Source of the DNA: an uncultured Acidimicrobiaceae bacterium
GTDB taxonomy: Bacteria > Actinomycetota > Acidimicrobiia > Acidimicrobiales > Aldehydirespiratoraceae
Length of the DNA stretch: 64,000 bases
Assembly: GCA_913041415.1 (NCBI GenBank)
Contig: CAJWHS010000005.1
Span: 218-64,217 of the forward strand
Reading direction: 5' to 3'
Shown: positions 1 to 64,000 of the stretch, piece after piece
How the letters are laid out: every line of letters begins with the position of its first letter
Position numbering within the stretch: position 1 is the first letter of the stretch
Program-made: the position numbers and the translations under genes
Notes under the pieces: model-generated
Told to the model about the DNA's origin: nothing
The model's input: only the letters and a program-made list of their open reading frames with translations
Databases searched by the model: none

Positions 1-1
1 G

Positions 2-820
2 ATGGGCATCATCAACGGCACGACCAACTACATCCTCACCAAGATGTCGCAGGAGGGAGCCAACTACGCCGACGCCCTCGCCGATGCGCAGGTGCTCGGG
101 TACGCCGAGGCCGATCCGACCGCCGACGTCGAGGGCTACGACGCCGGCGCCAAGGCCGCGATCATTGCGTCGATCGTGTTCGGCGTCGACGTCCGATCCA
201 GCGATGTGCAGCACGAGGGCATCTCATCGATCACCGCCGCCGACATCGACACCGCCAAGCGCCTCGGCTACGTCATCAAGGCGCTCGCTGTGATCGAGCG
301 CGCCAACGGCGAGGTCGCCGTCCGGGTGCATCCGGCGATGGTCCCCACCGGCCACCCGCTCGCCAACGTCAACGACTCGTTCAACGCAGTGTTCGTCGAA
401 GGCGCTACGGTAGGCGATCTCATGTTCTACGGGCGCGGTGCCGGCGGCGGTCCGACTGCCTCCGCCATACTCGGCGACCTCGTCGATGCCGCCGTCAACG
501 TGGCCAACGGTGCTGCGGCTCGGCTGTCGATCACCGAAAAGGCGATGCTGCGTTCGGTCGACGAACTCTCGTCGCAGTACTACCTGACCATGGTGGTCTC
601 CGATGAGCCCGGCGTGCTCGCCCAGGTGGCGACGGTCTTCGGCACCCACGGCGTGTCGATCCAGGTGATGGAGCAGTCGGGAACCGGTGGCGACGCTGAG
701 CTCTGCCTCATCTTGCACGAGATCACCGAAGCCGCCCTCCACGCAACCCTCGATGAGCTCGACGGTCTCGAGGTCGTGCGAGGGATCGGCTCGGTGATCC
801 GTCTCGTCAGCGACGACTGA
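2..820 (+). CDS. hom: homoserine dehydrogenase, C-terminal part (5' end outside window)
   Basis: ORF is open at the window edge. The translation has the catalytic-domain region AEADPTADVEGYDAGAKAAI and a C-terminal ACT-like regulatory segment. thrC follows 4 nt later. Confidence 0.9.
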   Translation: MGIINGTTNYILTKMSQEGANYADALADAQVLGYAEADPTADVEGYDAGAKAAIIASIVFGVDVRSSDVQHEGISSITAADIDTAKRLGYVIKALAVIERANGEVAVRVHPAMVPTGHPLANVNDSFNAVFVEGATVGDLMFYGRGAGGGPTASAILGDLVDAAVNVANGAAARLSITEKAMLRSVDELSSQYYLTMVVSDEPGVLAQVATVFGTHGVSIQVMEQSGTGGDAELCLILHEITEAALHATLDELDGLEVVRGIGSVIRLVSDD

Positions 821-824
821 GCCA

Positions 825-2201
825 ATGGCGACCTACCACAGCTCCCGGGGACGTTCACCCGAGATCGGGTTCGGCGACACCCTGCTCGGTGGTCTCGCTC
901 CCGACGGTGGTCTGTACCTGCCGACCACTTGGCCGGAGCTTCCGACGACCGAGGGCGACTACGCCTCCATCGCCACCGCCGTGATAGCACCCTTCGTTGC
1001 CGGCGCGATCGGCCTCGACGATTTCGGGTCGATGGTCGAGGATGCCTATGCGACGTTCTCCGACCCCCAGGTTTGCTCGCTGGTTGAACTCGAGCCCGGG
1101 CACCACCTGCTCGAGCTCTTCCACGGCCCGACCCTGGCGTTCAAAGATGTCGCCCTGCAGTTGCTCGGTCGCCTGTTCGACCATGAGTTGGAGCGGCGAG
1201 ACCAGCGAGTGACGATCGTGGGGGCGACATCGGGCGACACCGGGCCGGCAGCGATGGACGCCGTACGCGACCGCGACCGGGTCGACATCGTCATTCTTTT
1301 TCCGAAGGGCCGCACGAGTGAGGTCCAGCGTCGCCAGATGACCACCCTCGATGCGTCGAACGTCCACGCGGTCGCCGTCGACGGCACATTCGACGACTGT
1401 CAGGACCTTGTGAAAGCAATGTTCGCCGACGAGGCGTTCCGCACTCGCGTCGGCCTCTCGGCGGTCAACTCCATTAACTGGGCGCGCGTGATGGCCCAGA
1501 TCGTCTACTACGTCTGGGCCGCTCAGCAGCTCGACCTGCGCGACACCCCCAGCACGTTCTGTGTCCCCACCGGCAACTTCGGCAACGTGTTCGCCGGGCA
1601 CTGCGCTCGCCGTATGGGGCTCCCGATCGAGCGGCTGCTAGTAGCGTCGAATACCAACGACATCCTCACCCGGCTGATTCACGCCGGCACGATGACCGCC
1701 GAAGAGGTCGTCCCGACGCTCTCGCCGAGCATGGACATCCAGATCTCGTCGAACCTGGAGCGACTCCTGTTCGAACTGCTCGGCGCCAACGGCCCTGCAA
1801 CCGCTGAACTGCTCACCGACTTCCGGGCCACCGGGAGTGCCTCGCTTCGGCCTGAGCAGCACGCCGAACTGATCGCCGGTTTCGCCGGCGGGCGACTCGA
1901 TGACACCGAGACGCTCGATGTCATCCGCGACATCCACGACTCGATAGGAATGTTTGTCGAACCCCATACGGCGGTTGGCATCGGCGTCGCCCGACGTCTC
2001 CGTCGCGTCGACGAAACGGTCGTGACGCTGGCGACCGCCCATCCGGCCAAGTTCCCCGACGCGGTCGAGCAAGCTACCGGAGTGCGGCCACCCCTGCCGT
2101 CTCACCTCGCCGATCTCTACGAGCGCACTGAGCGGGTCACCGACCTCCCGAACGACCTCGCCACCGTCGAAGATTTCGTCGACAGCGTGCGACGCCGCTG
2201 A
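825..2201 (+). CDS. thrC: threonine synthase
   Basis: 458-aa ORF with the PLP-lysine region FHGPTLAFKDVALQ typical of threonine synthase. ATG start directly after hom. Confidence 0.95.
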   Translation: MATYHSSRGRSPEIGFGDTLLGGLAPDGGLYLPTTWPELPTTEGDYASIATAVIAPFVAGAIGLDDFGSMVEDAYATFSDPQVCSLVELEPGHHLLELFHGPTLAFKDVALQLLGRLFDHELERRDQRVTIVGATSGDTGPAAMDAVRDRDRVDIVILFPKGRTSEVQRRQMTTLDASNVHAVAVDGTFDDCQDLVKAMFADEAFRTRVGLSAVNSINWARVMAQIVYYVWAAQQLDLRDTPSTFCVPTGNFGNVFAGHCARRMGLPIERLLVASNTNDILTRLIHAGTMTAEEVVPTLSPSMDIQISSNLERLLFELLGANGPATAELLTDFRATGSASLRPEQHAELIAGFAGGRLDDTETLDVIRDIHDSIGMFVEPHTAVGIGVARRLRRVDETVVTLATAHPAKFPDAVEQATGVRPPLPSHLADLYERTERVTDLPNDLATVEDFVDSVRRR

Positions 2202-2345
2202 TCGCCGCTACCCTCAACTTCGTTCGCCAAAGGCGCCGTCGGCAGCGACGGTAGGGATTCTGATCATTCGATCGGGCGAACACCCCCGACAACGCCGCTC
2301 CTCCATGGGGGACGAGCGGCCCGGCCTCACCCGAGGAGCGAGCCC

Positions 2346-3878
2346 GTGGAAACCGCGGAGATGCGTCGTTCGACGCTGCAGCGCAAAGACCGAGACGAGT
2401 TGACCCAGATCGCGACGACGCTGGGCAAGAAGCCCTCGTCGCGTGCCCGCAAGGGCGAGATCATCGACCTCATTCTCGACCTGGCCGCAGGTGGTGACGG
2501 TGGCGGCAACGCCGACGAGACCGACTCGCCCGACACCGATGTCACCGACGCAACGGCGTTGACGGAGACTGGCGAGGCCACTGACGACGACACCGATGGC
2601 GACGACGACCAGCATGCGAACGACAGCAGCGATGCCAGTGTCGATGCTGACAATCGCCCTGAGCCCGGCAACCGTCGTCGTCGCCGGCGTGGTCGCGATC
2701 GCGACAACCGCAACGATACCAACGAGCAGTGGGACGGTGATCCGATCCCGGCCGAGGGGCGGCTCGACCTCCGTAGCGAGGGCTACGGCTTCCTGCGGGT
2801 GAACGGCTACATCCCGAGCCTTGACGACGCCTATGTGCCGGTGAAGCTCGTCCGGCAGTATGGCCTGCGCAAGGGCGACGTGATCGCAGGCCCGTCGCGT
2901 CCGGCCAATCGCAACGAGAAGAACCCGGCGCTCATGTCCGTCGAGTCCGTCAACGGCGGCGAGCCCGATGCGGCGACTGCCCGTCCCGACTTCGACGATC
3001 TCGTGCCCGTGCATCCGGCCGAACGCCTCACGCTCGAACGCGGTGATGGCGACGATGCCGCGGCCCGCCTGATTGACCTGGTCGCCCCGATCGGCAAAGG
3101 CCAGCGAGGCCTGATCGTTGCACCGCCCCGCGCCGGCAAGTCGACGGTGATGAACCAGATCGTGCGCTCGTTGAAGGCCAACCACGCCGATGCCCACCTG
3201 ATCATCCTGTTGATCGACGAACGTCCCGAAGAGGTCACCTCGATGAAGCGTGCCCTCGGTGATGGGGGAGAGGTCGTGGCCTCGGTCTTCGACCGGCCCA
3301 CCGACGAGCACGTGCACATCGCCGACCTGGCGATCGAGCGGGCCAAGCGTCTTGTGGAAGACGGACGCGATGTCGTCGTGCTCGTCGACGGGATCACTCG
3401 CCTGGCCCGCGCCTATGCGACGGAGACCCCCCAGTCGAACAAGGTGCTGCCGGGCGGGCTCGATGCCACCGCCATGATCGGCCCGAAGCAGTTCTTTGCC
3501 GCTGCTCGCAACGTCGAAGAGGGCGGTTCGCTGACGATCCTCGCCACGGCGACCACCGACAACGGCAACAGTGCCGACGAGGCGATTCTCGCCGAGTTGT
3601 CCGGCGCAGCGAATCTCGAGCTCCGGCTCGATCGAGTGCTCGCTGAGCGGCGCGCGTACCCGGCGATCGACGTCGCCCGGTCGACCACCCGCCACGAGGA
3701 CACCCTGCTCGACGACGCGTCCCGCGGTCAGGTCGTCACCCTGCGACGTCACCTCGCCGACCTGATTGCCACCAGCGGCGGCCCCGCCGCCCATGCCGAA
3801 CTGCTCGACCGGCTCGGTGCCACCAAGACCAACGACGAATTCCTGCGCGAGGTCGCCAAGTCGGCCTCCGCCTCCTAG
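2346..3878 (+). CDS. rho: transcription termination factor Rho with acidic/Arg-rich N-terminal insertion
   Basis: 510-aa ORF with a GTG start 7 nt after GAGGAG. It has the RNA-binding region GYGFLR, Walker A PPRAGKST and a Rho ATPase core. An insertion of about 80 aa is rich in D/T/G and ends in [13 protein letters not shown]. Confidence 0.95.
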
Positions 3879-3892
3879 CCTGGGAGATCGCT

Positions 3893-4192
3893 ATGAAGTC
3901 CGACATCCACCCCGAGTACCGCCCGGTCGTCTTCCAGGACACATCCGCTGGCACGTCGTTCATCATCCGTTCGACGATCGCCACCAGCGAGACCGTCACT
4001 TGGGAGGACGGCAACGAGTACCCCCTCGCCAAGGTGGAGATCTCGAGCGAGAGCCACCCCTTCTTCACCGGCCAGATGAAGATCGTCGACACCGCCGGTC
4101 GCGTCGAGCGCTTCGAGAAGCGCTACGGCCGTCGCAAGAAGACCGACGCTCCGGCTGCCGACGAGGCCGCCGCCGAGGGCGACGAGAGCTGA
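3893..4192 (+). CDS. rpmE: 50S ribosomal protein L31, cysteine-free (type B / C-minus) form
   Basis: 99-aa [12 protein letters not shown]...HPFFTGQ...RFEKRYG. There are no Cys residues, so the zinc-ribbon CxxC pairs are absent. Acidic C-terminal tail. Confidence 0.9.
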
Positions 4193-4198
4193 CCTCTC

Positions 4199-5185
4199 AT
4201 GGCGCTCGACGCTGATCGTCGGGCTCAACTCGAGCGGGCACGCGCCGTTGCGCTGCTGCGGCAGTGCTTCGACATCAGCCCGTCGTCGACTCCTGCCGCC
4301 GCGCCGTTCGGGATCACGGTGCGTTCCAAGGATCAGGCCTGGATCGTCTCGATGAGCGATGACCTCGCTGCGCTCGGCGGGGTGCTCGTGTGGCTTGATC
4401 GGCATGCTCCCGAGGCCCCGACGTTGGTCGTCGACCACCACGCCCCCGTCCACGCGAGACGCGCCGCCGTGCTCGCCCCCGAACTCCGGGTGTGGAAGGC
4501 GGTTGGCGACACGGTGGTCGAGGCCGAACCCGAGCCCGTCCCGCCCGCCCTGCCCCGAGCCGACGACATTGCGCATCTCGAAGCGATGCTGATCGAGGAA
4601 GGGCTCGAGAGTGTCTGCGAGGACGGACTCGTGCGCGGCGAGTTGGCGGGACTCGAGGTCGCTCGAATCCTGCACGGCCCCGACGGTCCCGTTCTCGAAG
4701 CGGGTGTCGGGCGATTCGACCGTGAAGCTGCCGCCCTTCTGCACGCCGGGCGGAGCCCGGCTGATGCACTGCACGACGCTGTTGCCCAGGTGCGTCCGCA
4801 TCGCACGTCAGGGGCGGTTTCCCATGCGGTGAATCGCCTGGCCCGGGAGCGGTGGCTTCGTCACCTCATCGTGCAGGACCCGTTCCTGGCTGGGGTATCG
4901 CTGCCCGAGCTCGTCGAGCCGATTCCACCTCGCCCCAACCTGCTCAAGGCCGCACCGGCATCGCTGCTCGGCCGCGACGGCGACCGACAGGTTCTCGTGG
5001 TGTGCTCCGTGGGGGTCGATCTTGGACTGATACCCGCCATCGCCGACCTGGTGAGCGTGCACGCCCCCTCGGAAGTCAGGATCGTCATGCCCGAGCGTGA
5101 TCGCCTGCCGTATGTCGAACGCCTCGCCTCCCGGTTGCCGGTCCCGGCGTCGTTCCGGTCGGTCGGCACCCCCTGGGTCGACTGA
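4199..5185 (+). CDS. hypothetical protein
   Basis: 328-aa ORF with ATG 6 nt after the rpmE stop and coding-like GC3. I recognise no family motif. Confidence 0.55.
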   Translation: MALDADRRAQLERARAVALLRQCFDISPSSTPAAAPFGITVRSKDQAWIVSMSDDLAALGGVLVWLDRHAPEAPTLVVDHHAPVHARRAAVLAPELRVWKAVGDTVVEAEPEPVPPALPRADDIAHLEAMLIEEGLESVCEDGLVRGELAGLEVARILHGPDGPVLEAGVGRFDREAAALLHAGRSPADALHDAVAQVRPHRTSGAVSHAVNRLARERWLRHLIVQDPFLAGVSLPELVEPIPPRPNLLKAAPASLLGRDGDRQVLVVCSVGVDLGLIPAIADLVSVHAPSEVRIVMPERDRLPYVERLASRLPVPASFRSVGTPWVD

Positions 5186-5378
5186 CGGCGCTCACCGGTC
5201 TCGATTCAGCGGTTTATCGCTGATGGCCCGCCTTGATCTCGGGCGACCTTGACCGGGAGTCGGGGCACCGAGGTCGGGGTTGCCAGGCGATCGGCAGCAA
5301 GCTACCTTGTGCACGGGTTCACGAGCAGCCGTTGTCGGCGCGGTGACTCGGTCGAGAACAGGTCTCTGGGGACAGGTA

Positions 5379-5729
5379 ATGGACGCTGCGGCAAAGCGCG
5401 ATTTCCACGACGCCATCTGGCGCTCAAGTGGTGGCTTCGACCTCGTCCTCGCCCCCGTGCTCATTGCACTCCTCGGTCTCTGGGTCGACTCCGCCGCCGG
5501 CACCCGACCCGTCTTCATGCTCGCCTTTCTCGCGTTCGGCACGGTCGGCGCCGTTCTGAAGGTCTATTACGACTACCAGCGAGGCATGACCGAAGCAGCC
5601 GAACACGCCGCTGTGGTCCGCGAAGAAGCGGCACGGCTCCGAGCGGAGGCAGCCGAACTCGGCGCCCGCCCGGTCCGCGACCTCACCGGTGAAATCGGCA
5701 CGTTGCCGCTCGAGGGGTCCGAGTCGTGA
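5379..5729 (+). CDS. AtpZ/AtpI-family small membrane protein (putative F0F1 assembly factor)
   Basis: I chose the internal ATG at 5379 within ORF 5280..5729. Two-TM hairpin GFDLVLAPVLIALLGLWVDSAAGTRPVFMLAFLAFGTVGAV, as in ATPase_gene1/AtpZ proteins. Its stop overlaps the next start (GTGA). First gene of the atp operon. Confidence 0.6.
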   Translation: MDAAAKRDFHDAIWRSSGGFDLVLAPVLIALLGLWVDSAAGTRPVFMLAFLAFGTVGAVLKVYYDYQRGMTEAAEHAAVVREEAARLRAEAAELGARPVRDLTGEIGTLPLEGSES

Positions 5730-6231
5730 ATGCCCCGGCCAACCCCCTCGCTATGCGCATGGAGGGTCCGTCGCCCGCCGTCGAGGTGGCGAAAGACCTC
5801 GCCCGTCGGGGCGCGTTGATCGCCCCGGTGGCGGCAATGGTTGGCGCCCTTTTCTGGGGCACGCACGGGGCTGCGTCGGTCGCCTATGCCCTGGCCATCG
5901 TGGTCGTGAACTTCTTGCTGGCGGCCTGGTCACTTGGTTTCGCGGCCCGCATCTCGATCGCCCTCATGGCGGGTGTCGCCCTCTTCGGGTTTTTGATCCG
6001 CCTCGGTCTCATCACCCTGGCCGTGTTGCTCGTTCGCGACGCCGCCTGGGTCGAGCTGATCCCCCTCGGGCTCACGCTCATCATCACCCATCTCGGATTG
6101 TTGTTCTGGGAGATGCGTTTCGTGTCCGCCTCGCTAGCCTTTCCCGGGCTGAAGCCGAAGCCCGGACTCGACGCCGCCCAGGCCAGCAACAGCCCAACGA
6201 TCTCCGACCTCTCCGAAACCAAGGAGCACCA

Positions 6232-6235
<4 letters not shown>
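5726..6235 (+). CDS. atpI: ATP synthase protein I-like membrane protein
   Basis: 169-aa hydrophobic ORF with about 4 TM segments, immediately upstream of atpB and overlapping it (GTGA at 6232-6235). This is the position and topology typical of AtpI. Confidence 0.6.
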
Positions 6236-7360
<1,125 letters not shown>

Positions 7361-7452
7361 TCCTGCCGCCTTGTCGGCATCCCGGGTCGTTCGCCGACCC
7401 GGTGCACTGTCCTGAACATCTGTTCGTCACCCGTACCACTTGAGGTGAATCC

Positions 7453-7983
7453 GTGATCAATCTCTTGGTCATCGTCGTAGCGGCCGAAGAAGAGGCCCCG
7501 CCGAACCCCGTCATTCCCGTCGAGAACGAGATCGTCTGGGCGGCGATCTTCTTCTTCGCCCTCTGGGCGATGATGAAGTTTGTCCTCTTGCCCCCGATCC
7601 AGCGGGCAATGGACGAGCGTTCCAGCACGATCCAGTCGGGCAAGGATGCCGCCGACGCGGCCACCTCTGCGCTTGGTTCGGCGCGCCGGGACCACGAGGC
7701 CACCCTCGCGGAGGCTCGTGCCGAAGCCAACGCCATTCTCGCCGGGGCGCGTGCCGCCGCCGACGAGCGTCGCGCTGCGCTGCAGGCCGAAGCCGACACG
7801 GAAATCGCCGAGATGCGACGCAGTGCACAAGCCGAAATCGATCAGGCCCGAGCCGAAGCGCTCTCCGGCATGCGAGGCGACGTATCGTCGCTCGCCGTCG
7901 GGGCTGCACAGATCGTACTCGGCCGTGATCTTGACGCTGGCAACCAGCAGTCCGTCATCGACCAGGCCCTCTCGGCCGACTGA
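7453..7983 (+). CDS. atpF: F0F1 ATP synthase subunit b
   Basis: 176-aa ORF with a GTG start after GAGGTG. One N-terminal TM helix followed by a long Ala/Glu/Arg-rich helix. Confidence 0.85.
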   Translation: MINLLVIVVAAEEEAPPNPVIPVENEIVWAAIFFFALWAMMKFVLLPPIQRAMDERSSTIQSGKDAADAATSALGSARRDHEATLAEARAEANAILAGARAAADERRAALQAEADTEIAEMRRSAQAEIDQARAEALSGMRGDVSSLAVGAAQIVLGRDLDAGNQQSVIDQALSAD

Positions 7984-7994
7984 GGGAGACGACC

Positions 7995-8519
7995 ATGATC
8001 GGAATCTTCGCCGCTGAAGGACCAAACGGGAACTGGATCCCCGGCGATCCCAACGAGCTCTACTGGGGCTCGGCTGCGTTCCTCATCATCGCTGTGGTGT
8101 TCGTCATGAAGGGCGTGCCCGCCATCAAGGCCGCCATGAAGGCCACGTCCGCCAAGGTCGAGGGCGAACTCGCCGAGGCCGAGCAGGCCAAGGCCGAGGC
8201 CGAGGCCGAGTTGGAGGCATTGACCTCCTTGCTTGGTGACGCCGGCGCCGAGGCCGAAGTGGTCATCGCCGATGCTCACGAGCAGGCCACCCGCCTCGAG
8301 GCGGACCTGATCGCTCGGGCAGAGGGCGATGTCGCCGACGCTAAGGAGCGGGCCCGGATCGAGGTTGCCGCCCAGCGGGATCAGGCCCTGGCCGACCTTC
8401 GGGCTGCCGTTGCCGAGCAGGCCCGCGTTGCGGCTGACGCGGTGGTGCGCAACAACCTCGACGATTCCACCCAATCCGCACTTATCGACGACTACATCTC
8501 CAGCGTCGGCGCCAGCTGA
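7995..8519 (+). CDS. second b-type peripheral-stalk subunit (b')
   Basis: 174-aa ORF with an ATG after GAGGGAG. Same architecture as atpF (single TM helix plus a long AEAK-rich helix) but a divergent sequence. Confidence 0.8.
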   Translation: MIGIFAAEGPNGNWIPGDPNELYWGSAAFLIIAVVFVMKGVPAIKAAMKATSAKVEGELAEAEQAKAEAEAELEALTSLLGDAGAEAEVVIADAHEQATRLEADLIARAEGDVADAKERARIEVAAQRDQALADLRAAVAEQARVAADAVVRNNLDDSTQSALIDDYISSVGAS

Positions 8520-8541
8520 CCGCGGAACGAAAGACCATCTC

Positions 8542-9066
8542 ATGAGCGACACCATCGACGCCTACGCCGCCGCTCTCCTCGCTGTGCTGCGAGCCGAAGG
8601 CGACACCGTGGCCGACGACGAGATCCTGCGCTTCGCCCAGGCCCTCGAGGCCAACGACGAGTTGCGCAACACCCTCGCCGACCCCTACGTGCCAGCCGCC
8701 ACCCGTCAGCAGATCGTCGAAGACCTCCTCCAGGGGAAGGCCTCCGCCGTCACGACCGCCGCCGTGTCCCTCGTGGTCGGTGCCGGTCGGGCCGGTGACT
8801 TCCCCGCCATCGCCCGCACCCTCGTCGCCAAGCTGGCTACTGCCAGCGGCCGCGACGTCGCCGAGGTTCGCTCCGCCGTGGCCCTCTCCGAGGATCAGGT
8901 GTCGCGCCTCGCCGCCTCGCTCAAGCAGGCGACCGGCAAGGATGTCGACGTTCGCGTGACGGTCGATTCCTCCGTGCTCGGGGGCATCGTCACCACGATC
9001 GGCGACACCGTCATCGACGGCAGCGTCCGCAGCCGCCTCGCCCAGGTCAAGAGCCACATCGGCTGA
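8542..9066 (+). CDS. atpH: F0F1 ATP synthase subunit delta
   Basis: I chose the internal ATG at 8542 in ORF 8329..9066. OSCP/delta-like C-terminus ...VLGGIVTTIGDTVIDGSVRSRL. Located between the b subunits and alpha. Confidence 0.85.
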   Translation: MSDTIDAYAAALLAVLRAEGDTVADDEILRFAQALEANDELRNTLADPYVPAATRQQIVEDLLQGKASAVTTAAVSLVVGAGRAGDFPAIARTLVAKLATASGRDVAEVRSAVALSEDQVSRLAASLKQATGKDVDVRVTVDSSVLGGIVTTIGDTVIDGSVRSRLAQVKSHIG

Positions 9067-9125
9067 CCTGTCACTCCAACGATTCACCGCCCACCCAGAA
9101 CTTCACACCAGAGAGATAGACGAAA

Positions 9126-10748
9126 ATGGCTGATCTGCAGATCAACACCGATGAGATCACCGCAGCGCTGAAGGCGAACCTCGCGGGCTTCACCCCCTCG
9201 GTCGAGCAGACCACCGTCGGTCGGGTGCTCGAGGTCGGCGACGGCATCGCGCGCGTTTCGGGCCTGCCCAACGCGGCGGTCAACGAGATGCTCCGATTCG
9301 AGAACGGGCTCGTCGGCCTCGCCCTCAACCTCGACGAGGACTCCATCGGCGCCGTGGTCCTCGGCGATGTCGAAGGCATCGAGGAAGGCCAGACCGTGGT
9401 TGCCACCGGCGACATCCTGTCCGTGCCCGTCGGCGACGGCCTGCTGGGCCGGGTCGTCAACCCGCTCGGCGAGCCGGTCGACGGCAAAGGTCCGCTCACC
9501 AATGTGCAGCCCCGCCGTATGGAGATCCAGGCGCCGGGCATCACCGGCCGCAAGCCGGTGCACGAGCCGATGCAGACCGGCATCAAGTCGATCGACTCGC
9601 TCATCCCGGTCGGCCGTGGCCAGCGAGAGCTGATCATCGGCGACCGCAAGACCGGCAAGACCACCATTGCGCTCGACACGATCCTGAACCAGAAGGGTCT
9701 GGGCGTGAAGTGCATCTATGTGGCGATTGGCCAGAAGGCCTCGACTGTCGCCCAGTCGGTCGCCACGCTCGAAGAGCTCGGGGCCATGGAGTACACCACC
9801 GTCGTGGTCGCCCCTGCTTCCGACCCGGCACCGTTCAAGTACCTAGCTCCCTACGGCGGTTGCGCCATGGGCCAGCACTGGATGGAGAACGGCGAGCACT
9901 CGCTCATCGTCTACGACGACCTCTCCAAGCAGGCCGAGGCCTACCGTCAGGTGTCGTTGCTGCTGCGCCGCCCGCCGGGCCGTGAGGCCTTCCCCGGCGA
10001 CGTGTTCTACCTCCACTCTCGACTGCTCGAGCGGGCCGCCAAGCTCTCCGACGAGCTCGGCGCCGGTTCGCTCACGGCACTCCCGGTCATCGAGACCAAG
10101 GCCGGCGACGTCTCCGCGTTCATTCCCACCAACGTGATCTCGATCACCGACGGCCAGATCTTCCTCCAGGACGACCTGTTCAAGTCGGGTATCCGCCCCG
10201 CCGTCGACGTGGGCATCTCGGTGTCCCGAGTCGGTTCCGCTGCGCAGGTCAAGGCCATGAAGACGGCGACCGGCACGCTGAAGGGCGACCTGCAGCAGTT
10301 CCGTGAGCTCGAGGCGTTCGCCGCCTTCGGTTCGGATCTCGACGCAGTGTCCAAGGCCCAGCTCGAACGTGGCTACCGCCTGACCGAACTCCTCAAGCAG
10401 GGCGTCAACAGCCCGTACCCGGTCGACGAGCAGACCGTGTCGATCTACGCCGGTACCCGCGGCTACCTCGACGCCCTTCCCGTCGAGGATGTGCTGCGCT
10501 TCGAGGCCGAACTCCTCGCGTGGTTCCGCACCCGCCACGCCGACATCATGAACTCGATCAAGAACGACGGCGTCATCCCCGACGAGGACGCCTTCGAAGC
10601 CGGTATCAAGGCCTTCGCCGAGCAGTTCCAGACCTCCGATGGTTCTGGCGCCGAGCCCGACGCCGAGGCCCAGGGCGATGCCCAGGCTGAGCTCGTCGAC
10701 TCCGACACCACCCTGCCCGAAGAAGACATCACCCGCGACGAGGACTGA
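9126..10748 (+). CDS. atpA: F0F1 ATP synthase subunit alpha with acidic C-terminal extension
   Basis: 540-aa ORF with Walker A GDRKTGKT and strongly conserved alpha-subunit blocks. About 45 extra acidic residues lie after the conserved core. Confidence 0.97.
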
Positions 10749-10756
10749 GGTAACTC

Positions 10757-13259
<2,503 letters not shown>

Positions 13260-13294
13260 TCGGCTGATCGGAACACTCCAAGAACAGAGGAACC

Positions 13295-13687
13295 ATGCTC
13301 AACGTCCAGGTCGTCTCTCCCGAATCGGTGTCGTATACCGGTGAGGCTTCGGTGGTCGTCGCTCGCACTGTCGAGGGTGGCGATATTGCCTTCCAGCCCG
13401 GTCACATCCCGTTCATCGGGATCCTCCAGGTGTGGTCGGTCGACGTCGTCAAAGATGACGGATCGCGCGACACGTTCGCCGTCCACCGCGGCTTCGTTCA
13501 GGTCAGCGACACCGATATCACGATCCTGTCCGACGTGTCGGAGGCCAAAGACGAGATCGACGTGCCCCGAGCTGAGCAGGCCCTCGCTGAAGCGGAACAG
13601 GCCCTCTTGGCCGACGCCGACGATTCAGGTGCGGCCTCCGACAAGGCCCGTGCGAAAGTGCGGATCCGGGTGGCGGCCGGCGAGTAG
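13295..13687 (+). CDS. atpC: F0F1 ATP synthase subunit epsilon
   Basis: 130-aa ORF with a beta-sandwich N-terminus (MLNVQVVSPE...) and a helical Ala/Glu-rich C-terminus. Last gene of the operon. Confidence 0.9.
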   Translation: MLNVQVVSPESVSYTGEASVVVARTVEGGDIAFQPGHIPFIGILQVWSVDVVKDDGSRDTFAVHRGFVQVSDTDITILSDVSEAKDEIDVPRAEQALAEAEQALLADADDSGAASDKARAKVRIRVAAGE

Positions 13688-13712
13688 CCCCGCCTGATCA
13701 TCAAGATCACTG

Positions 13713-13748
13713 AACGAGCCGGGTCTCTGGGTCCGGCTCGTTGGCTTT
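13713..13748 (+). terminator. stem-loop after atpC (candidate intrinsic terminator, possibly bidirectional)
   Basis: Perfect 10-bp stem AACGAGCCGG (13713-13722) / CCGGCTCGTT (13733-13742) with a 10-nt loop, followed by GGCTTTC. It lies 26 nt after the atpC stop and upstream of a convergent remnant gene. Confidence 0.5.
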
Positions 13749-13801
13749 CAGCCCGGGAAGGCGGATCGGTGAGGCCGACTACGCCGAGGCTGCGCCCGCT
13801 T

Positions 13802-14289
13802 CTAGAAGCCGAATGGGGTTTCGGCGATGCCGGTCGCTTTGGTGCCCTCGATGGCCAAGAGCGCTCTAGGTCGGACGCCATCGCGGCCCGGTGTTGCAGG
13901 CCGGCCTTGTTCGTCGCCGATCGTCGTCACGAACAGCGTTCTGCGGTCTTCGCCGCCGAACGCCGACATCGATGGATTCTCGAGCGGCACGTCGATCCGG
14001 TCGGTGACCGTGCCGTCGGGTTCAAGCCGATGCAACGCGCGACGGTTGTCGACATCGGCCCTGTCGACCTCGTAGAGCACATTCTCGATGGCGAGTACGA
14101 GCACACCCGGCCGATCCGTCAGGGCAATCGTTCCGACTCGCCCCGGAAGGCCGCGCCGCCCGCGGGATCGAAGCGGTGCACGACACAGGCCTCAATGTCG
14201 GTCCAGTAGAGCGCCTGGTCGAGCTCGGACCAGACGGGACATTCGCCGAGGCATGCCGGGGTATCGATGGCGACGCTGACGGTGCTCAC
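13802..14289 (-). pseudogene. SMP-30/gluconolactonase/LRE-family gene remnant (frameshifted and shortened)
   Basis: Frame 1 from GTG 14289 reads VSTVSVAIDTPACLGECPVWSELDQALYWTDIEACVVHRFDPAGGAA and then hits TGA at 14119-14121. A second frame continues LPGRVGTIALTDRPGVLVLAIENVLYEV... to the stop at 13802. The combined length of about 160 aa is roughly half of a normal family member. Confidence 0.6.
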
Positions 14290-14447
14290 GGGACGACGCT
14301 CTTGGCCACGTCGGCCTCGCAGGTGACGCAGCGGTGGAGATCGACGGGGCGGCCGGGTCCTACGAGGAGTGTCATGATGCGCATCGGGGAGTATCCAACC
14401 TTGCCCTTCTCACTGGGGTGGGTGGGGCGGGCCCTTGGCCGCTCGGT

Positions 14448-15440
14448 TCAGTACTCGATGTCGGAGTACTCGCTGACCTTCTCCAGCCGGTGGCGGGCCG
14501 TGACCTGGCGGACCGTTCCCGACTTTGATCGCATCACGAGCGATTCGGTCGTGGCGCCCTGACTGTCGAAGTGCACGCCGGTGAGCAGGTCGCCGTCGGT
14601 GATGCCGGTGGCGGCGAAGAAGCAGTCGTCACTCTCAATGAGGTCGTTGACGGTGAGGATGCGGTCAAGATCGTAGCCCTGGTCGATGGCCTGCTGACGC
14701 TCGCGATCGTTGCGTGGCCAGAGCCGTCCGAGCTGCTCGCCCCCCATGCACTTGAGTGCAGCGGCGGTGATCACCCCCTCGGGCGTGCCACCGATGCCGA
14801 TGAGGATGTCGGCGCCGGCGTCGGGCCAGGCGGTCGAGATGGCGCCGGCGACATCGCCGTCGGGGATGAGACGGATCCGGGCGCCGGCCTCGCGCACCTC
14901 CCTGATGTGGTCGGCGTGTCGGTCGCGGTCGAGGATGACGACGGTGAGATCTTGTACTTCCTCACCCTTGGCCTTGGCCACATTGTGGAGGTTCTCGGTG
15001 ATCGACGCGTCGAGGCCGATCGCCCCCTTTGCTTCGGGGCCGACCGCGATCTTCTCCATGTACATACACGGACCGGGGTCGAACATGGTACCCCGGGGCG
15101 ACACGGCGATGACGGCCAGCGCGTTGCCGCGACCGAGGGCGGTCAGGGTCGTGCCGTCGATCGGGTCGACGGCGATGTCGGTCTCAGCGTCGGTGCCATC
15201 ACCGATGCGCTCTCCGTTGTAGAGCATCGGCGCCTCGTCCTTTTCGCCTTCGCCGATGACGACCACGCCGTCCATCGACACGGATCGGAGCATGTGGCGC
15301 ATGGCATCGACGGCGGCGCCGTCAGCCCCTTCCTTGTCACCCCGGCCCATCCAGCGGGAGGCGGCCAGCGCCGCCGACTCGGTGACTCGGACCAGCTCGA
15401 GTGCGAGGTTGCGGTCCGGCATGATGGGAGCGTTCGCCAT
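14448..15440 (-). CDS. glpX: class II fructose-1,6-bisphosphatase
   Basis: I chose the internal ATG at 15440 in ORF 14448..15875. [47 protein letters not shown]... matches GlpX throughout. The region upstream of it in the ORF is R/P-rich and not protein-like. Confidence 0.93.
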
Positions 15441-15502
15441 GTCCCGGACGGTAGTCGAATCGGATGGTGAGGGCTGCCCAGTGAACATGCAAACATGGCG
15501 TC

Positions 15503-16270
15503 GTGCCTTCGTTTCCCAACCCGTTCCGCCGCAATGAGTCCGACGACAATCCCGACCTCGTCGACGACGAGGAGGATCTGGTCGATGACGCTGAAAGCGA
15601 GTGGCTGGCCTACGAACTGCACGAGTGGGCGTCGGAGACCCGGGCGATGCTGGCCCAACTGTTGATCGCTGACCAGGTGCCGCACTCGTGGCAAGGCACC
15701 ACCTTGCTGGCGCACGAGTCGATCGAGGAAACCGTCGACTCGTTGATCGAGGAGGCCGAGTCGGCCGAGAACACCGACCTCGACCCCGACAAGGAGCAGG
15801 TCGCCTTCGAGATGGAGGGCTGGTCCGCTGAGCTCCAGGCTGCTTTGGCCGAGCGACTCGGCGCTGCAGCAGCACCTCACGAGTTCGATGCCGATGGTGA
15901 CCTCGTCGTGCACGAGGAGGATGAGGAGCAGGTCGAGATGGTGATCGAGGATCTGCTCGCCCGTGCGGCTGAAGAGGGCTTGGAGGAACTCGACGGTCTC
16001 GAGGTCAACGATCTGCTGTCTTACATGTTCACCGCCACCGATCGGTTGCGGCGCAACGTTCACGATGGCCCCGCCGTTTTGGCCGCCGTCGAGCACGGGC
16101 GCCGCATTGCCGGCGTCGCCACTCCCTTTGGTTTCGGAGCGTCGCAGTGGTCGGCGCTGCGCCAGCGTTGTGAAGAACTGATCGAACTGCTTGAGGCCGA
16201 CGACAGCGAAGATGGGGACATCGTCGATCTCGCTCAACGAATGCGGGATTCGCTCCAACGCGTGATCTGA
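15503..16270 (+). CDS. acidic hypothetical protein with two tandem ~55-aa repeats
   Basis: 255-aa ORF, divergent from glpX. Repeat 1 is [31 protein letters not shown]...[14 protein letters not shown]. Repeat 2 is [31 protein letters not shown]...[14 protein letters not shown]. Confidence 0.6.
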
Positions 16271-16318
16271 CGCCGAACAAGGAGTAGGCATCGTCGGAGT
16301 TCTACGCTTGGAAACTGA

Positions 16319-17029
16319 ATGTTGTTGGCAGAACTCGAGGTGTTCCACTCGCGTCCGATCGCGCCTACCCGACGGGTCGCGCTCGGCAATATGTTGCTGC
16401 CCTGTGACCCTGGACCCGGCGTCGGTGGCGTGCTCCTCGGTGCTGTCGCAGCCCGTTTCACGCCAGAGCTCGATCCCGACCTCATCCCTGATCTGGTGTC
16501 GCTGACCCACGAAGTCGAGGCCGGTCGGCGGATTCCTCAGCCGCGTCTGCGGCACCGGCTTCAGGAAGACCGCATCGGTCTCACCCGAAGCGCGCATCGG
16601 CTGTTCCGTCACGATGAGGATGGCGAGTTGAGCCTGTCGTTCGCAGAGGAGCGCAGCCTGCCCGGGCAGATGGTTCTCGGCGCGATCTACGCCGTGCAGT
16701 CGTTGCCGTTGCATCTGCGCGGTGCGGTGCTGTCGTCGATCCGTCGGGGTATCTCGTGGAACGGCGACATCGGGCCGGCGTTGCTCGTATACCTCTCCGG
16801 CCGAGGCTCGGGTTCGCTGCAGGCTGATGCACTCGCCGACCCCGTCGGGTGGGCGTTGCGGACCCTTGGTTTCGACCTCGAGGCCGGTACGCCCGAGCGG
16901 TCCGCCATCCAGCGATCGTTCCGTCAGAGCCTGATCGAAGCCCATCCGGATCACGGCGGTGCCGACGACGAAGCAGCGCAGCGGATCGCCGACATCACCG
17001 AGGCCCGGCGTATTCTTCTGGCCTCGTGA
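16319..17029 (+). CDS. J-domain (DnaJ-like) protein
   Basis: 236-aa ORF. The C-terminal 60 aa read ...IQRSFRQSLIEAHPDHGGADDEAAQRIADITEARRIL, with the HPD tripeptide in J-domain helix II/III context. The N-terminal 170 aa are unassigned. Confidence 0.65.
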   Translation: MLLAELEVFHSRPIAPTRRVALGNMLLPCDPGPGVGGVLLGAVAARFTPELDPDLIPDLVSLTHEVEAGRRIPQPRLRHRLQEDRIGLTRSAHRLFRHDEDGELSLSFAEERSLPGQMVLGAIYAVQSLPLHLRGAVLSSIRRGISWNGDIGPALLVYLSGRGSGSLQADALADPVGWALRTLGFDLEAGTPERSAIQRSFRQSLIEAHPDHGGADDEAAQRIADITEARRILLAS

Positions 17030-17589
17030 GTGCACCCGCTGGTCTTCTGCTGACGCACGGCGCCGGTGGTGGCGCCGACCATCGTCTCCTCGTCGCACTC
17101 GAGGACCAGCTCGACATTCCGGTTCGCCGAATGGAGTTCCCGTACCGCGCCGAAGGCCGCAAGGCGCCCGATCGGGCCCCCAAGCTGATCGCGTCAGTGG
17201 TCAAGGGGGCCGAACGGTTTGCCGCCGAGTTCGGCTGCGATCCAGCTGAGCTTGCGTTCGGTGGGCGCTCGATGGGCGGCCGAATCTGCTCGATGGCGAT
17301 CGCCGAAGGCCTGCCGGCCGCCGCCGTCGTGCTTCTCAGCTACCCCCTCCATCCGCCGGGCAAGCCTGAGCGTCTTCGCATCGAGCACTTTCCCGACCTC
17401 GCCGTGCCCTCGCTCTTCGTCAACGGAGACCGTGATCCGTTCGGCACGCCCGCCGAACTCGCTGAACACATCCCCGCTATCGCCGGGCCGGTCGATGTCC
17501 ACTGGCTCGAGGGGCAGCGCCATGACCCCAAGCCCGTCTTCGACGACGAGATCATCGAGGTGGTCGGCCGGTTCCTCTCGGGCCTCTAG
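17026..17589 (+). CDS. alpha/beta hydrolase (dienelactone hydrolase / KANL3-Tex30-like)
   Basis: The GTG at 17026 overlaps the preceding stop (GTGA). It has THGAGGG, the nucleophile elbow GGRSMGG, and the acid/His region NGDRDPFG...GQRHD. Confidence 0.75.
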   Translation: MSAPAGLLLTHGAGGGADHRLLVALEDQLDIPVRRMEFPYRAEGRKAPDRAPKLIASVVKGAERFAAEFGCDPAELAFGGRSMGGRICSMAIAEGLPAAAVVLLSYPLHPPGKPERLRIEHFPDLAVPSLFVNGDRDPFGTPAELAEHIPAIAGPVDVHWLEGQRHDPKPVFDDEIIEVVGRFLSGL

Positions 17590-17599
17590 CCTCGAATCG

Positions 17600-18664
17600 A
17601 TGCTGGAACGGATTAAGAGCCTCGAGAACGAGCTGCGTGACGTCGAGATCCGCCTGGGAGACCCGGCGGTGCAGTCTGACCCACGCCAGCTCGCCGATCT
17701 CGGCCGCCGGTTCAAGCAGCTCGAGGCGGTCGTCGCCGTGGCCCAGCGGTTGCGGAGTGCAGCCGACGACATTGTGGAGTTCAGGGAGATGCTGTCGGCG
17801 ACCGAGGGCGACGATCGCGACGAGATGCGGGCTGAGATCGAGCGGCTCGAGGCCCAGGTCGTCACCGACGAGGAGCAGCTGCGGGTCCTGTTGTTGCCTC
17901 CCGATCCCAATGACGGCCGCAACGTGATCCTCGAGATCCGGGGTGCGGCCGGTGGCGAGGAGGCCAACCTCTTCGCCAAGGACCTTTTCGATATGTTCGA
18001 GTCGTTCGCCAAGCGGCAGGGCTGGCGCATGGAAGTCATGTCGGCATCGCACAGCGATCTTGGCGGCTTCAGTGAGGTCACCGCCATGCTGTCGGGCGAT
18101 GCCGTGTGGACCCGAATGAAGCACGAGGCCGGCACCCACCGGGTGCAGCGGGTGCCTGTCACCGAAAGCCAGGGCCGCGTGCACACCTCATCCGCCACCG
18201 TGCTCGTGATCCCAGAGGCCGACGAAGTCGAGATTGAGGTCGACGATAACGACCTTCGGATCGACACCTACCGGGCGTCGGGCCCGGGCGGTCAATCCGT
18301 CAACACGATGGATTCTGCTGTGCGCATCACCCATCTCCCCACCGGTGTGGTTGTGTCGATGCAGGACGAGAAATCCCAGCTCAAGAACAAAGACAAGGCG
18401 TTGAGGGTGCTGAAGAGCCGCCTGCTCCAGCTCGAGCAGGAGAAGGCCGACGCCGAGGCCGCGGCACTGCGCGGCTCTCAGGTCGGCTCGGGCGATCGCT
18501 CCGAGAAGATCCGGACGTACAACTACAAGGAGAACCGGGTCACCGATCACCGCATCGGTCTCACGATCCACAAACTCGACCGAATCGTGGCCGGCGAACT
18601 CGACGAGATCAGCGATGCGTTGATCGCCGAGGAGCGCCGCCGGCAACTCGAGGACGACGAGTGA
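17600..18664 (+). CDS. prfA: peptide chain release factor 1
   Basis: I chose the internal ATG at 17600 in ORF 17219..18664. It has the PVT tripeptide context (RVQRVPVTESQGR) and the GGQ motif (SGPGGQSVN). Confidence 0.95.
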   Translation: MLERIKSLENELRDVEIRLGDPAVQSDPRQLADLGRRFKQLEAVVAVAQRLRSAADDIVEFREMLSATEGDDRDEMRAEIERLEAQVVTDEEQLRVLLLPPDPNDGRNVILEIRGAAGGEEANLFAKDLFDMFESFAKRQGWRMEVMSASHSDLGGFSEVTAMLSGDAVWTRMKHEAGTHRVQRVPVTESQGRVHTSSATVLVIPEADEVEIEVDDNDLRIDTYRASGPGGQSVNTMDSAVRITHLPTGVVVSMQDEKSQLKNKDKALRVLKSRLLQLEQEKADAEAAALRGSQVGSGDRSEKIRTYNYKENRVTDHRIGLTIHKLDRIVAGELDEISDALIAEERRRQLEDDE

Positions 18665-19566
18665 GCGACAACGATCCTGAGGCTGCGAATCTCGACGGCA
18701 CCGTCAACTGGTCCGAGCTCCTCGCGGAGGCCACCACTCGCTTCGAACGGGCAGGGCTCGAGTCACCGGCAATCGACGCCCGTCGCATCGTCGAGGAGGT
18801 CACCGGCAGGGAGCCGAGCGAGTTCTACGGTGTGCTCGATACCCCTGCCACCGTGCGCGGCGTAGCTTCGTTCGACCGACTGGTCGCCCGCCGCGAGGGT
18901 GGCGAGCCCCTCCAGTACGTCGTCGGCCGGTGGGGATTCCGTCACCTCGATCTCATGGTCGACCGTCGGGTACTGATTCCGCGGCCAGAAACCGAGGTCG
19001 TTGCCGGGCTTGCGATCGAAGAAGTCGTCGCTCGAAGCGGCGCCGGACGTGAGGTGGTCGTCGCTGATCTCGGCACGGGATCTGGTGCTCTCGGCTTTGC
19101 CATCGCCACCGAGTGTGCCGCCGCACGCGTGCTCGCCACCGACCGGTCTCCCGATGCGCTCGCCGTGGCGCAGGCCAACCTCGCCGGGCTCGGCCGGGCC
19201 GCCGGCCGCGTGAGTCTTCACGAGGGCTCGTGGTTCGATGCCTTGCCGGCGAGCGTGCGTGGCGCGATCGACGTTCTCGTCTCCAACCCGCCGTACATCG
19301 GCGACGATGAGGAGCTTTCCGCCGTCGTGGGCGAGTGGGAGCCTTCGGAGGCGCTGCGGGCCGGTCCCGTCGGCGACGAGGATCTGCAGACGATTCTTCA
19401 GGGTGCTGACGAGTGGGTGGCGCCGGGCGGTGCCGTCGTGCTCGAGATGGCCCCCGACCAGACTGCAGTGATCGCCGACCGGTTTTGTCAGGCCGGTTGG
19501 CAGGCGTCGGTTCACGGCGATCTCGCCGGACGCGACCGCGCCGTCGTCGCCCGAAAGCGGGGCTGA
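18661..19566 (+). CDS. prmC: release-factor glutamine N5-methyltransferase
   Basis: 301-aa ORF that overlaps the prfA stop. SAM motif DLGTGSG and catalytic NPPY (LVSNPPYI). Confidence 0.9.
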   Translation: MSDNDPEAANLDGTVNWSELLAEATTRFERAGLESPAIDARRIVEEVTGREPSEFYGVLDTPATVRGVASFDRLVARREGGEPLQYVVGRWGFRHLDLMVDRRVLIPRPETEVVAGLAIEEVVARSGAGREVVVADLGTGSGALGFAIATECAAARVLATDRSPDALAVAQANLAGLGRAAGRVSLHEGSWFDALPASVRGAIDVLVSNPPYIGDDEELSAVVGEWEPSEALRAGPVGDEDLQTILQGADEWVAPGGAVVLEMAPDQTAVIADRFCQAGWQASVHGDLAGRDRAVVARKRG

Positions 19567-19594
19567 GGGCGAGCCTCGGGCCTAGGATCACGGC

Positions 19595-20041
19595 GTGCGC
19601 ATCGCTGTTGGTTCTGATCATGCCGGGTTCCACCTCAAGCAGGAGCTCGCCGACCACATCCGCGCTTCCGGCCATGAGATCGTCGACTGCGGCGCCCACT
19701 CCGACGACCGGGTCGATTATCCCGACTTCGGCGCTGCGGTCGGGCGGGCAGTGCGCGACGGTGACGCCGACGCCGGTCTGTGCGTCTGCGGCAGCGGCAT
19801 CGGCATCGCGATGGCAGCCAACAAGATGGACGGCATCCGGGCCGCAACGGTGCACGATGTCACGAGCGCCCGGCTCACCAAGCAGCACAACGACGCCAAT
19901 GTCATCTGTATCGGAGAACGACTGACCGGTCCCGAAGTCGCGAAAGACTGTGTCGATGCCTATCTGGCTGCCGAGTTTGAGGGTGGCCGGCACGAGGGTC
20001 GGGTCGCCAAGCTCGACGCTCTCGGCGGCGAATCCGCCTGA
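19595..20041 (+). CDS. rpiB: ribose-5-phosphate isomerase B
   Basis: 148-aa ORF MRIAVGSDHAGFHLK...CGSGIGIAMAANK..., diagnostic of the RpiB/LacAB family. Confidence 0.9.
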   Translation: MRIAVGSDHAGFHLKQELADHIRASGHEIVDCGAHSDDRVDYPDFGAAVGRAVRDGDADAGLCVCGSGIGIAMAANKMDGIRAATVHDVTSARLTKQHNDANVICIGERLTGPEVAKDCVDAYLAAEFEGGRHEGRVAKLDALGGESA

Positions 20042-20131
20042 CGGGACATTTGGGCGTTCTTTCGGTCGTCGACACGGCTGCGGCGCGGCGGCACCGATAC
20101 GCTTTCCACGTTCCACTCTGGAGGTGACACC

Positions 20132-21385
20132 ATGCCGTGGCCCAGCAGCGCCGACGATCCCGCCCTGAAGCTCATCCGCGATGAAGAGATTCGTCAGAAC
20201 TCGACCATCCAGCTGATCGCCAGCGAGAACTTCGCCTCGCCCGCCACGATGGCGGCCACCGGGTCGGTGCTCACCAACAAGTACTCTGAGGGCTACCCCG
20301 GCAAGCGGTACTACGGCGGCAACATGGTCGTCGACCAACTCGAGGACCTCGCCCGTGACCGCATCTGTGAGGTCTTCGGTGCCGACCACGCGAACGTGCA
20401 GCCCCACGCCGGCGCCATCGCCAACATGGGCGTCTACCAGGCCCTCCTTGAGCCGGGCGACACGATCCTCGGCCTCAGCCTCGACCACGGCGGCCACCTC
20501 ACCCACGGTTCGCCGGTCAACTTCTCCGGTCTGCAGTACAACTTCGTTAGCTACGGGGTGACCGCCAGCGACGAGCGCATTGACATGGAAGAGGTGCGCG
20601 CCAAGGCTCACGAGCGCAAGCCCAAACTCATCGTGGCTGGCGCTACCGCGTACCCGCGCATCATCGATCCGGCGCCGTTCCGCGAAATCGCCAACGAGGT
20701 CGGTGCTTTGCTCATGTTCGACGCCGCTCACATCGCCGGTTTGATCGCCGGTGGCGTGCATCCCAACCCGATGCCGTATGTCGACGTCATGACCTTCACC
20801 ACGCACAAGACCCTCCGGGGCCCGCGTGGTGGTTGCATTCTGAGCCGTGCTGAGCACGCCGCCGCCATCGACAAGGCCATGTTCCCGGGCCTGCAGGGCG
20901 GCCCGCTCGAGCACGCCATCGCCGCGAAGGCCGTCGCCTTCGGTGAGGTTCTCGACTCGTCGTTCAAGGCCTACGCCCAGCAGGTCGTCGCCAACGCCGC
21001 CGCACTCGCCGAGGCGCTTACCGGTCATGGTTTCCGCCTCTGCTCGGGCGGCACAGACAACCACCTGCTGCTCGTCGATCTGCGCACCTTCGATGCCGAC
21101 CTCACCGGCAAGGAAGCCCAGGCGGTGCTCGACGATGCCGGGATCAGTCTCAACAAGAACACTGTGCCGGATGATCCCCGCTCACCGTTTGTCACCTCGG
21201 GCGTGCGGATCGGCACCCCGGCGGTCACGACGCAGGGCATGGGCACCGAGGAGATGGCGATCGTCGCCGACCTTATCGCTCGTGCACTGCGCAATCGGGG
21301 CGATGCCACCGCCGTCGCTGACGTGAAAATGGAGGCCGAGGCGCTGTGTTCCCGGTTCCAGCCTTACCCGGAACTCGGGGCCTGA
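20132..21385 (+). CDS. glyA: serine hydroxymethyltransferase
   Basis: 417-aa ORF with the PLP-lysine block [14 protein letters not shown] and conserved SHMT blocks throughout. RBS GGAGGTG lies upstream. Confidence 0.97.
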
Positions 21386-21412
21386 TCGAGGCCTGAGGTC
21401 GAGGACTATCAC

Positions 21413-22549
21413 GTGCCTTCGCTCTTGGCGTACGTCATCGTTGGCGGTGCTGCAGCGCTGGTCACCTTCGTTTGCGTTCCCATCATGATCCGGTTGGCGC
21501 CGCGCCTCGGCACCATGGTCCCGCCTTCCGAGCGCCACGTACACACCAGGCCCACCCCAACGGCGGGTGGAGCGGCCATGATCCTCGGTGTGATCGTGGC
21601 GGCGGCTATCGCCGCCGTACACCCCGAGTTTTCTGAGGTTATGCAGGCGCGCACCGAGATGGTGGGCGTGGTCGTCGCTGCCTGCGTGATGTGGAGCGTC
21701 GGGTTCGTCGACGATCTCCGGGAGATCTCGGCGCCAGCGAAGATCGCAGGGATGGTCCTCTCGGGCGGCATCCTGTCGCTTACGGGCGTGTCGATTCTCG
21801 TGTTCCGAGTGCCGTTTTTCGACCTGCTCGTTCTCTCTGCCGACTGGTCGTTCTTCGTCACGGTCGTTTGGGTGATCAGCATTGCCAACATCGTGAACCT
21901 GGTCGACGGCCTCGACGGCCTTGCTGCGGGCATCGTGGCCATCGCTGCGGGAACCTTCCTGCTTTACGCGCTCCGACTCGGCGATGAGGCGGTGTTGGAT
22001 CCGGCGAATCCCGGTGGCCTATGGGCGGTGATCGCACTCGGGTTGTGCCTTGGGTTCCTGCCCCACAACGTGTATCCCGCCCGGATCTTCATGGGTGATG
22101 GCGGAGCGTTGCTGCTCGGCCTCCTGATGGCGGCATCGACGATGAGCGTCGGCGGCCGAACCAGTGCGGAGTTCTCCGGCCAGGCGTTTTTCTTCTTCGC
22201 CCCGATCTTCATCCCGCTGGTGATCCTTGGCATTCCGATCCTCGACACACTCTGGGCGATCCTGCGTCGCACAATTAGCCGCCAGCGGTTGTCGACTGCC
22301 GACAAGAAGCATCTACATCACCGTCTCGTGAACCTCGGGCATGGACACCGGCGTGCCGTGCTGATCCTGTGGGCGTGGACGGCGTTGCTGTCGGCGCTGG
22401 TGCTCTACCCGACCTACACTGGCGATGGCGATGCGATTGTTCCGATTGGCATCTTGGCGCTTGCGCTTAGCCTTTTCTCGGTGCTCCATCCGCGGCTTCG
22501 TCCGGTGACACTGCCTCAGTCTGAAGAGACTGTCGTCGCCGATGAGTAG
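21413..22549 (+). CDS. wecA: undecaprenyl-phosphate GlcNAc-1-phosphate transferase (MraY/WecA family, GT4)
   Basis: 378-aa polytopic membrane ORF with NIVNLVDGLDGLAAG and the FMGDGGALLLG motif of polyprenyl-phosphate sugar-phosphate transferases. Confidence 0.85.
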   Translation: MPSLLAYVIVGGAAALVTFVCVPIMIRLAPRLGTMVPPSERHVHTRPTPTAGGAAMILGVIVAAAIAAVHPEFSEVMQARTEMVGVVVAACVMWSVGFVDDLREISAPAKIAGMVLSGGILSLTGVSILVFRVPFFDLLVLSADWSFFVTVVWVISIANIVNLVDGLDGLAAGIVAIAAGTFLLYALRLGDEAVLDPANPGGLWAVIALGLCLGFLPHNVYPARIFMGDGGALLLGLLMAASTMSVGGRTSAEFSGQAFFFFAPIFIPLVILGIPILDTLWAILRRTISRQRLSTADKKHLHHRLVNLGHGHRRAVLILWAWTALLSALVLYPTYTGDGDAIVPIGILALALSLFSVLHPRLRPVTLPQSEETVVADE

Positions 22550-22553
22550 CGGC

Positions 22554-23393
22554 TCAGATCACCTCGACGGGGACACCAAGCGGTAGCCCGATCCGTTCGA
22601 CCAGCAGGCTGATGTCGTCGTTGTGAACGCGGATGCAGCCCGACGAGACGTTGGTGCCGAGGCTGGACGGATTGTTGGTTCCGTGGATGCCGAGCTGGCC
22701 TTCACCGCCGGCAAATTCGGTGAGTACCTCCGAGTAGCCCGACAGGCCGTAGGCGTAGGTCCCGTAGACCGAGTCGGGGGTCGGCGGTTGCAGCAACTCG
22801 GTGGTGTAGTAGCGGCCGAGCGGGGTGGGCGCGTCCTCGCGGGCCACGCCGACCGTGGTCTCGAAGATCGGGACACCGCGTTCGGACAGCCCCAGCACGA
22901 AATCATCGAGTCGGACCTGGATCTCGTAGTTGTGACGGGTTAGGAGGACGTCGGCGCCGCTGACCCAGCCGACGTTCCCGTTGGGTCGGGTGGGCAGGAG
23001 CACTCGGTAGTTCTCAAGCCCATCGAACTCCTCAACCAAGAAGACAAGCGGGCCGCCGCTCGGGATCGGGTTGTCGAAGGTGAAGAGGATGTCGTCGCCA
23101 CCCGGGGAGTCGGTGACGGTGACCGTCGAGACGATCGCTTCGGCGACGAATGACAGGCCTGGAAGATCCTCGGGTGGGATGTCGAACGGGTAGGGCGAGT
23201 TCTCCTCGGCGGGGGCGACGGTGTCGTTGTCGCCCGCCGGTGTCGCGGTTGTGGTCGTCGTGGTGGTGCGTGGCCCGCCCGGGGCGAGTTCGAGTTCGGT
23301 GCCCGCCCACTCGTCAAGCAGCGAGCGTTCGGGTTGCGCGCAGGCGGTGAGCCCGAGTGCGCTCGCCCCAAGCAGGAAATGGCGTCGCTGCAT
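22554..23393 (-). CDS. L,D-transpeptidase lipoprotein (YkuD domain)
   Basis: I chose the internal ATG at 23393. Signal and lipobox MQRRHFLLGASALGLTAC, a Thr-rich linker, and the catalytic block LGIHGTNNPSSLGTNVSSGCIRV. Confidence 0.85.
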   Translation of the reverse strand: MQRRHFLLGASALGLTACAQPERSLLDEWAGTELELAPGGPRTTTTTTTATPAGDNDTVAPAEENSPYPFDIPPEDLPGLSFVAEAIVSTVTVTDSPGGDDILFTFDNPIPSGGPLVFLVEEFDGLENYRVLLPTRPNGNVGWVSGADVLLTRHNYEIQVRLDDFVLGLSERGVPIFETTVGVAREDAPTPLGRYYTTELLQPPTPDSVYGTYAYGLSGYSEVLTEFAGGEGQLGIHGTNNPSSLGTNVSSGCIRVHNDDISLLVERIGLPLGVPVEVI

Positions 23394-23434
23394 GGTCACG
23401 ACGGTACCGGCCCGGACCGTCGGGCGGAGCCACG

Positions 23435-24988
23435 TCAGGCATCTTCCGGATTCAATTCCTCGAGTTCGGCACCCGCCGTCTCCGGGAATCGGGTGAGTAC
23501 CAGGAGGGCGACGAGGAGTGGGCCGATGCCGAGCAGGGCGATCGCTGGCGCAATCGCGTCCCACTGGTCGGAGAGCCAACCGACACTCACGAGTCCGATT
23601 GCGCTGCCGATCACACCAGCGGTGACGATCAGGGCGTTGGCGCGGCCTCGATCATGAGTGCCGAAGAGTTCGGGGCCGTAGACCGCCATCGCCGGAACAC
23701 CGACGGCACCGATGACATTTCCGGCAAGCCTGGCCGCCCACATGGCGGGACCGGCGAAAACGAACGAGAGCGTTGTGCCCGTGACGCCGGTGATGATTCC
23801 GAGCGCCGCTGTTTTGCGGCGACCCCATGTCTCGGACAGATGCCCGCCGATCAACACTCCGATCCCGATTGGCGTGGCGGTCACGAGTGTGAAGACCGTG
23901 ATGTCGGCGCCGCTGAAGCCGCGCTCATCACGTAGGAATTCGTTGTGAAACCCGCTCGCCGGGGCAGCGAAGAGGGCAAGCAGCAGCAGACTCGTGCCGA
24001 GAAGGCCGAAACGGATCCGACGTCGCTCTCGGTCGGTGTCGCTCAGGACGATCTGCTCCTCGGCATGTTCGGCAAAACGCCGGGTTTCCGGCAGGCGCCG
24101 CCACGCCCACACGATGACGACGATGCCGAGGGACGAGAGAAGGTAAATCGCTCGCCAGCCTCGGATTGAGAGGTCGGCGAGGGGCAAAACCCACACCGCC
24201 ATACCGGAACCGAGACCGGCGCTCATGGTGAGCACAGACGCAGCCCACGCACGACTGCGGGCCGGCATTTCCTCCACCGCCATGATCGCGATGAGGATGC
24301 CGAGCGCGGTTGAGAGGCCCCGGGCAAAAAGCTGGGTGCCGCCGAGCGAGACCAGACCGGGGGAGAGCCCCCCGAGGAAGGTGAGCACGCAGCTCGACAC
24401 GCCGGTGAACAGCAACAGCGGCCGTCGGCCGCGGCGATCGGCGAGGAACGACATGATCAAGGTGACGAGCACCCCGAATCGCACGATGCCGAACACGACG
24501 CCCTGGGCGGTGTTGCCCCGCCCGAACTCGTCGATCGCGAACGAAAGCGTCTGGGTGAGGACGGTGCCGAGATAGCCATCGACGATCTGCACGGCGCACA
24601 GCAGGCCGAGGGTTGATGCGGCGTGCGCTGACAGGCGATCTGGTGGTGCCCACCAGTACGAGAACTGTTCCTGACGGTTGGCGATCGCTCGCCGTATGGG
24701 CCAGGCGAAGAGCCAGCCCCACACGGGGATCCCGAGCCGGTAAGTCGTCGTCTCGACGACGTCGTTGCGTCCGTCAGGCCGGGCGGTGGCGTTGATCGTG
24801 CGTCGATACGAGCGGAACGGACCCTCCTCGAGACTCCATTCGTCGGTGCCGGTCGCTCGTTCGGCGACGACGTCGACCCGCGGCTCCCGCCGTTCGGCGA
24901 GCTCGGTATCGGTGCACTCAAGATGCGTTCGGACGACGGTCACGAACTCTGATGCTACGGCCCGTATCCTGGCGCCCGATGGAGTCAC
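23435..24988 (-). CDS. MFS transporter with ~115-aa N-terminal extension
   Basis: 517-aa ORF. The 12-TM MFS core begins near residue 120 and includes the loop motif LADRRGRRPLL. The start is uncertain because the annotated 5' end overlaps the divergent hlyIII ORF. Confidence 0.8.
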   Translation of the reverse strand: MTPSGARIRAVASEFVTVVRTHLECTDTELAERREPRVDVVAERATGTDEWSLEEGPFRSYRRTINATARPDGRNDVVETTTYRLGIPVWGWLFAWPIRRAIANRQEQFSYWWAPPDRLSAHAASTLGLLCAVQIVDGYLGTVLTQTLSFAIDEFGRGNTAQGVVFGIVRFGVLVTLIMSFLADRRGRRPLLLFTGVSSCVLTFLGGLSPGLVSLGGTQLFARGLSTALGILIAIMAVEEMPARSRAWAASVLTMSAGLGSGMAVWVLPLADLSIRGWRAIYLLSSLGIVVIVWAWRRLPETRRFAEHAEEQIVLSDTDRERRRIRFGLLGTSLLLLALFAAPASGFHNEFLRDERGFSGADITVFTLVTATPIGIGVLIGGHLSETWGRRKTAALGIITGVTGTTLSFVFAGPAMWAARLAGNVIGAVGVPAMAVYGPELFGTHDRGRANALIVTAGVIGSAIGLVSVGWLSDQWDAIAPAIALLGIGPLLVALLVLTRFPETAGAELEELNPEDA

Positions 24989-25683
24989 CCAACCTGCTGG
25001 ATGATCCTCGGGCTGAGCACCTGTCCGCTGCCGCCCGGCGCTTGCTTCGTCGTCCCCGCCCGCGTTATCGCGGCGTGCTTCATCGCTGGGCGGCTTCGGC
25101 CTGCGTCCCGATCGGAATCTGGGCAGTGATCGTTGCCGACGGCACCATGGCCTCGATCGCCATGTCGGTTTTTGCGGCCGGTGCGCTCTTGATGTTGGGG
25201 GCCAGTGCGATTACCCATTCCCGCGATTGGCCGATCGAATGGGTTGAGATGCTGGTGCGACTCGATCACTCAGCGATCTTCGTCATGTTCGCCACGTCGG
25301 CCACACCGATCGCCCTCATGGTGATGGACGGCAACCGCAGCGTCACCCTCCTCGTGTTCGCCTGGACGGGGGCCACCGCGGGAGTGGTGCTCGAGTATCT
25401 GCCGTTCCACCCTCCTCGCGGGCTGGTGAACTCGATCTTCTTGACCTTCGGCGCCGGATTCCTGCTCTTCTTGCCGTGGCTCATCGACGGACTCAGTGGC
25501 CCGCAGCTATGGCTGCTGTTGGGTGGTGCGCTGCCCTATGTGATCGGGGCCCTCATCGTCGGGTCACAGTGGCCGGATCCGTGGACCGACGTGTTCGGCT
25601 ATCACGAGATCTGGCACGTCCTGGTGGTGCTCTCCGCCGGTCTCCACTACTGGCTGGTGATGGATGTCACCGGCGTGGTCTGA
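24979..25683 (+). CDS. hemolysin III / PAQR family membrane protein
   Basis: 7-TM ORF with the C-terminal signature FGYHEIWHVLVVLSAGLHYW. I preferred ATG 24979 to 24952 to reduce overlap with the divergent MFS gene. Confidence 0.8.
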   Translation: MESPNLLDDPRAEHLSAAARRLLRRPRPRYRGVLHRWAASACVPIGIWAVIVADGTMASIAMSVFAAGALLMLGASAITHSRDWPIEWVEMLVRLDHSAIFVMFATSATPIALMVMDGNRSVTLLVFAWTGATAGVVLEYLPFHPPRGLVNSIFLTFGAGFLLFLPWLIDGLSGPQLWLLLGGALPYVIGALIVGSQWPDPWTDVFGYHEIWHVLVVLSAGLHYWLVMDVTGVV

Positions 25684-25707
25684 GCGCTCGGCGCATCGGC
25701 GCCGGGT

Positions 25708-26502
25708 TCACATCGTGAAGGTACGGGGCCAGTCGTCGGTGCGGATCACCGCGTCGCTGCCGCCGTCGACAAATATGACCGAGCCACAGGCGAACCGGGC
25801 CGCAGGGGAGAGCATGAACATGATCCAGGCGGCGATGTCGTCGGGTTCGGCACGACCGGTGGGCACGGGTAGCTGAGAGGTCAGCGGACCGAAGGTCGGG
25901 TCGTCGTCACCGCCCTTGAGCAGTGGGGTCTGCACTGCGCCCGGTGCGATCACGTTGAGACGGATGTCTTGCCCAACCCACTCCTCGGTGATCGACGCCC
26001 GACGGCACCAACGGGTGATGGCGGTCTTGCTCGCCCCGTAGGCGATGGCAGAGTTGAAGGGTGCCCCCGCTTCGGTGAGTATGCCGTCGATCGCGGCCCG
26101 GTCATGATCGAGGAAGGCGTCGACGAGTTCATCGGGGAGGTTGGGGGTGAGCGTGGTGGAGTTCGAGCCGATCTGGACGACTGAGGCCGCCTCGGACGCG
26201 GCGAGGGCCGGGCGCAGCCCGTCGATCAGTGCTTCGCTGCCGAAGTAGTTGACCTCTGCGATCAGATGGGCGTCGACTGGGGGCCCGAGGCCGGCGCCGG
26301 GGACGAGTCCGTCGAGTACGCCGTCGCATCGGTCGAGCACCGCCTCGACGGCGATCGCTCGCCCCTGATCGGTTGAGAGGTCGGCGGTGACTTCGGCATC
26401 GCGAAGGTCGATGCCGATGACGGTGTCGCCGGCCGCTTCGAGCATTGCTCGGGTTGCGGCACCGATCCCTGATGCCGATCCGCTGATCGCGATGGTGCGC
26501 AT
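25708..26502 (-). CDS. short-chain dehydrogenase/reductase
   Basis: 264-aa ORF with Rossmann motif ISGSASGIGAAT and catalytic YGASKTAI. Confidence 0.85.
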   Translation of the reverse strand: MRTIAISGSASGIGAATRAMLEAAGDTVIGIDLRDAEVTADLSTDQGRAIAVEAVLDRCDGVLDGLVPGAGLGPPVDAHLIAEVNYFGSEALIDGLRPALAASEAASVVQIGSNSTTLTPNLPDELVDAFLDHDRAAIDGILTEAGAPFNSAIAYGASKTAITRWCRRASITEEWVGQDIRLNVIAPGAVQTPLLKGGDDDPTFGPLTSQLPVPTGRAEPDDIAAWIMFMLSPAARFACGSVIFVDGGSDAVIRTDDWPRTFTM

Positions 26503-26561
26503 TGGCTGAATCCCCCTTGGTGCAGTGCACGATGATCGTCCCGGTGGGCCAGACTGGGCAA

Positions 26562-27272
26562 ATGGATCACACCATCCGTCTCGATCGGGCCCGCCAGGAC
26601 GGTGAGCGCATCATCACGCTGTGCACGGCGAACATGGAGGCACCGGTTCCCTCGTGCCCCGACTGGGACGGTGCCGGGCTGCTCAGCCACCTCACTCGGG
26701 TATGGCACATGCTCGCGATCATCGTCGACGAGCGGCGTGAAGGGTTCCCTGGCCGGGACGACTTCCCGCCACGTCCCGCTGAAGGGGAGGAGGCCGCCGG
26801 TGCGCAGGCCGCACTCGATCGGGTGATCGCCGCCATGGCCGCGGTGGAGCCGGGCACGTCGATGTGGTCGTGGGGCGCGACCCAGTCGATCGACTACTTC
26901 CATCGTCGCCTTCACCTCGAGAATCTCGTACACCGCGTCGACGCCGAACAGATAACCGGCATCTCGAGCGAGATCGACACTGATGAAGCGACCGATGCCG
27001 TCGCCGAACACTTCGAGGAATTCGTGCATCGTCGCCCCGAGCGCCCATCAGGGTCGTTCCACATCCATCGCACCGATGGTGACGGCGAGTGGACCGCGAA
27101 GGTCAAGGACGACCGCATCGTCATCACCGAAGAACACGCCAAGGGTGATGCAGCGGTGAAGGGCACCGGCCCGGAACTTATGCTTGCCATGTTGGGCCGG
27201 GCTCCGGTCGACTCGCTGCAGGTCTTCGGTGAGGCATCCCTCGTCGAGGAGTGGTTCGCTCTTTGTCGATGA
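26562..27272 (+). CDS. DinB/MDMPI-N-like mycothiol-dependent-enzyme family protein (TIGR03083-like)
   Basis: I chose the internal ATG at 26562. N-terminal pattern ...APVPSCPDWDGAGLLSHLTRVWHM... and an SCP2-like tail GTGPELMLAMLGRAPVDSLQVFGE. Confidence 0.65.
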   Translation: MDHTIRLDRARQDGERIITLCTANMEAPVPSCPDWDGAGLLSHLTRVWHMLAIIVDERREGFPGRDDFPPRPAEGEEAAGAQAALDRVIAAMAAVEPGTSMWSWGATQSIDYFHRRLHLENLVHRVDAEQITGISSEIDTDEATDAVAEHFEEFVHRRPERPSGSFHIHRTDGDGEWTAKVKDDRIVITEEHAKGDAAVKGTGPELMLAMLGRAPVDSLQVFGEASLVEEWFALCR

Positions 27273-27937
27273 GCGACGATCGCCCAACCCCCACGGGCCT
27301 CACCGGAGGTTCGAACCTCGACCAGATGATGCCGGTCGTGCTGTTCTTCGTCCTTTTCAACACGGTCGGCATCATCTGGGCCGTGATTGCCGCCACCGCC
27401 TGGTCGATCAAGGCGGCGGTCGGCCGCCGCAACCGCGGTCTCGCGATCGGTTGGTGGCTCCCGAGCGTCACGACCTATCTGCTCGCCCGGGCCGCCGTCA
27501 CCATCGCCGCCGACCGTGAGCTCATCGATTTCGGTATCAGCACCGAAGCGCTGTACTTCGGCATTGGATTCGCGACGAAGTTCCTGATCGGCATCGCTGT
27601 GGCCATCACCATCCTCATTGGTAAGCCGCTGCTCTCCTGGGCGACCCCCAAGGCGGTCCGACTCCCGCAGGAACTGCTCGTCGACCGCCGCTACACCCGG
27701 ACGATGGCCAACGCCTCGTGGGTGATCGTGTTCTACGAGATCCTTTCGGCGATTTGGGATGTCTGGCTGTTCAACAACTCGGGATTCAACCTGTTCTTCC
27801 TCGCCCGGAGCGGCACCAACTTCATGTTTGCTTTCATCTGCATCACCGGCACGTTGATGTACGTCGATCGCAAGCTCGAACCCATCGAGAGCTACCCAGG
27901 CCTGGAGAAGATGCTCGAGAATGTAGGTCGCTCGTGA
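27269..27937 (+). CDS. integral membrane protein (DUF3159-like)
   Basis: The ATG at 27269 overlaps the previous stop (ATGA). Six predicted TM segments. The family assignment is from memory of actinobacterial DUF3159 proteins. Confidence 0.6.
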   Translation: MSDDRPTPTGLTGGSNLDQMMPVVLFFVLFNTVGIIWAVIAATAWSIKAAVGRRNRGLAIGWWLPSVTTYLLARAAVTIAADRELIDFGISTEALYFGIGFATKFLIGIAVAITILIGKPLLSWATPKAVRLPQELLVDRRYTRTMANASWVIVFYEILSAIWDVWLFNNSGFNLFFLARSGTNFMFAFICITGTLMYVDRKLEPIESYPGLEKMLENVGRS

Positions 27938-29316
27938 CGCATGGGCCGCTCGTCGTCCTGCACGATCATCTCGACGGTGGAGTCCGTCCCTCGACCGTGC
28001 TCGACCTCTGTCACGCGGTCGGTGTTGCCACACCGGCCGACGATGCTGCGGCGCTTGGGGAGTGGATGACCATCACGCCGGGGATGGAACTCGTCGATGC
28101 ATTCTCCAGGTTCGATCTGGTCAACGCCGGCCTGCAGACTGCGGACGCGCTTCGCCGGGTCGCACGTGAAGGGGTCGAGGATCTTGCAGCCGACGGGGTG
28201 ATCCACGCCGAATTCCGGTTTGCTCCGCTGTTGCACACCGTCGCCGGGATGGCTCCCGCCGAGGCGATCGCCGCCGTCAGCGCCGGTCTCGACGAGGCCC
28301 ATCGAACCACCGGGCTTGACGCCCGCACCATTGCGGTGATGATGCGCGACCAGCCGCTCGACATTTCGATGCAGGTTGTCGACGCCGCGATCGCCGCCGA
28401 TGGTCGCGTCGTTGGGGTGGACGTGGCCGGTATCGAGCCCGGCTTCCCGGCCGAACTGCACCGCCCTGCCGTTGAGCGCGCAGCCGAGGCCGGACTCGGC
28501 GTGACGATCCACGCCGGCGAGATGGACGGTCCGCACCAGATCGCGAGCGCGCTGACGTGTGAGCCTTCCCGTATCGGGCACGGCTGGCGCATCATCGACG
28601 ACTGCACCGTCGAGAACGGTCGCATCACTGCGCTCGGCGATACCGCCGCCGCCCTGCGGGCCTCCGACGCACACCTTGAGGTGTGCTTGACCTCCAATGC
28701 CTGTCTCGGTCAGTCGGTTGCCGAACATCCGGTGCGGATGCTCGCCGATGCCGGCTTCCGTGTCGGCCTCAACCCCGACGACCGAACGATCACCACCACC
28801 ACATCACGCCGTGAGTTCGAACTCGCCCGCGATCTGCTCGGCATGACCGATGTCGAACTCGCGGCGATGAGTGAGCGAGCCGCCGTTGCGGCCTTCCTGC
28901 CCGACGCCGACCGGGCTGCGCTCGTCGAACGGGTCCGAACCGGCTGGGACATTGCAGTGCCCCGCCTTGTCCATCTCGCTGAGCGCAAGGTGTGGGAGTC
29001 GTGCCGCACCTCTGGCGTCTATCTGCCGACCGAGTTCGGTCGCGATGGCTTCATCCATCTCTCGGGCTTGCATCAGGCGCTCACCCCGGCCAACCGCTTC
29101 TACGCCGGTCGTCGCGATCTCGTCGCACTCGTCGTCGACGCTCACCTGATCTCGAATGCCCTCGTGTGGGAGCCCGGCATCGGCACCCAGGAGTACTTCC
29201 CGCACCTGTTCGGCGCGCTCGGAGCTGATGCGGTGCTGGCTGAGATCCCATTTGCACCGGAGACCGACGGATCCTTCATGTTGCCGCCCGACCTCGTGAA
29301 GGCTGTGAGGCGCTGA
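27934..29316 (+). CDS. add: adenosine deaminase fused to a C-terminal DUF952 domain
   Basis: The GTG at 27934 overlaps the previous stop (GTGA). Add motifs: LHDHLDGG, IHAGE and LNPDD. The last ~118 aa (LVHLAERKVWE...GFIHLS...ANRFYAG...FPHLFGAL) match the DUF952 pattern. It is one uninterrupted ORF. Confidence 0.85.
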   Translation: MTHGPLVVLHDHLDGGVRPSTVLDLCHAVGVATPADDAAALGEWMTITPGMELVDAFSRFDLVNAGLQTADALRRVAREGVEDLAADGVIHAEFRFAPLLHTVAGMAPAEAIAAVSAGLDEAHRTTGLDARTIAVMMRDQPLDISMQVVDAAIAADGRVVGVDVAGIEPGFPAELHRPAVERAAEAGLGVTIHAGEMDGPHQIASALTCEPSRIGHGWRIIDDCTVENGRITALGDTAAALRASDAHLEVCLTSNACLGQSVAEHPVRMLADAGFRVGLNPDDRTITTTTSRREFELARDLLGMTDVELAAMSERAAVAAFLPDADRAALVERVRTGWDIAVPRLVHLAERKVWESCRTSGVYLPTEFGRDGFIHLSGLHQALTPANRFYAGRRDLVALVVDAHLISNALVWEPGIGTQEYFPHLFGALGADAVLAEIPFAPETDGSFMLPPDLVKAVRR

Positions 29317-29317
29317 G

Positions 29318-30163
29318 TCAGCTCTCGGTCTCGCCCAGGATCGGCGCCATCGGATCGACCCCGAACTCTCGGAGCATCTCGCCGTAGTCGGCGCCTCGGC
29401 GAAGGTTCTGGCCACCATCGACAGCGATGTTCTGGCCGGTGAGCCATGCCGACTCCGGGCCGACCAAGAAGCGGACCATCTCGGCGATGTCGCTCGGGTC
29501 GCCGATGCGGCCGAGTGGGATCAAGGGCATGTAGTCGTCGAGCAACTTGCCGCCACCGGTGATCGGTGTCATAAGTTCGGTGCCGACAATGCCGGGCTGG
29601 ATGGAGTTGACCCGGACGCCGAACTCGCCCATTTCGTCGGCGGCGATGCGGCAGAGGTGGTCGAGCCCGGCTTTCGCGGCCCCATAGGCGCCGAGGCAGC
29701 GGAACGGGTCGGAGCCAGCATGCGACGAGCAGCCAATGATCGAGCCGCCGTGCTCCTGGCGGGCCATCTGGGTGCCGCCATGTTTGATGCACAAGAAGGT
29801 GCCGATGTAGTTGAGCTCCATCGTTGAGCGGATCGTCTCGACGTCGCTGGTGGCGAGGGGGCCGACACCCGTTGACCCGCCCGCGCAGGCGAAGAGACCG
29901 TCGAGCCGCCCGGTCAGTTCGGAAGCGGCGGCCACGACGGACTGGATCGATGCCTCATCGGTGACATCGGCGACCATGTGGGCGACGGTCGTGCCGTCGG
30001 TGGCGTCCGCCTTGATGCGTTCGACTGCGGCGATGAGCTTTTCCTCGGTGCGTCCGCAGATCATCACGTTGGCTCCGTCGGCGGCGAGCTTTGCGGCCGC
30101 TGCCTCACCGATGCCGCTGCCGCCACCCGTCACGAGCACCGAATAGCCTTTGATGGAACCCAT
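29318..30163 (-). CDS. short-chain dehydrogenase/reductase
   Basis: I chose the internal ATG at 30163. VTGGGSGIGEAAA and catalytic YGAAKAGL. Confidence 0.85.
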   Translation of the reverse strand: MGSIKGYSVLVTGGGSGIGEAAAAKLAADGANVMICGRTEEKLIAAVERIKADATDGTTVAHMVADVTDEASIQSVVAAASELTGRLDGLFACAGGSTGVGPLATSDVETIRSTMELNYIGTFLCIKHGGTQMARQEHGGSIIGCSSHAGSDPFRCLGAYGAAKAGLDHLCRIAADEMGEFGVRVNSIQPGIVGTELMTPITGGGKLLDDYMPLIPLGRIGDPSDIAEMVRFLVGPESAWLTGQNIAVDGGQNLRRGADYGEMLREFGVDPMAPILGETES

Positions 30164-30286
30164 GTCTGACCCCTTCCCCAGAACCGATTCGACACTAGTT
30201 TCGCAGCGCAACGACAACTGCATCGCTCCGCACGTCGAAGGTGACGCTGCAGCTTTCGTGCCGCAGTGTCTGTGTTGTCTGGGCGG

Positions 30287-32755
30287 TCAGCGGCGGCGGA
30301 CGGCCACGGGGATCACGACCGCTCGCTCTTCCTCGTCCGAGGCAGCGAGGTCGACCTCGGCATCGAGCACCCATTCGTTGAACCCGGCCGGGTCACACAA
30401 CGTCTGGGTGGCAAAGCCGGTGTCGAGATCGATCTCGCACCACTGCGCCGCCCGAGCGTCGGCATCGATGTGGATGTGGTCGTGCTCGTCCCAGTACGCC
30501 GCCATATCATCAGCGAGCTCGCCCTCGCGGCGGTGGGCGAGCTCGGTGACGACGCGGAACATCTCGTTGCGAACGAGCACCGTGAACGCCCGCTTGTTGG
30601 CGGTGAACGATGCGAGTGGGGGAGCTTCCACCGGTGCGTCGTCCTCGTCGGGGTTGCGGAGCTTCTCCCACTCGTCGAGCAGACTCGAATCGACCCGGCG
30701 AATCATCTCGCCGAGCCACTCGGTGAGATCGTCGAACTCCTCGGACTCGACGTCGACCGGCACGGTCTGCACCATGGCCTTGTAACAGTCGGTGAGGTAG
30801 CGCAGCACGGCACCCTCGCTGCGCTTTAGGCCATAGCGAGCGATGTACTGGTTGAATGTCTCGGCGTGCTCGAGCATGTCGCGCACGACCGACTTCGGCT
30901 GGACTCGGTCGCGCCCGACCCACGGGTGATGCCGGGCGAAGACCTCGAACGCCGGCGCGAGGAAGTCGGCCTCGGGTTTGGGCCAGGTGACCTGTTCGAG
31001 TTGCTCCATGCGCTGCTCGTACTCGACGCCGTTGCGCTTGAGTTCGGAGACCAGCGTCTCCTTGGCCTTGTCGAGTTGGGCGAGCAGGATGACCATCGGG
31101 TTGTCGAGGACGGACTCGATGACACTCAGCAACTGCCAGGCGAAGTCGGGTGCTTCCCGATCGAGGGCGTCGATCGCTTCGAGCGCGAACAGCGACAGTG
31201 GTTGGTTGAGCCGGAAATCGTCCTGCAGGTCGAGATTGATGCGGACCGGACGACCCTTCTCGTCGGGTTCGTCGAGGGCCTCGAGCACCTCGGCTTCGAT
31301 CAGCGAGCGGTAGACGGCGATCGAGCGGCGGATGTGGCGGCGCTGGTTCTTGCGGGTCTCGTGGTTGTCGACGAGCAGGTTGCGCATCGCTGCGCAGCCG
31401 TCGCCGGGTCGATCGAGCACGTTGAGCATCATGGCGTGGCTCACCGCGAAACTGCTGTGGAGTGTCTCGGGCCGGCCCTCGCTGAGCCGAGCGAGGGTGT
31501 CGCCGTCCCAGTGGGCGTAGCCGCGCTCCGGCGGCTTGCGCTTGACCAGCTTCTTCTTCTTTTTGAGATCGGTAGCGGCCTTGGCCTCGGCCTTTTTGTT
31601 CTCGACCACGTGTTCGGGGGCCTGCACGACTACCGAGCCGGCGGTGTCGAAACCGCGGCGACCGGCCCGTCCGGCGATCTGCTGGAACTCCCGCACTGAC
31701 AGCACTCGGACCCGGCGGCCGTCGTACTTGCAGAGCTGGGTGAAGAGCACCGTGCGAATCGGGACGTTTACGCCCACGCCGAGCGTGTCGGTGCCACAAA
31801 TCAGCTTTAGCAGGCCCTGCTGGGCGAGCTTCTCGACAAGCAGGCGGTACTTCGGTAGGAGCCCGGCATGGTGCACCCCGATGCCGGCGAGCACGAAACG
31901 CTTGAGGTCTTTGCCGACGGGCGTGTCGAAGCGGAACCCGCCGACGGCGGCTTTCACTGCCTCCTTTTCGTCCTTGGAGAGTACGTCGAGGCTGGTGAGG
32001 CTCTGCGCCCGCGAGCTCGCCTCTTTCTGGGTGAAGTGCACGATGTAGATGGGTTGCCTGCCGTCGTCGAGCAGGTCGCTGATCGTTTCAAGGAGCGTGG
32101 TCTCGCGGTAATCGAAATCGAGTGGCACGGGCCGTTCGGCGCCCGAGACGAGCACGGTCTCGCGTGCCGTCCGCCGGCTCAGGTCTTCCTGGAGCCCGGC
32201 GGTATCGCCGAGGGTGGCCGACATCAGCAAGAAGTTCGGGCGACGAAGTTCGAGCAATGGCACCTGCCAAGCCCACCCTCGATCACGGTCGCCGTAGTAG
32301 TGGAACTCATCCATCACGACGAGGTCGACGTCCACGTCAGCGCCCTCGCGCAGGGATCGGTTGGCGAGGATCTCGGCGGTGCAGACGATCACGGGTGCAT
32401 CGCTGTTGACGGCGGCGTCGCCGGTGACCATGCCGACGTTGTCGGCCCCGAGCGCAGCGACCATCTCGAAGAACTTCTCGCTTACCAGCGCCTTGATGGG
32501 CGCCGTGTAGACCGCGCGCTTTCCTAGGGCGACCATCGCGAACGCACCGGCAAACGCAACCATCGACTTCCCGGATCCGGTGGGTGTGGCGAGCACGACA
32601 TTGTCGCCACCGAAAATCGAGATGATCGCTTCCTCCTGGTGCGGATAGAGCTCAAGGCCGCGACCTTCTGCCCATTCGAGGAAGGCGAACAGCAGGGTGT
32701 CGGGGGAGGTGTCGTCGGGGATGTGATCGAGCAGCGACGATTCAGGTGAAGGCAA
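30287..32755 (-). CDS. DEAD/DEAH-box (Ski2-like) helicase with C-terminal DUF3516-type region
   Basis: 822-aa ORF with motif I ATPTGSGKS, motif II DEFH, motif III SAT, a helicase C domain, and a long C-terminal region typical of actinobacterial DUF3516 helicases. Confidence 0.9.
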   Translation of the reverse strand: MPSPESSLLDHIPDDTSPDTLLFAFLEWAEGRGLELYPHQEEAIISIFGGDNVVLATPTGSGKSMVAFAGAFAMVALGKRAVYTAPIKALVSEKFFEMVAALGADNVGMVTGDAAVNSDAPVIVCTAEILANRSLREGADVDVDLVVMDEFHYYGDRDRGWAWQVPLLELRRPNFLLMSATLGDTAGLQEDLSRRTARETVLVSGAERPVPLDFDYRETTLLETISDLLDDGRQPIYIVHFTQKEASSRAQSLTSLDVLSKDEKEAVKAAVGGFRFDTPVGKDLKRFVLAGIGVHHAGLLPKYRLLVEKLAQQGLLKLICGTDTLGVGVNVPIRTVLFTQLCKYDGRRVRVLSVREFQQIAGRAGRRGFDTAGSVVVQAPEHVVENKKAEAKAATDLKKKKKLVKRKPPERGYAHWDGDTLARLSEGRPETLHSSFAVSHAMMLNVLDRPGDGCAAMRNLLVDNHETRKNQRRHIRRSIAVYRSLIEAEVLEALDEPDEKGRPVRINLDLQDDFRLNQPLSLFALEAIDALDREAPDFAWQLLSVIESVLDNPMVILLAQLDKAKETLVSELKRNGVEYEQRMEQLEQVTWPKPEADFLAPAFEVFARHHPWVGRDRVQPKSVVRDMLEHAETFNQYIARYGLKRSEGAVLRYLTDCYKAMVQTVPVDVESEEFDDLTEWLGEMIRRVDSSLLDEWEKLRNPDEDDAPVEAPPLASFTANKRAFTVLVRNEMFRVVTELAHRREGELADDMAAYWDEHDHIHIDADARAAQWCEIDLDTGFATQTLCDPAGFNEWVLDAEVDLAASDEEERAVVIPVAVRRR

Positions 32756-33962
32756 GGTGGGATTCCTTCAGGCCGAACACGAACGCGTTCGGCATCTCGA
32801 TGTGGGGCTCGTCGGTGAGACGCTCGAGATGGTCGACCCTCTGACGGAGCCGATCGAAGAAGGTGCGGATCTCCAAACGGGCTAACGAGGCGCCTAGACA
32901 GAAGTGGGTGCCGAAGCCGAACGAGATGTGGTGGTTCGGCGTGCGGGTGAGGTCGAAGGTCTCGGGGTTCTCGAAATGGGCTGGATCCCGATTCGCAGCG
33001 CCGTACGCCAGCAGCACCTGTTGGCCCTTACGGATGGTGCGGCCGTGGAGCTCGACGTCTTCGGTGGCGGCGCGGCAGAAGTTGTGGATCGGGGTAACCC
33101 AGCGAATGAATTCTTCGGTGGCGATCTCGATGTCGGCGCCGTCCTTAAGGAGCTGCCACTGGTCGGGCCGGTCGGCGAGTTCGAGCAGGGTACGAGCAAT
33201 AACGGTGCGGGTGGTTTCGGCGCCGCCGTCGAGCAACAGCAGGCAGTCGGCGATGATCTGGTCAAGTCCGAACGCCTCACCGCCAACTTCGCCGCCTGTC
33301 GCGGACTCGACCGTGACCCACTTGGTCATCACGTCGTCCATCGGGCAGCCGTTGACGATGTCGGATTTCTTGGTCTCGTAGAGCTCGGCGCAGGCACCGG
33401 CGAACTCCATGGCCGAGATGATGCCCTCCTCTTCGTGGTAGCGCGGGCCGCCGCCGAGAGCGATCGTGGTTTCGGACCAGTGCTGGAGCTTCGGCCACAT
33501 CTCGGTCGGAAAGCCGAGCAGGAGGCCGATCATCTGGGCGGGGAGGGGAGCGGCGAGTTCGGCCACAATCTCGCCTCGACCCCGCTCGAGCACGGGATCG
33601 AGGAGGGCGTCGACGGTGTCGCGAACTTCATCGTCCCACTGGCTCACGGCCCGCGGCGTGAACCGGCGCGAGACGAGGTTGCGGCGGGCGACGTGGAGTG
33701 GATCGTCGGTGCCGATGATCGAACGGTCCGCCGGAATGTTGGGCCGGTAGCCGCCCTTGTCCTTGTCGGAGTTGATGAAGACGTGCTTCTTCTTCTCGAT
33801 ATCGACGATGTCGTCGTAGCGGGTCACCACCCAGAGTTCGTTTGTCTCGTCCCACATGACGGGTTCGTTTTCCCGGAGCCAGGCGTACTTGGCGTAGGCC
33901 TCGCCGTCGACGTAGAACTCGCCGTCGAGGATGTCGAGTTGGCGGGGATTGATTGGCTCCAT
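32742..33962 (-). CDS. cytochrome P450
   Basis: 406-aa ORF with I-helix LLLDGGAETT, the ExxR region, and heme loop FGFGTHFCLGASLARLE. Confidence 0.93.
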   Translation of the reverse strand: MEPINPRQLDILDGEFYVDGEAYAKYAWLRENEPVMWDETNELWVVTRYDDIVDIEKKKHVFINSDKDKGGYRPNIPADRSIIGTDDPLHVARRNLVSRRFTPRAVSQWDDEVRDTVDALLDPVLERGRGEIVAELAAPLPAQMIGLLLGFPTEMWPKLQHWSETTIALGGGPRYHEEEGIISAMEFAGACAELYETKKSDIVNGCPMDDVMTKWVTVESATGGEVGGEAFGLDQIIADCLLLLDGGAETTRTVIARTLLELADRPDQWQLLKDGADIEIATEEFIRWVTPIHNFCRAATEDVELHGRTIRKGQQVLLAYGAANRDPAHFENPETFDLTRTPNHHISFGFGTHFCLGASLARLEIRTFFDRLRQRVDHLERLTDEPHIEMPNAFVFGLKESHLAFT

Positions 33963-34066
33963 TCCCCGACTCTAGGAGGTCGGCAGGGCCGGGCCGAAAC
34001 GGCGGAACCGTGCTCCTCGCTTGATCGATCTGTCCTACGCTCGAAGGTGAATCGCAAGGGAGCCCG

Positions 34067-34555
34067 ATGGACACGATCAGCCTCGCCGCCGCAACAATCC
34101 TCGCCGGGCTGTCGGCCTGCTTGCTCTGCGGGTGGCGGGTCTCTGTCATCCCGGGAACAAGCCGAACCTCGTCGCACGTCTATGTCGAGACGATGCAGTC
34201 GATCAACCGGGCGATTTTGAACCCAGCCTTCTTCCTGGTCTTTCTCGGCGCGACCGTGGCGATCGCCGTAGCGACGGTTGTTTCGTTCGTCGACGACGCC
34301 AACGCCCAAGCCGGGCTGCTCGCCATCGCGTTCGTGCTATACCCCACGACGACGGTCGTCACCACGGCGGTTTGCAACATTCCGCTCAACGACCAACTCG
34401 AAGCCTTTGGCGCCAGCGGGGCGACCAGCGTCGAGGTCGATGCGGCCCGCGCTGCGTTCGAACGTCCGTGGAACCGCTGGCACGATGTTCGCACGGTGAG
34501 TTCGGCATCCGCTTTTGTGTTGTGCGTGCTCGCCGCGTTGGTCGACGTGAGCTGA
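34067..34555 (+). CDS. DUF1772 (anthrone-oxygenase-like) membrane protein
   Basis: 162-aa 4-TM ORF. It contains PLNDQL and a C-terminal W..WH...R pattern as in DUF1772 proteins. Assignment is from memory. Confidence 0.6.
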   Translation: MDTISLAAATILAGLSACLLCGWRVSVIPGTSRTSSHVYVETMQSINRAILNPAFFLVFLGATVAIAVATVVSFVDDANAQAGLLAIAFVLYPTTTVVTTAVCNIPLNDQLEAFGASGATSVEVDAARAAFERPWNRWHDVRTVSSASAFVLCVLAALVDVS

Positions 34556-34556
34556 C

Positions 34557-35267
34557 GTGATCGACGCGCACCTCCACGTTGTCGACGTCTCGTCGGTGCA
34601 GGTGGAGGCCCATCTTGCGCCGAGCGGTGCCTGGTGGGAGCGGGTCGATCCGGCTGCCGAAGCCGTACTCAAGCGGGTTCACACGGCCGGCGTCGAAGGA
34701 ACGGTCTTCGTGCAGGCGATTGCCGCCCACGGCTACGACTGCTCCTACCTCTTGTCGAATGCGCGCTCCGGCGTGGCGCTCGTCGGTGCCGTCGATCCCT
34801 TCGGTCCCGACCCAATTGCCGCCCTCGACACTCTCACTGATGCAGGGATCGACGGGCTGCGATTGTTCTCGATTCGATCGCCTCAACCCTGGCTCGCCGG
34901 TGATGTTGGCCGGGCGCTCGTGGCGAGATGCGTCGAACGTCGGGTCTGTCCGAGCGTATGTGTCCTGCCCGACGAGATCTCGGCGCTCGTTGAACTCGCT
35001 TCAGCGTTCCCCGACACCGAGTTCGCTGTCGACCATGTCGCGTTTGCCGCTGACGATGAGCAGCTCGCCGTGCTGGCTGCGCAGGCGAACCTGTGCCCGA
35101 CCGTCACTGCGACATCGCCGGTGTCCATCGACACGGCGATGCGATGGTTTGGCGCCGACCGCCTGAGTTGGGGGAGCGATCACCCCCAGCACGGCGTCGA
35201 GTATCCGACCCCCGTCGACCTGAGCGCTGCTGGGCGACTTTGGTTCGGGGGCCCTGTCGACCAGTAG
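34557..35267 (+). CDS. amidohydrolase-2 family metal-dependent hydrolase
   Basis: 236-aa ORF with N-terminal IDAHLHV and C-terminal ...WGSDHP, typical of TIM-barrel amidohydrolase_2 proteins. Confidence 0.7.
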
Positions 35268-35278
35268 CGTTCGGCGCC

Positions 35279-35746
35279 ATGAGTACCGAACGTCCCTTTC
35301 GAGTCCTCGGCCTTCAGCAGATCGCCATCGGCGGTCTCGACCTCGGTGGGCTGAGTCGCCTGTGGGTCGACACGCTTGGCGTCGAAAAGGTCGGCGAGTA
35401 CGCGAGTGAGTCCGAGAACGTGCAGGAGGACGTCCTACGGCTCGGTTCCGGGGCGCACGCAGTCGAGATCGATCTGATGCAGCCGCTCGACCCAGAGTCG
35501 CGCCCGAAGGTGCACGATCCATCGCTCAACCATGTCGGCCTGTGGGTCGACGATTTGCCCGCGGCCGTCCAGTGGCTCACCGAGCACGGCATGCGCTTCA
35601 CGCCGGGCGGTATTCGCCCCGGTGCGGCCGGTCACGACATCGTGTTCGTTCACCCCAAGGGCAACGACGAGTTCCCGCTATCGGGGGAGGGCGTGTTGAT
35701 TGAGCTCGTTCAGGCCCCCGATGACGTCATCGCAGCGCTCGGCTGA
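35279..35746 (+). CDS. VOC/glyoxalase-family protein (methylmalonyl-CoA-epimerase-like)
   Basis: I chose the internal ATG at 35279. 155 aa with ...[11 protein letters not shown]...VFVHPKG...GVLIELVQ. Confidence 0.7.
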
Positions 35747-35833
35747 CGTTCCGCCAATCGGCCGTCTCGACCCGACCGCGTGCGGTCTCAGCGCGCGCCG
35801 GCTCACGGGTCAAACAGAGCTGCAACGCGAAAC

Positions 35834-35855
35834 GGCCCGGGCCGAAGCCCGAGCC
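35834..35855 (-). terminator. hairpin downstream of the thiolase gene (weak terminator candidate)
   Basis: On the minus-strand RNA: GGCUCGGGC-UUCG-GCCCGGGCC (8 of 9 pairs, UUCG loop) followed by GUUUCG. It lies 34 nt after the thiolase stop, between convergent genes. Confidence 0.35.
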
Positions 35856-35888
35856 ATTTCCAGAAACAGGTGATCGGAAGCGCGTCGA

Positions 35889-37088
35889 TTAGTTGAGGCG
35901 CTCGACGATCATCGCCATGCCCTGGCCGCCACCGACGCACATCGACTCCATGCCGATGGTGGCGCCGGAATCCTCCATGCCGTTGAGCAGGGTAGTCATG
36001 ATGCGGGCACCGGTCATACCGAAGGGGTGGCCGAGAGCGATCGCACCGCCGTTGGGGTTGAGCCTGTCGAGGTTGATGCCAAGTTCGTCGGCTGAGCCGA
36101 GGACCTGGACGGCGAAGGCTTCGTTGATCTCGACGTGATCGATGTCGCCGATGCTCATGCCGGCTCGGGCCATCGCCTGCTTGCAGGCATCTATCGGGCC
36201 GAGGCCCATGATTTCGGGGTTGAGGGCCGAGACGCCGCTGGACACGATGCGAGCGATCGGGTCGAGACCCATCGCCTTAGCCTTGCCGGCGCTCATCACG
36301 AGCACGGCGGCAGCACCATCGTTGAGCGGGCAGGCGTTGCCGGCGGTGACGGTGCCGTCGGGACGGAACACCGGGGCGAGGGTCGAGACCTTCTCTAGGG
36401 TGGTGCCGGGGCGGATACCGTCGTCCTGCGACACCACGGTGCCGTCGGGAAGGGTGTAGGGGGTGATTTCACGCTCGAAGAACCCGCGGGCGAGGGCGGC
36501 CTCGGCGCGGTTCTGCGACGAAACACCCCACTCGTCCTGACGCTCACGGCTGATGCCGGTGTGCTGCACCACGTTCTCGGCAGTCTGGCCCATCGCGATG
36601 TAGATGTCGGGCACGCCGGCGGGCGGCTGCCACCCATCGTTTCCGCCGGCGGAACGCTCCTTCGTGCGGGTCTCGGCATCGGCGAAGATCCCGTTGTGCG
36701 GGCCGGTGTCGGCGGCGCCGTGCATGTAGCGGCTGACGGTTTCGACACCACCGGCGGCGAAGCAGTCGCCCTCACCAGCCATGATCGCGTGGGCGGCCAT
36801 GCGGATGGTCTGCAGCGACGACGAGCAGTAGCGGTTGACGGTGACGCCAGGAAGGTCGAGGCCCTGCTGGGCGGAGATCACGCGGGCGATGTTGTAGCCA
36901 CCCTCACCGCCGGGCTGGCCGATACCCCAGATGACGTCTTCGACCTCGTTGGGGTCCATGTCGACCTTGCTGAGCACGTCGCTCAGGGTGTGGGCCGACA
37001 TGTCGTCGGGACGGGCGTCGACCAGCGAACCCTTGTTGGCCCTACCGATCGGGGTACGGGACGTGGACACGATGACGGCGTCTGACAT
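35889..37088 (-). CDS. acetyl-CoA C-acetyltransferase (thiolase II)
   Basis: 399-aa ORF with active-site Cys block VNRYCSSSLQ, NEAFAVQ, and C-terminal CVGGGQGMAM. Confidence 0.93.
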   Translation of the reverse strand: MSDAVIVSTSRTPIGRANKGSLVDARPDDMSAHTLSDVLSKVDMDPNEVEDVIWGIGQPGGEGGYNIARVISAQQGLDLPGVTVNRYCSSSLQTIRMAAHAIMAGEGDCFAAGGVETVSRYMHGAADTGPHNGIFADAETRTKERSAGGNDGWQPPAGVPDIYIAMGQTAENVVQHTGISRERQDEWGVSSQNRAEAALARGFFEREITPYTLPDGTVVSQDDGIRPGTTLEKVSTLAPVFRPDGTVTAGNACPLNDGAAAVLVMSAGKAKAMGLDPIARIVSSGVSALNPEIMGLGPIDACKQAMARAGMSIGDIDHVEINEAFAVQVLGSADELGINLDRLNPNGGAIALGHPFGMTGARIMTTLLNGMEDSGATIGMESMCVGGGQGMAMIVERLN

Positions 37089-37116
37089 GGCTTCTCCTCA
37101 AGGGGGATCTCGTGAG

Positions 37117-37142
37117 CCAACGTTAACAACTGACAACGGTGG
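37117..37142. promoter_or_regulatory. imperfect 26-bp inverted repeat in the divergent thiolase/ALDH promoter region (operator candidate)
   Basis: CCAACGTTAACAACTGACAACGGTGG matches its own reverse complement at 18 of 26 positions. It lies in the 119-bp divergent intergenic region. Confidence 0.3.
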
Positions 37143-37207
37143 TGCGTTAGCCCCTAGTTCGGCGAAGGATTCGGCGGCAACGACGACCTGACGTATCGTC
37201 TGCACCC

Positions 37208-38674
37208 ATGAGCGCGATCGACGTCGATAAGAACTGGCATCTACTGATCAACGGTGAATGGGTCGAGCCGGCCACTGGTACCTACGACGTCATCGATCCA
37301 GCCACCACGAAGGTTGTCGGTCGCGCACCGGAGGCGAGCGTTCAGCAGGCCGAGGATGCCGCAGCGGCAGCCAAAGCGGCGTCCGTCGCCTGGAAGAACA
37401 CGTCGCCCACCGAGCGGTGTGCCGCGATCGGGCGTCTCGCAGATGAGGTCGCGAAACGTTCGGCGGATTGGGTGCCCACGGTGCAGGCCGAGACGGGTGC
37501 GCTCAAGAAGATCACCGAGACGCTGCAGGTCGGTGGTCCCGCGGTCGACCGTTTCCGCTACTACTCGAATCCCATCGATCTTGACGAAAGCCTCGCTCCC
37601 GTCCCTGTCGCCAAGGGACCGCTGGGCCCGGCCGGACTCATGTCGGCCCGGGTGAAGCACCAGCCGGTTGGTGTCGTCGCCTGTATCACCCCCTACAACT
37701 TCCCGATCACCAACGTGGCCGGCAAGATTGCGCCAGCGCTCGCCGCCGGCTGCACCATTGTCATCAAGCCGGCGCCGCAGGATCCGCTCGGCATCTTCCT
37801 GCTCGGTGAGGCGATCGACGCCGCTGGCTTCCCGCCTGGCGTGGTCAACATCGTGAACGGCGCCGGCCCGGAGGTCCCGGCTGCGCTCGTCGACACCAGC
37901 AACGTCGACATGATCTCGTTCACCGGCTCCACCGGTGTCGGCACCAAGATTATGGAGAACGGCGGCAAGACCATGAAGCGGCTTCTCATGGAACTCGGTG
38001 GCAAGGGTGCTGCGATCGTCACCGAGGATGCCGACATTGGCGTCGCCGCTCAGGCGATCGCCACCGTGTGGGGCTTCCACAGCGGCCAGATCTGCACGGC
38101 ACCGACCCGCGTGATCGCCCACAAGGACATCTACGACCAGCTGGTCGAGACCCTCAAGACGTTCGCCGGGTTCATGCCGGTCGGCGATCCCAACGCCGAT
38201 GGCACGATCGTCGGCCCGGTCATCACCGAACTTCACCGCGATCGCGTCGAGGCGTTCATCAAGAGCGGCACCGACGCCGGCGCCACCCTCGTCGTCGGCG
38301 GCGAACGTCCTGAACTCGACGGTTACTACATCGCCCCCACACTGCTCGCCGACTGCACCCCCGACATGCATGTGGTGCGGGAGGAGGCGTTCGGCCCGGT
38401 GATCGTGGTGATGCCCTATGAGGACGACAACCACGCCGTTGCCCTGGCCAACGACTCCGACTACGGCCTGTTCAGCTATGTCTTCTGTGGCGACACGAAC
38501 CGTGCGTACGGGATCGGGCAGCAACTCGAGTCGGGCAACGTCGGTCTCAACGTCATCCAGCCCCACATGGAGGCCCCGTTCGGCGGTTTCAAGATGTCGG
38601 GTGTCGGTCGCGACCGCGGCAAGTGGGGGATCGAGGCCTACAGCGAAATCCAGTCGATCAACTGGATCGGCTGA
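37208..38674 (+). CDS. NAD(P)-dependent aldehyde dehydrogenase
   Basis: 488-aa ORF with the catalytic Glu block ELGGKGA and the Cys block GQICTAPTR. Confidence 0.93.
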   Translation: MSAIDVDKNWHLLINGEWVEPATGTYDVIDPATTKVVGRAPEASVQQAEDAAAAAKAASVAWKNTSPTERCAAIGRLADEVAKRSADWVPTVQAETGALKKITETLQVGGPAVDRFRYYSNPIDLDESLAPVPVAKGPLGPAGLMSARVKHQPVGVVACITPYNFPITNVAGKIAPALAAGCTIVIKPAPQDPLGIFLLGEAIDAAGFPPGVVNIVNGAGPEVPAALVDTSNVDMISFTGSTGVGTKIMENGGKTMKRLLMELGGKGAAIVTEDADIGVAAQAIATVWGFHSGQICTAPTRVIAHKDIYDQLVETLKTFAGFMPVGDPNADGTIVGPVITELHRDRVEAFIKSGTDAGATLVVGGERPELDGYYIAPTLLADCTPDMHVVREEAFGPVIVVMPYEDDNHAVALANDSDYGLFSYVFCGDTNRAYGIGQQLESGNVGLNVIQPHMEAPFGGFKMSGVGRDRGKWGIEAYSEIQSINWIG

Positions 38675-38766
38675 ACGCTTCGGGGAGCGACCCGGCTGAC
38701 GTAGCGCGAGCGGGTGTCGGGTGCAGGATCTTGAACCGCAGTGGCGCGGTGGGAGAGGATCAGTCC

Positions 38767-39969
38767 GTGCAATCACCCCCGCTCGATGGTTTCCGTTTGA
38801 TCGAGGGGTCGGCCTTCGTCGCCGCCCCATCAGGAGGCATGACCCTCGCTCAGCTTGGTGCTGATGTCATCCGTTTCGATCAGATCGGCGGTGGGATCGA
38901 CTATCGGCGTTGGCCGCTGACCGACGCTGGCGAATCGATCTATTGGGCCGGCCTGAACAAGGGGAAGCGCTCGATCGCCGTTGACCTTCGCAGCGATCGG
39001 GCGAAGGAACTGCTCTCGGGCCTCGTTACAGACGCAGGCAACGTCCTCACCAACTTTCCGGCCCGCGGCTGGATGTCTCACGAGGCGCTGTCGGCGCAAC
39101 GACCGGATCTGGTGATGCTCGCCATCACCGGCAACCGAGACGGCTCCACCGCCCTCGACTACACGGTGAATTGTGCGGTGGGGTACCCGACGGCGACCGG
39201 CCCGGCCGGCGAGCACGAGCCGATCAACCACGTGATGCCCGCATGGGATCTCATCTGTGGTCAGACCGCAGCCCTCGGCATGCTCGCCGCCGATCGCCAC
39301 CGAACCCGGACGGGGGAGGGGTCATCGATGTCGCTCGCGCTGTCCGACGTCGCCTTCGTCGCCGTCAGCGCGCTCGGCCATGTCGCCGAGGCCCAGATCA
39401 ACGGCAACGAACGTGAGCGGTTCGGCAACGATCTCTATGGTGCGTACGGCACCACCTTCACCACCGCCGACGGTGTCGTCGTATACGCGGTCGGCATCTC
39501 CCCGAAGCAGTGGTCGGGTCTCCTCGAGGCAACGAACGCCACGGAGGCCGTCGCAGAGATCGAGGCCGAGCACGGGGTCAGTTTCCGAGATGAGGGCGAA
39601 CGCTTCGTGCACCGGGAGGCGATCACTGCTGCGATCGCTCCGTGGATCGCTGCTCACGGCATCGATGAGGTCGCTGCTCGCTTCGATGACCTCGGGGTCT
39701 GCTGGGGGCGCTACCAGACCTTCAGAGAGCTCGTTGACGACGACCCGCGGGTCTCGATCGAGAGCGAACTCTTCCGAAACGTCGACCAGCCGAACATCGG
39801 CACCTATCTCACGCCCGGTTCGCCCGTTGCGTTCGACGGCAAGCTCCCGGTCGAGCCGACCCCTGCACCTCGCCTGGGGGAGCACACCGAGGCCATCCTC
39901 GCCGAAGTACTCGGTCTCAGTGCTGCCGAGATCGGGTCGTTGCACGACGACGGCGTCGTCGCCTCGTGA
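38767..39969 (+). CDS. family III CoA-transferase (CaiB/BaiF)
   Basis: I chose the GTG at 38767, preceded by GGGAGAGGA. LIEGSAFVAAPSGGMTLAQLGADVIRFD is the typical N-terminal family III motif. Confidence 0.85.
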   Translation: MQSPPLDGFRLIEGSAFVAAPSGGMTLAQLGADVIRFDQIGGGIDYRRWPLTDAGESIYWAGLNKGKRSIAVDLRSDRAKELLSGLVTDAGNVLTNFPARGWMSHEALSAQRPDLVMLAITGNRDGSTALDYTVNCAVGYPTATGPAGEHEPINHVMPAWDLICGQTAALGMLAADRHRTRTGEGSSMSLALSDVAFVAVSALGHVAEAQINGNERERFGNDLYGAYGTTFTTADGVVVYAVGISPKQWSGLLEATNATEAVAEIEAEHGVSFRDEGERFVHREAITAAIAPWIAAHGIDEVAARFDDLGVCWGRYQTFRELVDDDPRVSIESELFRNVDQPNIGTYLTPGSPVAFDGKLPVEPTPAPRLGEHTEAILAEVLGLSAAEIGSLHDDGVVAS

Positions 39970-40571
39970 ACGACGACAAGCTTGAGTGGGTCTTCGTTTC
40001 GGGCGACAACCAGCAGCTAGCCGATCGCTATGATCGCTGGGCCACCCAGTACGACGCTGACCATAACGGGTGGGAATGGATCGGCCCGGCGAAGGCGGTC
40101 GAGCAGCTGCTTGCGCTCGGCAAGCTGTCGACGGTGCTCGACGCCAGATGCGGCACCGGTCGAGTCGGTGCCGAACTTGCCGCCACCGGTTGGGACGGCA
40201 CGCTCGTTGGCGCCGCCCTGTCGGCCGGAATGCTCGCCGTTGCTGCCGAGACGGCCCACTACGAGCGGCTGGTGCAGGCATCGCTCACCGAACTCCTGCT
40301 CGAGGACGGGTGCGTTGATGCAGTGATCGCGACCGGAGTCTTCACGCACGGCCACGTTCGACCCGAAGCGTTTATGGAGGTGCTGCGAGTGGTGCGGTCG
40401 GGTGGTTGAGTGGCCATCACCTGTCGCAACGAGGTCTGGGCCGAGCTAGAACCGGCCGCTGCCGATAACGAGGCAGCCTGTCGCTGGTAGTTGCACAAAC
40501 GCACGGCGCCGGAATCGTTCGACGACCAAGACGATCTTCCGCAGTCGGTCGTGATCTGGCAAGTGTGCTGA
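39966..40571 (+). pseudogene. class I SAM-dependent methyltransferase interrupted by two in-frame stops
   Basis: The ORF 39966..40409 (LDARCGTGRVG SAM motif) ends ...RSGG-TGA. The same frame continues VAITCRNEVWAELEPAAADNEAACRW-TAG-LHKRTAPESFDDQDDLPQSVVIWQVC-TGA (40569-40571). Total length is about 200 codons, the normal size for the family. Confidence 0.6.
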
Positions 40572-40643
40572 CACGCGCAACAGGTGGCCCGAGGGTGCCG
40601 GTGGGTTTCCATCTGAGTAGTTCAGGTCTTCACTATCCGTCCA

Positions 40644-40696
40644 AGCGCTATGAATATGCAGCGCTATCTCTCGAATAGATGTTAGTTAGCGCTAAC
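40644..40696. promoter_or_regulatory. repeated AGCGCTA motifs and a 12-bp perfect palindrome upstream of whiB
   Basis: AGCGCTAT occurs at 40644-40651 and 40660-40667. The perfect palindrome GTTAGCGCTAAC is at 40685-40696. All lie in a locally AT-richer 250-bp intergenic region about 120 bp upstream of the whiB start. Confidence 0.35.
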
Positions 40697-40817
40697 AATC
40701 ATCGCCGAGCCCTTCACCAGTGCATCGGTTTTCCGTAGATTCTCCGTAGTGCTTATCGAGGAACCAAGCGCTTCGCCGAGTGGTGGAGTGGCGGTCCTCA
40801 GAGAAGTGAGGCCCCCC

Positions 40818-41159
40818 ATGCTCGACATCATCGAAACCGAAGTCACTGGTCCCGTCGGCCCCACCGGCTGGATGGAGGTGGCTAAGTGCACCGGCAAGAG
40901 CGAGTTGTTCTTCGCTCCGTTTGCAGAGCGACCGGAAGCTCGTGTACGCCGAGAGGCGAAGGCTAGGGCCATCTGCGAAGGCTGCGAAGCCCTAGAGATG
41001 TGCCAGACCTACGCACGTACCAACCGAGAATTGGGCTTCTGGGGTGGTGAGTCTGAGTCAGAGCGGTCCGACGCCGGCTTCCCTCCAACCACACCGATCA
41101 TCGGTCGTAAGCGTGTGGCCGAAGAGCGGGCCCGTTCCGCAATGGCGCGGGCTTCCTGA
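40818..41159 (+). CDS. whiB: WhiB-family transcriptional regulator
   Basis: I chose the internal ATG at 40818, after GAAGTGAGG. Four Cys in the Wbl arrangement (AKCTG...ICEGCEALEMC), followed by the GFWGG turn and a basic tail. Confidence 0.85.
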   Translation: MLDIIETEVTGPVGPTGWMEVAKCTGKSELFFAPFAERPEARVRREAKARAICEGCEALEMCQTYARTNRELGFWGGESESERSDAGFPPTTPIIGRKRVAEERARSAMARAS

Positions 41160-41178
41160 CCCGAGTCAGGATGGGCGA

Positions 41179-42072
41179 GTGAACTCGCCCTGTTGTTCGC
41201 CCCAGCGCGAGCCAAGATCCCCCACGACGAACCGTCCGTCACCCACGGACGGTTCGTTCGCGTCCGTGCCCGCTTCCGATGTGGTCGAGATCCCGGCGGG
41301 ATCGTTCCGGATGGGGACCGACGATGACCGCTTCCCCTCCGATCGGGAGGGCCCGGTTCGCAGCGTCGACGTGCCGGCATTCGCCATCGGTCGGGCACCT
41401 GTCACCAACGCCGAATTCGCAGCATTCGTCGAACGCACCGGTCTCATCACCCTGGCCGAATCCGACGGATGGACGTTCGTCTTCGCTGGCCTCTTGCCCC
41501 ATGACTTCCCACCGACTCGTGGTGTTGCCGGAGCTGAGTGGTGGCGAGCGGTCGAGGGTGCCGACTGGCGCCATCCGGCCGGTCCGCACTCCGATCTCGA
41601 GGGCCTCGACGACCATCCCGTGGTGCACGTCAACTGGTTCGAGGCCCAGGCCTATTCCGAGTGGGTGGGGGGCCGCCTCCCGACCGAGGCCGAGTGGGAG
41701 AAGGCCGCCCGCGGTGGCCTCGACCAGGCCCGCTACGCCTGGGGCGACGAACTGACACCCAGTGGCGAACACCGCTGTAACATCTGGCAGGGCACGTTCC
41801 CCACCCAGAATGCACTCGTCGACGGCTGGTTGGGTACGTCACCGGTCGGGAGCTTCGAGCCGAATGGGTTTGGGCTTGTCGACGTCGCCGGAAACGTCTG
41901 GGAGTGGACCTCCGACTGGTGGGACGAGCGGGCTGAAGCCCGTGCGATGCGCGGCGGCAGCTATCTCTGCCACGACTCGTATTGCAATCGCTATCGGGTG
42001 GGTGCTCGGAGTTCGAACACGCCGGATACGCCGACGGGCAATCTCGGCTTCCGCGTTGCCTGGGACCGTTAG
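41179..42072 (+). CDS. formylglycine-generating enzyme family protein (SUMF1/EgtB-like sulfatase-modifying domain)
   Basis: The translation has IPAGSFRMG, HPVVHVNWFEA, LPTEAEWEKAARGG, NVWEWT and RGGSYLCHDSYCNRYRVGAR. The start is uncertain: GTG 41179 or GTG 41266. Confidence 0.85.
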   Translation: MNSPCCSPQREPRSPTTNRPSPTDGSFASVPASDVVEIPAGSFRMGTDDDRFPSDREGPVRSVDVPAFAIGRAPVTNAEFAAFVERTGLITLAESDGWTFVFAGLLPHDFPPTRGVAGAEWWRAVEGADWRHPAGPHSDLEGLDDHPVVHVNWFEAQAYSEWVGGRLPTEAEWEKAARGGLDQARYAWGDELTPSGEHRCNIWQGTFPTQNALVDGWLGTSPVGSFEPNGFGLVDVAGNVWEWTSDWWDERAEARAMRGGSYLCHDSYCNRYRVGARSSNTPDTPTGNLGFRVAWDR

Positions 42073-42950
42073 AGTTCGTTGCGGCGAGGAGGGTCGGCGC
42101 CGACCCGCTGGACCGTGATGCTGGCCACGCGGATGGCGAACGCAACGATGTCGCACCACTCGGCGAGCGCGATGGTGGCGAGCGCGCCGGGCGTGTGGAT
42201 GTCACGCTCCCAGAGTTGGGTGAGGACGCCGCCACAGAACGAGTCGCCGGCGCCGACGGTGTCGGCCACCGGGACACGGTCGACTGCGACGGTCGCCGAG
42301 CCCTCGGCAGTGATCGTGGTGACCGAAGAACTCGAGGTCATCAGCACGGCCGCGACACCCCGGTCAAGCAGTTCGCCGGCGCAGTCGGCCGGATCACGAT
42401 CCGGCCAGATCCAGGCGAAGTCGTCGTCGGAGCCCCGGAACAGTGAGCAGGCGGCAACCCACCGGTCGAACCACGGATCCCACTGCTGACGGCCGAGCGG
42501 TTCGATGATTCGTGGTCGAGCGTTCGGATCAAACGACACGATGCCGTCAATCGTTTCTGCAATTTCGGCGAGCGCCGATGCGGCCGGCTCACGAAAGATC
42601 CCGAGCGTACCTCCGTGCAGCAGGTGCGGTCCACCCTCGAGCAGGCCCGGGTCGGGCATCTCGACGAACCGGTCGGCGGTGCCATCGCCGTGGAAGTGGA
42701 ATGTGGGGGGATCGCCGATGACCTCGGCTCGGCAGGTCGGTTCGTTGCGCCGTTGGGTGAGCCGAAGATCGACACCGGACGTCTCGAGGTGAGCCCAGAT
42801 GGCGTTGCCGTGCTCGTCGGTGGAGACGGCCCCGAGAAATGCCGTTGGTGCACCGAGTCGGGCGCAGGTGACGGCGGTGTTCATCGGGCCGCCCCCCGGG
42901 ACCGCGTGGGGGACGAGATCGACGAGCGCCTCGCCGGCCGTGATGATCAT
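42069..42950 (-). CDS. PfkB-family carbohydrate kinase (fructokinase-like)
   Basis: I chose the internal ATG at 42950. GEALVDLV at the N-terminus and the DTVGAGDSF ATP-binding motif. Confidence 0.85.
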   Translation of the reverse strand: MIITAGEALVDLVPHAVPGGGPMNTAVTCARLGAPTAFLGAVSTDEHGNAIWAHLETSGVDLRLTQRRNEPTCRAEVIGDPPTFHFHGDGTADRFVEMPDPGLLEGGPHLLHGGTLGIFREPAASALAEIAETIDGIVSFDPNARPRIIEPLGRQQWDPWFDRWVAACSLFRGSDDDFAWIWPDRDPADCAGELLDRGVAAVLMTSSSSVTTITAEGSATVAVDRVPVADTVGAGDSFCGGVLTQLWERDIHTPGALATIALAEWCDIVAFAIRVASITVQRVGADPPRRNEL

Positions 42951-42978
42951 GCCGATTCCCCAGCAGGTCCGCTCGCGT

Positions 42979-43842
42979 TCAACGGGCGATCCGGATCGCT
43001 GCGGGCACGGCCTCGAGCACGGTGTTGCCGGTGGTGATCGGCTCGCCGTCGCCCCAGACGGCGACCTCGGCGGCGATCCCGATCCGGTGGCCACGATGGG
43101 TGTGTACCTTCGGGTGGTCGAGATGGGTGCCCTTGAACACCCGATTGAAGAACCAGAGCAGCTCGATGCGGTTGACCCCGTCGACGACGGTCACGTCGAG
43201 CAGGCCGTCGTTAGGGTCGGCATCGGGGCAGATGTGCATGCCGCCGCCGAACCAGGCCGTGTTGGCGACGGCGATCATCACGGCGTCGTGTGCGTGTGTC
43301 GTGCCATCGACGGTGATCGTGGTGGGCCGCCGTTTGAGAGCAGGCAGTTCGAGCACGGTGGCGACGGTGTAGCGGCTCTGTCCTTTCGGCCGACGCAACC
43401 GGTTGGCTCGATCGTTCACATCTGCGCTGAAGCCGGCGGTGGCGACCGACGCTACCCAACGATCGCCGACACGAATCGCATCGATCGGGTTCGGGTCGCC
43501 GAGCGCAACAGCTGCGGCCTGGAGCGGATCCTCAGAGATACCCGGGAGTGCCCGGACGAAATCGTTGCCGGTACCGACCGGCACCACGCCAAGGATCGTG
43601 TCGGTGCCGGCGACGGCTTGTACAGCCATGTGGACCATGCCGTCACCGCCGAGCACGACGAGACGCTCGGCACCGGCGGCGACAGCATCACGGGCGTTCG
43701 TCGCAGAGATAGCGGCATCGGCACCAGAGAGATCGATGACGTGACCGCCGAGCGAACGGAGTCGGTCGAGTACCTCGGTCGCGGTATCCGCAGCGCGGCC
43801 TCGCCCCGCCTCCGGGCTCACGAGAACGTGGATGTCGCTCAC
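42979..43842 (-). CDS. diacylglycerol/lipid kinase family protein (YegS/DagK-like)
   Basis: 287-aa ORF with VLGGDGMVH and PVGTGNDFVRAL motifs. Confidence 0.85.
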   Translation of the reverse strand: MSDIHVLVSPEAGRGRAADTATEVLDRLRSLGGHVIDLSGADAAISATNARDAVAAGAERLVVLGGDGMVHMAVQAVAGTDTILGVVPVGTGNDFVRALPGISEDPLQAAAVALGDPNPIDAIRVGDRWVASVATAGFSADVNDRANRLRRPKGQSRYTVATVLELPALKRRPTTITVDGTTHAHDAVMIAVANTAWFGGGMHICPDADPNDGLLDVTVVDGVNRIELLWFFNRVFKGTHLDHPKVHTHRGHRIGIAAEVAVWGDGEPITTGNTVLEAVPAAIRIAR

Positions 43843-44603
43843 AGACCGAGGTAGCGGCCGCCGTCGACGGCCATGGTCTGACCCGTCATGTGGCGGGCCA
43901 TGTCAGAAGCAAGGAAGACGGCGACCGGCCCGATGTCGGTTTCGGGATCGCCGATACGGCCGAGCGGCGTGCGGGCCTCGAGACGGGCCTGCAGGGTCGG
44001 GTTGGCCTGGGTGGCGGTGGTCATGGCAGGGGTCCAGGCAACGGGGGCGATCGCGTTGACCCGGATGCTGTCGGGTCCCCATTCGCGAGCGAGTGATTTG
44101 AGCAGACCTCGCTGGGCTCCCTTCACCGTGGCGTAGACCGGCAGGTTGCCCGAGCCCTCCATGCCGGCCGGCGACGTGAGCAGGATCAGCGTTCCGCGAT
44201 TGGCGGCGAGGTGTGGATGAGCAGCCCGGGCGAAGAGGTACGACGCAGTGGTCGACGTCGCGATCTGGGCGGTGATGACATTGGGATCGACCGCCTGTAC
44301 CGGGCCAGGCGGACCCGGCGGGGAGACCGCGTTGTGCACCACGATGTCGAGTCGGCCATGAGTGTCGATCGTGTGCTCGATCGCCGCCTCCACGTCGGTC
44401 TCGAGGGTGACGTCACACCGCACGAAGCTCGCCTCGTGGCCTCGCTCCCGAAGCACGGCTGCGGCAGGTTTGCCGTTCTCAGCCCGGCGGGCTGCGATCA
44501 CGACTGCCGCTCCTGCATCGGCGAGGGCGCGGGCGATCCCTTCGCCGACACCCTGGCCAGCGCCGGTCACGATCGCGACCTTGTCGGTGAGCAGTCTGGT
44601 CAT
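43839..44603 (-). CDS. short-chain dehydrogenase/reductase
   Basis: I chose the internal ATG at 44603. VTGAGQGVGEGIA and catalytic YATVKGAQ. It has 4-nt overlaps with both neighbours. Confidence 0.85.
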   Translation of the reverse strand: MTRLLTDKVAIVTGAGQGVGEGIARALADAGAAVVIAARRAENGKPAAAVLRERGHEASFVRCDVTLETDVEAAIEHTIDTHGRLDIVVHNAVSPPGPPGPVQAVDPNVITAQIATSTTASYLFARAAHPHLAANRGTLILLTSPAGMEGSGNLPVYATVKGAQRGLLKSLAREWGPDSIRVNAIAPVAWTPAMTTATQANPTLQARLEARTPLGRIGDPETDIGPVAVFLASDMARHMTGQTMAVDGGRYLGL

Positions 44604-45208
44604 CCCGGCATCCAAAGGCCGCCGTCGACCACGAGCGACGATCCGACGAGTGGAGCAGCATTGCCGCTTGCCAGCCACTCGATGATGGGCGCGATGTCGT
44701 CGGTGTCATCGGGGACCCGCCCGAGGGGCGGATCGTGGAGGGCGTTGTCGGCTGCGATATCGGCTGCATCCTGCGCAGCGAGGAAGGCGTGGGGGTCGAG
44801 CGTGATGCTGTGGGCGGTGATGCCGTCGGCGCCCCACGTCTTGGCCAACGACTTGGCCAGCAGACGAATCCCTTCACCCAGCGACGCCAGCGCCGTGTAC
44901 TCGGCGCCGCCGGCCGATGCCATCAAGGGCACGAGCACGACGAACGTGCCGCTGTTCGCCGCCAAGGCTTCATACGCCTCGCAGGCGAGGTCGATCACCG
45001 TCCGCAGCGGGCGATCACACGCCTCGTCCCACTCGGCCAGGCTCAGGTCGGTGAGGCGGCAAGGCGCGCACGCCGCCGCCGGGTAGTCCGCCCAAACGAC
45101 GAGATCGAGTGACTCGGCACCGGGTGTCCGTTCGATCTCCCAGCCGGAGAGGCCGGCTGCGATTCGGTCGGCGACGCCGGTGCCGACGATCAGCGCTCGT
45201 CGAGCCAT
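44600..45208 (-). CDS. SDR-like protein with degenerate cofactor and catalytic motifs
   Basis: I chose the internal ATG at 45208 (202 aa). The fold-like pattern is retained, including the C-terminal GSSLVVDGGLWMPG. The Gly motif reads VGTGVADRIA. The YxxxK position reads YTALA, so the Lys is absent. Confidence 0.55.
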   Translation of the reverse strand: MARRALIVGTGVADRIAAGLSGWEIERTPGAESLDLVVWADYPAAACAPCRLTDLSLAEWDEACDRPLRTVIDLACEAYEALAANSGTFVVLVPLMASAGGAEYTALASLGEGIRLLAKSLAKTWGADGITAHSITLDPHAFLAAQDAADIAADNALHDPPLGRVPDDTDDIAPIIEWLASGNAAPLVGSSLVVDGGLWMPG

Positions 45209-46014
45209 GTCGGCCAATCCTCGGTCGCGCTCAGCGACCACTCGGGGTCGCGTTTTTCCATGAATGCCTGGACGCCTTCTCTTGCGTCGACGGTACCCAT
45301 CAGGTGGAGGTGAAGGTCTCGTTCGAGTTCGTTGATCTCGTCGGGTCCCGGTGCGGACATCCAGAGCAGCCGCTTCGAAGCTGCGACCGAGACGGGAGCG
45401 GTCTGGGTGGCGATCTCGGTGGCGAGGGCCATCGCTCGGGGAAGTACCTTGTCGGCGGGCAGGGCCTCGGTGGCGAGTCCCCATTCGGCGGCGTCGGTGC
45501 CGCGGAACATGCGGCCGGTCAGCAAGAGTTCTGTCGCCCGGCTGTGGCCGACGAGACGGGGGAGGGTCCAGTGCGCGTGGGCGTCGGGCAGGACACCTCG
45601 CCGGTTCTGCACGATGCCGAGTTTCGCCTCCTCGGCAACGATGCGGAGGTCGCACTGCAGCGTCATTGTCATGCCGATCCCGACAGCGTGGCCGTTGATC
45701 GCGGCGATGACCGGCTTGCGGCACTCCCAGGGATGAAAGGGGTCGAGCGGATCGGACGAGAACGTTTCCTTCGTCGGGGCGGCAAACGCGCTGGAGCCCT
45801 TTGAAAAGTCGGCGCCTGCACAGAATGCTCGTCCCGAACCGGTGACGACGACGACCCGGATCGAGTCGTCGGTATCGGCGTCACGGAGTGCAGCCGTGAA
45901 GGCGGCACTCATCTCGCTCGAGAACGCATTCATCGTTTCGGGCCGGTTGAAGGTGACGACGAGTACGCCGGGATCGTGACGTGCGATCAGGGCGGCGTCG
46001 GTCGACTCGTTCAT
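45190..46014 (-). CDS. enoyl-CoA hydratase/isomerase (crotonase family)
   Basis: 274-aa ORF with the oxyanion-hole block GSGRAFCAGADF and AAINGHAVGIG. Confidence 0.9.
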   Translation of the reverse strand: MNESTDAALIARHDPGVLVVTFNRPETMNAFSSEMSAAFTAALRDADTDDSIRVVVVTGSGRAFCAGADFSKGSSAFAAPTKETFSSDPLDPFHPWECRKPVIAAINGHAVGIGMTMTLQCDLRIVAEEAKLGIVQNRRGVLPDAHAHWTLPRLVGHSRATELLLTGRMFRGTDAAEWGLATEALPADKVLPRAMALATEIATQTAPVSVAASKRLLWMSAPGPDEINELERDLHLHLMGTVDAREGVQAFMEKRDPEWSLSATEDWPTWLDER

Positions 46015-46142
46015 CGGCGAAGACCGTACCCCTACCCGTTGGGCCGTGCGGAACCGATCAGTCGACGACCCGGCAACGAGCTCAGCAGCTACGGACTGAC
46101 TGGCGCCTTCGGCGCAGCGAGCCTGGAGGTTTCCTGACCTGG

Positions 46143-48478
<2,336 letters not shown>

Positions 48479-48482
<4 letters not shown>

Positions 48483-49222
48483 GCGGGGACTCCGTCGTCT
48501 TCGTAGACGTAGCCGTCGGTGGCCATCGTGAGCCGATGCCGCGGCCCCGCGACCGTGCCGTCGCCGGTGTCGTAGCCGGCGTCGCCCTCCCACATCACGA
48601 CGGGGAAGTCGCCGCCCGACGCGACCTTGGTGGCGTGGTGGCGGGCGGGGCGTTCGTCGAGAAACTCGAGCAGCGACGCGACCGTGTCGTGGCCGGTGAG
48701 GGTGTCGAGCGTGACCCAGGTGGGTGGCACGATCTCGATCTCACCGTCGTGATGCTTGGCCAGCACTGCGGCCGGGGTGGCCCACGACATCTCGACGATT
48801 TCGCCGTCGTCGATGATCACGTCGTCGTCATCGACCGGAGCAGCGAAGAACCAGGTGGCGTAACGCTTCGGCGCGATCGCCGGCGGGATCCAGTGAGCGA
48901 ACACGACCATCTCGTGGGCCTCGACCCTCAAGTGCGCCTCTTCGGCCGCCTCGCGGATGGCGGCGTTGCGGGCGGCGTCGACGTCCTCGTCGGCCCCGTC
49001 CCAGTCCTCGTCGTCGACCTTGCCGCCGGGGAACACCCACATGCCACCGAACGCGATCTTGGAGTTCTTGCGCAGCATCAACGTCTCGGGGCCCTCGGGC
49101 CCGTCGCGCAACACGACGACCGTGGCGGCTGGCATGGCCGGCGTGTCGCCGGCCTCCTTTGCGAACGTCGCCCAGGCGGCGTGTCGCTTTCGATCGGTTT
49201 CGACACGGTCCTCGGCGCTCAT
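48479..49222 (-). CDS. NUDIX hydrolase
   Basis: 247-aa ORF with a Nudix box: GGKVDDE...AAIREAAEEAHL. Its stop overlaps the ATPase start by 4 nt. Confidence 0.85.
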
Positions 49223-49242
49223 CGTTTCCGAGGATACCGGTG

Positions 49243-49554
49243 TCAGCGGACCAGGTTGATCGGGCAGGGGGCGCCGTCGACCCCGTCGACATGCGCACCG
49301 ATACCTCGGCCGAGGAGACCGCTCTTCATCACCGTCACCTCGACTGGGAGGCGGGCGAGATCACGGTCGATCAAGATGACGACGTCGCCCACCTGTGTCC
49401 GGTGGTAGACGTCGAGCCTGCGGCCGGTTGCGCGAGTGTCGACCGACACCTCGAACTTCTTGCCTCAACCGTACGGCTCGAGCAGATCGACGATGGCCGT
49501 GCCGCCCTTCCGGGCGATGTTGGCCACGGCGGTTTCGGTGACATCGAGTCGCAT
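49243..49554 (-). CDS. small protein gene with one in-frame TGA (codon 30): candidate selenoprotein or nonsense-disrupted gene
   Basis: ATG 49554 opens MRLDVTETAVANIARKGGTAIVDLLEPYG, followed by TGA at 49465-49467. The same frame continues GKKFEVSVDTRATGRRLDVYHRTQVGDVVILIDRDL...INLVR to the stop at 49243. Both parts have high GC3. The tracked ORF 49243..49449 is only the downstream part. Confidence 0.45.
49434..49452 (-). other. bulged hairpin with GGUC tetraloop 13 nt downstream of the in-frame UGA (SECIS-like)
   Basis: On the minus-strand RNA: GAG(G)GUGUC-GGUC-GACACUC. That is 7 bp plus one bulged G, extendable by one C:G pair. The loop occupies nt 24-27 counted from the U of UGA. Confidence 0.3.
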
Positions 49555-49612
49555 GGCGGTGTGAACCGTTGCGGCTCCGCGGAAATTCCTCTATCACCCT
49601 CTTGCCATGAGA

Positions 49613-49626
49613 CGAACATATGTTCG
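49613..49626. promoter_or_regulatory. LexA SOS box upstream of / overlapping the imuA' start region
   Basis: The perfect palindrome CGAACATATGTTCG matches the Gram-positive/actinobacterial consensus CGAAC-N4-GTTCG. It is flanked by TTGCCA (49602-49607) and GATACT (49626-49631). Confidence 0.8.
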
Positions 49627-49637
49627 ATACTCGCGCG

Positions 49638-50339
49638 ATGGCAACGGGCCACGCTCGAAACCTCGCCGTCGAGCTCGACGAGCGGGCGGATTCGGCGACC
49701 CGTCGCGCCGAGCTTCGGCTCGTCGGCGACCGGGTCACGCCGATGGCTCTGGCGCGCGAGCAGACCCTTCCGGTGCTCGGTCCGCTCGTCCCGCTGTTCC
49801 CCGAAGGAGCGTTGCGGCGGGGGAGCATCGTCGGTGTCCGGGGCTCGGGCGCCACGTCGCTGGCGATGGCCGTCGCCGCAGGTCCGTCGACCTCGGGAGC
49901 CTGGACTGCGGTCGTCGGCGACCCTGATCTCGGGCTGGCCGCTGTCGGTGAACTGGGGGTGGCCCTCGAACGCCTGTTGATCGTGCGGCCCGAGCCCGGC
50001 AACTGGTCCTCGGCACTTGCTGCGCTCGTCGGTGCCGTCGACGTCGTCATCGCCGCCCCCCGGCACTGCATCAGCGACACTGATGCCCGGCGCATGGCGG
50101 CTCGTCTACGGGAGCGGGGCTCGGTGCTGATCCACGTCGGTGATCGTTGGCCGGTCGGTGCCGACGTGCAGCTCGACATCGCTGCAGGTGAATGGGAGGG
50201 GCTCGGCGACGGCCATGGGGTGCTGCGGTCGCGGCGCCTCGACATCCAGGGCAGCGGTCGGGGGTCGGCGTCGTGTCCCCGTCAGCTCGAACTCCTCGTG
50301 CCTGGCCCCGGTGGGGCGGTGGCCGCACTCGCCGCGTGA
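49638..50339 (+). CDS. imuA': ImuA' (RecA-fold SOS mutasome accessory protein)
   Basis: The translation LPVLGPLVPLFPEGALRRGSIVGVRGSGATSLAMAVAAGPSTSGAWTAVVGDPDLGLAA... is typical of ImuA'. I preferred ATG 49638 (predicted leaderless) over the tracked ATG 49620, which lies inside the SOS box. The stop overlaps the imuB start (GTGA). Confidence 0.8.
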   Translation: MATGHARNLAVELDERADSATRRAELRLVGDRVTPMALAREQTLPVLGPLVPLFPEGALRRGSIVGVRGSGATSLAMAVAAGPSTSGAWTAVVGDPDLGLAAVGELGVALERLLIVRPEPGNWSSALAALVGAVDVVIAAPRHCISDTDARRMAARLRERGSVLIHVGDRWPVGADVQLDIAAGEWEGLGDGHGVLRSRRLDIQGSGRGSASCPRQLELLVPGPGGAVAALAA

Positions 50340-51892
50340 GCGCGCCGGTCCGCACCCTCGTCGCCTGGTGTCCCGACTGGCCCGTCGTCGCCACCGGCGT
50401 CGATCTTGCCGAGCCGGTGGCGGTCGTGTACGCCAACCGCATCGTGGCGGCGTCGCCCGGTGCCCGGGCCCAGGGGGTCGCCCGGGGCATGCGGCGCCGT
50501 GCCGCTCAGGGCCGGTGTGCCACGCTTGCACTTCACGAACGTGACGAGGCCCGTGAAGCCCGACTGTTCGAGCCGGTTGTCGCCGCACTCGACGACATCA
50601 CCCCACGGGTCGAAGTCACCCGGCCCGGCACGTGTGCGCTCGTGATGCGGGGGCCGTCGCGCTATTTCGGCGGCGATGCCGCCGTCGCCGGCCTCGTCCA
50701 CGAGCGCCTCACCGAGGTCGTCGCCGGACGTACCGACATTCGGGTCGGTGTGGCCGACGGCCCCTTCGCCGCCGAGCTCGCCGCACGCACGGCCAATCCC
50801 ACCCGTCTCGTCCCGGGTGGCGATGTCGCCGGGTTTCTCGCTCCGATGAAGGTTGACGTACTCGAACGCCCAGAGCTGGTCGACGTGCTTCGCCGTCTCG
50901 GGGTTTGCACGCTGGGAGCGCTTGCCGACCTGCCGGCATCCGACGTCCTCGCTCGTTTCGGCTCCGACGGGCTCGGCGCCCATCGCCTTGCGTGCGGACG
51001 CGACGAGCGCCCACCCGACGCCCGCCGACCGCCGGTCGACTGGACCGTGTCGGACGAGATCGATCCGCCGGCCGACCGGGTCGACCGGGTGGCGTTCCTC
51101 GCCCGCACCCTCGCCGACGAACTTCATCGCCGACTCGGCCGCGACGGAGTCACCTGCGTGCGGGTCGGGATCGAAGCCGAGACCGAACACGGCGAGCAGC
51201 TGCTCCGCTTCTGGCGCCACGAGGGGACGCTGTCCGACGCCGCCGTCGCCGATCGGGTGCGATGGCAGCTCAATGGCTGGCTCAGTGGGTCGGCCACCAA
51301 CCGTCCGAGCGGTGGCATCACCCGGCTGGCGTTGATCCCCGACGAACTCATCGCCGCCAAGGGTCGCCAGCTTGGGTTCTGGGGCGGTGAGACCGAGGTC
51401 GACCAACGGGCTGTACGGGTCGCCGCCCGGTTGCAGGGTCAGCTCGGCGCCGATGCCGTTCTCGTTCCTGAACGCAAAGGCGGCCGTCACCCCGACTCGC
51501 AGCTCCGACTGGTACCGGCCGCCACGGTCGAACTGACGGGTCGGTCACTCGACCCCGAACCTGACGCCGCACCGTGGCCCGGTATGCTTCCAGCGCCGTC
51601 ACCCACCAGAGTCCTGGCCGAGCCGATCCCGATCGAGGTGCTCGACGAGTGCAACCATGCCGTCGTCGTCACCGGGCGCGGGTTGCTGTCGGCGTCGCCA
51701 TTCGTGCTCGCCGCTCGTGGCAAACGGATCGAGGTGCGGCACTGGGCCGGGCCGTGGCCGGTCGACGAACGCTGGTGGGATCCCGAGGCTCACACCCGTC
51801 AGGCTCGCCTCCAGGTGGTCACCGTCGACGGTCGGGCTCATCTCATCGCCCTCGCCGACGGGGCGTGGGCGATCACTGCCCAGTGGGATTAG
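50336..51892 (+). CDS. imuB: ImuB (Y-family-polymerase-like, catalytically inactive adaptor)
   Basis: I chose the GTG at 50336 in ORF 50192..51892. RTLVAWCPDWPVVA...VAVVYANRIVAASPGARAQGV... is the typical ImuB N-terminus. 518 aa, translationally coupled to imuA'. Confidence 0.88.
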   Translation: MSAPVRTLVAWCPDWPVVATGVDLAEPVAVVYANRIVAASPGARAQGVARGMRRRAAQGRCATLALHERDEAREARLFEPVVAALDDITPRVEVTRPGTCALVMRGPSRYFGGDAAVAGLVHERLTEVVAGRTDIRVGVADGPFAAELAARTANPTRLVPGGDVAGFLAPMKVDVLERPELVDVLRRLGVCTLGALADLPASDVLARFGSDGLGAHRLACGRDERPPDARRPPVDWTVSDEIDPPADRVDRVAFLARTLADELHRRLGRDGVTCVRVGIEAETEHGEQLLRFWRHEGTLSDAAVADRVRWQLNGWLSGSATNRPSGGITRLALIPDELIAAKGRQLGFWGGETEVDQRAVRVAARLQGQLGADAVLVPERKGGRHPDSQLRLVPAATVELTGRSLDPEPDAAPWPGMLPAPSPTRVLAEPIPIEVLDECNHAVVVTGRGLLSASPFVLAARGKRIEVRHWAGPWPVDERWWDPEAHTRQARLQVVTVDGRAHLIALADGAWAITAQWD

Positions 51893-52174
51893 CCGGTCGC
51901 CTCGGTCTGCTCGTCGAGGACGTTCCGGATGGAGTCGGAGCGAGCCGTGATGACGGAGATCGTTTCGGTCAACCCGACAACCTGATCGCTATCGGTCATG
52001 ATGGGCGTGTGCAGCATGAACGCGGAACCTCATGACCCGCCTCTTCCAAGTCCGTGCCGTCGCCGGCTTCTGGCTCCACGTCTTCGCCGTCGAGCGCGAT
52101 GAGAGTTGGGAGTTCCGCAACCTCAAGAGCACGACGATGTGCAGCCGCAGTGGTACCCCCGGAGGCCTCTGCCT

Positions 52175-53338
52175 GTGACCGACATGACCGAACGTGACCG
52201 GTGCGAGCGGTGGTTCGTCCGGCGTGGCCTTCCTCACCTGATCGACGATTACACCGCCACCGACGACATCTTCACCCGCATGGCGCCGTTCCTCGCTGGT
52301 GTTGTCTTCCTCGAGTTCTTCCTTGCCTTCGGTGATCGGTGGACGGGCTGGTCCCAGACCGTCGCCTTCCTCGGTGGCATCGCTGCGCTCGTCAGTGGTG
52401 TCGTGCTCGTGAACCGCATCCGAGGCCGTCACTCGTTCCAGCTACCCGATGACATCGGCGTGTGGGAACTCGCCCTCTATGTGCTGTTGCCGATCGTGCC
52501 GACGGTCATCGGCTCGCAGGGGAGTGCCGTTGGGAACGCGGTCTCGGTCGTGGCGTTCAACCTCGTGCTTTTGGCGGTTGGCTATGTCGTTACGTCATGG
52601 GCGCTGATCCCGATGATGCGCTGGTCGTTCGGGCAGGTCCGGCGTCAGGTTACCGATGTCGCAAACCTGGCGATGAAGTCGCTGCCGACCTTGCTCATCT
52701 TCTCTGCCTTCATCTTCATCAACGCCGAGATGTGGCAGGTCGCGAATGATTTCACCCTGCTGTTGTTCGGCATGGTCATGCTGCTCCTAGCGGGGATCGG
52801 CGGCGTCTTCATCTTCGTGTCGGTTCGGCGCCTCACCGTCGACCTCGCCCGCTTCTCGGCGTGGGGTGATGTCCGCCCCCGATGTGCGAACACGCCGGTC
52901 GAGGAGATCATCCCCGCCGACGATGAGCCGGCCCCGGACTCTCCACCACTGGTGCGCCGAGCCGAATGGAACGTCAATCTGCTGTTGTTCGTCGCCCAGG
53001 GCATCCAGGTTCTGCTGGTGTCGCTCGTGATCACGGCGTTCTATGTGGTCTTCGGGCTGTTGACCGTTCGCGAGGAAACGCTGTTGCAGTGGACCACAGT
53101 CGGCGAATTGACCTACGAGCGAGATTGGGCTGTCGATATCGCGATCTTCGGCACCGACCTGATCTTGACCCGCCAGTTGTTGCTCGTTGCGCTCTTCATC
53201 GGGATGTTCTCGGGTCTGAACTTTGCGGTCCAGGTGATCACCGATGACACCTACCGTGAGGAGTTCATCGCCGACATGACCGCCGAGGTGCGCGACGCCC
53301 TCGCCGTGCGAGCGGTGTATCACCGGCGACTTGTATAG
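52175..53338 (+). CDS. hypothetical polytopic membrane protein
   Basis: Long ORF 52106..53338 with about 8 TM segments. I chose GTG 52175 (GGAGG lies 9 nt upstream); ATG 52184 is an alternative. I recognise no family. Confidence 0.6.
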   Translation: MTDMTERDRCERWFVRRGLPHLIDDYTATDDIFTRMAPFLAGVVFLEFFLAFGDRWTGWSQTVAFLGGIAALVSGVVLVNRIRGRHSFQLPDDIGVWELALYVLLPIVPTVIGSQGSAVGNAVSVVAFNLVLLAVGYVVTSWALIPMMRWSFGQVRRQVTDVANLAMKSLPTLLIFSAFIFINAEMWQVANDFTLLLFGMVMLLLAGIGGVFIFVSVRRLTVDLARFSAWGDVRPRCANTPVEEIIPADDEPAPDSPPLVRRAEWNVNLLLFVAQGIQVLLVSLVITAFYVVFGLLTVREETLLQWTTVGELTYERDWAVDIAIFGTDLILTRQLLLVALFIGMFSGLNFAVQVITDDTYREEFIADMTAEVRDALAVRAVYHRRLV

Positions 53339-53426
53339 CAGTCTGACCTTTGGTGGCCCGACCTCCTTGATGCGATCGTCGATCAATCGACATCAATGGG
53401 TGATGTCCGCTCCGTACGGTTCGGAC

Positions 53427-53655
53427 ATGAACACTTCACTTGATGCCCAGACCGCAACCGCAGAGGTCTCCGTCGTCGACGGGTATATCCCGATCATCGA
53501 CATCGGCGCATCTCGATCCGTTCTTCCACATGCCGAATTGGTCGGTGGAGGTGGCCTGTCTGGAGCCATACCTGGAGGCCGGTGAGGCGCCGCGCCACCA
53601 GCCGGTGACCTCGGGGGGCTATCTGCTTGAGAAGATCCGAACCGCCTACGACCGA
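53427..53655 (+). pseudogene. remnant of a 2OG-Fe(II) oxygenase (IPNS-like) gene: N-terminal and C-terminal ends only
   Basis: Frame A reads MNTSLDAQTATAEVSVVDGYIPIIDIGA (N-terminal IPVIDL-type motif). After a frame change at about 53510, frame B reads LDPFFHMPNWSVEVACLEPYLEAGEAPRHQPVTSGGYLLEKIRTAY, the typical C-terminal tail of the family. The ~250-aa catalytic core is missing. Confidence 0.4.
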
Positions 53656-53658
53656 CTT

Positions 53659-54645
53659 TCAGCCCAAGCTGTCGACAAAGGTTTGCAGCGCCGCGTTGAC
53701 CGCCTCGGGCGCTTCTTGTTGGACCCAGTGGCCAGCGCCGTCGACGATCGTTGTGCCTCGGTACTCGGCCAGGAACTCACCGGCCATCTCGAAGATGTCA
53801 AACCCAGCGGCGAAGCCGCGCACCGGATCGAACTCGCCACCGATGAAGGTCGCCGGTTGCGCGAGGTGAGGACCGGGGTCGGTTACACCACCGAGTTGCT
53901 CGCCGTCGAGTGCCTGGGCCCGATACCGGTTAATCAGGCCGTGCCACCCGTTGCGGTCGATGCCATCGGCATACACCTGAAGATCCTCAGGTGAGCACCA
54001 GGCGGGGAATGGATCGGGGTCAACCAGACCGTCGAGCATGACCGAACCGTGGGGTTTCTCGACCGTCATCCCGGGTTCGCTCGCTCGGTGGGCGTCGCCT
54101 GAGGCCGAGTAGTAGATCATCCGGATGCTGCGCAGGGTTTCGGCGCCCAGTTCGGCCTCGGCGAGGTTGGGCTCCTGGAAGTACACCATGTAGAAGAACT
54201 TCCCCTGGTCAGTGAAGAGTGCCCGCCAGAGGTCGATCGGGTCGCCCGGGGTGACCGGGCGGTAGGGGACGCTTAGGCCAGCGACGGCGCAGACCTTGTC
54301 CGCATAGAAGCGGGCGGTGTTCCAGGCGATCGGGGCACCCCAGTCATGGCCGAACACGATCGCGGTGCCATCACCGAGCTCATCGATCACTGCGGCGACG
54401 TCGCTCGTGAGTTCTCGCAGCGAGTAGGCCTCAATCTCTCGCGGCGCCGATGAGCCGCCGTACCCCCGGACGTTCATCGCCGCCACCGTGTACCCCTGCT
54501 CAGCGAAGTGAACCATCTGATGACGCCACGACCACCAGAGCTCGGGCCAGCCGTGGATGCAAAGGATCAGGGGTCCGGTGCCGGTCACCGCGACCTCAAT
54601 CTCGATGTCGCCGTTGGCGACCGTGGTGAGGGTTGGGGAGATCAT
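53659..54645 (-). CDS. alpha/beta hydrolase, epoxide-hydrolase-like
   Basis: 328-aa ORF with HGWPELWWSW, the nucleophile block FGHDWGA, and a C-terminal GHWVQQE His motif. Confidence 0.88.
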   Translation of the reverse strand: MISPTLTTVANGDIEIEVAVTGTGPLILCIHGWPELWWSWRHQMVHFAEQGYTVAAMNVRGYGGSSAPREIEAYSLRELTSDVAAVIDELGDGTAIVFGHDWGAPIAWNTARFYADKVCAVAGLSVPYRPVTPGDPIDLWRALFTDQGKFFYMVYFQEPNLAEAELGAETLRSIRMIYYSASGDAHRASEPGMTVEKPHGSVMLDGLVDPDPFPAWCSPEDLQVYADGIDRNGWHGLINRYRAQALDGEQLGGVTDPGPHLAQPATFIGGEFDPVRGFAAGFDIFEMAGEFLAEYRGTTIVDGAGHWVQQEAPEAVNAALQTFVDSLG

Positions 54646-54704
54646 GGGGATATTCTGCCCGGCTGCTCACTGGTGGTCCACCAGTCGAGATCTCCCTTGC
54701 AATA

Positions 54705-54718
54705 CGAACATATGTTCG
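54705..54718. promoter_or_regulatory. LexA SOS box upstream of dnaE2
   Basis: CGAACATATGTTCG is identical to the box at 49613-49626. It is flanked by TTGCAA (54697-54702) and TAATGT (54721-54726). The dnaE2 ATG is at 54733. Confidence 0.8.
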
Positions 54719-54732
54719 TCTAATGTGCCTGG

Positions 54733-57700
54733 ATGGGTTTCAACAATCCCGACATCTCGTGGGGCGAACTCGAACGCCGCCTGTCCGGCCGCCCCCACGA
54801 CGGGCGCCTCGTCGATTCGCTTGCCGGCGACGGCAGTGACAGCCCGGCCTGGTCGCGCAAACGGGCGCCCTACGTCGCTCCCGACACCGGTTGTCTCGCC
54901 GGGCGGGTGGCCTACGCCGAACTGCACTGCCACTCGAACTTCTCGTTCCTCGACGGGGCGTCACACCCCGAGGAGTTGGCCGAGGAGGCCGCCCGGCTCG
55001 GTCTGGGAGCCCTTGCCCTGACCGACCACAACGGCTTCTACGGCGTGGTGCGGTTCGCCGAGGCGGCCAGAGCGGTCGATCTGCCCACGATCTTCGGAGC
55101 CGAGCTCACCCTGGCCGCGCCGGGTCGTGCGCTCGAACGACCCGGTCCGGCCGACCCTGCCGGGCGCCACCTCGTCATCCTCGCCCGCAATCCCCGCGGC
55201 TACGCCCTGCTTGGTCGAGCGATCAGCGAAGGCCAACTGGCAGGGGAGAAGGGGGCGCCCCGGATCCCTTACGAACGGCTTGTCGAACTCGGCGGGCAGG
55301 GCACTGGCGATCACTGGGCGGTGCTCACTGCTTGCCGCAAGGGCCCGGTGCCGGCCGCGCTGATGAACGACGGGCCGGCGGCCGCCCGGCATGAACTTGC
55401 GCGCTTGGTGAGTGATTTCGGGCGGTCCAACGTGTTCGTCGAGCTGTGGGATCACGGACTGCCGATGGACTCGGTGCGCAACGACGCCATGGCCGACCTG
55501 GCGGTGCAGATCGGGGTTGACATCATCGCCACCGGCAATGTCCACCACCACTCGGTCGCCCGGAAGCGGCTGGCGTCGGCGATGGCGGCGGTTCGGGCCC
55601 GCCGCAGGCTCGACGAGATCGACGGTTGGCTGCCACCCGCCGGCATGCACTTGCGTTCGGGCGAAGAGCAGGCATCCCGGTTCCGACGCTATCCGGGTGT
55701 GGTGCAGCGAGCATACGAGCTCGGGATGGACTGTGCGTTCGACCTCTCCCTGGTCGCTCCGAACCTGCCGCCGTACCCGTGTCCCGACGGTCTTGATGAG
55801 ATGGGGTACCTCCGTCGGCTGGTTGAGGAGGGCGGTACCCGTCGCTATGGGCCCCGCAGTGCTGAACGGGTCGAGGGAGCCTGGGCGCAACTCGACCGTG
55901 AACTCGGCCTTATCGACGAACTCGGTTTCCCCGGTTATTTCCTTGTCGTGTGGGACATTGTCGACTTCTGTCGGCGGGCTGAGATCCTGTGCCAGGGCCG
56001 GGGTTCGGCAGCGAACTCGGCGGTCTGTTTCGCCCTCGGCATCACCAACGCCGATGCGGTGTCGCTCGGGCTGTTGTTCGAGCGGTTTCTCTCGCCCGAG
56101 CGTGATGGTCCCCCCGACATCGACATCGACATCGAGTCCGACCGTCGTGAGGAAGTCATCCAGTACGTGTACGACCGACACGGCCGTCACCACACCGCCC
56201 AGGTCGCCAACGTCATCACCTATCGGTCGAAGTCGGCGATTCGCGACATGGCCAAGGCGCTCGGGTATGCCCAAGGTCAACAAGATGCCTTCTCCACGCA
56301 GGTTGACCGGTGGCGCGATGTGTTGTCGGGGGTGATCGAGGACGACGCCGCCATCCCGTTGCCGGTGGTCGAGTTGGCGGCCGAAATCGAACACTTCCCT
56401 CGGCATCTCGGTATTCACTCCGGCGGCATGGTCATGTGCGACCGGCCGGTGATCGAGGTGTGCCCGGTCGAGTGGGGACGCATGGAAGACCGCAGCGTCC
56501 TGCAGTGGGACAAGGACGACTGCGCGGCTGCCGGCCTGGTGAAGTTCGATCTCCTCGGCCTCGGCATGTTGTCGGTACTGCACTACGCCACCGATCTCAT
56601 CGCCGAACATCACAGGATTGAGGTCGATCTCGCCACTCTGCCGCAGGAGTCGTGCGTCTACGACATGTTGCAGAAGGCCGACTCGATCGGCGTTTTCCAG
56701 ATCGAGTCCCGAGCCCAGATGGCCACCCTGCCCCGGCTCAAACCCCGCACGTTCTACGACCTCGTCGTTGAGGTTGCCTTGATCCGGCCGGGCCCGATCC
56801 AGGGCGGCTCGGTGCATCCCTATATCCGCCGTCGAAACGGCCTCGAACCCGTCACTTACCTCCATCCGTTGCTCGAGAACGCTCTGGCCAAGACCCTCGG
56901 CGTGCCGCTCTTCCAGGAGCAGTTGATGCAGATCGCAATCGACGTCGCGAACTTCACCCCGGCTGACGCCGACATGCTGCGTCAGGCAATGAGTTCCAAG
57001 CGCAGCCGCGAGCGCATGGGCGACCTCAAGGCCCGGTTCTTCGATGGGATGCGGACCAACGGCATCACCGACGACATCGGCGAGCAGATCTGGCTGAAAC
57101 TCGCTGCCTTCTCCAATTACGGCTTCCCCGAGAGCCACTCGGTGTCGTTCTCCTATCTCGTCTACGCGTCGTCGTGGATCAAGTACCACTATCCGGCAGC
57201 GTTCTGTGCCGCACTGTTGAAGGCCCAGCCGATGGGGTTCTGGTCGCCGCACACACTGGTCGGCGATGCCCGTCGCCACGGGGTGGTGGTGCGCACCCCC
57301 GACCTCAACCTGTCGGCTGCCACGGCCACGTTGGAGCCGTGTGAGGGCAGCACTGGTGCGGTGAGTGTGCGGCTGGGGTTCGACTACGTGCGTGGTATCG
57401 GGCTCGATCTGGCCGAAGAGATCGACGCCAGCCGACCGTTCGCCTCCGTTGAGGATCTCCGCCGTCGGGTGCCGTCGTTGTCGCTCGCTCGTCTCGAGGC
57501 GCTCGCCACCGCCGGAGCGTTCGGGTGCTTCGGCATCGACCGTCGCTCGGCGTTGTGGGCAGCCGGAGCGATGTCGCAGACCTCGGCCGACCGTCTTCCG
57601 GGCATCGTCACCGGCGTCGAGGCGCCCTCGCTGCCTGGCATGTCACCCCAGGAGTTGTCGCACGCCGACTTGTGGGCCACCGGCGTCGCCCCCGATGGCC

Positions 57701-58053
57701 ATCCCACCTCGTTCATCCGGGATGACCTCACCAAGCGGGGTGTGGTCACCGCCACCGACTTGGCCGATGTGGCGTCAGGGGAGCGGGTGCTCGTCGGTGG
57801 GGTCGTCACTCATCGTCAGCGGCCGGCCACCGCCCAGGGCACGACCTTCCTCAACCTCGAGGATGAGACCGGTCTGGTCAACGTCGTTGTCTCCAAGGGC
57901 TGTTGGCAGCGCCACAAACAGATCGCCAAGGGGGCACCGGCATTGTTGATCCGAGGTCGGCTCGAGAAAGAGGAGGGCGTGGTCAACGTCGTCGCCGACA
58001 AGCTCGAACCCCTGCCGATCGGCGCTGCGCCGGCGTCACGTGACTTCCGCTGA
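54733..58053 (+). CDS. dnaE2: error-prone DNA polymerase III alpha-type subunit DnaE2 (ImuC)
   Basis: 1106-aa ORF with PHP domain YAELHCHSNFSFLDGAS, a Pol III alpha core, and a C-terminal OB fold. It has the DnaE2-type length and lies in an SOS-box context near imuA'-imuB. Confidence 0.96.
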   Translation: MGFNNPDISWGELERRLSGRPHDGRLVDSLAGDGSDSPAWSRKRAPYVAPDTGCLAGRVAYAELHCHSNFSFLDGASHPEELAEEAARLGLGALALTDHNGFYGVVRFAEAARAVDLPTIFGAELTLAAPGRALERPGPADPAGRHLVILARNPRGYALLGRAISEGQLAGEKGAPRIPYERLVELGGQGTGDHWAVLTACRKGPVPAALMNDGPAAARHELARLVSDFGRSNVFVELWDHGLPMDSVRNDAMADLAVQIGVDIIATGNVHHHSVARKRLASAMAAVRARRRLDEIDGWLPPAGMHLRSGEEQASRFRRYPGVVQRAYELGMDCAFDLSLVAPNLPPYPCPDGLDEMGYLRRLVEEGGTRRYGPRSAERVEGAWAQLDRELGLIDELGFPGYFLVVWDIVDFCRRAEILCQGRGSAANSAVCFALGITNADAVSLGLLFERFLSPERDGPPDIDIDIESDRREEVIQYVYDRHGRHHTAQVANVITYRSKSAIRDMAKALGYAQGQQDAFSTQVDRWRDVLSGVIEDDAAIPLPVVELAAEIEHFPRHLGIHSGGMVMCDRPVIEVCPVEWGRMEDRSVLQWDKDDCAAAGLVKFDLLGLGMLSVLHYATDLIAEHHRIEVDLATLPQESCVYDMLQKADSIGVFQIESRAQMATLPRLKPRTFYDLVVEVALIRPGPIQGGSVHPYIRRRNGLEPVTYLHPLLENALAKTLGVPLFQEQLMQIAIDVANFTPADADMLRQAMSSKRSRERMGDLKARFFDGMRTNGITDDIGEQIWLKLAAFSNYGFPESHSVSFSYLVYASSWIKYHYPAAFCAALLKAQPMGFWSPHTLVGDARRHGVVVRTPDLNLSAATATLEPCEGSTGAVSVRLGFDYVRGIGLDLAEEIDASRPFASVEDLRRRVPSLSLARLEALATAGAFGCFGIDRRSALWAAGAMSQTSADRLPGIVTGVEAPSLPGMSPQELSHADLWATGVAPDGHPTSFIRDDLTKRGVVTATDLADVASGERVLVGGVVTHRQRPATAQGTTFLNLEDETGLVNVVVSKGCWQRHKQIAKGAPALLIRGRLEKEEGVVNVVADKLEPLPIGAAPASRDFR

Positions 58054-58163
58054 TCACTAGCGGCTGATCGCCTCGGCCTTGGCCATCACGCGGCGTGACG
58101 ACATGCTCGCCCGGGCTGGGGTTGTTGACCTACGGTCGAGCTCCAGCGCTCGAGGAGGCCCCG

Positions 58164-59099
58164 TTGAAGACCCGAATCACGGAAATGCTCGGAATCGAGA
58201 TCCCGATCGTGCAGGCGCCGATGGGGTGGATCGCCCGAAGTCCGCTCGCGTCGGCCGTCTCCAATGCCGGTGGGCTCGGAATTATCGAGACCTCATCGGG
58301 CGATCTCGACACCATTAAGGGCGAGATCGCTGCGATGCGCACACTCACCGACAAACCGTTCGGTGTGAACCTCGCCCAGATGTTCATTCGCGACCTGCCC
58401 GGCATGGTTGACTTCGTCACCCAGAACGAGATCTCGTTCGTGACAACCTCAGCCGGCGATCCGTCGGCACTCGCACCGCAGTTGAAGGATCTGGGCATCA
58501 CGGTTTTCCACGTCGTGCCGACGCTCCGGGGCGCGGAGAAGGCGATCGCCGCAGGGGTCGACGGGCTGGTTGTCGAAGGTGCGGAAGGCGGAGGCTTCAA
58601 GAATGCCGACGGTGCATCTACCCTCGTGCTGGTGCCCGAGATCGCCAAGCGTTTCGACGTGCCGATCATCGCCGCAGGTGGCATTGTCGACGGCCCCTCG
58701 ATGGCGGCGGCCCTGGCCATGGGGGCCGACGGGGTCCAGATGGGTACCCGCATGGTGGCGTCCGCCGAGTCGCCGATCCACGACAACTGGAAACAGTCGA
58801 TCGTGAATGGGTCCGAGGCCGACACGGTGATGGTCAACCGCCATCACCGACCGGCGATGCGGGTCTTCGCCTCGGACAAGGCCAAGGCTCTCGAGACGGC
58901 GAACGAGCAGGCTGCCCTCGACATCGACGCCATGATGGGCACCTACTTCGGCGGCGACATGGAGAGTGGCTTCGCGATGACCGGCCAGGTTCAAGGCCGA
59001 ATCGATGCCGTCCGTCCGGTCGCCGATGTGCTCCGCGAAGCGTGGGACGACTGTCAGTCGGTGTTGCGGGCGCTCGGCGCGGCCGCCGCTGAAGGCTGA
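58164..59099 (+). CDS. nitronate monooxygenase (NMO, FMN-dependent)
   Basis: I chose the TTG at 58164, 5 nt after GAGGAGG, in ORF 58095..59099. It has LGIEIPIVQAPMG, VVEGAEGGG and AAGGIVDG. Confidence 0.88.
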   Translation: MKTRITEMLGIEIPIVQAPMGWIARSPLASAVSNAGGLGIIETSSGDLDTIKGEIAAMRTLTDKPFGVNLAQMFIRDLPGMVDFVTQNEISFVTTSAGDPSALAPQLKDLGITVFHVVPTLRGAEKAIAAGVDGLVVEGAEGGGFKNADGASTLVLVPEIAKRFDVPIIAAGGIVDGPSMAAALAMGADGVQMGTRMVASAESPIHDNWKQSIVNGSEADTVMVNRHHRPAMRVFASDKAKALETANEQAALDIDAMMGTYFGGDMESGFAMTGQVQGRIDAVRPVADVLREAWDDCQSVLRALGAAAAEG

Positions 59100-59164
59100 G
59101 TCTCCGCCTAGCGCCATCGCGCGAACCCGCCGAACTCCAGCTCAATATCGAACCTGGCTTCACC

Positions 59165-59359
59165 GTGCTCGCCATTCGTCGCGGTGGTGGGTACCGTTAC
59201 CGCCCGGGCGGCCGGGTACGGCTGCTGGCTGGCGATGAGGTCATTGCGAGTGACCCCGATGAAGGACGCGAATTCCTGACCCGTCGCTTCGGCTGGGTGC
59301 TCGTCGACCCCGATGGTGACGGTGAGATGGAGCTCGCACCGGTAGCTCCTCGAGGCTGA
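59165..59359 (+). CDS. small ORF resembling the C-terminal half of a TrkA-C (RCK_C) domain; possibly a gene fragment
   Basis: The open frame from about 59102 reads ...AELQLNIEPGFTVLAIRRGGGYRYRPGGRVRLLAGDEVIASDPDEGREFLTRRFG, a TrkA_C-like pattern. There is no adjacent transporter or RCK N-domain. Confidence 0.3.
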   Translation: MLAIRRGGGYRYRPGGRVRLLAGDEVIASDPDEGREFLTRRFGWVLVDPDGDGEMELAPVAPRG

Positions 59360-59373
59360 GTATCGTCCTCTGC

Positions 59374-60246
59374 ATGACCGAGCCGCTCTGCGTCCTGACC
59401 GTGCACGCTCATCCCGACGACGAGGCGTCGAAGGGAGCCGGCACTATCGCGAAATACCAGGCCGAGGGGGTTCGTACGGTGCTGGTGTGTTGCACCGGGG
59501 GTGAGGAGGGCGACATTCTCAACCCGGCGATGGACCGTCCGGAGGTCGTCGACAACCTTCGGCAGGTCCGCCGCGAGGAACTCGACCGAGCTGCTGCGAT
59601 CATCGGCTACGACGTCGTTCACATGCTCGGCTATCGAGATTCCGGCATGCCCGAGAGCGACGCCAACTTCCACCCCGACTGCTTCGCGGTCGCCCCGCAC
59701 GACGAGGCGGTGGATCGCCTAGTCGCAATCCTTCGAACAGAACATCCCCAGGTGGTTGTCACCTATTCGGAGGATCAGGGCAACTATCAGCACCCCGACC
59801 ATCTGCGGGTGTGGGACATCACCCTCCCTGCGATCGAACGGGCTTGTGACGCCAGCTACCGTCCTGAACTCGGCGCAGCCTGGTCCGTCTCGAAGATTTA
59901 CTACACCATGTGGTCCCGGGCCCGGATCCTTGCCCGCCATCAGGCCTTTCTTGATCTCGGGCTCGAGTCGCCGTACAACGATGGCTGGTTCGAAGGTCCC
60001 GACAAGGACGACCAGATCACCACCAAGATCCCGATCGATGGCTTCACCCACGTCCGCCGTGATGGGCTGCTCGCTCACGCGACCCAGATCGACCCTGCAT
60101 CGGCGTTCTGGTTCGGGCTCCCTGAGGAGGTCGATCAGCAGATCCACCCGTTCGACGACTATCTCCTGGCAGTCGGCCCCGAGGACACCGTCATGCCCGA
60201 AGATGATCTGTTCGCAGGTCTGCGTCCGACGTCCGTGCAAACATGA
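59374..60246 (+). CDS. mca: mycothiol conjugate amidase (PIG-L/LmbE family)
   Basis: 290-aa ORF with LTVHAHPDDE, the HPDH zinc-ligand block, and the length and overall pattern of Mca rather than the shorter MshB. Confidence 0.85.
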   Translation: MTEPLCVLTVHAHPDDEASKGAGTIAKYQAEGVRTVLVCCTGGEEGDILNPAMDRPEVVDNLRQVRREELDRAAAIIGYDVVHMLGYRDSGMPESDANFHPDCFAVAPHDEAVDRLVAILRTEHPQVVVTYSEDQGNYQHPDHLRVWDITLPAIERACDASYRPELGAAWSVSKIYYTMWSRARILARHQAFLDLGLESPYNDGWFEGPDKDDQITTKIPIDGFTHVRRDGLLAHATQIDPASAFWFGLPEEVDQQIHPFDDYLLAVGPEDTVMPEDDLFAGLRPTSVQT

Positions 60247-60611
60247 GTTCCATGCTCTCGCCCGGATGGTTCGAGGCGGCCGCTCCCGTGCTCGCTGCGC
60301 TGCCGCCTGCTGGTGACACCTCGGCGACCGTGCAGTTCGCCGTGTCGTCGTCTCCCGATGGCAAGGTCACCTTCCGTGCCGTCATCGAGGTTGGGGTGAT
60401 CACCGAGTTCGCCGTCGGTAAGGGCACCAATCCCGATGTCGTGGTCTCCTGCAACTACGACGCCTTCACCGCCGTGCTCGACGGCACCACGACCGCTGAC
60501 GCTGCGTTCATGGGCGGGTCGTTCAAGGTCGAAGGCAACCACAAGGTCTGGCTGATCGACCTGCACGACGTGTGGGCAGCGGCGTGCGGCGCGCTGGCGG
60601 CGCTCGACTGA
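60243..60611 (+). CDS. SCP2 sterol-binding-domain protein
   Basis: 122-aa ORF that overlaps the mca stop (ATGA). ...AFTAVLDGTTTADAAFMGGSFKVEGN... is the typical SCP2 C-terminal pattern. Confidence 0.7.
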   Translation: MSSMLSPGWFEAAAPVLAALPPAGDTSATVQFAVSSSPDGKVTFRAVIEVGVITEFAVGKGTNPDVVVSCNYDAFTAVLDGTTTADAAFMGGSFKVEGNHKVWLIDLHDVWAAACGALAALD

Positions 60612-60612
60612 C

Positions 60613-61452
60613 TCAGCGCGCGGCGCGCTGTGCGTCGCGGAGTGCGCGATAGCCGATCAAGGTCACCCCGAGACCTTTGAGGCGACCATGCAGTTCGCGA
60701 TCGGTCAGGACAGCGAGATCGTCGAAGCGGCCTGCGGCGGCCGGGTCGATCGCTCGGATTTCCTCGGCGGCGAGCGCTGGCGCAAAGGCGACTTCGGTGA
60801 TGCCGGGGGCGAACTCGGCCAGCGCAGCCTCGAGATGGGCTCGAGTGCCGCCCCGAACGAGCCGGAAGTGATCTGGCATCGACACGCCCTCTTCGGCGGT
60901 GAGGCGGCGGAATGGAAAGCCGGCGGCGGTTTCGGCGTCGCCGGACTCGAGTCGGATCGGGAGCTCGGCCTCGACGGCGATATCGAGCAGGACGTCGAAG
61001 AACTCGGGCCGTTGCTGCATCGCCAAGAGGTGGGTGGTGAGGTGGGTTGGTTCGACCCCCCAACTGATCGCCCGCTCGACTTGGGCCCGGCACTCGCGAC
61101 GGACCTCGTCGATGTCGGCGTGGTCCCAGAGATCTTCGGGGGTGCGGGGGAACCCGCCGTCGCCATCGAGAAGGCTTGGAGCGTGGGTAAGCGGTGCCCA
61201 ACGAAAGGTATCGAGCTCGGCGTTGAGGGTCAGATGGATTCCCACGTCCAGCTCGCCGGCATTGGTCAGGTGGTCGGCAGCGTGGCGAGCCCATGCCCCG
61301 GGCATCATCAGCGTCGCTGTCGTCGCACAGCCGTCGCGGAGGGCGCTGAGGCCCGCTGCTGTCGCCGCGTGCGTCGACCCCATGAGGTCGGCGGACAGGA
61401 TCAGGAGCCGGTCGTCGTCGCTGTGGCCGAGTGCTCGTGCGAGTGAGGTCAC
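60613..61452 (-). CDS. ChbG/HpnK (YdjC) family carbohydrate deacetylase
   Basis: 279-aa ORF with a YdjC-like N-terminus LLILSADLMGSTHAATAAGLSALRDGCATTATLMMPG and a conserved HLTxH-type block THLTTHL. Confidence 0.75.
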   Translation of the reverse strand: MTSLARALGHSDDDRLLILSADLMGSTHAATAAGLSALRDGCATTATLMMPGAWARHAADHLTNAGELDVGIHLTLNAELDTFRWAPLTHAPSLLDGDGGFPRTPEDLWDHADIDEVRRECRAQVERAISWGVEPTHLTTHLLAMQQRPEFFDVLLDIAVEAELPIRLESGDAETAAGFPFRRLTAEEGVSMPDHFRLVRGGTRAHLEAALAEFAPGITEVAFAPALAAEEIRAIDPAAAGRFDDLAVLTDRELHGRLKGLGVTLIGYRALRDAQRAAR

Positions 61453-61461
61453 GGTGCGACG

Positions 61462-62001
61462 TTAACCGAGGGGCACATCAGGGCCACCGCATACGCCCCG
61501 CAGGTCGATACCGGCCCGTAAGGCATCATTCTCAGCGTCCTCGAAGAGCTCGCGGTAAAAGCTGTTGGGTTCGTAGATCATCACGCCGGCGTATCCCCAC
61601 TCGAGCAGATCGAGGTTGACGAAGAGCTGGTCGGAGCTGCGAACGACGTAGGCGAGGAGTCGGTCGAACTGATCTCGGCTCTCGATGTCGCGGATCAGGG
61701 CGACCTCGGTTCCCTTCGGCAGGAGCGACGCAAGGTACGTGGCGGATTCCCAGCCGAAGCATCGCTCGGGACGGTTCGCGGCTACGGACTCGGGCGTGTC
61801 GATTCCGAGGAGACGCATCCGCTCGCGGTTGCCGATGATATCGACCACGATCGTGTAGCCGTCGACCACTCGCTCGACGATGGCGTTCGGCTCTCCATGC
61901 TCTTAGTTGGGAACGGTGGCGACGGAAGCGACGCCGACCGTGTCGGCGCTGCAGGCGGCAGCGAGCAACGACAACACAGTCACGGCCAGAAGACGACGCA
62001 T
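61462..62001 (-). pseudogene. thermonuclease (SNase-like) lipoprotein gene with an in-frame TAA between the signal peptide and the nuclease domain
   Basis: ATG 62001 opens MRRLLAVTVLSLLAAAC (lipobox) SADTVGVASVATVPN, followed by TAA at 61903-61905. The same frame continues EHGEPNAIVERVVDGYTIVVDIIGNRERMRLLGIDTPES... to the stop at 61462. The tracked ORF 61462..61869 is the domain only. Confidence 0.65.
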
Positions 62002-62037
62002 GACACCAGTGTGGGGCCTGGGCCCTGAACGGCGACG

Positions 62038-62256
62038 TCAGGCAGCGTCGGCCAGGGGGAGGGTGGGCTGCTCGGCAGGCGGAGCGGCCAGTTCGGTGAG
62101 CTCGGGGGTGGCTTCGGTGGACGCATCGGCCCGCTTGGCTTCGATGGAACGTAGGACGGCACGAGCGTTGGCGACGCCCTGCAGCCCCTGAGCCCGAGTG
62201 GCCTGATCCAGACGCCAAGCGGGGCGGGAATCGATGAGGAGGAGCTGGTTGGTCAT
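62038..62256 (-). CDS. hypothetical small protein
   Basis: 72-aa ORF with coding-like GC3, 36 nt upstream of the nuclease signal-peptide ATG. No recognised motif. Confidence 0.4.
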   Translation of the reverse strand: MTNQLLLIDSRPAWRLDQATRAQGLQGVANARAVLRSIEAKRADASTEATPELTELAAPPAEQPTLPLADAA

Positions 62257-62306
62257 GGGTCCATCTTGCCGAGGGGGTGTGACACTGTCGGCTGCGAGGT
62301 GTCAGG

Positions 62307-63281
62307 ATGCGCCTCATGCAGCGCTTCGGCATGACCGTTCCCTTCGATGGACAGCAGCTTCACGAGCAGCGAGACCGTTTCGAACGACTCGAACGGCTGG
62401 GCTACACCGACCTCTGGACTGCCGAGGCTATGGGCGCTGATGGCCTCACCCCGCTCACGCTTGGCGCCGTTTGGACCCCATCGATGCGGCTCGGTACGGC
62501 GATCCTCCCGGCGTACACGCGTGGGCCGGCCCTGCTGGCCCAATCTGTCGCCGGATTGGCATCGGCGGCACCCGGGCGTTTCGTGCTCGGCATCGGCTCG
62601 TCCTCAAACGTCATCGTGGAGCGTTGGAACGGAATTCCGTTCGAGAAGCCGTTCCAGCAGACCCGCGACATGGTCCGTTTCCTAAAGGCGGCGCTCGGCG
62701 GCGAGAAGGTCACCGAGACATACGGCACCTTCGATATCAAGGGCTTCCGACTCGGCCTGGTGCCTGAGGAGCCCGTAGCGATTCTCGTGGCGGCGCTTCG
62801 CGAGGGGATGTTGCGCATGGCCGGCCGAGAAAGTGACGGCGCCATCATCAACTGGCTGTCGGCCGACAACGCCACCACCGTGTCGAACATCGTCCGGGAG
62901 GAAAATCCCGATGCCGAGATCGTCGCTCGGCTGTTCGTTGCGCCGACGCCGGATACCGATTCGGCCCGATCGATGGGCAAATTCGCAGCAGCTGCCTACC
63001 TGAACGTTCCGGTGTATCGGGCCTTCCACGAGTGGATGGGTCGCAGCGACGATCTCGGTGAGCACTGGGAGCAGTGGGCGGCGGGTGATCGTCAGGGTGC
63101 GCTCGAGAAGATCCCCGATCATGTGGTCGACGAGTTGATCATCCATGGCAGCTACGACGAGTGCCGGGCCCATATTCAGCGCTATGTCGATAACGGCGTG
63201 ACCACGCCTGCATTGGCGCTGTTGCCGTTCCCCGGTGTCGACATCGACGAGGCCATCGAGGGGCTTGCCCCGAGGGGGTGA
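62307..63281 (+). CDS. LLM-class (luciferase-like) F420-dependent oxidoreductase
   Basis: 324-aa ORF. GMTVPFDG...LGYTDLWTAE...RFVLGIGSS... is the typical pattern of the LLM F420 subfamily. Confidence 0.85.
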   Translation: MRLMQRFGMTVPFDGQQLHEQRDRFERLERLGYTDLWTAEAMGADGLTPLTLGAVWTPSMRLGTAILPAYTRGPALLAQSVAGLASAAPGRFVLGIGSSSNVIVERWNGIPFEKPFQQTRDMVRFLKAALGGEKVTETYGTFDIKGFRLGLVPEEPVAILVAALREGMLRMAGRESDGAIINWLSADNATTVSNIVREENPDAEIVARLFVAPTPDTDSARSMGKFAAAAYLNVPVYRAFHEWMGRSDDLGEHWEQWAAGDRQGALEKIPDHVVDELIIHGSYDECRAHIQRYVDNGVTTPALALLPFPGVDIDEAIEGLAPRG

Positions 63282-63301
63282 AGCGAGGGGCTTGCCCCGA
63301 G
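63257..63301 (+). repeat. 18-bp perfect direct repeat (27-bp period) spanning the stop codon of the LLM gene
   Basis: CGAGGGGCTTGCCCCGAG occurs at 63257-63274 and again at 63284-63301. Each copy contains the self-complementary GGGGCTTGCCCC. Confidence 0.8.
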
Positions 63302-63303
63302 TG

Positions 63304-63876
63304 TCACTGCCTTCCGGTGGCGGCGCAGCGAAGGTGGTCGGTGAGATCGGCGAGGGAGCTGTGGGCATTGAGCCCGCTGGTTGATGGCATCACATAGACG
63401 GGGGAGCCACCCAGGTCGGACTCCTGCCAGCCGGGCGTTGCCTTCCGGTCGGCTGCGGCTCGCCAGCCAGCAAGCCCGACGAAACAAACCGCCTCGGGAC
63501 GCAGCCACGCACACAGCCGCTCGACCCGTTCGAGACCGGCCCGGTATTCGTCGGTGGTGAGTTCGTCGGCTCGGGGTGTGGCCCGTTTCACGAGGTCGGT
63601 CATGCCCATTCCGTGGTGGGCAAGGGCATGTCGAGGTTCGCAGTCGACGGTGGCGATGCCGGCGGCGAGCGCGGCCGGCCAGAAGCGGTTGCCGGGGCGC
63701 CCGAACCCGACGAGCGTCTCAGCTGAGTACACGCTGGGGTTCAGCCCACAGATCAGCAAGCAGATTCTGTAGAGCTGAACCTCTCGCTGATCTTGAAGAG
63801 TGATGCAATAAGGGCCATACATGCCCTCAAAGCTGGGTTCTGATTGCTTTGCTCTTGCCATGCTGTTGGTCGTCAT
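63304..63876 (-). CDS. mug: G/U mismatch-specific uracil-DNA glycosylase (Mug, UDG family 2)
   Basis: 190-aa ORF with the motif LLICGLNPSVYSAE...GNRFWPAL and C-terminal VMPSTSGLN. The first ~45 codons lie in about 50% GC DNA. The alternative start is ATG 63822. Confidence 0.8.
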   Translation of the reverse strand: MTTNSMARAKQSEPSFEGMYGPYCITLQDQREVQLYRICLLICGLNPSVYSAETLVGFGRPGNRFWPAALAAGIATVDCEPRHALAHHGMGMTDLVKRATPRADELTTDEYRAGLERVERLCAWLRPEAVCFVGLAGWRAAADRKATPGWQESDLGGSPVYVMPSTSGLNAHSSLADLTDHLRCAATGRQ

Positions 63877-64000
63877 TCTGGTTTTGCCACTTACGCTCCG
63901 ATCAGTCTGCTCAGGTCAGGGCTATCTGGAACAATTCCACTTGGGTTGAGGGGAAACAGTGCTCCGAAATAATCCTGTTTCCACTTTTGGCTGTCGCAAC

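Follow-up and report, generated by a model that had tools for sequence, protein, structure and literature searches.

Gene layout at the locus

The window analyzed here is a stretch of 64,000 nucleotides from an uncultured Acidimicrobiaceae bacterium. Positions 49243-49554 of its minus strand hold a single reading frame made up of 29 codons, a TGA, and a further 73 codons. Gene callers either miss the first part, from the ATG at 49552-49554 up to the TGA at 49465-49467, or call it as a separate 29-amino acid ORF. The second part is called as a 68-amino acid ORF from a GTG at 49447-49449 (codon 36, here GTG36), with just five sense codons, GKKFE, between that GTG and the TGA. The 29 codons encode MRLDVTETAVANIARKGGTAIVDLLEPYG, and the product of the joined frame, with selenocysteine (Sec, U) at the TGA, reads MRLDVTETAVANIARKGGTAIVDLLEPYG-U-GKKFEVSVDT...GAPCPINLVR. 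A sequence-only reading of the locus had placed these elements in one frame and proposed a selenoprotein, and the coordinates it gave for the 29-codon ORF, the TGA, GKKFE and the 68-amino acid ORF were confirmed in the sequence. Below, the first 29 codons are called the N-module and the region downstream of the TGA the C-domain. The features of the locus are as follows.

46143-48482, minus strand: P-type ATPase gene, its start overlapping the NUDIX stop; TIGR01494 at 223 bits (cutoff 62)
48479-49222, minus strand: NUDIX hydrolase gene, 20 nt past the end of the proposed selenoprotein gene; PF00293 in orthologous loci
49243-49554, minus strand: proposed selenoprotein gene, complete, 103 codons; ATG 49552-49554, Sec-UGA at codon 30, stop TGA 49243-49245
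49264-49266, minus strand: codon (TGC) of Cys97, the sole Cys of the protein; invariant column in the alignments of all lineages
49422-49467, minus strand: proposed bacterial SECIS element, an imperfect hairpin starting at the UGA (nt 1-46), from the RNAalifold consensus
49434-49452, minus strand: apical hairpin of the proposed SECIS, GAG(G)UGUC-GGUC-GACACUC; the loop, GGUC, occupies 49441-49444, and a single purine bulges from the 5' arm
49465-49467, minus strand: in-frame TGA, codon 30, proposed selenocysteine codon; conserved as TGA, Cys in homolog P0083
49468-49554, minus strand: N-module, codons 1-29; predicted strand-helix-strand of a HesB/IscA-like fold
49612-49627, no strand assigned: LexA (SOS) box-like palindrome TCGAACATATGTTCGT, 73 nt upstream of the ATG of the gene and overlapping the ATG of the divergent imuA'

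GC content by codon position is 0.69/0.45/0.83 upstream of the TGA and 0.72/0.40/0.82 downstream. This pattern, on both sides of the TGA, is the coding signature of this 66% GC genome, and the third-position values agree with the GC richness that had been noticed in both halves. TGA terminates 44 of the 56 ORFs in the window, and therefore the codon is not reassigned genome-wide; that explanation was ruled out. Further candidates for an in-frame TGA, in the window and in the other loci, were merely neighboring genes in the same frame, each with its own start. The other broken genes that had been remarked on in the window were not confirmed as selenoprotein candidates.

Conservation of the TGA and selection on both sides of it

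A TGA stands at codon 30 in all 21 orthologous copies read, which comprise 19 distinct sequences (19/19 with TGA) with pairwise nucleotide identity down to 73%. It stands there also in three remote lineages (L029-31, L032-33 and L034, with protein identity of 31%, 35% and 54%, respectively), whose gene neighborhoods are unrelated, and the frame across the TGA is preserved in four separate lineages. Besides the genome of the window, the TGA form occurs in the assemblies GCA_039193795.1, GCA_029976185.1, GCA_029979645.1, GCA_029980125.1 and GCA_054014755.1 and in the WGS sets JAKMFW01, NZNH01, PBTQ01, PABW01, JBCBYI01, JBCCYT01, CAZEML01 and JAQWLJ01. Homologs lacking the N-terminal 29 codons had been named in advance as evidence that would count against a selenoprotein; in the orthologs, these codons are kept together with the TGA.

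Both halves of the frame are translated. Variable sites in the N-module of the orthologs are distributed 12/7/22 over the three codon positions. The synonymous rate per codon per pair is 0.265 in the N-module vs 0.253 in the C-domain, and the corresponding non-synonymous rates are 0.169 and 0.261; the pattern in the N-module is that of translated sequence subject to purifying selection. Codons 29-39 show zero synonymous change. Among them are five codons with four-fold degeneracy and, as codon 29, the non-preferred GGT. At 11 codons this is the longest frozen run, and a run of that length was reached in 0 of 200,000 permutations. It is this comparative evidence, namely the TGA in 19 of 19 orthologous sequences, its recurrence in three remote lineages and the frozen run of 11 codons, that puts the finding far beyond chance.

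A frozen hairpin downstream of the TGA

The RNAalifold consensus contains 12 pairs, from G4-C46 to C23-G28. In its apical part G16 pairs with C34 and A17 with U33, a bulged G follows, and 5 bp then close a GGUC loop. Counting from the U of UGA, the loop occupies nt 24-27 and the stem begins at nt 16-18, in agreement with the bacterial pattern of a stem-loop that begins some 11-15 nt past the UGA and has G or U in its apical loop. This is the bulged GGUC hairpin that the first inspection of the sequence had proposed, with its loop at the position proposed. The apical core, GAGGTGTCGGTCGACAC, is invariant in all orthologs. Together with the C that follows it, it makes up an 18-mer, GAGGTGTCGGTCGACACC, which folds into a stem of 6 bp that contains one bulged purine and is capped by a GGUC tetraloop. 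These 18 nt are identical in all TGA-bearing lineages (31-54% protein identity) and always begin 12 nt after the TGA, the spacer varying in sequence and constant in length. Conservation of the hairpin in TGA-bearing orthologs, listed beforehand as a check on the proposal, thus takes the form of 18 invariant nucleotides. The apical part alone is common to the remote lineages, and the lower stem differs between lineages. Variable pairs, which lie in the lower stem, change solely from G-C to G-U or from U-A to U-G, with no double compensatory change. The hairpin lacks compensatory covariation because its apical 18 nt are invariant, and the constraint on it is visible as zero synonymous change, not as covariation.

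Taken alone, the hairpin is weak evidence. Its folding energy is unremarkable (z = -1.1), a generic SECIS-like hairpin follows 5.6% of the TGA triplets in the window by chance, and the peptide VSVDT by itself already encodes the stem. For just 2 of 1676 TGAs, a stem of 6 bp or more with a GGUC tetraloop lies at an appropriate distance. Rfam, whose coverage of bacterial SECIS elements is poor, returned neither a SECIS nor a tRNA-Sec match at gathering or at permissive thresholds.

The closest point of reference is the SECIS of Escherichia coli fdhF, for which the sequence-only reading had placed GGUC in the loop at nt 22-25 and named U as the bulged nucleotide. Both details were confirmed in the E. 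coli K-12 genome, after UGA140. The two elements share a hairpin right after the UGA, an apical GGUC, and a single bulge that lies in the 5' arm, beneath a short upper stem. They differ in that the loop here lies at nt 24-27, 2 nt farther from the UGA, the upper stem has 5-6 bp where that of fdhF has 4, and the bulge is formed by a purine, G or A, in place of U. The candidate SECIS has the fdhF design and, by this analogy, would be expected to bind SelB.

Homologs whose TGA column holds Cys or Trp, and homologs without the N-module

One homolog, P0083, is an uninterrupted protein of 100 amino acids that matches the family profile with E = 8e-26 and has Cys exactly at the TGA column. Its sequence ...ITPVS-C-GGRAEVAVDT... 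aligns with ...VPPIS-TGA-GGRAEVSVDT... of L032. Since P0083 is uninterrupted, both halves belong to one protein. It is the sole Cys form found, a singleton cluster on two short contigs, and it surfaced solely with a HMMER profile that included the remote members; an exhaustive HMMER search with the C-domain alone gave 13 clusters with no Cys form among them. In the database, the start of more than 100 clusters is called at GTG36. A second full-length homolog, P0084, has Trp at the TGA column, a residue whose codon, TGG, is one step from TGA. Other distant homologs, here called Form B, are entirely without the N-module and begin M-FEVSVDT behind a Shine-Dalgarno-like GAGGG motif. For the wider set of homologs, then, the expectation that Cys would align with the TGA held in P0083, and it did not hold for the distant homologs that lack the N-module or for the one with Trp.

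The same homologs bear on the hairpin. Form B has no TGA; of three such copies examined, two have AGUU as the loop, and one of these two has a mismatch in the stem. At the position of the stem, the protein reads EVAVDT in the Cys form and ELSVDT in the Trp form, vs VSVDT where the TGA is present. From these comparisons, the hairpin nucleotides are frozen where the TGA is present and appear to drift where it is absent or replaced.

Relationship to known protein families and folds

The family NF041239 is the only or the best family for all of the joined proteins, with collinear matches that reach 30.9 bits (E = 2e-7). When C is placed at the TGA position the scores range over 15.1-30.9 bits, and with X over 12.6-24.9. 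The match persists with X (E = 1.6e-5), and the change from C to X costs 6.0 bits in the three orthologs tested and 5.6-6.0 in the remote lineages. W at this position scores 24.1 bits vs 24.9 for X. The TGA position aligns to a strongly conserved Cys column, which, with the Cys of P0083, upholds the earlier suggestion that the UGA falls at a Cys-equivalent position. Residues 1 through 77 to 89 align to profile positions 1 through 79 to 89 of 91, with both halves contributing, and the N-module of L029 by itself matches profile positions 1-26. Reversed sequences, used as a control against NF041239, gave no match. The curated cutoff of this model, 40 bits, is reached by none of the joined proteins.

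NF041239, "CC/Se motif family (seleno)protein" (Moor_selen_rel), is a recognized family with Sec and Cys forms, predicted in Moorella thermoacetica, with the motif CxxU (PMC13188914 Table 1). Its members resemble the proteins described here in being single-domain proteins of similar length (about 91-103 amino acids) and in having the TGA at the conserved Cys column. The contexts found here are E-P-Y-G-U, S-A-V-G-U and P-P-I-S-U, with P, A or P three residues before Sec; because no Cys stands at that distance, the CxxU or CC motif is absent, and the only other Cys lies about 67 residues downstream of Sec. The hosts differ as well, being marine and other Acidimicrobiales here vs Moorella-type anaerobes there. 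The proposed family would be distantly sister to NF041239, its Sec motif being different.

Another family to compare is TIGR01911, a small HesB/IscA-related selenoprotein in which Sec is described as taking the place of a HesB Cys. The joined proteins did not match it even at E <= 10. TIGR01911 is a HesB-like selenoprotein, experimentally verified, with the motif UxGP (PMC13188914 Table 1), which differs from G-U-G-K/G here.

An AlphaFold2 model was made for the Cys homolog P0083, not for the window protein. It has a pLDDT of 85.5 and a pTM of 0.76 and forms a single domain that includes the N-module (pLDDT 93-94 in that part). The top Foldseek matches are 2apn, 2d2a, 1x0g, 1r94, 1s98 and 1nwb; the top five, HI1723, SufA and IscA among them, have probability 1.00, TM scores of 0.55-0.61 and 87-97 aligned columns. 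Judged from this model, a HesB/IscA/SufA-like fold, that of the A-type iron-sulfur carriers, is the most likely one for the window protein. The earlier suggestion of a HesB/IscA-like or CC/Se-type protein is thus matched on both counts, by the structure matches of P0083 and by NF041239 for the joined proteins. The order of secondary structure elements in IscA, SufA and ErpA (1r94, 1s98, 1x0g, 2d2a) and in HI1723 (2apn) is the same as in the P0083 model. In IscA, as here, a Gly and then the first Cys or Sec occupy the loop after strand 2, in the form G-C-S-G there and G-U-G-K here. Those carriers differ in having three ligands, C...C-x-C, where only U30 and C97 are invariant in the present family; near its C-terminus this family has APCP, ACAI or ACRH and lacks C-x-C. 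Cys97, near the C-terminus, may correspond by position to the C-terminal ligand cysteines of IscA, and it is the likely partner of Sec30.

Other comparisons with this group gave little. TIGR00049 matched P0083 only, at 12.1 bits (cutoff 58.8; E = 0.16), which is not significant. The joined proteins and the family profile matched nothing in sequence searches of Pfam and the PDB, and hhalign of the family against E. coli IscA, SufA and ErpA aligned only 9 residues at a probability of 2%, which is likewise not significant. No isc or suf genes occur near the selenoprotein gene.

Gene neighborhood and LexA-like box

In most copies, a GAAC-N4-GTTC box precedes the gene by 60-95 nt. It is kept in L015 and L019-L022, though another gene there separates the box from imuA', and it is absent upstream of the gene in L004 and L014. 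This usual placement suggests that the gene is probably induced by DNA damage, with LexA as the presumed regulator binding at the putative box.

The selenoprotein gene and the NUDIX hydrolase gene are adjacent in L001, L003, L017, L019, L021 and L022, and the NUDIX and ATPase genes are adjacent in L001, L003, L004 and L026. The NUDIX hydrolase and P-type ATPase genes are likely the second and third genes of one operon. For the ATPase, models of specific subfamilies all scored below their own cutoffs.

Selenocysteine-decoding machinery

The window and 24 loci were scanned with ARAGORN, and E. coli SelA, SelB, SelD and FdhF served as tblastn queries against 336 kb of gene neighborhoods from these lineages. 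No selA, selB, selD or tRNA-Sec was found in that sequence. This absence is uninformative and expected by chance, because the 336 kb consist of gene neighborhoods only. A high-GC marine bin of Acidimicrobiales is reported to contain SelA, SelB and SelD (PMC5649159 Table S4), and Actinomarinales, of the same class, are reported to contain selA, selB, selC and selD (bioRxiv 10.64898/2026.04.03.716425). It is by analogy with these reports, for the same order and the same class, that Sec decoding may be presumed here. Separately, a selA was found on an Arthrobacter plasmid.

Interpretation and rival explanations

We consider it probable that 49243-49554 on the minus strand encodes one selenoprotein of 103 residues, and most likely that its family is genuine, unannotated, and common in marine Acidimicrobiales. 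Of the refuting conditions that the sequence-only reading had set, all those put to the test spoke for its proposal. Translation would begin at the ATG at 49554. At UGA codon 30, the hairpin just downstream, with its 12-nt spacer, stem of 6-8 bp, single bulged purine and GGUC loop as in E. coli fdhF, would recruit SelB, on which decoding presumably depends, with Sec-tRNA(Sec). Selenocysteine would be inserted and translation would continue to the stop at 49243. Strands 2 and 3 would then be joined by the loop that holds Sec30, which would follow a Gly as the first ligand Cys does in IscA. The likeliest role of Sec30 together with Cys97 would be that of a selenenylsulfide redox pair or of a binding site for metal, Fe-S or selenium. 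The gene would be the first of the probable operon with the NUDIX hydrolase and the P-type ATPase, and probably DNA damage-inducible under LexA. A broader reading is speculative and rather doubtful, namely that the gene founds a previously unrecognized, almost entirely Sec-dependent branch of the HesB/IscA-like fold, LexA-controlled, working with the NUDIX hydrolase and P-type ATPase beside the ImuA'-ImuB-DnaE2 mutasome.

Two polypeptides would be made instead of one if the 29-codon ORF ended at the TGA and the ribosome re-initiated at GTG36, 15 nt downstream, to yield the 68-amino acid protein. The hairpin would hide the GTG until a terminating ribosome melted it, and the frozen nucleotides would be coupling signals. 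Exactly these two ORFs are what gene callers find, GTG36 is invariant and located in the 5' arm of the stem, and Form B has the C-domain alone, with its M-FEVSVDT start behind GAGGG. Yet no Shine-Dalgarno sequence lies at a normal distance from GTG36, and codons 31-35, which would be untranslated, show K to R changes, once via two nucleotide changes. Re-initiation also fits poorly with the single-ORF, full-length homologs that have Cys or Trp at the TGA column, with the N-module as an integral strand-helix-strand of the predicted HesB/IscA-like domain, with the collinear match of N-module and C-domain to one single-chain profile, and with a frame kept across the TGA in four lineages. We regard it as improbable, even counting in its favor that Sec machinery is known only from related taxa.

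The latter point would equally suit a single polypeptide made without Sec, by a near-cognate tRNA (Trp or Cys) that reads the UGA with the aid of the hairpin. The Trp (TGG) of P0084 and the near equality of W and X against NF041239 (24.1 vs 24.9 bits) also fit such read-through, but the conserved Cys column, worth 5.6-6.0 bits in a recognized Sec/Cys family (PMC13188914), and the existence of the Cys form P0083 do not. The hairpin has an fdhF-like, SelB-binding design, with GGUC loop and bulge at the canonical distance; obligate, inefficient read-through would be hard to maintain across more than 100 clusters; and Sec machinery is reported in related Acidimicrobiia. Sec-free read-through accordingly has little probability in our estimate. 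That of a broken gene is close to nil. The sequence-only reading had offered a plain nonsense mutation of TGC, TGT or TGG to TGA as its alternative; the mutation would be recent, and the GTCGAC palindrome nearby would be there by chance. Such palindromes are indeed common in high-GC DNA, and generic SECIS-like hairpins follow 5.6% of the TGAs of the window by chance. The TGA is present in every ortholog and in the remote lineages, with purifying selection on both sides, which excludes that alternative, and the more than 100 clusters called from GTG36 are the signature of the same interruption.

Implications

New selenoprotein families are regularly found by computation. The present finding is incremental, and its recoding mechanism is the standard one. 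If the selenoprotein reading is true, more than 100 clusters of hypothetical proteins of 64-69 amino acids are the truncated C-terminal two-thirds of a selenoprotein, every such record lacking the catalytic residue along with one third of the fold. The prokaryotic selenoproteome would gain one family, a distant sister of NF041239, and Sec decoding would be widespread in marine high-GC Acidimicrobiales. The recurrent LexA box-like site and the NUDIX and ATPase partners lead to a testable hypothesis on the role of the protein. Should the LexA and mutasome reading be true, selenium-based redox chemistry or Fe-S or metal handling would be tied to the DNA-damage response in abundant marine Actinobacteria. 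An inventory of 119 selenoprotein families describes none in a LexA, NUDIX, P-type ATPase or mutasome context (PMC13188914). The element itself would be a very clean natural SECIS, with 18 invariant nt and a fixed 12-nt spacing across proteins of about 30% identity, and it could be used as a seed for covariance or pattern searches for more actinobacterial selenoproteins.

Gene layout and candidate SECIS element

The small gene is read on the reverse strand as one interrupted frame, with the following features.

49552-49554 (-): ATG start, opening 29 codons (MRLDVTETAVANIARKGGTAIVDLLEPYG)
49465-49467 (-): in-frame TGA, codon 30, ending the 29-codon stretch; the frame goes on through GKKFE
49447-49449 (-): GTG36, start of the gene-called 68-aa ORF, in the same frame as the ATG and TGA
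49243 (-): end of the joined frame, read from sequence

This layout had been described accurately in a sequence-only reading, and the coding signature it reported on both halves is borne out by GC content per codon position, which is coding-like both 5' and 3' of the TGA. Reassignment of TGA is rejected, as this codon terminates 44 of the 56 ORFs in the window.

Numbered from the U of UGA, RNA pairing begins at nt 16 (G16-C34, A17-U33) and continues past a bulged G with five further pairs to an apical GGUC loop at nt 24-27, as first described. Most predicted folds lengthen this hairpin into an imperfect one beginning at the UGA. The fdhF element used for comparison was confirmed in the E. coli K-12 gene, where the hairpin after UGA140 places its GGUC loop at nt 22-25 and carries its bulged U on the 5' arm; the small gene differs in loop position and in having a bulged G.

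On its own, the hairpin is unremarkable. Its energy relative to shuffled sequences gives z = -1.1, 5.6% of the window's TGA triplets have a generic SECIS-like hairpin after them, and coding for V-S-V-D-T (GUG UCn GUn GAC ACn) by itself yields a GUGUC/GACAC stem with an nGUn loop. Only 2 of 1676 window TGAs are followed at the right distance by a GGUC tetraloop whose stem has 6 bp or more; the other one, at 52747 (+), does not share the frame of its surrounding ORF and is therefore probably a chance occurrence. The case must therefore rest on comparative data.

Conservation among orthologues

The joined sequence, used as query in a protein search, found 32 relatives at 64-93% identity, all called as 67-68-aa proteins that represent the C-terminal two-thirds only. 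DNA was obtained for 21 full-length copies (19 distinct sequences), whose sources are marine Acidimicrobiales metagenome-assembled genomes (MAGs) or metagenomes. Retention of the N-terminal 29 codons (the N-module), which the sequence-only reading had proposed to check, holds in 21 of 21, always with TGA at codon 30 and in the same frame. Variable sites in the N-module fall 12/7/22 by codon position. The synonymous rate per codon per pair is 0.265 in the N-module versus 0.253 in the region 3' of the TGA (the C-domain), and the non-synonymous rate 0.169 versus 0.261. By these measures the N-module has evolved as a translated sequence.

Codons 29-39 (GGT TGA GGC AAG AAG TTC GAG GTG TCG GTC GAC) show zero synonymous change, while nearly all degenerate codons outside them vary. 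This longest frozen run, of 11 codons, was reached in none of 200,000 permutations. Orthologues were located by an exact 20-mer, but the 20-mer also occurs in every locus fetched by protein homology, so the sequence set is unbiased by that search. The lower stem shows G-C/G-U and U-A/U-G changes only; the apical stem shows no covariation, since the element is frozen to the base.

A family profile search found many further relatives, also called from GTG36, including three remote types.

L029-31: 31% identity, GC 0.61, adjoining an Rv2466c-like thiol reductase gene
L032-33: 35% identity, GC 0.75, adjoining histidine-utilisation (hut) genes
L034: 54% identity, GC 0.73

In all three, TGA is codon 30 and comes after an N-module of 29 codons with the same pattern. 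The 12-nt spacer after the TGA differs among them (GGCAAGGTTGCC, GGGGGACGTGCC, GGTAAGCGGTAC); the 18-mer that follows, GAGGTGTCGGTCGACACC, is in all three the one found in the orthologues, unchanged. A base-frozen RNA element at fixed distance from a conserved UGA, across proteins of about 30% identity, is what would be predicted of a SECIS element. The L029 type (L029:3358-3657, also L030 and L031) is a second, more abundant TGA-bearing paralogue, whose members are annotated as 64-aa proteins reading 'MSVDTNTKGKNLAPYRR...GGACAI'; these fill more than 40 clusters, one of them derived from an Acidimicrobiales MAG. Its thiol reductase neighbour, in place of NUDIX and ATPase genes, fits a redox role.

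Homologues without the TGA

Two uninterrupted full-length forms, each a singleton cluster, were recovered with a broadened profile. In P0083 (100 aa) the TGA column is occupied by Cys, adjoining ...GGRAEVAVDT, which agrees with the Cys-equivalent position first proposed for codon 30. P0084 (101 aa) has Trp there (KPIG-W-GG), adjoining ...GGVQELSVDT. Such forms show that the two halves are one protein. Some distant homologues, termed Form B and read in three copies, lack both TGA and N-module, the latter being found in no frame; they begin M-FEVSVDT after a GAGGG Shine-Dalgarno-like motif.

L005:151-375, Form B
L025:308-517, Form B
L026:1242-1454, Form B

The hairpin-encoding peptide is altered in both P0083 and P0084, and in two of the three Form B copies drift of the hairpin codons has produced an AGUU loop, one of these copies having a stem mismatch too. 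The frozen hairpin therefore goes with the TGA.

The predicted fold makes the N-module integral, yet Form B lacks it; such copies may be functional half-domains or what is left after Sec decoding was lost. In L026 the NUDIX and P-type ATPase genes are still present downstream. P0084 comes from a JGI metagenome (7410-nt contig). TGG (Trp) is one mutation from TGA, and the Trp could have rescued the gene after Sec loss, could be erroneous, or could point to Trp read-through. P0083, from a Logan assembly, bears a precomputed match to Pfam PF28096, a model that may already cover its fold or family. P0026, P0034, P0044 and P0046 are assembly chimeras, with family sequence fused to unrelated, often low-GC sequence, and P0080 is an over-extended ORF call ending exactly at the TGA.

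Protein family and fold

Joined proteins of every lineage match only one NCBIfam model, NF041239 (CC/Se motif family (seleno)protein). The alignment is collinear, reaches from residue 1 up to profile position 79-89 of 91, and scores 15-31 bits, below the cutoff of 40. NF041239 is a recognised Sec/Cys family (PMC13188914).

Scores of orthologue L004 against NF041239
C at TGA position: 30.9 bits
X at TGA position: 24.9 bits (E = 1.6e-5)
W at TGA position: 24.1 bits
Residue deleted: 22.6 bits
C-domain alone: 13.2 bits
Reversed-sequence control: no match

The N-module of L029 alone matches profile positions 1-26. The gain of C over X, 6.0 bits in three orthologues tested and 5.6-6.0 in the remote lineages, shows that the TGA aligns with a strongly conserved Cys column. 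The CxxU motif that characterises NF041239 is absent from the small-gene proteins, which, from these comparisons, form a sister group rather than belong to it.

AlphaFold2 gives P0083 one confident domain (pLDDT 85.5, pTM 0.76), in which the N-module folds as strand-helix-strand, with residue 30 in the loop after it. In the PDB this model most resembles HI1723, SufA and IscA (probability 1.00, TM 0.55-0.61); sequence-level similarity to IscA is not significant. The earlier proposal of a HesB/IscA-like or CC/Se-type protein is supported by the fold match and by the NF041239 match, the latter below cutoff. Residues invariant in all lineages include U30, G31 and a single Cys97. By secondary-structure place, U30, within G-U-G-K, would correspond to the first ligand Cys of IscA, within G-C-S-G; Cys97 may likewise correspond to the C-terminal ligands.

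Alternative explanations and Sec decoding

Plain nonsense mutation to TGA, the alternative offered in the sequence-only reading, is excluded. Two ORFs with re-initiation would match the gene calls from GTG36, but conflict with the Cys and Trp forms that are single ORFs, the predicted fold and the collinear profile match. Read-through of the UGA independent of Sec is less probable; it fits less well with the fdhF-like hairpin and the Cys column. We consider it quite probable that the small gene truly encodes a selenoprotein, in a family so far unannotated that is a distant sister of NF041239 and has a HesB/IscA-like fold; the conserved TGA, frozen hairpin, Cys form and NF041239 Cys column support that reading.

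No Sec-decoding genes occur in 336 kb of gene neighbourhoods, as expected by chance. SelA, SelB and SelD are present in a sponge-associated Acidimicrobiales bin of 65.7% GC (PMC5649159 Table S4), and selA, selB, selC and selD in all 84 complete Actinomarina genomes (bioRxiv 10.64898/2026.04.03.716425); this literature backing is at order and class level only. The family is absent from the 119-family selenoprotein inventory of PMC13188914, and has practical value for annotation and for locating actinobacterial SECIS elements.

Gene neighbourhood

The small gene is flanked as follows.

20 nt after the small gene: NUDIX hydrolase gene
Overlapping the NUDIX stop: generic P-type ATPase gene
Other side of the small gene: imuA' (139 bits, cutoff 65)
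Same side as imuA': imuB-like gene and dnaE2
49612-49627: LexA-box-like palindrome TCGAACATATGTTCGT, overlapping the imuA' ATG, 73 nt upstream of the small gene's ATG

The order small gene-NUDIX-ATPase is conserved among loci. In most copies a GAAC-N4-GTTC box precedes the small gene by 60-95 nt; L004 and L014 lack it. The box is kept even where another gene parts the small gene from imuA', as in L015 and L019-L022; in L019-L022 the inserted gene is HNH/DUF222, and the small gene has a box of its own at -61. A link of the small gene to the SOS response is plausible.

The remaining window is ordinary chromosome (thrC, rho, atp operon, prfA, glyA etc.). Between imuB and dnaE2, a 411-aa ORF at 52103-53335 (+) has a strong coding signature and no Pfam or NCBIfam match; related loci have unannotated ORFs in the corresponding place (L001 5601-7540, L003 5812-7005).
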